Shown here one piece after another: positions 1 to 64,000 of a stretch of DNA of 64,000 nucleotides. The notes below the pieces were generated by a model. The model was not told the origin of the DNA, made no database searches, and saw nothing but the letters and a program-made list of their open reading frames with translations. The first letter of the stretch is position 1. Each line of letters begins with the position of its first letter. The DNA comes from Flaccisagitta enflata (lineage: Eukaryota). Both the position numbers and the translations under genes were made by a program. The stretch is from NCBI GenBank assembly GCA_965153355.1, contig OZ231126.1, positions 6,200,001 through 6,264,000 on the forward strand. Reading direction: 5' to 3'.

Positions 1-87
1 AAGGGATTATGTATTACTTATATCGAACCCCCTCTCCCGCCAAATTGTTCTTGAAAACTCACCTACGTTCAAGGGAGATTCAAACGG

Positions 88-266
88 GAAAGAAAGAAAG
101 AACGAAAAAAAGAAAGACAGGAAGAACGAAAACAAGAAAGAACGAAAACAATAGAACAAAAAAAAAAGAAAGAACGAAAGAAAGAAAGAAGAAAAGAACA
201 AAAGAACAAAAGACAAAAAAGAACGAAAGAACGAAAGAAAGAAAGAAAGAAAAAAAGAAAGAAGAA

Positions 267-338
<72 letters not shown>

Positions 339-437
339 AATAAAGGCCAGATGTACAACAGTAGTCGGTTACGGTTAAGCAAGGGCTACAGCCTCAATCT
401 GTCTAATTGCCTGATTCATAAAACTAAAGAAAGAAAG

Positions 438-468
<31 letters not shown>

Positions 469-472
469 AGGA

Positions 473-508
<36 letters not shown>

Positions 509-607
509 GAGAAACGAGAATATGAGAGAAAGAAAAAAAAGAAAAAGAAAAAAAGAAAGCAAAAAAGAGAGAAAGAAAGAAAGAAAGATAGAAAAGAAAG
601 AAAGAAA
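88..607. repeat. (GAAA)n microsatellite tracts; others at 5049-5245 (GAAA), 15585-15665 (GAA), 26085-26330 (GACA), 26545-26775 (CA), 36820-36940 (CAT), 60405-60625 (GT)
   Basis: Direct reading. Confidence 0.97.
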
Positions 608-673
608 GGCCGGATACACAACAGTAGTTTCTTACTTTTGGGCAAGGGCTACAGCCACAATCTTTCTTATCAC

Positions 674-3600
674 CTGATTCATGAAACTGAGGACGTTGCT
701 AGTGAGTTGATGGACGGTTCCATCCTCAGGCAGATGTCGGTCGGGATCTCGTCTGATGCTGATGTTGAATTCTTCCAAGGCTCTGGCCCCCGTCGAGTTG
801 AGTTGAGACGACAGCGAAGTCAGCTGCTGCTGCGTCGACGGCTTACATCCTTCCAACGCCTTGAAGTAACAAGAGAGATATCACGTTGCTAACTAGTCAT
901 CCAAGGATCGCACATGGTCAGCGGTACCCGATGCCCTGCTTGGAGTGATTAAATGCAGAAGTGGAGTGAGAGCAGGGCAGCGGCCCCAAAGGGCTGATGT
1001 CCTGTAGGACACAGGGGGTGAATTTCCAGACATCCTGAGAAAGCATATTGGAGGCCTTTGGGGCTACTTTCCTTCTTATTCAATGAGAACATTGCATTTT
1101 TTTTCTATTTCATTGTCAATTTTCCATGTTATTCAATCTGAATTTTGCATTTATTTCAAAGTTTTGTCAATTCTCCATGTTACTGAATAGGAATTTCCCG
1201 TATTTTTAACTTCTTGTAAATTTTCATATTATTTAATGGGAATTTCATATTTTTTTTCATTTTTTATCAATTTTCCCTGTTATACAATAGGAATTTTGCA
1301 TTTCTTCAATTTTCCATGTTTTTCAATGGGAACATGAGGCTCAGAAGCTGTGCCGGGAGGGGGAGGACGGACAAATGGACATCTGGAAGTTTACCCCTGT
1401 GTCCTACAGGACATCGGGCCTTTGGGGCCGCTGCCCAAAAACTAGTCCTTCCGATCCATTCATTAACAACAACTGGAAAACATCGTAGACACAGTAAAGA
1501 TTACGCGCGCGCCCCACAGAAAATCACGCAAAGGAGTTTAACGAACAGGCAGACTGCAGAGTATTGGATGGACGCCTGAGTTGAAAGGGCGATATAAAGA
1601 CTAGTAAACAACAGACAGACATAATAAACAGACATGTGCGTTCACGGCGATCTTACCTTCTCGAAATCCGTTCGAAGACATCTGAGATGTCTGAGGACCG
1701 GCAGAAGCGCGAGCACCGAGGAATGATCGTGATTGGCCACGCTCTTTGAAGCACGTTCGGCGATGGATTTACCTGAGAAAGGGGTGGGTGGCAGGGCCGG
1801 GTGGGTCGGTAAAGAGTGGCAGGGTGGGTGGGTAAGTGGGCGAGAGTGGACGAGTGGGTGAGGGGGTGGCAAGATGGGTGGGTAAGTGGGTGAAGATGTG
1901 GTAGAGTGGGTGGGTAAGAGGGTGAAGATGTGGCACGGTGGGTGGGTAAGAGGGTGAAGAAGTGGCAGGGTGAGCGGGTAAGGGGGTGAAGATGTGGCAG
2001 GGTGGGCGGGTAAGGGGGGTGAAGTAGTGGCAGGGTGGGCAGGTAAGGGGGGTGAAGATGTGGCAGGGTGGGCGGGTAAGTGGGTGAAGTAGTAGCAGTT
2101 TGGGTAGGAAAGTGGGTGAGGGAGTGGCACAGTGGGTGGGTGAGTGGGAAGAGGTGGGAATGAAACGAAGGACGAGGATACGATGTAAACGAGACCTTAT
2201 GGAGCAGGAATTCCTAGCTAAGCACAATGTAAAGCAAGCAGTAGCGCGCGAGCGTTTTCTCCGGGGATTGTTCTCGGTACATTGCAGCGCCATCATCTTT
2301 TTTTCCTACCTTCATTGACGACTAAAGGCAGGGATTTAGAGACGAGTCGATCGAAAATCTCTTTTCTGTGTTGCGTTGGAATTATGCCCTCCATCAGCTT
2401 CCGCTCATTTTGGATGAGAATCAACAACGCGGTCAAAGTCTGGCAGGCAGGGGAATGGAAGAGAGAATAAAAGAGGGAAAGAACAAGGCCAAGTAGGCCA
2501 ATAAGGTGCGACGTGTGGATTGTCGAACGAATGCGTTACCCAACAGACCAACCAACCGACCGAACAACCAACCGACGGACACAGCCAGTTATAGAGGTGC
2601 TTTGTCGCGCCTAAAAAAAAGAACGAAAGATAGTAAGAAAGAAAGAAAGATAGGAAGAGAGAAAAAGAGACAGAATGAAAAAAATCTTAAGGGAAAGAAA
2701 TACTTGATGGAGAAATGATGAGAGAAAGCAAGAAAGAAAAGGAAAGAAAGAAAGAATGTAAGTTACAGAGAGTAACCATACATACCTGAATGTAAGGTTC
2801 GACTTCGATTTCCGTGAGCTCAACATCTGGATCAAACTCCTTTTTGATGCTTTGTTTATTCGCTCCTTTTAAAGACAACAAAGGTAAGGGATGAATCCGT
2901 CATCCAGTTCGCTTTTTAGTCGCGGACTAGCGACTCTATAAGTGGCTTTGTCCGTCCGTCCGTCCGTTGATCGGTCGGTTGGTCGGTCGGTTGGTCGGTT
3001 GGTCCGTCACGCTCGAGTAGAAAAGCGGGAAAACACGCATTTCCGCCCCTGCCCCCCCCCGTCCGCGACTGCTATTGGCCGTGTATCCGGCCTTGTTGAA
3101 GAATCACTTTACCTGACTAATCTGTCAGTCGCTCAGAAAATAGGCATTTTAGTCGCGCGCTACGCGACTCTACACCTCACCTTGGCCATCTAAGCGTCCG
3201 TCCGTCCGTCCGTCTGCCGGTCACAATTAAAGATTTTCGTACTTCTGTCATTCTGGAGAACTTTAGAATCAAATTTAAAGATCTGTGCGGTTGTTTGATT
3301 GTTTGAAGTGTCCTTTTATCATCTTCCCATGTTTGTTTGAAAGGTCTACCGCAGGCGACGTCGTTCTAACTTCGGTCTATTACCTGGTTCCTTCTTGGAC
3401 ATGACGGCGTTTTTCAACGTGCCTCTCATTCCTTTTTTCGGCGTCGAATCTTGTCGCACTCCGAAGCTGAAAAACCGATACACGACGGAGAAAAAAAGAT
3501 TACATGTTTGATTCTAATTAAAACTAGAACCTGTCTATCGAGCAAGCATGTAGACCAGGTCCAGGGAAGCACGGCAGGAACTGCAACCCGGGTCTTAAAA

Positions 3601-5059
3601 TGGCAAAAAAAAAGGCAAAAAAATAAAACTGCAGAACTTCATCATGACATCTTCAAGGCGGAACCAAAATAATAGCTAAAACAAAAACACTTTCTATCTT
3701 TAAAGTTTTTTAAGTCTTTTTTTCGAAGAAATCCAAGCAACCCATCGCCATCGCAGCGCATTCGTGAAAAAAAAAGGACAACCATGGAAGAAAAAAAAAG
3801 TTAGGGAGAAAAAAAAACAAGGCACAAACAACGCAACAAAACGAAATGAAAATTGAAGCTGATGATGGAGGAAGCCGACCGAAAAATAAAAAATGGCGGA
3901 AAACCGGGCATTTCTTAAGATGTAATAATATAAACCAACAATGTTTGGTCCAACAATACTTACAATGAGCCAAAAGAGGCAAATGCGTTAAACGATCTTC
4001 GTCTATTATCATACAAATTTTTTTTCAGACAGTTTTTGGAACGAGAAAACATGGATTAAGGTTCTTATTCGTGAGTGTGATAGAAATTCAGGTACCCTCT
4101 CTAAATCAATAAGGCAGGTAATGCGCCAGATGACTTGGATAGCATCATACAAATCTGGCGGGGAACATTATGTCCACTTGTAAGGTAAACTGTCGCGTGA
4201 TTCTTTTCTTCGTCTTGCGTTTAATTAGATATGGATATGGATAAATGGATATATTCTGAGATAAATCTAGAATGACTGGATCAAAGCTGATATTTGTAAA
4301 GGACAAAATACTGACCGTGTTTGACAGGAAGTGGCGATGGTGGTGGATTTGAGATGACTTCTGAGTCCCTCCAAAGACTTGGTCATCGTCGTCAATCGGA
4401 CGCTTTCGTACGCAGTCGTAAAGTCAAGTGAATTATTACCCACCAACCTGAATTACAAACAAAGTACGGAAAAAATGAATGATTCTCCGCACGATTTTGT
4501 TTTACTTTCCGAATCCTCCGCCAGAGCGAATTTAATTTGAATAGCTTCGGGCCGTAATACATAAAACCCAGCCAACCCATAGCCCTGAAGCTAACCCTGT
4601 CCCAAACTATAACTCTAAAACTATCCCCAACCCTAACCCTAACCCCAACCCTAACCCTAATTTAAACAAGGCCAAGTAGGCCAATAAGGTGCGACGTGTC
4701 GATCGTCGAATGAATGCGTTACCCGACCAACCGACCAACCAACGGACACAGCTAGTTATAGAGGTGCTTCGTCGCACCTAAAAACCAAAGATCACAGATG
4801 ATCGTATAGTTGTACCCAAAGTTCAAACAGTCATCTTTGAAACATCCACATCAGACAGAGTCATTTCCCTTTTCAGACTGCCAACCAATTTGCAATGTTA
4901 TCGTATCTTAACCTTTTATTATCAAACTGGCAAAAATAGTGGCTTTTTATCAGAGGTGCCGATTTTGTGAAGCACGGTAGCAACGCTACGCGGCAGGTGA
5001 GCGCCGAAGTGCGGCAAATATGGCCGGCCTAAGATGCAGGAGGATACAAGAAAGAAAAA

Positions 5060-5123
<64 letters not shown>

Positions 5124-5127
5124 AAAA

Positions 5128-5215
<88 letters not shown>

Positions 5216-8200
5216 AGGAAAGAAAGAAGGAAAGAAAGAAAGAAGGATCCTCCAATGTGTAAATTTGATGAATTCCGCGCAGGTGATTCATTCGTTAGTG
5301 GATCTAATCCTCATTTGCATATTGCAGTTTTTTTTATTTCTTACGATACACAACATTCTTTATAAAGAAAAAAACGTTATTTCTTATCGTCGGATTATTA
5401 TTTATATTAACGACAGTAGCGCCCCATGACAACAAAAATAAGCAAGCATGATTGATTTAATTCTAGAATCTCTTCTCTTTCAACTATCATTGAGTTTTGT
5501 TTGAAAGGAAAAAAATTAAAAAAAATCACAACTGTACTGTGGCATGGCGTCTTGCAACGTTTTTAGATGCGTCATCGCATCTCTATAAGAGGGCATGTCC
5601 GTCCATTGGTTGGTCGGTCGGTCGGTTACACATCACAATCCACTATATCCATGCCATATCACATATAAATCACGAGCAAACCACACCATATCATTTTTAG
5701 ATGCGTCCTCGCATCTCTATAAGAGGGCATGTCCGTCCGTCAGTTGGTCGGTTACACATTCATCACAATCCACTATATCCATGCCATATCACATATAAAT
5801 CACAAGCAAACCACACCATATCATTTTTAGATGCGTCCTCGCATCTCTATAAGAGGGCATGTCCGTCCGTCGGTCGGTCGGTTGGTCGGTTACACATTCA
5901 TCATAATCCACTATATCCATGCCATATCACATATAAATCACAAGCAAACCACACCATATCATTTTTAGATGCGTCCTCGCATCTCTATAAGAGGGCATGT
6001 CCGTCCATTGGTCGGTAAGTCGGTCGGTTACACATTCATCATAATCCACTATATCCATGCCATATCACATATAAATCACAAGCAAACCACACCATATCAT
6101 TTTTAGATGCGTCCTCGCATCTCTATAAGAGGGCATGTCCGTCTATCGGTTGGTCAGTCGGTCGGTTACACATTCATCACAATCCACTATATCCATGCCA
6201 TATCACATATAAATCACAAGCAAACCACACCATATCATTTTTAGATGCGTCCTCGCATCTCTATAAGAGGGCATGTCCGTCAGTCGGTTGGTCGGTTACA
6301 CATTCATCACAATCCACTATATCCATGCCATATCACATATAAATCACAAGCAAACCACACCATATCATTATTAGATGCGTCCTCGCATCTCTATAAGAGG
6401 TCATGTCCGTCCGTCGGTTGGTCGGTCGGTTGGTCGGTTACACATTCATCACAATCCACTATATCCATGCCATATCACATATAAATCACAAGCAAACCAC
6501 ACCATATCATTTTTAGATGCGTCCTCGCATCTCTTGAGTAACCCCTTTACCATAATTCTACATATTTCAATTCCCATTTTGTATCAGTGCTAGCCCCCAT
6601 TCCACCCACCACCAGATTTCATTTCCTTATTTTATTAAATTTCATGAACCTAATCACATTGATCTAATGATTATCTTTCATGTCAGCTATGACTTTCAAA
6701 CCTGTTATTTTAAGATTATGGTGTACAATTTGTAGCCCTGTAAAAGCAAACATTTCTAGATCTTAACAAATTTTTTGTGGCATTTTCTATAGCAAGATTA
6801 TGTATATTAAAACATGTTTTTACTGCCTTATGCAAATGTCATTATATCAGATAGGTTCATAAATTGGATCAATAAAGTAGAGCAAGATGGCATAAAATCT
6901 ATATCAAAGAAGTCACTTTTAGCGAGATTTAAGTAGAACCATCCAGTAAAACCATATAAAGGAAGACCTCATAAAACAAGAAAGGTCACATGAAGCGTTA
7001 ACATGAGTAAAATCACATGCAGTGGCACCTCATACATTGAGACCCTAAATGTAAAACTATTATATAAGACAGTTCAAAGTATGACCATATAAAAAAAGAA
7101 CATATAAATAAAGAAGAGGACGCATCGTAGGCGTATTTGGCCTTGTTTGCAAATTGTCGCTGTAGCTTCATCGGTTACTTGTTACTATAACCGCTTCGTG
7201 AACAAGCGAATATCTCCCGCCATAATGGTACCGGCAGTCTTGCTTTTAAAAGGAAAAGCAGTTACTTTTATACCACTGAAAGTGCGGTAACCAATGCTGT
7301 AATTTTGATGCTACGCGGCAGCCTAGCAGATTCGGCACCTCTGCCTTTTATAATACAAGCATGCGCGTGATAACAAACAAGTGAGTGGCTTTTTTCATGG
7401 TCCATACTTTTCTAACGTTCCATTCCATGTCACATCGCATGTTACAACAAAACTCACCATTTCGAGATGGATTCCAGTTCGGCGTTGATTTTAGAGGGAT
7501 AATGAGCGCTGTTATTCCACTCTGAGCCTAGGACTTGATTGAAGTCCACGCCGCCGCCGCCGCCGCTGCCGTTGCTGTGATTGCTGCCGCTGCTGCCTGA
7601 GCTGAGGGCGTCGCCTTCGTCAAATCGCGCCGATAAATCGTCGTTGAGCCGATCTAAAGCGTCCACAATCACTTTGGCCGGAATCGGCCTACATAAAGAG
7701 TCACAATTGGAGAAAAGAAAGGAGAAATTCATCGATGAGCCTGCGAAACCGATCCATTTGGGAAAATTCAATGAATCGTTTTTTCTTATGCACCCCGCAA
7801 TAACAGACTCAAGAGTAATATAAACCCAGATATAACAAATAGAAAATTTTAGGTTTTTCAATCATTCTTCTATCAGCAATAACAAATTTGATTGATCAAT
7901 TGGCATCCGTTATGGCGGGGTTCAACTGTAAGCACATTAAATCATTGAATCTCGATCATTGTGGATCGGTGCGTAGATAAAAATAAATTTCTTTTAAAGT
8001 CGGATGGAAAGATGATCAGGGGACAAAAGTGAAAGATGGACAAAAGTGAAAGATGGACAAAAGTGAAAGATGGACAAAAGTGAAAGATGGACAAAAGTGA
8101 AAGATGGACAAAAGTGAAAGATGGACAAAAGTGAAAGATGGACAAAAGTGAAAGATGGACAAAAGTGAAAGATGGACAAAAGTGAAAGATGGAAAAAAGT

Positions 8201-9627
8201 GAAAGATGGATAAAAGTGAAAGATGGACAAAAGTGAAAGATGGACAAAAGTGAAAGATGGACAAAAGTGAAAGATGGACAAAAGTGAAAGATGGATAAAA
8301 GTGAAAGATGGATAAAAGTGAAAGATGGACAAAAGTGAAAGATGGACAAAAGTGAAAGATGGACAAAAGTGAAAGATAGATAAAAGTGAAAGATGGATAA
8401 AAGTGAAAGATGGATCTAAGGACAAACCTGCTGTGCCTGGAGAGAAGCGTCCTAAATTCGCTCTTTAATGCATCGCAACCATGGTCAAAAAGCTCTTGAA
8501 GATTCACCTGAAAGGTGGGAAGAGCGTTTTTCTCATCTCATAGATCGTTCCAGCACAAATCAGACCGTGATTAAGACTACTTCAAGAAAAGACATAAGCT
8601 TTACTAACATACATGCGATCTTTCTCAAATTGAAGTTCCCTTAAAAAACCACCGCACCTGTTCCACCGAGTCGGGGCAGTTGGTTTCAAAGTAGGCGATG
8701 GCGGCCTTGATCCTCTCCAGACTGTCCACGTAATTGTCGAGGCGTCCGCTGGGACCTTCGCGAATCAGCGTCTGCGTGTTACGAGCGACGTCGTAGTAAC
8801 TGATCACGTGCTCCAACACTTGCAACGTTTTCTCTACGTTCTCCTGCCTGTGTAACAGAAAAGAAGAGAGTGAGGATAGTAGAGAAAACAAAAGGAGGAA
8901 AGAAGGAAAAGAGAGGAGAAATAATTGGAAGAATGACGTTAATATGAAGATTTCTAAATTTTGGTTGTAAAGTAATGTTGTCCAACTCATGGAGCTGCAC
9001 CGCTTGCTGTAGTGGATCTGCATTTCAAAGCAACCGAATGACTGAACGACTGACTGAATGACGGAATGAAGAAAGAATCAATTGAGAAACCTGCGTTGTA
9101 AAGTGGCGGTTTCCGTGTAGACGGGGGTGATGGTGTTTTCCAACTTGGCGAGTCTGCCCTCGAATTTGGACAAAATGTCCTCCATTTGATGCGTCGTCGT
9201 CTCATGACGAACTAACAGATCCTTTTACACGACAAATGAACGCGTGTCATAAAACATATGTACAATTTTTATACATTTTCATGCCAAATCAACTTTCCCA
9301 ACAGCGCGCGCCTTTATAAGGCGGGGACACTCAAGAGTCAAGATGAGCGTTCGCATGCGGCAACTCAACATTCATTTACACATTCAAGAGTCGTAATCAA
9401 AGATCCCTAGTAGGTAAACTTCGGAAGGTCCTAGAAGAACCGAGGATCTCATTTGCATATTGCAGTGATCATACTTTATTTCATTTGAACAATTTCTTTA
9501 CCTTACAGTAATAAAAGCATCTAATGAAGGGGTAGTCAACCGCGAAATATACCTGCAAATGTGAGAGTTGCGTTTGTTCGCGGTACAGTTTCTTCTGAAT
9601 TTGACCTTTGAAATGGACATCTCCCAT
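674..9627 (-). CDS. EXOC7: Exocyst complex component 7 (Exo70), 5' portion; gene continues off the left edge
   Basis: Phase-compatible GT-AG exons 9553-9627, 9091-9221, 8658-8847, 8428-8507, 7458-7688, 4316-4447, 3384-3466, 2786-2865, 2310-2439, 1657-1772, 674-859. Peptides MEDILSKFEGRLAKLENTITPVY, QENVEKTLQVLEHVISYYDVA, LFDHGCDALKSEFRTLLSRHS and LPEDGTVHQLTSNVLSF match Exo70 (recognised from memory). Confidence 0.93.
891..1441 (-). mobile_element. HINE-like element family D carrying internal minisatellites (other copies 14022-14318, 14316-15080, 15150-16972, 17168-17868)
   Basis: Inverted GGGCAGCGGCCCC.AAGGG..GTCCTGTAG.ACACAGGGGG motifs flank tandem arrays, e.g. 21-bp GAGGCCTGAGAGGCTGGATTT at 14640-14970 and 17275-17545. 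Confidence 0.72.
1780..2160. repeat. G-rich degenerate minisatellite (about 33-bp unit, GGGTGGG blocks) just upstream of an Exo70 acceptor
   Basis: Units like GGTAAGGGGGTGAAGATGTGGCAGGGTGGGC. Confidence 0.85.
2913..3097 (+). mobile_element. HINE-like short element family C (other copies about 13866-13995, 16133-16283, 17893-18022, 23415-23722, 44205-44335)
   Basis: TTTTAGTCGCGG..CGACTCTATAAG-(GTCC)n-CCCCTGCCC..CCGCGACT..GGCCGTGTATCCGGCCTTGTT. Confidence 0.75.
5560..7146 (+). mobile_element. HINE/DINE-1-like element (family A) whose 130-140-bp head is tandemly amplified 7-8 times
   Basis: TTTTAGATGCGTCCTCGCATCTCTATAAGAGG + (GTCG/GTCC)n heads at about 5560, 5695, 5825, 5963, 6100, 6238, 6370, 6510; 3' end GACGCATC...GGCCTTGTT at 7118-7146; short reverse copy at 34957-35065. 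Confidence 0.75.
8021..8413. repeat. 17-bp minisatellite (GGACAAAAGTGAAAGAT) x about 23 in an Exo70 intron
   Basis: Direct reading of the tandem units. Confidence 0.95.
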
Positions 9628-11025
9628 CTTGGCGAAGTCGTCGAATATGCGTAAAAGCACGTTTTGTAAGAGAGTACTTCCGTTAATATGATGGCCGGCT
9701 ACGCGATTGCTGGACAATAAAACAGGCGCACGAGTCGGCCCGCTTGGTCTTGTTTTAAGGTCATTGATGAAGTTTTATCAGATTCGTCCACAATTTTACA
9801 GCTGCAGTTGACGCACAACAGTTCACATTAAATTTTCAATTCGTATATCTCATATTTGTCACATTTTCCACTAAAATGTAAGAAACGTAAGGCGAACGTT
9901 AAGAACTAAGCAAACAAACACACGAATTCATTTTGGCCGTTCCGTGTATTAGGTATGTATTAGGTATATAAATGCGGTGCAAACAGCAGAATAACACCGA
10001 GACAAAATCAACGATAGCGGAAAAAAAAATTGTGAATCATATGAGTTTCATTGTTAAGTCCAATGGTGGAGAGAAAGGAACAAAAGAAAAAAGAAAAATA
10101 GGGTTAAGTTTATGTTTGTGCGATACGTATCTTTTTTAAGTCTTTTTTTTTCGATAACTGACTATGCAACCAGTTTAGTCATAGTTTTGACAGTGACATA
10201 TATATTATTTTAGGGTGAAATGATAGAATAACATAGCTGACATGCGGCGCTGTTGTTTGTAGAAAGGTCGTTTTAGATACAAATTAAATCATGATCATGC
10301 AAGCTTCTGTTTTCCATTCCTTGTCGATTGCGTACTCCCTCCCTCCAACCCTAACTCGCCCCCTCCCCCCACCACAAGAAAAAAGTGATTAAATTTGCCT
10401 TTATCAATGAAGCAAATTAAACCACGATTGTTGAAGACAAAAAAGAAAAAGCAAAACAAGAAGAGGAAGAGATAAAACGGCAGACGTTAAGGCTGACGAT
10501 GACAACAATCTAAATAAAAACAACTAGATGAAAAAAAAATAACCTGTCGATCGATCAAGCGTCTCATTTTGGTAAAAAAAAATGGAAGACATTGGAAAAT
10601 GGAAATGAACAGAAACGTTGTAGAAAACGGTTAAGGCGTGCATTCGATTATCTTATTCGTGTAAGGAAGATAATTTTTCAATGATCATTTTGAAAATGTA
10701 AGGCACAGTTGAGACAATCGCAACGACAGAAAAAAAAATGTCAAAAAAGATAGTGAGCGGCACGGCTTTCGGTCAGAATCAACATTTGGCAGTATATATA
10801 CTTGTTGAACACTTTGAACGGATGCATCAGAATGTTCCAACAAAAAGAAAGGAGATATGTCATACGATGGTGGACAGAAAAAACAGTGAGCACTGTTCAA
10901 TGCATAGTCAAACCTCTGCAATCAACCAGAGACAGAGACGGTCCAACGTAAAAAAAAAGAACAATAAAACAGAAAGAAAAGAAACAAACGAGAGAGAAGC
11001 AAAGAGATTGTCAGTCCGATAGTTA

Positions 11026-11622
11026 CAGTACGATGGGAGCAATGGCGACCTAGACTGGAGGATAGAATTTAAATATCTTTATTTTATTTGTAACATATAA
11101 TATTTGAGAACAAAAGTAATCAAACGTTGCTCTATTGAGTGAATGCATTTGCGTCTCTTAAACTTCAACTTGTGACTTGACCTCATCAAGACTTCATTTT
11201 TCAAGGTTCTAACTTATTTTGTTAGATCAGGCAAAGAATTTTACATGGTTTAAGAAAATAAATCAGCTCCATCAGACCATTTATACAGGTTTTTCGGCTA
11301 TATTTAGTAAACAAAAGTTATGCAAATTAATTTTTGGGTAAAACTTAAAAGAGCCATAAAACCTGTAAAAATAGACCAATTGAGCTGAATTTTATAAAAT
11401 TATATAAAATTTTCCACCCGATCTATTGGGATAGGTTAGAACTTTGAAAAATGAAGTTTTGATGAGGTCAAGTCCCAATTTTAAGTTTAAAAGACAAAAA
11501 CATTTTCACTCAATAGAGCAATTTTTATTCAATATAAATTTCAAATATTTCACGATAAGAATAAAATCAAAATACTTAAAATCTATCCTCCAGTCTAGGT
11601 CATCATTGCTCCCATCGCACTG
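11026..11622. mobile_element. Palindromic MITE, TA TSD (Tc1/mariner-type)
   Basis: ta|CAGTACGATGGGAGCAATGGCGACCTAGACTGGAGGATAGA...TCTATCCTCCAGTCTAGGTCATCATTGCTCCCATCGCACTG|ta. Confidence 0.88.
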
Positions 11623-11937
11623 TATGTTATGAGACATCCACACCACGTCAAGCATCGGCTATTTAATTTTTCAAATACCCATCATCTCGACAACAAATTG
11701 CGTTTGAGCAAAAACCGCACACGACCCGGGAAAGAATTCTCGATGATGTACTGCCGTGACTTCTCATCAGTCGCAACCGTTGTTTGCAGTTGCAATTAAG
11801 TTGCTTAAAGTGAAGTCCGACTTTAAAGTCGCCATTCAAGTCGAACTATCAATATAGGGTCCCGGTCGCGTAGTACTGGTATATCACCCTTTCATGGTCT
11901 CATCATTTCACGTTAGTCCATAGTGGCGCATAGTCTG

Positions 11938-14900
11938 TTAGATGCTTCCTTCGTCGAGTAGAAGGTTCAGATCATTGACGATGGAGTCGGTGAAGGGTTT
12001 CAAAGTCGCCTCCTCGACAGGCAACGATTTCTGTTTGAAGATTTTATCCCACAAATCACCGTCCAAAAACTTGCAAAGAGAAAGGAAAGAAGTAATATTA
12101 TCAGTCGCTATGACGGTCTGTCCGGTGACCATTCTGTCCGTCCATAACATTGTTTAAATATCGACGTTTAAGTGATATTAGTATCTCATTATGCGGTGGA
12201 TTTCAGAGCTAGTCCAGTTCCTTACGGGAGGAATCAAAAGCATATCGGCGTTTTTGGAGGAAGTTACCAAAATTTGCATACAGGTACAGTTTTTGATGCT
12301 GAACAACATGGAAAGAGCCACTCAGCCAAAAAATGGCATGGCCTTTTAAAAAAATGCGTTTTTCTGAAAAAAATTTGGGAAAAATGGCGCTGACGCCACA
12401 CTGTTTTAGCCAATGCCATAAAAATTTCAGGGAAGGAAACTACATGTTTTGTTTACTTGCATACCAAATTTTAGCAAAATCCGTCAAATAGAAGCGGAGA
12501 TATGGCGTTTCAAAGTCTAGGCCTGTTTTTCAAAAAAGGGCTATGTTTCATTTTTTGGGCAAAAAATAGAATTTTTTGAGCCAGATGCCAAAAATCTTCC
12601 ATATTGATGCCAAATGTCCATATGCACTTGGAAAAAAAAACGGCATTAAAGTTTGTGCCCTATTTTGGCCTAAACGGCTAAAAAACCCCAAAAAAATGTT
12701 GCAAATTTTATTTCTTTTCTAAAATCTTTGGTATTTTTCAAAAAATACCAAAAACGCTGATGCCAATAGTGGGAATCATACCTCTGTATGAATAAAAACA
12801 TAAACCCAAGGTTTCACGACACTGGCGAGTCTGAAAGAACAGAAAAATATTTTCAAATATTTAAAAAATGCCAAAATTTTTTTGAACTCTTGGATACCCA
12901 TGGCTTTTTGGCACCGCTGAGCCCAAACGACTTGAGCTAATAAAACCAAATTTGGCATGTAAGTTCTAGACATCCATGCGCAACTTCATGCCAAATTTTA
13001 GCACTCTAGGTCAATTTTTAGTCTGGTTTTTAGAAAAAATATTTGAAAAAATGGGCTAAAAAACACAAAAAACTGGTTTTTTGGCCATATTTGCGTGCTA
13101 AGTGATATAACCATCAATTTTTTTTTGCATAGATGATCAATGAGTCTAGGATGCACCATCATGCAAAAATAGAAGTGCCTGTGATTGCAGGTTTTTAAAA
13201 AAATCACTTTTGAATTTTTCCAAAATTTTGAATTTTTGTGATTTTGGTACCTAGCCTCATTTTTTGGTCAAGATTTTGATGGAAAAATACCAAATTTGGT
13301 ACACATGATCCAGGACACCTACACTTGCTTCAACTAAAATTTCATACACGTGGTCGAAGTATAAGATTGGAAAAATTAACCTCAAGACCCTAAAAAAATT
13401 CATTTTTTTTTGTATTTTTAGTAAAAAACAGCTATAACTTGACAATAAACGATACTATTCTCACCAAATTTGGTCAGTTGAAGTTAATTCCAACATATAA
13501 CGAGGAAGTAAAAAAAAATTGGCAGATTTTTCAAAAATTTTGAAAAATTTGGTCCAAAATAGCCTTTTTTGGCCAAAATTGCCTTAAAAATGGGATTTTT
13601 TCACCTATTACCAGGCCAAAAGCCCTCTCTATCACCTCATTTTTCTCACTCAGGCTCTACACACACACATAAACTAGCATAAAAAAATTTTTGGGTTCCT
13701 ATCATGTGAAAAACTGGCCTAGAACACCATTTTTCAAGGAAAAATCACTAAAAAATCACATTTTTAGGGTTTTTTCTTCATAATTGTCAAAAATTCCTGC
13801 CTGTTACCTGAATGGCAAAAAAAGTAAAGTGTCCCTCGATCTACTAAGACAATTTGTTCAAACAAAACAAGGCCGGATACACGGCAATCCAGTCACTGAC
13901 GGTTGAGCAGGAGCTGTAAGGCAAAAACCGCTCAGAATTCAAAAATGTGACGGACATACCTACTGACCGACACTGCAAGGTCCACGACTAAAAAAAGACC
14001 CAATAATGTTTAGAAATAGCTAAACAGGTCGCCCAAGGGCAATATGTGGTCAGCGATACTTATTGCCCTGCTTTGAGTGATTGTGAATTGGAGTGAGAGG
14101 AAGCAGGGCAGCGGCCTTAAAGGGGACGAAGTCCTGTAGAACAGGGGGACTTTCGTTCGTCCTACCTGAAGAAGTTGATGAGATGCTATAGAGGGCTGAC
14201 TGAAGGCATTCAAGAGCCTAAACTGAGTTCTAAGAAGGCTGATATAAGGTCTGAGAATGCCGATTGGAAGCTTGAAAGGGCTGACTTGAGGCTTGAGAGA
14301 GCTGATTAAGGCTTGAACAGGTCACCCAAGGGCAATATGTGGTCAGCGATACCTGTTGCCCTGCTTTGAGTGATTATGAATTGGAGTGAGGGGAAGCAGG
14401 GCAGCGGCCCCGAAGGGGACGAAGTCCTGTAGAACACAGGGGGACTTTCGTTTGTCCTGCCTGAACAAGTGGATGAGATGCTATAGCGGGCTGACTGAAG
14501 GCCTTCATGAGCCTAGACTGAGGTCTGAGAAGGCTGATGAAAGGCCTGAGAATGCCAATCGGAAGCTTGAGAGGGCTGACTTGAGGCTTGAGAGAGCTGG
14601 AATAAGGTTTGAGAGCAGTAAATTGAGGCTTGGATAGCTGATTTGAGGCCTGAGAGGCCTAATTTGAAGCCTGAGAGGCAGGTTTGAGGCCTGAGATTTT
14701 GGATTGGAGGCCTGAGAAGCCTAATTTGAGGCCTGAGAGGCCAGGTTTGAGGCCTGAGAGGTTGGATTTGAGGTCTGAAAGGCCGGTTTTGAAGCCTGAG
14801 AGGCTGGATTTGAGGCCTGAGAGGCTGGATTTGAGGCCTGAGAGGCTGGATTTGAGGCCTGAGAAGCTGGATTTGAGGCCTGAGAGGCTGGATTTGAGGC

Positions 14901-17900
14901 CTGAGAGGCCAGATTTGAGGCCTGAGAGGCCAAATTTGAGGCCTGAGAGGCCAGATATGAGGCCTGAGGGGCCTGATAGGGGGGGGGACGAACGAACGAA
15001 CAGACGGACGAACGGACGAACGAACGAAAGTCCCCCTGTGTTCTACAGGATTTCGTCCCCTTTGGGGCCGCTGCCCAAAAGCCAGAGAACTAATTTGGGA
15101 TCGCTGCCCAAAAGAAGAAGAAGAATAGTCGCAAAAGCGTGCCCTGCCTAAGTAGGTTGTGGTTAAAGTTGAGGGGGGAGCAGGGCAGTGGCCCCGAAGG
15201 GGTCGAGGACCTATGCTTTCACATACAGTCGAGCTTCACTAGAGCGCACCCGCTAATAAGGCATCCCTCGTTAGATGGCATGATTTTGAAAGTCCCAAAT
15301 TTTTTGCTTTAACTTCTTTGTTGAGAAACCTCGTCTATTGCGCACCCGCTTACAAGGCAAATTTCACTAGAAGGCATGAAAAATGGGTATTTTTAGATTT
15401 TTTTCCTCGCCTAGAAGGCATGGAGGAGGAGAAAAAAAAAGAAAAAGAAAAAAAAAATAATTAGAACTAGACAAAAAGAAAGAAAAAAAATGAATAAGAA
15501 AGAGAAATCAATCAGTCTTTTGGCCAACGAGAGTGCTGATACTAAAAAAAGAAATTAACTGTTGGGAACAAGAAAGTTACAGGGAGAAGAAGAAGAAGAA
15601 GAAGTAGAAGAAGAAGAAGAAGAAGAAGAAGAAGAAGAAGAAGAAGAAGAAGAAGAAGAAGAAGACTAAGATGAAGACGACGACGAGGCTAAGACAAACA
15701 CGAAGACGGAGAGGAAAAAGAAGCAGGAAGAAGAAGAATAGGAGGAAAAAGAAAAGGAAGGGGAAGGAGAAGAAGAAAGATGAAAAAGAAGAAGAGGATA
15801 AAGAAACTCGAAGCCAAAGACTTTTTATGGGGGGAAAACATAGATGGTGATGATGTTGATCATGAAGACCGGAACTAAGGACATGTGACATGGTTAGATC
15901 AATCAAGGTTGCCGATCATAATTGAGATTGACCCTAGAGATAAAGGGATGGAGCGTTTTGGTTGTTTGACCTGACATACAGGCAGGATAAAATTGGTGCA
16001 GTCCATAGAGAAACATTTTGCCAATCCATCACCCTACTTACCACAGCAATAAAATCATGAATTCTCCAAAAAGAACCTGTATCCAAAAGAGGGTATCTCA
16101 CCCAGCACATTGTAATACTGTTTACTTGAGGTAACAAGGCTGGATACACGGCAAGACAGTCGCGGATGGTTGGGCAGGGGCAGTAATGCAAAAACCGCTC
16201 GCAATTCAAAAATAATTCGGACTGACTGATGGACGAACTGACTGACACGGCAAGGTGTACAGTTGCGTGTCCGCGACTAAAAATTGTCAGATTTTGTGCA
16301 ATCGGGACACAAGATACAAAGAAAAAAAAAGAAAAAAAAGAAAATAGATTTTGGAGTCAAATGAATTCACGTCAGAATTAAGTTAGCTTTTGGTAAACTA
16401 CAGAATTTCATACTTTTGGCAATAAGGCACCTCGCCTATAAGGCATGATTTAGTGCGGTCCCTTGAGATGCGCTCTAGTGAAGCTCGACTGTATATGGGG
16501 GATTTTCTCCTCCCACTCCTCCTTCTCCTCCTCCATTCCTCCCCCTCAAATCCCAGTCTTGTGGCCCAAAATCCAGTCTCTAGGCCCAAAACCCAGTCTT
16601 GAGGCCCAAATTAAAGCCTCAAGGCCCAAATCCTAGCCTCAAAGCCCAAATCCTAGCCTGGAGGCTTAGATTTGGGGCTCAAGATTAGGATCTGGGCCTT
16701 TTAGCTGAGATTTTGACCTTGAGGCTGTGATTAGGGCATCAAGACTGAAATCTGGGCCTCCAGGCTAGGATTGAGGCCTTGGGGCCAGGATTTGGGCCTT
16801 GAGGCTTGGATTTGGGCCTCAAGACTGGAATTTGGGCCTCAACACTGGGATTTGGGCCTCGAAACCCGGATTTGAGGGGGGGACGTAGAAAAAGAAGGAA
16901 AAGAAGGAGGAGAAAATCCCACATATGTGTGAAATCATAGGTCATTGACACCTTTCAGGCCGCTACCCAAAGTTGGGTAGGTGAAAGTGTAGGTTAAGCA
17001 TATTTTGAATTCCTAGGCTGTTGGTTGGTTGGGTGGTATGCCAGTTTGTCTGGGCAGCCAACATGCTGAAATCATTTTGATTCACATACTTCAACTTGCT
17101 ATGTCAGTTTGATGGTTGCTAAAGACATAGTGATTCTAAGAACCAATGTTGGCTAGAAAATGACTGTTTTTGGGCAGCGGCCCCAAAGGGGGTGAAGTCC
17201 TGTAGAACACAGGGGGACTTTTGTTCGTCCATCTGTTCATCCGTTTGTCTGTTAGTCCCCCCCCTTCATCAGATCTCTCAGGCCTCAAATCCAGCCTCTC
17301 AGGCCTCAAATCCAGCCTCTCAGGCCTTAAATCCAGCCTCTCAGGTCTCAAAGCCAGCCTCTCAGGCCTCAAATCCAGCCTCTCAGGCCTCAAATTTAGC
17401 CTCTCAGGCCTCAAATCTAGCCTCTCAGGCCTCAAATCCAGCCTCTCAGGCCTCGAATTTAGCCTCTCAGTCCTCAAATCCAGCCTCTCAGGCCTCATAT
17501 CCAGCCTCTCAGGCCTCAAATCCAAATTCTCAGGCCTCAAACCTGCCTCTAAACCTCCATCTATTGCTCTCAGGCTTCAAATCAGTTCTCTGGCTTTTCA
17601 AGCCTTAATCAGCTCTCTCAAGCCTCAAGTCAGCCCTTTCAAGCTTCCAATCGGCATTCTCAGACCTTATATCAGCCTTCTTAGAACTCAGTTTAGGCTC
17701 TTGAATGCCTTCAGTCAGCCCTCTATAGCATCTCATCAACTTCTTCAGGTAGGACGAACGAAAGTCCTCCAGTCCTACAGGACTTTGTCCCCTTTAGGGC
17801 CGCTGCCCTGCTTCCTCGCAGGGCAATGAGTATCGCTGACCACATATTGCCCTTGTGCGACCTGTTTAGCTATTTCTAAACATTATTGGGTTTTTTTTAG

Positions 17901-20900
17901 TCGTAGACCTTGCAGTGTCGGTCAGTAGGTATGTCCGTAACATTTTTGAATTCTGGGCGGTTTTTGCCTTACAGCTCCTGCTCAACCGTCAGTGACTGGA
18001 TTGCCGTGTATCCGGCCTTGTTTTGTTTGAACAAATTGTCTTAGTAGATCGAGAGACACTTTGCTTTCTTTGCCATTCAGGTAACAGGCAGGAATTTTTG
18101 ACAATTTTGAAGAAAAAACCCTAAAAATGTGATTTTTTAGTGATTTTTCCTTGAAAAATGGTGTTCTAGGCCAGTTTTTCACATGATAGGAACCCAAAAA
18201 TTTTTTTATGCTAGTTTATGTGTGTGTGTAGAGCCTGAGTGAGAAAAATGAGGTGATAGAGAGGGCTTTTGGCCTGGTAATAGGTGAAAAAATCCCATTT
18301 TTAAGGCAATTTTGGCCAAAAAAGGCTATTTTGGACCAAATTTTTCAAAATTTTTGAAAAATCTGCCAATTTTTTTTTCACTTCCTCGTTATATGTTGGA
18401 GTTAACTTCAACGGACCAAATTTGGTGAGAATAGTATCGTTTATTGTCAAGTTATAACTGTTTTTTACTAAAAATTCAAAAAAAATGATTTTTTTTAGGG
18501 TCTTGAGGTTAATTTTTCCAATCTTATACTTCGACCACGTGTATGAAATTTTAGTTGAAGCAAGTGTAGGTGTCCTGGATCATGTGTACCAAATTTGGTA
18601 TTTTTCCATCAAAATCTTGACCAAAAAATGAGGCTAGGTACCAAAATCACAAAAATTCAAAATTTTGGAAAAATTCAAAAGTGATTTTTTTAAAAACCTG
18701 CAATCACAGGCACTTCTATTTTTGCATGATGGTGCATCCTAGACTCATTGATCATCTATGCAAAAAAAAATTGATGGTTATATCACTTAGCACGCAAATA
18801 TGGCCAAAAAACCAGTTTTTTGTGTTTTTTAGCCCATTTTTTCAAATATTTTTTCTAAAAACCAGACTAAAAATTGACCTAGAGTGCTAAAATTTGGCAT
18901 GAAGTTGCGCATTGATGTCTAGAACTTACATGCCAAATTTGATTTTATTAGCTCAAGTCGTTTGGGCTCAGCGGTGTCAAAAAGCCATGGGTATCCAAGA
19001 GTTCAAAAAAATTTTGGCATTTTTTAAATATTTGAAAATATTTTTCTGTTCTTTCAGACTCGCCAGTGTCCTGAAACCTTGGGGTTATGTTTATATTCAT
19101 ACAGAGGTATGATTCCCACCATTGGCATCAGCGTTTTTGGTATTTTTTGAAAAATACCAAAGATTTTAGAAAAGAAATAAAATTTGCAACATTTTTTTGG
19201 GGTTTTTTAGCCGTTTAGGCCAAAATAGGGCACAAACTTTAATGCCGTTTTTTTTTCCAAGTGCATATGGACATTTGGCATCAATATGGAAGATTTTGGG
19301 CATCTGGCTCAAAAAATTCTATTTTTTGCCCAAAAAATGAAACATAGCCCTTTTTTGAAAAACAGGCCTAGACTTTGAAACGCCATATCTCCGCTTCTAC
19401 TTGACGGATTTTGCTAAAATTTGGTATGCAAGTAAACAAAACATGTAGTTTCCTTCCCTGAAATTTTTATGGCATTGGCTCAAACGGTGTGGCGTCAGCG
19501 CCATTTTTCCCAAATTTTTTTCAGAAAAACGCATTTTTTTAAAAGGCCATGCCATTTTTTGGCCAAGTGGCTCTTTCCATGTTGTTCAGCATCAAAAACT
19601 GTACCTGTATGCAAATTTTGGTAACTTCCTCCAAAAACGCCGATCTGTTTCTTTAAGGTCCTGGACTAAGCAGCATGACAATGCAGTGGGAATGGCGATT
19701 TCACTCCTACACGCCGTATTTTTTATAAGAACACAGTTTTTTGAAGTGAGGCTCAGCGTTCTTATTTTTTGCCAATTTTCAGCCTCAAATGTTTTTAACC
19801 CGTTCTTATTTTTGTAGCATGGAAGTTCTTTATCATAGTTGCTAATGAGTCATATTCATTGAAATGAACATATTCTATTCTCAGTATTTATAATTTTTGT
19901 TTACGTTAAGTCATGAAATTTATAAAAATGTAAATGATTAAAAGTAATTACAGTTGAACCCCGCTCTAACGGATTTCAGGGGACCAACAGTTTTCTTCTG
20001 TTATAACTGGACTTCTGTTATTGCTAACAAAGGAAATAAAAGAAATTAACTTGAAGGGACCATCAATTTATGTCTGTTATAGGTGGGATTCCGTTAGTGG
20101 CGGGTCCGTTAGAGCGGGGTTCAACTGTAGTTGAATTGTTTAGGTTAAAGGATTCTGTACAACATTTTTTCATTGTTTCCTCAAAAAATTATGTAAAAGC
20201 GTACTTTAGAATGTATTTGTGCGAAAATCTGAGCCTGGGCATGTTCTTAAGATGTTCTTATTTTTTCACCATATCCGAGGCTGATGTTCTTATAAACAGT
20301 GTTCTTAGACAAAATACAGCGTGTACTGATCATTCTAACCTGTGAAAAGACGTGATCGATTCTTTGGCCACTTTTGTCAGTCAGATGGCGTTCGATCAAT
20401 TTGTGGAGAATCGCAGAAAGCTCGCGGATCCCCTAAAAACAAAACAAAAGGCGTTCCCACATGATCGCTGAAACTCGTAATGGCCTAGAATTCAATATCG
20501 GGTCCCACACTCCGCTAATTACATTGGCACCGACCTGAAGAAGGAAAGTCTTGTCGGAGGTGAAGTCAACTTCGTAGAAAGAGACGATGGTCATCGCAGT
20601 CGACCGAAACTTCTTCTTGAAATCCTCGGCCAACTTTAATTCTTCCCCTGAGAATTGATCGTTGCTGCAAATACGAAAACGCGGGAATAAAACGAGATTC
20701 AAGTGTTAAAACGGAGGACAACGTAAATTGCAGGATGTTAAAATCTCACATATAACATTCCGTCTGTCTGTCTGTCGGCGAATGTGCATTCGCGCACGTT
20801 TGAAATACTATAGAGCCTCGCAGTATTGCGCATCCACTATCAAGCCTTGCTCGCCTTTCGCATTAAATCCGAGTTTATTCAGTTTTTAATGTCGGCAATC

Positions 20901-21366
20901 ATGTAAAACCTGGTAGCTTCAAAACAAGGCCAAGTAGGCCAATAAGGTGCGACGTGTGGATCGTTGAACGAATGCGTTACCCGACCGACCGACCGACCAA
21001 CCGACAGACCGACCGACCGACGGACAAAGCCAGTTATGGGGGTGCTTTATCGCACCTGATAAGTCGTAATTTAGTTCAATCCCTTAACACACGCTCCAGT
21101 GAAGCTCAACTACAATTTTTCCTCAATTCTTACCGATAGAGAATGCCGATTTTGATGATGATCTTGATGATATTCTTGACGACTTTTTCCGAGTCCTTTT
21201 TGTTTCCGGTGTATTCCTTGAGCAGTCCGTAGAGATTGTCGAGAAGTCGTCCGGAGGCGTCGTCGATGAACACTTTGGCGATCGACTTGGAAGACATTTT
21301 TGACAAAATCTTCTTCTGCGCTTTCAGTCCCATCGACAGGGAACTGAATGCAGCACCGTCAGCCAT
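11938..21366 (-). CDS. TNFAIP8: TNF-alpha-induced protein 8 (TIPE/sigmar) family protein, 4 exons
   Basis: Exons 21134-21366, 20535-20664, 20340-20432, 11938-12069. Motifs AQKKILSKMSSKSIAKVFIDD, KNIIKIIIKIGILYRNDQF, AMTIVSFYEVDFT, HLTDKSGQRIDHVF, DLNLLLDEGSI*. Last intron is 8.3 kb. Confidence 0.95.
12212..19666. mobile_element. Giant foldback (inverted-repeat) element of about 7.4 kb with about 2.07-kb arms, in TNFAIP8 intron 3
   Basis: 12246-14318 is the near-identical reverse complement of 17597-19646; the ORF track shows mirrored ORFs 12998-13207(-) and 18681-18890(+). Termini ta-GTCCAG...CTGGAC-ta. No transposase ORF. Confidence 0.9.
15226..16491. mobile_element. TA-flanked MITE nested inside a HINE-like element
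   Basis: ta|CAGTCGAGCTTCACTAGAGCGCA...GCGCTCTAGTGAAGCTCGACTG|ta; contains (GAA)n and a HINE copy at 16133-16283. Confidence 0.85.
19710..20323. mobile_element. TA-flanked MITE containing a second TA-flanked MITE (19951-20127)
   Basis: Outer TIRs CACGCCGTATTTTTTATAAGAACAC and GTGTTCTTAGACAAAATACAGCGTG; inner ta|CAGTTGAACCCCGCTCTAACGG...CCGTTAGAGCGGGGTTCAACTG|ta. A relative of the inner element lies at about 7791-7928. Confidence 0.82.
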
Positions 21367-22413
21367 CTTGTGTCAAGTTTGGTTGCGAAGGTTTTTATTT
21401 TTTCTTTCTTTTTTTCGTCAAGTTTTCCGGAACTGACCGTCAGTTGTCACATGAGTTAATAACTCTCCCTAACCATTAATCTCGAGTACTCACAGCGACT
21501 GTTTAACGGAATTTTGTCTTGGGAAGGCCGACCTAGACCTTGCCCCACTTCCGGTTTAAGTTTGCACCTTCACGCGCGATGAAGACGCTTTATGATGATA
21601 TAACGTTACGTGTCTTTCACACACCGAGTGAAATTTTAGGAAATACTTAGTTCACGTTTAAGGAATAACATATTCACTCTGTTATCCAAACAAGCACACG
21701 CGTGCACCGTTCACAAAATGACATGACGCTCATTGAAGAAAAGACACTGAATAGAACAATGCATGGAAAAGCAAAACACTAAGTCAGACTTAACGAGACT
21801 AGCATTGGCAAAGAAACAAGATTGTAAATGGAAGCAAGTTTTAACCCGCGCAACCGTAGCCATGCCCTGCAAAGCTTTATTCCCTCTGTTTAATGCTTTA
21901 CGCCCAAGCAAAAGCGTGTCTATTTTAGTAATCATGAATATTCTTGTAATCTTAAATTGCTTTCACACAATTGTTCCCATTTAGCGATCCTGAATGTTCT
22001 GGTAATCTTGAATTGCTTACAAACAATTGTCCCTATTCATTATCATTCCTAGATTCCCTACTAGCCAGAAATCTACCCTCAATTCACTAACACTAGACCA
22101 GGGCAATAAATAAACAAACTTCAACCAAACTGGTAAATAACACCCAGGAAAATTATTAGCAACCCGATGGCGCAAATTTATCCAAATCCGCGTGGAAAAA
22201 AAAGAGGATACAGCTGGAAAAAGAAGAGAGCATGTCGAGATCCCAGAGGATAAAACAACGAAAGAGTGTATCTAGGCCGGAAAATACAAACAAGAGTCGT
22301 GCTTTAAACGCGATCTGGCCTAAAGAGCAACCGCAAATTGTCGAGTATACCGCTCTCTACATTTGTAGTTTCTTTAGAGATCAGCTCACATTCGCATGTA
22401 CACTCTTCCGTCT

Positions 22414-25400
22414 TCACTCATCCCAGGGGCTCATGTCGGTATCGATGGCGATGCAATTGTAAGCGGCGTATCTGAGTTTTTCCTCGGCGATTTTGACGGT
22501 GGAATAATGCGGGAGATAGAGTGTGTTGGAGCAGGTGGATGACTCGGGCAACGCGTCTTTGATCTCTCCGCGATCGGCGCAAATGAAAAGCGGAGTCGGA
22601 AGACGACGACGACCAGTCACGAAACGCAGGAAACGAGAACGATCCTCGTTGGTAAATCTGAAAAAGTGGTTAAGGGAAAGTCAAGTCACAAAACACAGGA
22701 AACGAGAACGATCCTCGTTGGTGAATCTGAAAGAGTGGTTAAGGGAAAGTCAAGTCACGAAACGCAGGAAACGAGAACGATCCTCGTTGGTAAATCTGAA
22801 AAAGTGGTTAAGGGAAAGTCAAGTCACAAAACACAGGAAACGAGAACGATCCTCGTTGGTGAATCTGAAAGAGTGGTTAAGGGAAAGTCAAGTCACGAAA
22901 CGCAGGAAACGAGAATGATCCTTGTTGGTAAATCTGAAAGAGTGGTCAGGGTCAAGTCACAAAACGCAGGAAACGAGACCGATCCTCGTTGGTAAATCTG
23001 AAAGAGTGGTTAAGGGAAAGTCAAGTCGCGAAACGCAGGAAACGAGAACGATCCTCGTTGGTAAATCTGAAGGAAGCGAAACGAAAGAATAAAACGGGGA
23101 AGACCGATGAAAGGAACGGAGGAGAGAGGTAATTTGGAAGGAGGGAAGGGGAAGGAGAAGAACCGACGCAAAAACTTGAGAAGATTCCGAACAAGGGAGT
23201 GGAGAAGGTAGGGCCTAAGTGACGTTGGTAAGATCGTGTTTTCGCCTTTTTCCTACTCACTGTTTCAAAGCTTCCCAAAGATAGAGCACTCTTTGGTCGG
23301 AAGCGTTTAGGTGGTTGTATTGAGTAGCCTTTTATCTACTCTACGTACTTTTCCAGGGCTTCCCGTAGATTGAGAACTCTTTGGTCGGTAGCGTTGAGGT
23401 TGATGTAATGAGTGTTTTCAGTCGCTGGCTAAGCGACTCTACAAGAGGGTGTGTCCCTTGGTCTGTCTGTCTGTCTGCCTGTCCCTCACGCGAAATTTCG
23501 GATGCCGCGAAATTGACTGTATTAGTGATTTCTGAGCTTAACAGCCCCTGCCAACCTAAAATACAGCCCCTGCCCACCGATTGACTGCCCCAGCCCCTCA
23601 GTGTACTGCCCCTGCCCACCCAAAATACAGCCCCTGCCCACTGATTGACTGCCCCAGCCCCTCAGTGTACTGCCCCTGCCCACCCACCAGCGACTGCTTA
23701 TTGGCTGTGTATCCGGCCTTGTTTTTCTTACTCTACCATCTACTCAACACTTACTTTTCCAGGGTTTTCCATAGATTGAACACTCTTTGGTTGGTACCCT
23801 TAAGGTCGTCATAATGAGTGGCCTTTTTCATATTTTACAAAATACTTACTTTTCCAGGGCTTCCCATAGATTAAGCACTCTTTGGTCGGTAGCGTTAAGG
23901 TCGTCGTAATGAGTGGCCTTTTTCAGCGCCTCCACGCTGATTTCCGGATCACCGCAAATTCGTTGTTCCATCTCTTGCCAAGTTATTAAATCAAACACCG
24001 CCTGAGCGAAATGGCAGGATAACCATGAGAATTGTTTACTCTCTTACTCATGCAGCCTACTAACTTCATCGCTGCACCATGCGTATCTCATTTCTAGTCG
24101 GTCTTTTTGTTTCTTTCCCCCAATTCTTCCATCCATCTATCCAGTCTTCCATCCAACCTTCCTCCCATCTATCCATCCCTCCTTCCATTATTCCTGTAAT
24201 CCTATAAATCAATCAATCAATCCATCCCGCCTTCCATAATTTCTGTTTGATTTCCAATTTTTGAATCATTTTTTGTCTTTTTAGGTGCGACAAAGCACCT
24301 CTATAACTGGCTGTGTCCGTCGGTTGGTTGGTCGGTTGGTCGAGTAACACATTCGTTCGATGATCCACATGTCGCACCTTACTGGCCTACTTGGCCTTGT
24401 TTTATTACTTTCTTCTTCCCAACTTCTGAGTTCCTTCTCCCTTTTCTCTCAGGGTCCTTCCATTCATTCTTTCCTTCATAAATCCATCCATCCTTTCTTG
24501 CATCCATCCATCCATCCTTTCTTGCATCCATCCATCCATCCTTCCGTCAATCCATTTTTCCTATCTTCCGTTCTTCCATCCTTCCATTTTTCCATATTTT
24601 CCTTCTCGCTTGCCTGAGTCCCCTCTTCCTCTTTTCCCGTTTATCTCTCCTCACCTGAGGCACGACGGAGAGGAGTCCTCTTTGTAGGGCGGCAATTTGC
24701 TTATCGAATTCTTTGAGCCTGACTTTTTTCATGGCGGCGAGGAATTCGAGTCGATTGTCGAAAGTCACTTTGATTTCGCCGCCGCCTTCTTTCAACTCCT
24801 TGACCGAACCATCAGATAACACTGACAGATGGGCATATAATCATATAGCTTTTAAGGGTCTTTTTTGATCATGATGATGCCTATTATGAATCTTAATTCA
24901 TGATCATGCTAATAGCTCATAATCATTACATGATAACAAAAATGATGAAGGGACATACCCGCGGCAAAGGCCATGTCTTTCCCCACCAAATCTTCAAATT
25001 TCTCCCGAGTGACGTTTTCCAACGAATCGGCGAATCGAACCTGAAAAGCACAACCGTTGATAAATCATACGCAGTCCAGACAATCTCAACAACCAAGACA
25101 GGTCGGTTCTTGCTTCAAGTGCATGGTCGAGACAGTTTCGGAACAGGCGCAACTGTCGACTGAAAAACACTCAACAACAGAGAAAGGGAGAAGCTGCCCA
25201 GATAACAGCTAACGTGACATGTGATAAAGTGTAGGGGGGAGTGGGGCCATTTGGGACACGGAAAATTCGGGAACAAGTCCCATAAATCCTTCCTGCTTGC
25301 ATAAATTTTTCTTGCTTGCTTGTGCTACACTATCTTGTGTGAATTACACCATGAAGAAGCTGCGTGACTTTGTCTCGAATTATCCGTGTCCCAAATAGCC

Positions 25401-26083
25401 CCACTCCCCCATAGTTACCTGATCCGAGTCAACAGATAAGAAATCCCGTTCCCAAGTGACTTCCTCGCCGACTAATCGCTTCCACACGAACTGCGGCAAT
25501 GCTAACACCAAGTGCTCTCGACCCCTGAAGAGAAGGACAAGAGGATGGATGGATGAATGAACGAATGACTGAATGAATTAATGAACGAATGAAGAATGAT
25601 TGATCGAAGAAATGAATGGGAGGTGTGAAAAATGTTCAGACCGTCCATTTCACAGACAGACAGATAGACAGAGAGGGATTTGAAAAACAACTGCCACTCC
25701 CCATTGCTAATGTATATGATATAAGTTTTCTCAAAAGATCCTGTAAACGTTGTCGGAGGCTCTCCGAGACCGTGATTTTTGAATTCCTCATCGAAAATTG
25801 AGTAGAAATAGTGAAAATGGTATATTTTTGACAAAACCGAGATTTAAAATCACACTCGTTATCATCATTACTACCCTCAGAAATTTTGCCGCCATTTTTT
25901 TCATCAGTTTGACTGCACTGATTCTCTCTATGAAGCTTTGGCTCGATGTCATATGTTGCATCGATTGCGAAACCAACTGACAACGAATAACGGAAGAAGA
26001 AGAAAAAGAAGAAGAAGAAGAAGAAGAAGAAGTCTGGATGAGAAGGAGGTGAGAAGGAGGATAAGGAGGATAAGAAGAAGAAT

Positions 26084-26133
<50 letters not shown>

Positions 26134-26286
26134 GAGACAGACAGAGAGACAGACAGAGAGACAGACAGAGAGACAGACAGAGAGACAGACAGAGAGACAG
26201 ACAGACAGACAGAGAGACAGACAGACAGAGAGACAGACAGAGAGACAGACAGACAGAGAGACACACAGACAGAGAGACACACAGAC

Positions 26287-26331
<45 letters not shown>

Positions 26332-26547
26332 CAGATGAAAAGTTAGGCAGGCAAGTTGAAAGATGCTAGATGTGAATGTCATAGATGAAAATGACAAGTT
26401 AAAAAAAACATGTAATGTATGGAACTACTGACAAGTCGAATTGCAAAATGAGAAAAATCATAGTTTTAAGCCAGTGATTCATATACCTGAATCTCTCTCC
26501 ACAGCCTGCGGTGGACGAGCTTTGGTTCCAGCACCTTCACACGCACA

Positions 26548-26599
<52 letters not shown>

Positions 26600-26628
26600 T
26601 ACACACACACAGAGTTACACACACACAG

Positions 26629-26662
<34 letters not shown>

Positions 26663-26731
26663 CACACACACACACAGTAACACACACACACACAGAGTTA
26701 CACACAGAGTTACACACACACGTACACAGAG

Positions 26732-26777
<46 letters not shown>

Positions 26778-29700
26778 GCACGCGCGCGCGCATTATTATC
26801 AATTGATTTTCTCTCACACTAATTCCACTTTCCGTGTTTACCGACTAATTAAAAGATACTGTCACCTTCTAACCTCTGGCGACGCTAAGCGACAGGGAGT
26901 ACTAGGCTGAGCTTTCATTATATTGTAGATAAATGCCAAATGAATGTATTTCTCATTCAGCTTCAATAAGCCAGCATTGGAAGTTGGCTAAATGGAAATT
27001 TTAACTTTTTGTCTATTTATAGTAATATTTTTTTCAAATGCGAAAAGGCTCAAATTTGGTACAGAGAAACTATATATATTCATCTATCGAACTCAGGAGG
27101 CAATTTTTCATTCTTTCCAGTTATATAGGCATAACATTTAATATTTAATATTTTTTTTCATTCGAAAATTGTTATTTTTTCAATTTAAGTACTTAATAAA
27201 TTAAATAGCTATGGGTTTATTTCAAAACTTAAGTATCTCTGGTTCCGTTCAGCTAATTGGCTATTTTCTTGCGATTACAGCGATGTTTTTAAAATTACAT
27301 AATTATGAAATAAACATATACAAATATATTTTTAATGAGAAATGGGTAGTTATAGACAGCAAACGTGTTCATGGACGAAACTCTCATCTACCACCGATAC
27401 TTAGTATATGTATAACTCTATCTTCAATGCATTTTCGAAAAAAGAGCGTGGGACTCTTGTTGAACGGACAGACTGACGCCAAGGGATTTGTCTCATAAAC
27501 ATCATCCAGCGCGACGCACAAACCTGAAACAAGCGCCCATAATTTTGCCAATAAACTCGAGTTTGGTAAAAAGATCACAGGAAGGATTTGGAACGTAAAC
27601 ATCACGGTTGACATTAGAGTCGAGAGAACTTTGGTTGGGAGATCTGAAAAGCAGAGCCAAAATGGAAACCCGACAGTCAAAACGAAGGACAATTGGTATA
27701 AGATTGCGGTACTAAGTAAAGAATACCGGTGGCGATTTGGAGAACTGAACAACTTAACTCGCATAATACGCTACTCTAAACCCGGCTTTGTCGGTCCGTC
27801 CGTCCGGCCGTCTTCCGCTTCCCCCCCCCCCATTCCATTTGTTTTTTTGACATACGTGAGATTTTCGGCCTCACCCCTGCCAAAATAGCCCTCTCTAGCA
27901 CTACCCCAACCGCGCGCGACTGGGGTGGAAATCTTGTTGAATAGCGGAAGCGTAGTGTGAAGTGAACATGTATACCAGTTTATACCACCTTACGGCTTAC
28001 CCGACCTTATAAAGAATGGAAGAGGAAGAGGTAATTCTGGATCGGAGGGGCAAAGCTCATCGGCCAAATCGGCCAATGAATCGCGAAATCCACCTCCTTG
28101 ATCGATGATACCCTCGGACAGGAATTTGCACTCCCACCTGCAAAAAAAAAAAAAAAAAAAAAAACAGGGGGGGGGGAATGGGTTATCGATTCTTTGTTAT
28201 TTGATCTTGTTATCGCCATTTGATAAAAGCCCTTTTTCTCAACATACAACGTATCCAACGCCAATGTTAAATCATGTCTTATAACATCACACAACGGAAC
28301 AAACGAAACATGGAACAAACGAAAACGGGACGGACGTTAAAAAAACAATGCGTTGGTGAACAAAAGAAATATCATCGATAGGCTTGATACCATTGTTCGT
28401 AGTGGGGCGGCCAGCGGAAGTCCATGGGCTTTTCTGTTTTGCCTTGTGGTTTTAAACCCTCGTAAACTTGATTGAAGACCGTGTTTTTGCACTCGGGATC
28501 CAACGACGGATCTGTCAATATCACACGATGGGAAGAAGTTTCATGACGAGTTGAATAATTAGTTCAGTCAGTCCGACACACTTTGTTCATTTGACATCAA
28601 CAAGTACCGTCTTCTACACTGACCGGCCTCGAAAAAAAAGACAACTTTTGCATCAGCCCATAACGAGAATGCATGAATGCATCAATTGAAGATGCCCAAT
28701 TGCCCATTCACTGCGACGTTAATTCTGGCTACAAATAAGCAATTCACAGAAATCAGCCATTGACGCGATTATACCGCTTTTATGATCGGCGGCGGCTCTT
28801 CGATTGATGTACAATTTGGGCATTCTTCCCGGACGCGAAGTTTCGGATTCGTGAAGGAAAGTCTCCACCAAAGACATACGCTTTTTCGACAAAGGAAGCA
28901 ATTGACGAACCCACTTTAACGCGTCAAAAGTCCCTGAAACGATAACAACAAACCTCATTGAGAAGTAGCAGAGACAAACTCATTGAAAAGTAGCAGAGAG
29001 ATAGCTAGGAAATCAAACAGCTACTGATGCATGATGATTGATCATTGATAAAGCAGATACAGACGAAAGTGAAATACAAGAAGTTAACCCCCCAAAAACT
29101 GTAGCACCGCCCCATCTTATATGTCTTTCTTCATTCAGTGGTTGAAGCTGAAGGGGGGGGTGCAACAGTTTTTTTGGGGGGGGTTAACTTCTTGAATTTC
29201 ACTTCCGTCTGTACACAAGGCAAGACAAGACAAGTCTTCACTCTCCAATAGCATCGTTGGACCAGTAAGGATAGAGACAAAGAAGCTAGTGGACGGAAGC
29301 ATGAATTAGATAGGTGGTCAGGAGACACAGATAGACAGGCAACGGACAGGCCAACAAGTAACCAGGATCAAAAATAGATAGGAAAATCGTAAGAGAGCTA
29401 CAAGGAGGTCGAACAGACAGACAGACAGACCGACCTGAGCAAGGAGGCGAATAAAATGGGCAGGGGACATGGGACAGGAAGAGAGAGAGTATGATACAAT
29501 GATAACAAAAGGTAAGCGGCAAAAACGCTTTCGGTCAAAAGCCACTCAGAAAATAAGACACGTATGAAGGAAACTCGCAAAAAAAGCAAGGTCCTTACCG
29601 ACGGAATGCTCCCATTTGGGCACTAGATGCGGTAATACTGAATCCACGAGATTGATGAAACGTTGCAAAACCAACGCACGTCGATACAGAAAATTGTGGT

Positions 29701-32700
29701 CAAAACTGAAAGATTAAGTGATAATCGGGGACGGGGATTAACACCATCTTGAGCAGCTCCTTCATTAATTTTGAACTCTAGTGATTTTACACAAGTGCCG
29801 CTAGACGACAGTGCAACTTACCTTTCAATAATCGGGTAACGAATCAAATTCTCCGAGGTAAAATTATCACAGTTGAGAGCGGCATCGCGTTCCCGTGAGG
29901 ATTTGATCTTGATGCCGTGAAGTCGGGTGTCAATTCCTTCGTCTTTGCACTCTGAGATTGGAGGAAGGAAAGAAGCAGAAGGAAAGGGAGGAGGAAAGGG
30001 AGGAGGAAGGGGAGGATAAGAGGAGGAAACGAGGGAAGGATAAGGGATAAGGGAGGATAAGGGAAGGAAATGAGGAAGGCGAGGAAAAGTAGAGGAGGAA
30101 AAGAGGATAAAAGCGGTAAAATTAAATTTACACCGATTCAAGAGTAAATACTTCTTACATTGTTTTCGTTGAAGATATGCCAACTACTTCAGATCTTTAA
30201 TTGTTTTGGGTTGACATGGAATGTTTGAGGAAATAGTCTCAATCAGAGGAAAGGTTTTTGATTTTAGGCTGTTGGTTGCATGAGCCTTTTACAATGGGAA
30301 GATAAGATGGATGTGAGGGATATTTGGATTAGGCCCCTCCATTCAGCACACTCATCTTGTATTCTTTCTTGTCACTGGCACTTGTAGCAAACAGGTGAAA
30401 ATCACTGATTTTTGCTATTGACGGGATGGTTTTTTTGAATAATTTCATGATAATGCTAAGATGGTCTTAGTTGTTCTTTACTATTAAGGATAATTGTGAT
30501 GGGTCCGGATTAAACACCATTGTGAACTTCAAAGGCTCTCATTCTGGGAGTAGTAGTGTTGTCCAACTTCCATAGTACTTATTCACGTGCAGTCTATACA
30601 TGTTGTCATTCGGTCATACCCGAGTAAAACGGTAATACCATTCCCGAGTAAAACGCTAATACAATTCTTTCTGTCATTTACCTTTCACCCTGATTTCGAG
30701 ACAAGGATAGAAGGTGGCGGCGTCTTCTAAGATGCAGACGTCGCCGGAGAAGGTAGAATCGACTTTGGTGTTGGCGAGGAGTTTGAGATGTTCGGCATCG
30801 ATGCCGCCCATCACCACAATGTGGTTCGGCATGTAGTTGTCGTCCCCGGCGTCAACCGTCACTAACATCTTACGTATCACCACGCCTGCGATGAAAGATG
30901 ATAAGGATCTCCGACACGGGGTTTGCATGGCTTAGACAGGCATTTAGTTAAGACGGTGAACGGTTAAATGAATTTGTTTCAGCAAGAATGGATCGTGTGA
31001 TTGGCGCCTACACAAAAAAAAAGCGTCTTTATACACCCACCTGGAAGTGAGCCTAACCCAGCGCCCGCAAAGATTGCCTCAACATACCCGCCTGATCCTT
31101 GGATCTCTGGAATGCGTGCTCAGATTGCCTTGACTTACCCGCTTTTGTATGAAGCCTGATCCAGTGCATGCCCTGATTGCCAAGACCCACCAGTGATGAC
31201 CCTGATTGCCTCGACTTACCCGCTTTCATATGAAGCCAGATCAAGTGCGTGCCCTGATTGCCTTGACCCACCAGTGTTTGCCTTGATCGCCTCGACTTAC
31301 CCACTTTCATATGAAGCCTGACCCAGTGCGTGCCCTGATTGCCTCGACCCACCGCCACCAGTGATGGCCCTGATCGCCTCGACTTACCCGCTTTCATATG
31401 AAGCCTGACCCAGTGCATGCCCTGATTGCCTCAACCCACCAGTGATGGCCCTGATTGCCTTGACTTACCCGCTTTCATATGAAGCCTGACCCAGTGCGTG
31501 CCCTGATTGCCGTCCGATTCCCAGTAAGTGTTGGGATCTCCGTCGAGGAGGTTTTCTTTGTCATCGTCGTCGCAGGAAGTGGACACGTCCACAGACTCGA
31601 TGTAGTCTTTCACGTTGGCCAAGTTGATGTTGTCGCAGCCGCCTTTGTCGTACAGGAAACGCACCAAAGATTCGTCACATTCACGTCTACGCGCGGGACG
31701 AAGAAAACCGAGAGGGCCAAAAGGAGGGTTTGGGTTTATGGGGAGGGAGAAAAAGTATGATAGAAATGGGAACATTTGAGGAAACGAGGGGCTTGTAGAG
31801 GGGGAGGAGGGGGGGGTGGCGGTGGGGTAAACGGGAATGACAAATAGGGGCTTTGTTTGACTTCATATTTGATAACAAAACTGTCAAAAGTACAATCCGT
31901 TATCAAGTCCATATGGGGGCCTTCACTCACTATCCCCTCATCGCTCTACTGCCTCTACACATAACTAGTCGACTACAAATTACCGTCTCAGAAAAGTAAG
32001 ACAGACTGTTTGCATAACCGGCCATATCTCGTTCAATATCTGTAAATTACACTGTACGCAAAAAAAAACACAAACCTCCATCTGGTGGATATTTCTCTGA
32101 GCCGCTGGCTGGCTTGTTCGTGGACATTGACTACTGCAGGCAGTCGACAGAGTTTAAGCGCGAATGAATATTCCACCAACTGCTCCCAGTCGGAAATCAC
32201 GACCTCTTTGCGACGCCAAGAAGGCGGAGGAGGAGGAGGAGTAGAATTGGTTTTCGAAGAGGAAGAGAAGGACGAATCTTTATTGTCGACGGGAATCAGT
32301 AAATGACCTGCAATGACACAAAACCAGTTGAAAAGTTGCATTATCAAATATTTTACTGGATACAAACTAGGGACGGGTTGTTCCCCTGGTTACAAACTGG
32401 GAGAGTTGATTTAAAAACCATCAAAAGCAGGCGGTAAGTTTTACCGGTGTTGTTAGGCGTTTGGGCTGAATAGAGCAGGCACGTTTTAGCTGAATAGAGC
32501 AGACAAAAGGCGGGCAATTGGGCACTAACCATTCATATTTGCATTTCTAGGCGTTTTGCGGTTTGAGCAGAGTAGAGCAGGCTAGAGGCAGGCAATTAGG
32601 CAATCACCATTCATATTTGCATTGTGCGGAATTTGGGCAGAGTATAGCAGTTACCAGATGGGCAATTAGGCACTCACCATTCATATTGGCATTGTGAGGA

Positions 32701-34041
32701 GTTTGAGCAGTCTAGAGCAGGCATCAGACGGGCAATTAGGCACTCGACATTTATATTGGTATTGTGAGAAGTTTGTGTACACTAGAGCATGCACCAGATG
32801 GGCAATTAGGCACTCACCATTCATATTTGCATTGTGAGGAGTTTAAACAGACTAGAGCAGGCACCAGATGGGCAATTAGGCACTCACCATTCATATTTGC
32901 ATTGTGAGGAGTTTAAACAGACTAGAGCAGGCACCAGATGGGCAATTAGGCACTCACCATTCATGAATCATATTGGTATTATGGGGAGTTGGGGCGGAGT
33001 ACCAAGTAGGCAATTGGGCACTTACCATTCATATTTGCGTTGTGAGGCGTCTGGGCAGAGTAGAGTAGACACCAGGCGGGCGATCCGTCTTTGGTCACCT
33101 CCGACACGACGGGACCGATGCATTTCTTTAGCACGCGTAACCATTGCCCTTCCGCGTTGCAAAATTCCTCGCCTACATTTGTCAAACGAACCATGAAATA
33201 GGTCATAGCCATGAATAGGTAATGATGAATCAAGAAGGGGGTGCGGTAACCTGATGCGACAGGGGTCGTCGTTTATTGACAGATGCAGGGGTGGTGGGGG
33301 GGTGCGGTAACCTGATGCGACAGGGGTCGTCGTTCATTGACAGATAAACGTGGGGGGGGGGAAGCGCTGCTGCCGGCAGTAACCTGATGCGACGATGCGA
33401 CAAGGGAAATCCTCGACGGCCTTCAAATCGCCGATTTTCTTGGAAGGAGACGCGTCAGCTTCCGAATAAATCCCAAGCTGGAAAAAAATTTCCAAATGCG
33501 ATACAATTTAACCCCAATCTTACATACCCGCTACTAACGGAATTCCGCCTATATTTCATGCAAAACCAAAGTACCCTCAACACATTTCGTTTCATTTCCT
33601 GTAATGGCTGTTGAAGAATTCCGCCTGTAGAGTGTAGACTGTTAATGTAAAAGACAAGATTTGTTAGTCCCTTGAAATACGTTAGAGCGAGATTTAACAC
33701 ACTTCCTCACACTAGCTCCATTACACCCACCCAAGCTTGCTTCCTTGCGCTCAGCCTCTTTATATCGAGCGCTAGCTCTCACGCACTTGCTCGCTCGCTC
33801 TCGCTGATCCTTACCCTATCCCTCATGAATGCACTCTCCCGCTCATGGACTTGGTCACACTCTCGATTTCAGGCTACAAGCGTGTCCTCACCTTGCCGCA
33901 TGGCGCCAGAGCGTACTCGACTTCGGCGGGGACGAAGCATAATTCCTTGGGAAATGGTTCTCCGTCTTTGAAATGCTGAATGCATTGAGAGACGCAACGA
34001 ATGCGAGCGAGACGCTTTTGACAGACGTCCAACTCCATCAT
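22414..34041 (-). CDS. HECTD3: E3 ubiquitin ligase HECTD3 (DOC + HECT domains), 17 exons
   Basis: Exons 33892-34041, 33384-33477, 33026-33172, 32076-32307, 31469-31686, 30682-30885, 29822-29951, 29599-29705, 28775-28933, 28391-28511, 28006-28137, 27524-27643, 25419-25524, 24959-25040, 24655-24821, 23850-24001, 22414-22657. DOC motif [20 protein letters not shown] motifs [16 protein letters not shown] and [16 protein letters not shown]-terminus [16 protein letters not shown]...[15 protein letters not shown]. Confidence 0.95.
22617..23072 (-). repeat. 69-bp tandem array x7 of the HECTD3 last-exon acceptor plus exon head
   Basis: Unit ...CTTTCAG|ATTTACCAACGAGGATCGTTCTCGTTTCCTGCGTTTCGTGACT; only the innermost copy continues into the exon. 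Confidence 0.93.
24279..24400 (+). mobile_element. HINE-like short element family B (reverse copies 2482-2616, 4665-4785, 20922-21058)
   Basis: TTTTAGGTGCGACAAAGCACCTCTATAACTGG-(GGTC/GGTT)n-GTCGCACCT...GGCCTACTTGGCCTTGTT: subterminal inverted repeats, microsatellite, 3' hairpin. Confidence 0.75.
25234..25411. mobile_element. Short MITE
   Basis: TIRs GGGGGAGTGGGGCCATTTGGGACACGGA and TCCGTGTCCCAAATAGCCCCACTCCCCC; related right end at 59195-59222. Confidence 0.75.
29060..29211. mobile_element. 152-bp hairpin MITE, TA TSD
   Basis: ta|CAGACGAAAGTGAAATACAAGAAGTTAACCC...GGGTTAACTTCTTGAATTTCACTTCCGTCTG|ta. Confidence 0.75.
31053..31510 (-). repeat. 81-87-bp tandem array x5 of a HECTD3 DOC exon tail plus donor
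   Basis: [21 protein letters not shown] repeated; donors at about 31467, 31386, 31299, 31218, 31137. Confidence 0.9.
32460..33080 (-). repeat. About 70-bp tandem array x8 of HECTD3 exon 3 tail plus donor
   Basis: ...CACAATGCAAATATGAATG|GTGAGTGCCTAATTGCC repeated and degenerating with distance from the exon. Confidence 0.88.
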
Positions 34042-35187
34042 GCCATGACTTCCACCGGAAGTGGGAACGAGAAAGGAAAACACGAGGCCGAGCTCAAATA
34101 TAGTGCGATTCGTGCATCCAGACTTAAAGGAAACGCCGAGTAAGGGGAGGCTCGAGGTCTATGACGGAACTGAGCTGATTATTTGAGTTTCTTCGCGTTC
34201 ACTTACGAAGATTCAGTTGTAAATCATTTGGAAATTCCGACCTAATTTTCAGTTGCTCGGTGCTTCAGAGCAGTCACAACTCTGGTCCAACTAATCTTCG
34301 CCGAACAACCGCCCCGTTGATGAACAAGTAAAACCGCCAGCGAATGTATAGTTTCAATAACTAATACTACAATTTATCTTAAGACTGCAAATAGAACAAA
34401 ACAACAATATAATGTAGAGATTCGATTCTGAAAAAAAATCTGCGTATATCGATCCGGTCCCATGAGGCGATGAGAAGAATCCATTTGCTACGATATGCGA
34501 GCTTTGCATACAACTAGGTTTTCGCATTATAGAACGGAAGATAAGGCATGTTAAAACGAATCTAACACGCGCCGTGTTTAACTTTAAAGCGAAAAATTTC
34601 AACCGTTAGCATTGAGGGAAATGCAATGCACATCTCTTGCCGTGGATTTCATTCATGCAGATTTTGCCCTTCATAAAATGACAAAAGCTTGGAAAACTCG
34701 ATCAAGTAAAACGATAAAAGCAAAAGGCAGCGAAAAACTCAACGACATTCATACGCGTGACTAAAAATTTATCAACTAAAATGCATCATCCAGGTGCGCT
34801 TATCGTGGCCGCATTGTCACTTGACAAGGGCCCGTAGCGGCCTAAGAAAATAAATAAGAATCGCCCGGTTTGAATAATCGGTATCCGAAAAAAAGATACA
34901 TCCGGGCTAGGACTAGAATGGAACGAATACAGAAAGTTTTGATGGAGAAAAAGGAAAACAAGCCCGAGCGCGCAACTAGATGGGTCATCTGCGTGATATT
35001 AGAAGAGGCGTAACGGACGGACGGACGGACAGACCCTCTTATAGAGATGCGATGACGCATCTAAAAAGAGAAAAGATAGAAGATGTTGAAAGAAATTGAA
35101 AACAATAAATGTACGGAGAGAACCTCAACGACAACAACAACAAAAGCATCAACATCATCAACAACAACCTCAACAACAAGGCCAAAA

Positions 35188-36848
35188 CTATGGTATCATG
35201 AGAAAAGTTGAAAAGGCGAGTTGAATGATAATAAGGAAATGAAGAGAAACAAAGGACGAAGAAGAGGCGTGATTTCGTAAGGCGTTTGACTCGGACTGAA
35301 GGACGACGACTTTCCGGAAGATCTCGTCGAGTTTCTCCTCCAATTTGAGGAAATCGGAAGTGATGTTCTGTTTGGCGTCGACGATCTGCTTGGAGAGGTC
35401 GCCCGTGATTAAAGATGAATGATGAGAAAAGATGTTGGACAATTGATGCTGTAAATCTCTGCGCGAAAAATGAAAAGTTTCGAAAAGTGCCAGTTGAAGA
35501 GTTTCAGCTTAGTCGATTGCGCAACTGTTATCTGTTATCTGTTAACTGTTATCCCGCCTGTCACAACTATGGATTTTCAGTTGCCTTTGAAAGTGAGCCG
35601 CGATGCCAACGACAACATCGACAGTGATACAGTGCATGACTGCTCCTGCCCAATCGCTGACATGTTGGCGGTGCATTCGTTCATTAGCGGCGATGTGGAC
35701 TTAACTATTCTCTATTTGTTACAATACCAGGCGGCGGAATGACAGGCGGCGGAATGACATCTCGAGATTATCTGTTTTTATGTTTACAGAAGTCACCGAT
35801 ATGTACAAAAACAAACTAGATTCCCCACTCTACCTATGGTCAGCTTTGGCTTGTTCTCCCGCGCGTCTGATTTCTCCGAGTATGTTGACAGTGAGAGCCT
35901 CCGAGTGGGGAGTGGATAAATCACAGACTGGGTTTTGTTTCATCGCCAAAATAATCACCAGAAGACACAAAATGATCACGAACAAAACGATCGCTAAAGA
36001 AGAAGAAGTAACACAGAGAGACGGCAATCAATTTTAGTGGAACTGAGCAGAATGAGCGAGAAAATGAGTTTAAAGCTCATTTCTTTTGACGTGACTTTAC
36101 ATGCAATCGAGAACGTTCATTCACACAGTAATTGTACATATTGCATGAGGCAAACCAACTAGCTGGACAAGTACTGATTGACCCTACCATAATTTGCATT
36201 TTAATAGAAACGTTGTCACGCTGACGTATGAGGAGAGCATTTATTCATTCATTTATTTTTCGAGCATTCCCATCCCCTTCATACTCAACAGAAACATTGT
36301 CATATACCGACGAACGAGGAGAGCATAGAAGTACAGCGCTCATTTCATTTGACTAAACTTAGTTCATTCTTTAGTTCATTCATACCCTTCATATTCAACG
36401 CAAACATTGTCATACCGACAAACGAGAAGAGCGTGACGGACTTTTTTAGCGCCTTGTACTTCTTCCTCATATCACTTTCCGACGGAGAATAATTTGTATT
36501 TCTACGATGAGTATTGTATTCTAATTGCGAGGTCTGTTGATGGTGCGTCATGCGGCTGCCGCCGATGCCGAGGCCACTGCTGCCGCGACCGAGGCCACTG
36601 CCGCCGCGGATATCGATGCCGCTGTCCATACCAATTACCTCCTGAGATTCGAGAATTCGTCATCATGCATCATCGTTCTCCTCATCCAAATTATGATTCG
36701 CACCAACGTCATTTTCTTCATTATCGTTCTCTTTTTTAGCCTTGATCATCAAATTTGTCATTATCATTTCCATCATCATCAATGCTTCATTAACTCCGTC
36801 ATAGTTCTCACCAGCCAGTCCATCATCATCATCATCACCTTCGTCGTT

Positions 36849-36903
<55 letters not shown>

Positions 36904-39900
36904 CCTTCGTCGTTTTCATCATCATCATCATCATCATCATCCCTACATAACATTCAACAGAAGTATTCATCACCATCTTCGCCATCGTCAACATTTCCCT
37001 TTCCGATGCGTACCCTGCCTCCTTGCGGGGTGCTGGAGTAAGGCGGGGGTCCATCGGGGGGCAAAGAGAAAGCCGTGACGTCGGGGGCGTGTGCCGATGG
37101 CGTCGTCGTCGTCATCATCATAGTCGGCGTCGACGTCGCCGCCTCTGAAAAGAGGGGCGCCGAGGAAATCGGCGTCGATGCGGCGTCGGTCTCCGTAGGT
37201 AACAGAATTCCTTCGTGCAAAACGGAAGCGGAAGCGGCGCCGCGTTCGTCGTCGGAGGCGGCGAGTAAAGGCTCCGACCTATTATATCAATTGAATAGTT
37301 GGAAAATCCTCAACAGAGTCTGAGAAAGCCAACCAGGAAAGCGATTGTACCAACTAAGTTATGTCTCAACATAGTGTACATCATTATATTTTCAACTTTC
37401 CTATCTAACAAAGAATAAGGGGCCATTTGCAACATGCAAATAAACACTATTCTGCAGTTCCTCTACTTGCTATCCGCCAAACCGTACCCAAACGTAGTCA
37501 AGCCTTACATACACCCCCCCCCCCGACTCTCACTCTGCGCCCTCCCCACTCGTGATCGTTTACTCCCACAAAAACCCACAAAAACGTGACGTGGCGAAGA
37601 AACACGATCTCTCTTCGACCTTCGCGGCTTTCCAAGAAAAATCATCAAAAAACTGCTTCAACCATAATGTAATCGGCTGTAAATACACTCAAAATTCCAT
37701 CTTTTTGTTCTCCACCCAACTGCAAATTTTCATCTCAATCAGTCAACGGGAAGGGTCAAAACTTTGAAAGAAACTACCATTATTAATGGGATTGATTTTA
37801 TTTCATCATCAAAAAAAATCGCTATCGTGGTCTCACTCTCTCATCGCCTCATATTTGTTTGGAATCTAAAGTCCAAGTTGAATCAGTTCTCCAACCTCGG
37901 TCTTCTTGTGTATCAACTACAGCTAAGAATTTGTGTTACAAAACCGTTTACTCCTTCGCGGCTAAAAAAAATTACTTCACAGAGCCAAAGACTGAATCTT
38001 ACTGAAGGAAATTGTCATCTTTCCGCGTTAATAAAACTCAAGACATGGAGAAAATACAGCATGATATTGCGCAACTGGAAAAAGAGTCAAAAGAAACAAA
38101 TGAATGGAAAACCAAAATGGATGCTCTACTCATGACCTTCAAAAAAGGTTTTGAAGGTTTTGAAAAAGTCGTGGAAGGCATTAACAATAATCATACAGCT
38201 TTGAATGAAACAATTGCCATGCTAACCATTAAAATGAAAAATCATATCACAAGTGCTGATTCCTTCAAAGCCCAAGTGGTTAAGCATCAGGTTGCCTCAA
38301 AAACCGAACTTGAAGCCTTCAAAGCCCAAGTGGTTAAGCATCAGGTTGCCTCAAAAACCGAATTTGAAGCCTTTGGAAAGAAATTGACTAAATCACAACA
38401 ACAGTTAGATGCAACAAGTCGCAAGTTTACGGAGGAGATGGAAAAAAACAGGCGTATCAAAGATGAATTGAAGACCAAGATGGATGCCATTGGAGAAAGA
38501 ACAACATCAACTGACGTCAGATTACAGGAGCTCCAAACCGAATTTCAAGCCATCAAGGCAAAAGTGGATGAAATTCACAATTCTGCACCAAGTTCAACCA
38601 ACCCTGCCACAATGAATAAAGGCACACCTGTGCAATTTGTTCCAGAATGGGTCTTGCGCGAACGAAAGAGAAACAACATCATCATTTTTGGTCAACAGGA
38701 AACAGATGACGATCTTGCCATGATCAAATTGCTTGCTGGTGACTTGAACCTGGACCTGGATCCTTCTACGGACATTGTTCATCATTTTTGTGTTGGAACA
38801 TCAAACAGTAGCAATTTGCGCCCCCTGGTTGTTAAATTTGTATGCTCAGAAAAAAAGAGGGCAATGCTCCTGATGGCAAAGAAGCTGAGAGGAATGGAGA
38901 AATGGAACGGGGTGATTATCACTCACGACATGACAAAATTGGAATGTCAAGTGGAAAAAGCATGGGAGATTAAATTGCGGCAAGATGCTGAGCATTTGAA
39001 CAATTCTCTTACTGCAGATGAAAAAAGCGTCAAGTTTTTCAAAGTTATTGGCGGCTGTCGCGAGCGAAGAATAGCATGCTTTCCCATTAAATGACTCACT
39101 AACTTAGAGACCATAAGAGCGCAATGATCAAATCAGATTTTTTTTCTCTCTTTACAAATGGTTTTTTAGTATCATAAAATCTTTAGTATTTGCTCAGAGA
39201 ATAATCACTGATATCATTTGCACTTATAAAAGCATCATATTTGCTATTTGGAAGTATTTATAGTCTTTATCTTTATATATTGGAAAGTCGTTGAAAATTT
39301 TGGTGAATATGCAACTTTTTCCTTTATTGATTTACACTTTTGATTTTTAAAACTAGTGACTGGTCAATTTTGGATATTTTGAACATAGAATTTTTAGCAG
39401 TTGCATGGTAACAATTCTCGCTTTTGGTTCTTATGAACTACTGACTGGTTAATTTTCTTTGCCACGTAAATTGTAATTCGACGGAACAGCTATCATCTCG
39501 AAGAGCAAGTCGTAAAAAGCTTGCTTCCTTTGATAGCTTAAATTTTATATTATATTAATTGGGATACATCATGCACGCCATGGGGGAGGCTTTCATAGGT
39601 CAAGAAAAATTCTCGGTCATAATGGGGAGTGGTTTTGGCCTTAAGAAGGTTTACTCTATCACTTTATACAAAAATGAAAATTTTTTTACTTCAAAATTTT
39701 TGTAAAATGCCGTAAAATGCCGTAAAAAGCCGTAAAATTGGCATTTTTGACAGTTTTTTGGGTCCAAAACCGCCACTGTGGTCAAAAAATGGGCAAACAA
39801 TGATTATTTAGTACTAAAACATATTCATGCATAAATACATGCCAACTCATCATCAAAAAATGCCATTTTTATAGCTTTTTACGGCATTTTACGGCACAAA

Positions 39901-40403
39901 ATAATACTAAATGATGACGGGTTGGCCTGTATTTATGCATGATTGTGTCTTAGTGCCAGATAATCATTGTTTGCCTATTTTTTCACCCTAGCGGTGGTTT
40001 CAGACAAAAAAAACTGTCAAAAATGCCAATTTTACGGCATTTTACGGCATTTTAAAAAAATTTGAAGTAAAAAAATTTTCATTTTGATATGAAGTGATAA
40101 AGTAAACCACTCTCCATTATGACCGAGAATTTTTCTTGACCTATGAAAGCCTCCCCCGTGGCGTGCATGGCGTAGGCAGGAATCGTTTGACGCCCCCCCC
40201 TGTTCTGTCGACGCGGCGACTCGCCTGAGATCATCGATGAGAGTGAGTTGGTCGCAGAGCGGGCATTTGGGGATTCTGGAGACGTGGCGCCGGATGCAGG
40301 CGTCGCAGAATTCGTGTCCGCAAAGTGTCGTCGACGCCGGAAATGGAATCGGCGTCACGTGACAAATACCGCATCCGGAAGAAGACGCGCAAGAGCCAGA
40401 CAT
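35188..40403 (-). CDS. Uncharacterised RING-finger type II membrane protein with coiled-coil ectodomain and putative GPI signal (366 aa, tetherin-like topology)
   Basis: Exons 40225-40403 (C3HC4 RING; GC donor AG|GCGAGT), 37014-37278, 36416-36641, 35834-35993, 35188-35458. Phases 2/0/1/2 are all compatible; total 1101 nt with no internal stop. TM VTLFSFVAIVLFVIILCLLVIILAM follows RKKYKALKK; C-terminal hydrophobic tail FVSLHFLIIIQLAFSTFLMIP*. Confidence 0.7.
38045..39094 (+). mobile_element. Non-LTR retrotransposon ORF1-like protein (coiled coil + RRM-like region), intact ORF, no ORF2; nested antisense in intron 1 of the RING gene
   Basis: Uninterrupted ORF (ATG 38045). A long coiled coil is followed by RERKRNNIIIFG.QE, RPLVVKF and LRG...VIITHDMTKLE motifs typical of LINE ORF1 proteins. 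Internal 51-bp duplication FKAQVVKHQVASKTE(L/F)EA. Confidence 0.75.
39570..40169. mobile_element. 600-bp palindromic MITE in intron 1 of the RING gene
   Basis: TIR CATGCACGCCATGGGGGAGGCTTTCATAGGTCAAGAAAAATTCTCGG and its reverse complement at 40123-40169; internal ATGCCGTAAA repeats; no clear TSD. Confidence 0.85.
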
Positions 40404-43400
40404 GGTTGAGTTCTTGTTTAAGTTATGGGTGATGAATCAATTGATTCATGGGTGATAAATCGGTTGATTGGTGATAAAATCAATCAGTTGAATGATAAAC
40501 CAATTGACCCCAATTTTAATTGTGCTCAATCCATGGGGCCTTTATTCACCCGGTTGTGTTTCTAATATCTTCACGATTACTGCCGCGTTTGAAGGAGAGA
40601 TCTGCCCGCCAACAGTGAATATACCTCGCCAGCAATCCCACACACGCGTTACACGCCGTCGTGATTGCACTGCCAGTCTTTCTAAGTTGGCTGTGGATTC
40701 GTTCCTCCACAAACGCAATTTAAAACAGATGGACGCGGGCCGGCATCGAGTGATGTTTACACTTCATCACCGAGCCTCACGTGAATTGTACATAAATGTA
40801 TATAACTAGTTCATTTTTATGTATAATTGTATATAACTAAGCCATTTTTATTGCTCTGGATTTCCTTTTTACTCAAATCATTAGGTTCCACTTAGTTCGT
40901 GAATAAATGCAGCTTGCTTCCACCACACATTTTTTTTGTCTGTCACATTTTCTCCAGTTTTTTTTTCTCCTCTCAGAAGAACTGATTTACGCAATCCATC
41001 CTTAAAATCGAAAAAAAGGCTAAGTAAATGTACACATTTTTTTTTTTGACTCATCATGCAATCGCTTATTTTTCTTTCACTCCATTTTCTTCCCGCAAAA
41101 TGTTTCCAAAGGAAAGAAACAATCACACTCTCCCCCAAATATATAGCCAATTATATGACATAAAATTTTTTGTGAGAAAAAGGTTACGTTAAATGAGCAT
41201 TGCTTATTAAGCAATGACTTTTAAAAAAAAACAACATGTTGCTCCCTTATCAATAATTCACCTAGCTTTTTTTCCACTTATCAATAATTTCATATTCAGA
41301 CCGCGTCGATGGTAGAAAGATAGCTTTTTTCCCCGTCTGTAGCTTATGTAAGAATAAAATAATTGAAAATGTTTCATATGTTTCATAACAGTACAAGTCC
41401 TATCATTTGCGGTCTCTCTTTTGGTCACTGGCTATCGTCATCATCATCAATATGAACCCAATTTTATACCTTGCGGTTACTGTGAAGCTTATTTCTGGAA
41501 AGAGACCAGGCTTAAAGTGCTAACTTATAAGTCATGATAAATCTATAATGATAATTCAATATGGACTAAACATTTATTTAAGTTACTTATCAATATGATG
41601 TTATCCTACGAAATGCTCCTTTAGCTGCTTTAGGTAAGTCTTCCAAGTATTTTTAACACCGCAAACGTACTCAAACTCGACGGTCATCATTATGTATCGC
41701 TCATAGTTAATCTTTTTTAGAATGTATAATGTTTATTTCTAAGAATTAAGTAAAACTAAGTTTTCCATGTCTTCGAAAAGAACGCGTTAGACAAATCCTT
41801 TCTTTATAAAATTAGATAGTCGACAAAAAAAAAACGTTTTTTATTGCCCATGATTTGACTTAATGTAGAAATAGTACTTTGGTTCCATTGACAATTGGGT
41901 CTAAATAGTGGGAGAGAGAGAGAGAGAGAACATGCAAAGGAACGATCAACGTGTATCAAATATGCAAATTATATTCCGTTAAGAATCGAGAGACATATGT
42001 CGAAATAAATAATCCGGGTTTTTACTAGATCCACATTTATCTATACTCTATAGTGCAGGGTTTTTTTTTCATACTCGGAGAGAGAGAGAGAGAGAAAAAA
42101 ATGAGACAAATTTCGCTTCTTCTTATCAATACGTATGAGAGACTTAGTCTGGTAGAAGATACTTGCTTTCCTTGGAGCGATGATACAAGTACAAGATACT
42201 ACACGAATTAGAGACTTTTTTTTTCAAGCGGAAATAAGTTTTATTTGGCGTGATCAAACATAAACAGATAATCAAAAGAGAATCATTCTTGAAACAAGAT
42301 GTTGCCCCGCAAAAAATGATACTAAATGGAAAAGATAAAACGGTGTACAAAATAAAATCCAGAAGGCAGAACAAACGCTTTTTTTTTCTTTGTGGAGGGA
42401 CAAGAGGCGGGGTAAGGCAAAAGCTATGCCACGCCAGGGCATAGTAAAACCTTGCAAAACTAACATATATAACAAATTGCGTGAAGATGAGCGTGATCCC
42501 GTGGAAAAAAAAAGCCTTTGATTATTAATAATCGCAATGACACACAAAAGTATAAAAAGTCCTTTGCTTTTACTGAAGTGAAGGGAGGGAGAGAGAGAGA
42601 GAAAGAGAGAAAGAGAGAGAGAGGGAAAGAGAGGTATACACCTCTTCGCATTCAGACGAATACAGACAGAAGCAAACGTATCAAGACAAAACAGCGAGAG
42701 CAAACTAGATTCGGACAGGTCAGCATCAAGTCAGCGACATTATGGGACAAGATGAAGAGACAGCTGATCTCTAGTGTCAGAGATGGAAGAAAACACATAT
42801 CTATTAAGTGCGGTTAACATACATAAAATCTATGTTTCATCAATGATACATACAAATCAATGTCCGAGCAGCAAGGCAATGAATCAAAAAAATCAAACTG
42901 TTTTTCATGTGATTATATGTCATAGCTTTATAATTATATAAGCGTGGTGATGCGGATTCAACAGAAAGAGAACAATATTTTGGAGGGTAGAGAAGGGGAG
43001 AGGATCTTTGGTGACAGATAAAAGGAAATGAAACGAGGAGACATCTTGGGTACGGCAGAGAAAAGAGAGAGAGAGAGAGAGAGAGAGAGATGAAATAAAT
43101 AGCAAAAGCGAAGATGAAAATGATGGGAGATGTTCTGAAATTTTGATGTCCGAGATATTTCGCCAAATGGTTAATTTGTGGGTCCATTACTGAGTTAAGT
43201 GCACCCAATATAATATTCAAATGTTTAGCTAAATGGTTTTTTATGTTGCTGAAAATACGCGAACAGTACCAACCAGTAATCAAAATATCATCACAAAATC
43301 GGGGGGATATATCTTTTGATGAAAATTTCAAAGCTTTCCTTTTTCCCAAATAAAACTCCACTGACTGATTCAATAAGGCATCCAAATATTTTTTTACATT

Positions 43401-46400
43401 CGACTAGAAGGGGTTACAGACTTTCAACAAAATGTATGTAAGTGAAATATATTCAAAATCGTTAACAACGGACGCAATATCGTCGTTTTGACTGGTCATG
43501 TCAGTTTACAACTTATTCAAAATTGTGCTTGCGCTAAGGCAGATGTAAGACAGTTCCGTTTCTTCTTGGGATCGAAACATCGAGATAAATAAATTAGGAC
43601 CTTTGGCATTTTCCCATGGAATAATAAAAGATGTAGGGTTATGAAGTATCTGAATTCGCGTTTGAGTAGAAAAGCTACTTAATTGTCAAAATTTGACACC
43701 TCCCTGTGATTGTTAACGAGCAAAAGACGATAGAAACAAAACAAATGGATGAAGGTAAGAATGAATGCTCGACAGGAACATGAAAGAATATAACGTGTAG
43801 AAAGAAATCATCCTCAATATGCAAATGAGATTTGTTCTAATCATCAAGAACTGAGAACTAACGAGAATGCACATCTATGAGTGATCCCGCCACCAACTTA
43901 TAAACAGACTTCAGCGTGAGAATCGACAGAAAAATGGGAGAAGCGTCTCATCGGTCCATGGCATCAAGAGACAAGACAATATGACTGATGAAAGTTTCCA
44001 TCGCAATTTCAATAAAACTGTTGTGATGCGATCTTACTTAAAGCATTAAAGATATTTTCCCCATCTCGAGAGACGCAACAAAAAACGTGGATGTAAGCGG
44101 AAGTGCAGTCGTGGCAGTAAAAAAAGGAATCGTATGGAAAATGGCTGTCTCCAAAGCAGGCAGTTATATAGCCAAGTGTCCAAAGGATATAAGTCGAAGC
44201 TACCTTTTTTAGTCGCGGACACGCAACTCTATAAGAGCCTTTGTCCGTCCGTCCGTCCGTCAGCACGAGTCGAAAAGTGTGAAAACGCCCATTTACGCCC
44301 CTGCCCACCAATCCGCAACTGGTATTGGCCTTGTTTAACAACCCAAACAGATCCAAAAACTTCTTTCAAACAGCTCAACTGCGAGCAACAAACCAACTAA
44401 TGGTATTATGGTCAATTTCAGCCTCCCCTGACTAGGTCAAAGTGCACACAAAGGGACAACTTCATCAGTCAAATCATATTCTAGAAAAAAATTAAAACCA
44501 ATGAATCATAATTTTTATAAAAGAAACTATATCTTTAGTATATGTTATTGAATTATTTGCATTGAGAATCATCTATGTGTACAAAATCAGTTGGAAACAT
44601 TGAATGATATAAAAGAAAATTAGCCCCTATTCCTTGACTTGTCTCAGGTGAAAATTTCTTAATCTGCCTGTGAATGCAAAAATTTGCATTTGTAAAAACA
44701 TGCCCTTATTCTAAAAACATAACAAAAAGGCCATGTTTTTAGAAATGCAAATTTTCACATTCTGAGAGACTAAGAATTCACGCGAAATAACTTCCCAAAT
44801 TTGCCGCATGCTGCCCGTGTGCACCGCGACCTAACCTCCTTGTAACTTAAGTTATGAAGCCCTCTGGGGACGGCCCTAATCCATGTGTAGGCCGAAAAAA
44901 AAGTAAAACAAGACTCGAAATAAAGTATGACATTGTCAATCTCGAAAGATGATAGAATAGAAAGGTGTAACAAAATGAACGCTACCAGCAACATATTCCA
45001 GAAGCGACACCGACCTCTTCATTCCTAGTCTTTGCTGTACCCCTGCTTGGGATCCCTTCTTCAATTCTCCCCCCCCCCCCTTACTCCTTGTATGTAGTTC
45101 CCCTTACATCTTGTATAGTTCCCAACTTCCTCTAGCTGTCCCTCAAAATAGTTTTGTCCATTCCCCAAGTAGGCCTAAACAACTCTATGCTCGTAAAAAG
45201 AATCGGAAACCCGGGGTAGTTTTCACATATTTGTAATTTTGTCGTCCAGCTCGGAGTGAAGAGGTCGCGTGTTTTTTCGAGAGTATCAGTAAAATGGCAA
45301 GGCAAATCAAATTTGGTGAAAAACGGGGGCGGCGTTTCTTTGCTTAGGTGGGGGTAGAAGGGGTAGAAGGGCAAGCGGGATGATAACGGGAAAAAAAAGT
45401 ATATAAATCCCCGCACACATTTTTTTTTTCCTTCAATTTGAGATACTTTTTTTTAATATTCATGTATGTGATAACATTCTAAGTAAATGCAACAATTTTG
45501 TCATTTCCAGATGTGGATTTAAGACAGCGAAAAGAATGTGGGGGGGAGAGAGAAGAGGGGGACATTAGAAAGTATGAATTTCTATAATAACGACGGTTGA
45601 CTTTCTCATGTAAATATTCCATTTCGACGAAAAAGTCCGGAAAAATAAGCGGGCGAACAGTTCCCCTCTCGATGTAGCTCGGTAACGACTGGGAAGCGTC
45701 TCGATAGTTTTTCCTTTCATTTCTTTGGATTTGTCACATCGCGGACGTGTCAAATAAAAGAAGCTCGACCGTACCCAGTGGCCACAAAAACGTAAATACT
45801 ACCGGCATCGCAATGAAGGATTTTCGCATCCAAGACGCGCATTGTCCTCAACTACGACATCGCAGATGCGAGAGTTTGTCACATTCTTGGGAAAATCGCT
45901 ATTCCGGGAATGCGTCCACAATGTTACGTGTTAAGGTCGCACTCAACGTTGCATCCAAGATGCCACTGTGTTGCATCCCAGGGGGCATGGCAAGTACGCC
46001 ACCTTTCAGAGGCATCCAGCACTCGCAAGGCAACGCATCCATGACGCGCAATGCGGCGCATCCGGGACGCGTTTCTCCTTCGCAATCACAACCGGTAGTC
46101 AATCGAGAAATACACTTTTCATTATCTTCTTCCCTTTACTCGAGAGCGAGAGAGACCAATAAGAATCGCTTGCGGGAATCTCTTCTCAAATGCGCGTTAG
46201 CCTTTAAAGAGAGAGTGTGTAGTTCTTTTTGTAGGCGTGAGTCAGCCAGCGCGCACATAAACATGTTCCCTCTTTTTGTAGGCGTGAGTCAGCCAGCGCG
46301 CGCATAAACATGTTCCCTTTTTTTGCCGCGCAGCTCCTTTTAAAGAGGCTTCCCATTTATTTTTCCCTTTTACAAATGTAATCGTTAACACTATCTATAC

Positions 46401-46405
46401 ATATG

Positions 46406-64000
<17,595 letters not shown>

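Follow-up and report, generated by a model that had tools for sequence, protein, structure and literature searches.

A candidate membrane-anchored RING protein with a tetherin-like outer layout in Flaccisagitta enflata

Does the gene at 35188-40403 of the window (the whole 64,000-nucleotide stretch of Flaccisagitta enflata DNA analysed here) encode an invertebrate counterpart of the vertebrate restriction factor tetherin (BST2)? A sequence-only reading proposed as much, from a predicted protein in which a RING finger and a PPxY motif precede a transmembrane (TM) segment, a coiled coil and a candidate GPI signal. To our knowledge, tetherin is the only well-studied protein widely described as having a TM helix and a coiled coil together with a GPI anchor.

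Gene model, relatives and RNA data

Five minus-strand exons join in frame into 1101 nt encoding 366 amino acids and a stop, as the sequence-only reading had assembled them. The features of the locus are as follows.

40225..40403, minus strand: exon 1, residues 1-59 plus 2 nt, start codon at 40403-40401; the N-termini of relatives align here
40254..40373, minus strand: C3HC4 RING finger, residues 11-50
37279..40224, minus strand: intron 1, 2946 nt, GC donor and AG acceptor, filled with mobile DNA
39565-40174, strand not given: foldback in intron 1
38006-39094, plus strand: coiled-coil ORF in intron 1
37014..37278, minus strand: exon 2, variable Ser/Thr/Pro/Ala-rich linker, then the conserved block HAPDV..LPPDGPPPYSSTPQ
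37038..37049, minus strand: PPPY (PPxY motif), residues 137-140
36416..36641, minus strand: exon 3, GIDIR block, Gly-rich insert, basic MRKKYKALKK and the first 7 TM residues (36416-36437)
35834..35993, minus strand: exon 4, rest of the TM (35941-35993), juxtamembrane KQNPVCDLSTPHSEALTVNI and start of the ectodomain helix
35923-35925, minus strand: Cys247, exon 4, in juxtamembrane KQNPVCDLSTPHSEALTVNI
35188..35458, minus strand: exon 5, rest of the ectodomain helix and tail, stop at 35188-35190
35359-35367, minus strand: NIT sequon, exon 5
35269-35271, minus strand: conserved N340, exon 5
35191-35268, minus strand: 26-residue hydrophobic tail, exon 5

The start codon at 40403-40401 has an A at -3 and an in-frame stop 11 codons upstream. 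All four introns end in AG, and donors 2-4 are GT. Donor 1 is GC (CAG/GCGAGT) and matches the consensus at 8 of 9 positions, compared with only 3-5 of 9 for the in-phase GT alternatives. Four full-length relatives without a name (P0001-P0004; 317-322 aa, 59-66% identical) are colinear with the predicted protein through all four junctions, which bears out the proposed joining. The window's protein keeps 137 of the 148 columns that are invariant in these relatives, a retention that is far beyond what chance would be expected to give.

Fragments of relatives that look genomic are interrupted at junctions 2, 3 and 4. Likeness is lost right after the end of exon 2 in P0005, P0007 and P0155; P0021 (ENA) is 97.9% identical to the exon 3 ORF, including read-through into intron 3; and P0006, which carries a 32-aa insert at the start of exon 4, stops together with P0010 at the end of that exon (ADHR). 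The C-termini of six family lineages stop at the same place as that of the window's protein. None of the relatives runs on past the ectodomain into another lumenal domain; the onward splicing that had been named as a threat to the sequence-only reading was not seen. Judged on sequence, the five-exon gene is intact and the model sound.

Junction 1 itself gains no support from relatives: the fragments P0005, P0007, P0008 and P0155 run uninterrupted from RING to PPPY, with no break at this position. This bears on a different account of the locus, in which the copy in the window gives no transcript at all or is wrongly joined at the 5' end, through use of another donor or skipping of the RING exon. 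The GC donor, the 2.6 kb of mobile DNA directly behind the RING exon and the existence of a family member without a RING (P0158) are all compatible with such an account, and an in-phase GT within the foldback, at 40141/40140, provides an example of an alternative donor that would add 28 residues. This GT, however, matches only 5 of 9 consensus positions against 8 of 9 for the GC donor, the splice signals are good, all five frames are open, and the 137 retained columns include every RING ligand. Approximately 350 nt of intron 1 is moreover non-mobile and stop-bearing, which means that an intron was in place before the insertions.

Eight sequencing runs matched the window by shared words (shares 0.15-0.26), and four of them (X1, X5, X6 and X8), each from a different study, were mapped on 32000-43000; the one raw-read run, not shown to be of the source species, was read to about 6%. 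In the four mapped runs the shared words trace to the mobile element of intron 1 and to simple repeats (35013-35067, 36815-36948), and contigs from X1, X5 and X6 are 97-99% alike to the intron 1 stretch 37583-39557. Exon depth was zero in the reads and contigs of these four runs, and none of the four splice joints was listed in them. While this is what a silent copy would give, the mapped runs neither support nor refute the four junctions. In view of the open frames and retained ligands, we consider a silent or mis-joined copy very unlikely.

The RING finger and the PPxY motif

The C3HC4 RING of the sequence-only reading is present on exon 1, where Pfam zf-C3HC4 scores 33.1 bits (E 5.2e-8) against a cutoff of 21. 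Its metal ligands (C-x2-C ... C-x-H-x2-C-x2-C ... C-x2-C) are invariant in all five RING-bearing members of the family. Among solved structures, the TRAF6 RING is the best relative (E 6.8e-9, 38 bits), and the RINGs of BRE1 and PEX10 also rank among the best. The likeness to TRAF6 is limited to the 55-residue finger; the window's protein differs from TRAF6 in having no TRAF zinc fingers, coiled coil or MATH domain.

Sequence and profile searches of the PDB returned RING matches and noise, the best ectodomain match having an E of 0.084, and a profile search detected likeness to proteins outside the family at the level of the RING only. No Pfam family besides the RING reached its cutoff in the family proteins or the exon pieces. 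One candidate domain, Pfam SLATT_4, appeared in three of five proteins at 15-19 bits, below its cutoff of 27, and was rejected as a probable effect of transmembrane bias.

Also present are the GPPPY, the Gly-rich stretch and the basic RKKYKALKK that had been picked out from the sequence. The PPxY motif lies in LPPDGPPPY, which is identical in all six family sequences, and the region has a pLDDT below 50 in the AlphaFold2 model of P0003; the segment is thus likely to be disordered. Membrane adaptors of NEDD4-family ligases that bear PPxY motifs include NDFIP1/2 and yeast Bsd2, which span the membrane several times and have no RING. The window's protein shares with them an invariant PPPY in a predicted cytosolic, disordered stretch adjoining a membrane span, but differs in carrying a RING.

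The membrane span, the ectodomain and the C-terminal tail

Conservation is distributed unevenly along the protein. Mean pairwise identity is 0.66 in the RING, 0.22 in the first linker, 0.82 in the PPxY block, 0.36 in the second linker, 0.79 in the TM, 0.83 and 0.76 in the two parts of the ectodomain, and 0.13 in the tail. Strong constraint acts on the PPxY block, the TM, the juxtamembrane segment and the ectodomain helix, but does not extend to either linker or to the tail.

The TM, 25 residues long as the sequence-only reading had it, is preceded by 216 residues, with five basic residues on its N-terminal side. Its best 19-mer has a summed apparent insertion energy of -7.5 in the window's protein and of -6.5 to -7.5 across the family, and it is predicted to be a single, very hydrophobic type II signal anchor. 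The ectodomain that follows is exactly 98 residues long in five members and 96 in one, and there are no indels in the TM or the ectodomain among the five. Its single Cys (NPVC) and its NIT sequon had both been recognized in the window's sequence; the Cys occurs in all six members and the sequon in five.

AlphaFold2 predicts the ectodomain as helical. The model of P0011 is a single helix from residue 12 to 96, with a pLDDT of 92-96 over blocks 21-80. The full-length model of P0003 is poor (pLDDT 55.9) and was used for secondary structure only; it contains helices at 206-247 and 251-293, at lower confidence. The clean heptad spacing claimed for the ectodomain holds for its last 35-40 residues, where 7 of 8 core positions fit by a crude a/d count, and is not strong in the rest. 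Shuffled sequences reached the heptad score in 13-36 of 500 trials for five close sequences and in 0 of 500 for the divergent member. A dimer prediction for two copies of P0003 196-296, run without controls or an alignment, scored 0.01 against a mark of 0.32 and carries no weight either way on dimerisation.

As noticed in the sequence-only reading, small-residue triplets (SNA, NHA), a Ser run and a hydrophobic end are present in the window's protein and together resemble a GPI signal. Across six members a conserved N is followed by H-A, S-C, I-S, D-A, F-S or K-A; this N-x-[A/S/C] triplet lies 25-33 residues from the end and is followed by a hydrophobic core of 10-22 residues. The hydrophobic region of GPI signal peptides is usually 15-20 residues long (PMC12786357).

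Alternatively, the tail could be an uncleaved, weak second TM helix, making the protein a two-span hairpin RING ligase with both ends in the cytosol. The 98-residue helix would then form a loop or stalk in the lumen, and the protein would be an E3 of the ER or endomembranes. Such a protein would resemble, by its layout alone, RNF5/RNF185 and RNF182/RNF186, small RING ligases that span the membrane twice near the C-terminus and with which RNF152 is grouped. They are comparable in having a cytosolic N-terminal C3HC4 RING and, towards the C-terminus, one hydrophobic segment or two; the family appears to be set apart from them by the conserved 98-residue helix between its hydrophobic segments and by the PPxY before these.

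Two observations agree with the hairpin. AlphaFold2 predicts the tail as helical (301-321 in P0003, 101-121 in P0011), and in two of the six tails the hydrophobic core is followed by 7-9 polar, charged residues (HEFQNFYRV, KNYLFDD), as would suit a brief cytosolic stretch beyond a second span. Against it, the insertion sums of the tails are +0.8 to +7.2 for 19-mers (about 0 to +7, compared with about -7 for the TM), and their uninterrupted cores are only 10-22 residues long, with breaks at H, Q, D or R. With tail identity so far below that of the TM, nothing suggests that two packed spans have evolved together. The N-x-small triplet is furthermore conserved, and its distance from the end is usual for an attachment site. 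On balance we lean slightly towards a GPI-attachment signal over a weak second span for the tail, and regard the hairpin ligase as a whole as rather unlikely.

Comparison with tetherin and the proposed role of the family

A tetherin-like layout of the outer part is plausible. BST2 has a cytosolic N-terminus, a type II TM, a helical ectodomain with Cys and sequon, and a GPI-anchored end (PMC9599465), and the predicted features of the window's protein follow the same order. The differences are, however, substantial. Instead of a short tail with Y-x-Y, the cytosolic side carries 216 residues that include a RING and a PPxY; the ectodomain has one Cys rather than three; its TM and ectodomain are strongly conserved, whereas those of BST2 evolve fast; and nothing links the protein to interferon or viruses. 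The searches revealed no relation to BST2 in sequence: Pfam includes a BST2 model, and it was not among the matches to E=10 for five family proteins or to E=1 for five exon pieces.

PLVAP (PV-1) likewise has type II topology and a helical ectodomain, but differs in having no RING, PPxY or C-terminal hydrophobic tail, and the searches revealed no sequence relation to it. PMC9599465 describes PLVAP as tetherin-like but without a GPI signal. In the literature covered, with subscription journals outside its scope, we found no RING-bearing or non-vertebrate tetherin-like protein.

The sequence-only reading would make the protein a convergent, non-vertebrate tetherin: a disulfide-linked, parallel coiled-coil rod with TM and GPI ends that bridges the cell and virions or vesicles, the RING and a NEDD4-recruiting PPxY coupling particle trapping to ubiquitin-driven uptake or signalling. 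The predicted 85-residue ectodomain helix and the GPI-like tail are in keeping with this, as are the function of an artificial tetherin built from unrelated domains and the restriction gained by PLVAP on addition of a GPI signal (PMC3715405 and PMC9599465). The pattern of conservation is not. That reading relied on activity depending on topology rather than sequence, yet the TM and ectodomain are 76-83% identical and free of indels, compared with 13-36% for the linkers and tail. Mammalian tetherins, by comparison, are 28-47% identical and have positively selected sites (PMC9599465). As conservation peaks in the TM and ectodomain, the opposite of tetherin, a tetherin-like restriction factor is a misfit. 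The long cytoplasmic part, the few family members and a gene without any link to infection also count against it. The check for orthologs and paralogs proposed earlier yielded the four full-length relatives, but tblastn within the window found no paralog. A scan of viral contigs with the exon 4 peptide matched 115 pattern stretches, none of them a relative, and there was no sign of conflict. Considering both sides, we judge a convergent tetherin improbable.

Since the membrane and outer parts are tightly conserved, the family appears to do something specific, and the strength of this conservation points to a fixed binding partner and away from generic tethering of viruses. This unnamed family has no Pfam domain besides the RING and no annotated-genome entry, and is known only from environmental sequence. 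A metagenome contig scan, using RING patterns only, gave four loci (L001-L004) with RING-only likeness and no family members, and an ESM Atlas search with P0003 residues 150-322 gave no usable match.

We tentatively favour, at a little short of an even chance, an orphan, lineage-restricted, membrane-anchored RING E3 or NEDD4 adaptor, double-anchored or hairpin, over a sequence-independent antiviral tether. In such a protein the 216-residue N-terminal part, with RING, PPxY and basic cluster, would be cytosolic. The very hydrophobic TM would be a signal anchor of type II, with the 98-residue ectodomain facing the lumen or exterior, forming one long helix and pairing via its single Cys; if the tail is a GPI signal, the product would be a double-anchored rod. 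The conserved TM, juxtamembrane segment and helix may hold on to a fixed partner, within the membrane or beyond it, and the RING could ubiquitinate either this partner or the protein itself on the cytosolic side. The PPxY might recruit a NEDD4-family ligase and so direct the complex to the endocytic or multivesicular-body route. The protein would then serve regulated turnover or signalling, as an E3 or an adaptor at the membrane.

If the double-anchored layout is true, the family would offer a second, independent example of TM, coiled coil and GPI anchor, the first fused to a ubiquitin ligase, and a simple system for asking what a double anchor is used for outside antiviral defence. The ORF of the divergent member P0158 has neither RING nor sequon, and the RING may for this reason be dispensable for the core function of the family.

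A confirmed five-exon gene

The gene is encoded on the minus strand, by the following exons:

40403-40225, minus strand: exon 1, RING exon (179 nt)
37278-37014, minus strand: exon 2 (265 nt)
36641-36416, minus strand: exon 3 (226 nt)
35993-35834, minus strand: exon 4 (160 nt)
35458-35188, minus strand: exon 5 (271 nt)

Translation of the joined exons (1101 nt) gave an uninterrupted frame of 366 residues and a stop codon, and contained each of the motifs listed in the sequence-only reading, whose observation of five joining exons is confirmed. The start codon is the ATG at 40403, which is the earliest in-frame ATG past the upstream stop and has an A at -3. All four introns end in an AG acceptor preceded by a pyrimidine-rich run, and donors 2-4 are GT. 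The donor of intron 1 is a GC site, CAG|GCGAGT, that matches the consensus at 8 of 9 positions, whereas the six in-phase GT alternatives inside the open frame match at no more than 3-5 of 9, and the best-matching one, 40141|40140, lies within a foldback element. A single in-phase AG acceptor is located 5' of the conserved part of exon 2. Outside its mobile DNA, intron 1 retains approximately 350 nt without an open frame, and we therefore read it as a true intron that was enlarged afterwards by insertions.

Searching with the exon-5 peptide returned three unnamed proteins of 317-322 aa, each with a RING, and a region search added a fourth full-length relative (4 hits among 1221 candidates). These proteins, P0001-P0004, are colinear with the window's protein over all four junctions at 59-66% identity, and the window's protein retains 137 of the 148 columns that are invariant among them. 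Their contigs are 1.1-1.5 kb long, a size that we infer to fit spliced mRNA. At the level of sequence, this comparison argues strongly for the gene. Among 1.84 billion representatives, a profile search produced 216 hits at E <= 0.001. Judged by the profile positions matched, at least 11 of the 150 hits listed are family members (P0004-P0012, P0014 and P0021); 10 of these 11 were inspected together with two RING-only examples. By their listed profile positions, the remaining 138 matches nearly all align from positions 1-15 onward, which correspond to the RING.

The fragmentary relatives break where the introns lie. Likeness of P0005, P0007 and P0155 ends just past STPQ(GN)R, at junction 2, while P0006 carries a 32-residue insert precisely at junction 3 and ends, as does P0010, at ADHR, which is junction 4. 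These breaks coincide with junctions 2-4 and not with junction 1. Four fragments (P0005, P0007, P0008 and P0155) run unbroken from the RING to PPPY, and the relatives may therefore lack intron 1. The window's exon-3 ORF and its read-through into intron 3 are matched by P0021 at 97.9% identity, and environmental assemblies therefore contain the same or a sister organism.

Five clusters with long members, together with fragments, make up the family as seen here. No member is named in any source and none is from NCBI or UniRef; no relative was found on viral contigs, and no second copy was found in the window. The family has neither a name nor a characterised member, and in that sense it is new; we would place it among the membrane-anchored RING ligases. 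In keeping with a chain that ends at the tail, as proposed from the sequence, no relative found extends into a further lumenal domain, the longest family member having 322 residues.

Two entries are noteworthy, P0011 (modelled below) and P0158. The latter is a divergent protein of 224 aa with 38-40% identity to other members, which retains PPDGPPPY, the TM, MKQNPVCDLS, the heptad helix and the hydrophobic end, and has neither a RING in its ORF nor the NIT sequon. Possible explanations are a paralog without the RING, an isoform, or a transcript whose splicing is incomplete. Its retention of PPxY, TM, Cys, helix and tail in an ORF without the RING suggests that the PPxY-TM-helix module forms the family's core.

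Predicted cytosolic part, membrane segment and ectodomain

The protein is organized as follows:

RING: residues 11-50; Pfam zf-C3HC4, 33.1 bits against a cutoff of 21
Linker 1: 72 residues in the window's protein, longer than in relatives; unalignable between members, identity 0.22
PY block: HAPDV...LPPDGPPPYSSTPQ; conservation 0.82
TM: 25 residues directly after MRKKYKALKK; best 19-mer summed apparent insertion energy -7.5
Ectodomain: exactly 98 residues in five members, 96 in divergent P0158

Among solved RINGs the nearest to that of the window's protein are TRAF6, BRE1 and PEX10, and no solved protein resembles the outer part. Across the exon pieces and five family proteins, no Pfam family except the RING scored above its cutoff. 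Sub-threshold matches to SLATT_4, an effector domain with two spans that belongs to conflict systems of prokaryotes, were obtained for P0001-P0003 over the TM and ectodomain helix (residues ~155-280); at 15-19 bits against a cutoff of 27 these probably reflect transmembrane bias, and the assignment was rejected. LPPDGPPPY is identical in 6/6 members. In the AlphaFold2 model of P0003, pLDDT is below 50 over residues 51-155, and the PPxY thus probably lies in a disordered, accessible stretch. An ATG/ACG-rich run in exon 2 (TMMMTTTT) extends the linker relative to all relatives.

A type II orientation of the TM is inferred from the basic cluster on its N-terminal side and from the requirement that the RING be accessible to cytosolic E2 enzymes. 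The ectodomain contains one Cys, inside an invariant KQNPVCDLS, in 6/6 members, and one NIT sequon in 5/6. AlphaFold2 modelling of P0011, a natural fragment comprising ectodomain and tail (9-row alignment), predicted a single helix from residue 12 to residue 96 (pLDDT 92-96 in blocks 21-80), then a break at KAGP, after which residues 101-121 form a helix in the tail. The model of full-length P0003 shows a helix with one break, at 248-250, of low confidence. The clean heptad spacing described for the ectodomain holds for its last 35-40 residues, where 7/8 core a/d positions are hydrophobic in one register, but not for the earlier part, which reaches only 5-6/10. The heptad maximum was attained by 13-36 of 500 shuffles in the five close sequences and by 0/500 for P0158.

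C-terminal tail and comparison with tetherin

A GPI signal is recognized by a conserved site of small residues, followed by a short polar spacer and a hydrophobic end that is marginal and unconserved. In every member a conserved N follows the helix, succeeded by a variable and a small residue (NHA, NSC, NIS, NDA, NFS, NKA), and lies 25-33 residues from the C-terminus. The tail would insert far less readily than the TM, with best 19-mer sums of +0.8 to +7.2, and its identity between members, 0.13, is at the level of a disordered linker. Because site, spacer and hydrophobic end all conform, the tail looks like a candidate GPI attachment signal, a reading that we slightly favor. The competing reading, a weak second membrane span, is nearly as plausible: it has difficulty with the same features, but two tails have charged ends (HEFQNFYRV and KNYLFDD), which count against GPI. 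Some classical GPI proteins do have a few polar residues at the extreme C-terminus. The uninterrupted hydrophobic core of the tail measures 10-22 residues, and a passage in PMC12786357 gives 15-20 for the hydrophobic region of GPI signals.

The sequence-only reading proposed a tetherin (BST2)-like restriction factor whose activity depends on topology rather than sequence. The layout survives, in that the predicted order of the outer-side parts is common to both. The RING family differs in its cytosolic part, of 216 residues with RING and PPxY, and has no sequence relation to BST2. According to passages in PMC9599465 and PMC3715405, tetherin shows 28-47% identity among mammals and positively selected sites, and an artificial protein of unrelated domains reproduces its activity. 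In the RING family constraint is reversed: conservation peaks in the TM and ectodomain (0.76-0.83), which are free of indels, while linkers and tail drift. This pattern says that the membrane and outer segments would read a specific, conserved partner. It is compatible with tethering but removes topology over sequence, the main argument for the tetherin-like reading; the restriction-factor reading is not supported, and a tetherin-like tether, the boldest reading, is improbable.

The mechanism that we consider most likely is that of a membrane E3 or adaptor paired by a disulfide. Through its conserved TM, juxtamembrane segment and helix it would engage the partner, the RING would carry out ubiquitination in the cytosol, and the PPxY would bring a NEDD4-family ligase, leading to endocytic sorting; the C-terminus would be lipid-anchored or weakly embedded.

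Surrounding DNA and RNA runs

The window contains spliceosomal introns, abundant microsatellites and mobile DNA. An invertebrate origin, as the sequence-only reading has it, is plausible. Features outside the exons of the RING gene are:

8625-9077, minus strand: Exo70 N-terminal domain exon (E 2e-9)
31431-31862, minus strand: weak F5/8 type C-like piece (E 2.8e-4, below cutoff)
33835-34976: X5 contigs directly 3' of the stop codon
35013-35067: short GGAC-type repeat just 3' of the RING gene
36815-36948: long GAT/ATC-type microsatellite in intron 2
38006-39094 (within 37583-39557), plus strand, opposite to the RING gene: coiled-coil ORF, 362 aa
39565-40174: 610-nt foldback (MITE-like) element in intron 1, 51 nt behind the RING exon
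54591-55001 and 57644-58105, minus strand: two tyrosine-phosphatase pieces, exons of other genes (E 7e-13 and 1.4e-3)

The foldback element has nested inverted repeats of 71, 59 and 143 nt (94%, 88% and 86% complementarity), and its outer arm supplies the in-phase GT at 40141|40140. The coiled-coil ORF, which from its likeness we take to be probably the first ORF of a retrotransposon, has no Pfam family above cutoff and carries a 54-nt tandem duplication at 38257-38364. Contigs 97-99% alike to 37583-39557 occur in sequencing runs X1, X5 and X6, from three studies.

Marine metatranscriptome runs contain near-identical pieces of the window, and eight runs share 15-26% of sampled words with it. 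When four runs from four studies (X1, X5, X6 and X8) were compared with 32000-43000, the overlap consisted of mobile DNA in intron 1 (37583-40100) and the simple repeats at 35013-35067 and 36815-36948. The exons had zero depth and 0/4 junctions were seen, which is absence of evidence, not evidence of absence. X8, a raw-read polyA run, gave only partly fitting reads, confined to a repeat, and is thus not shown to be from the same species. The repeat at 35013-35067, which is dispersed or expressed and without relation to the RING gene, reaches a word depth of ~28,000 in X1; in X8, over 13,000 raw reads fit it in part, and back-joints are numerous. At 33835-34976, where there is no long ORF, the X5 contigs (depth 2-6, 98-99.5% identity) could be a long 3' UTR of the RING gene or DNA carry-over in an RNA library.
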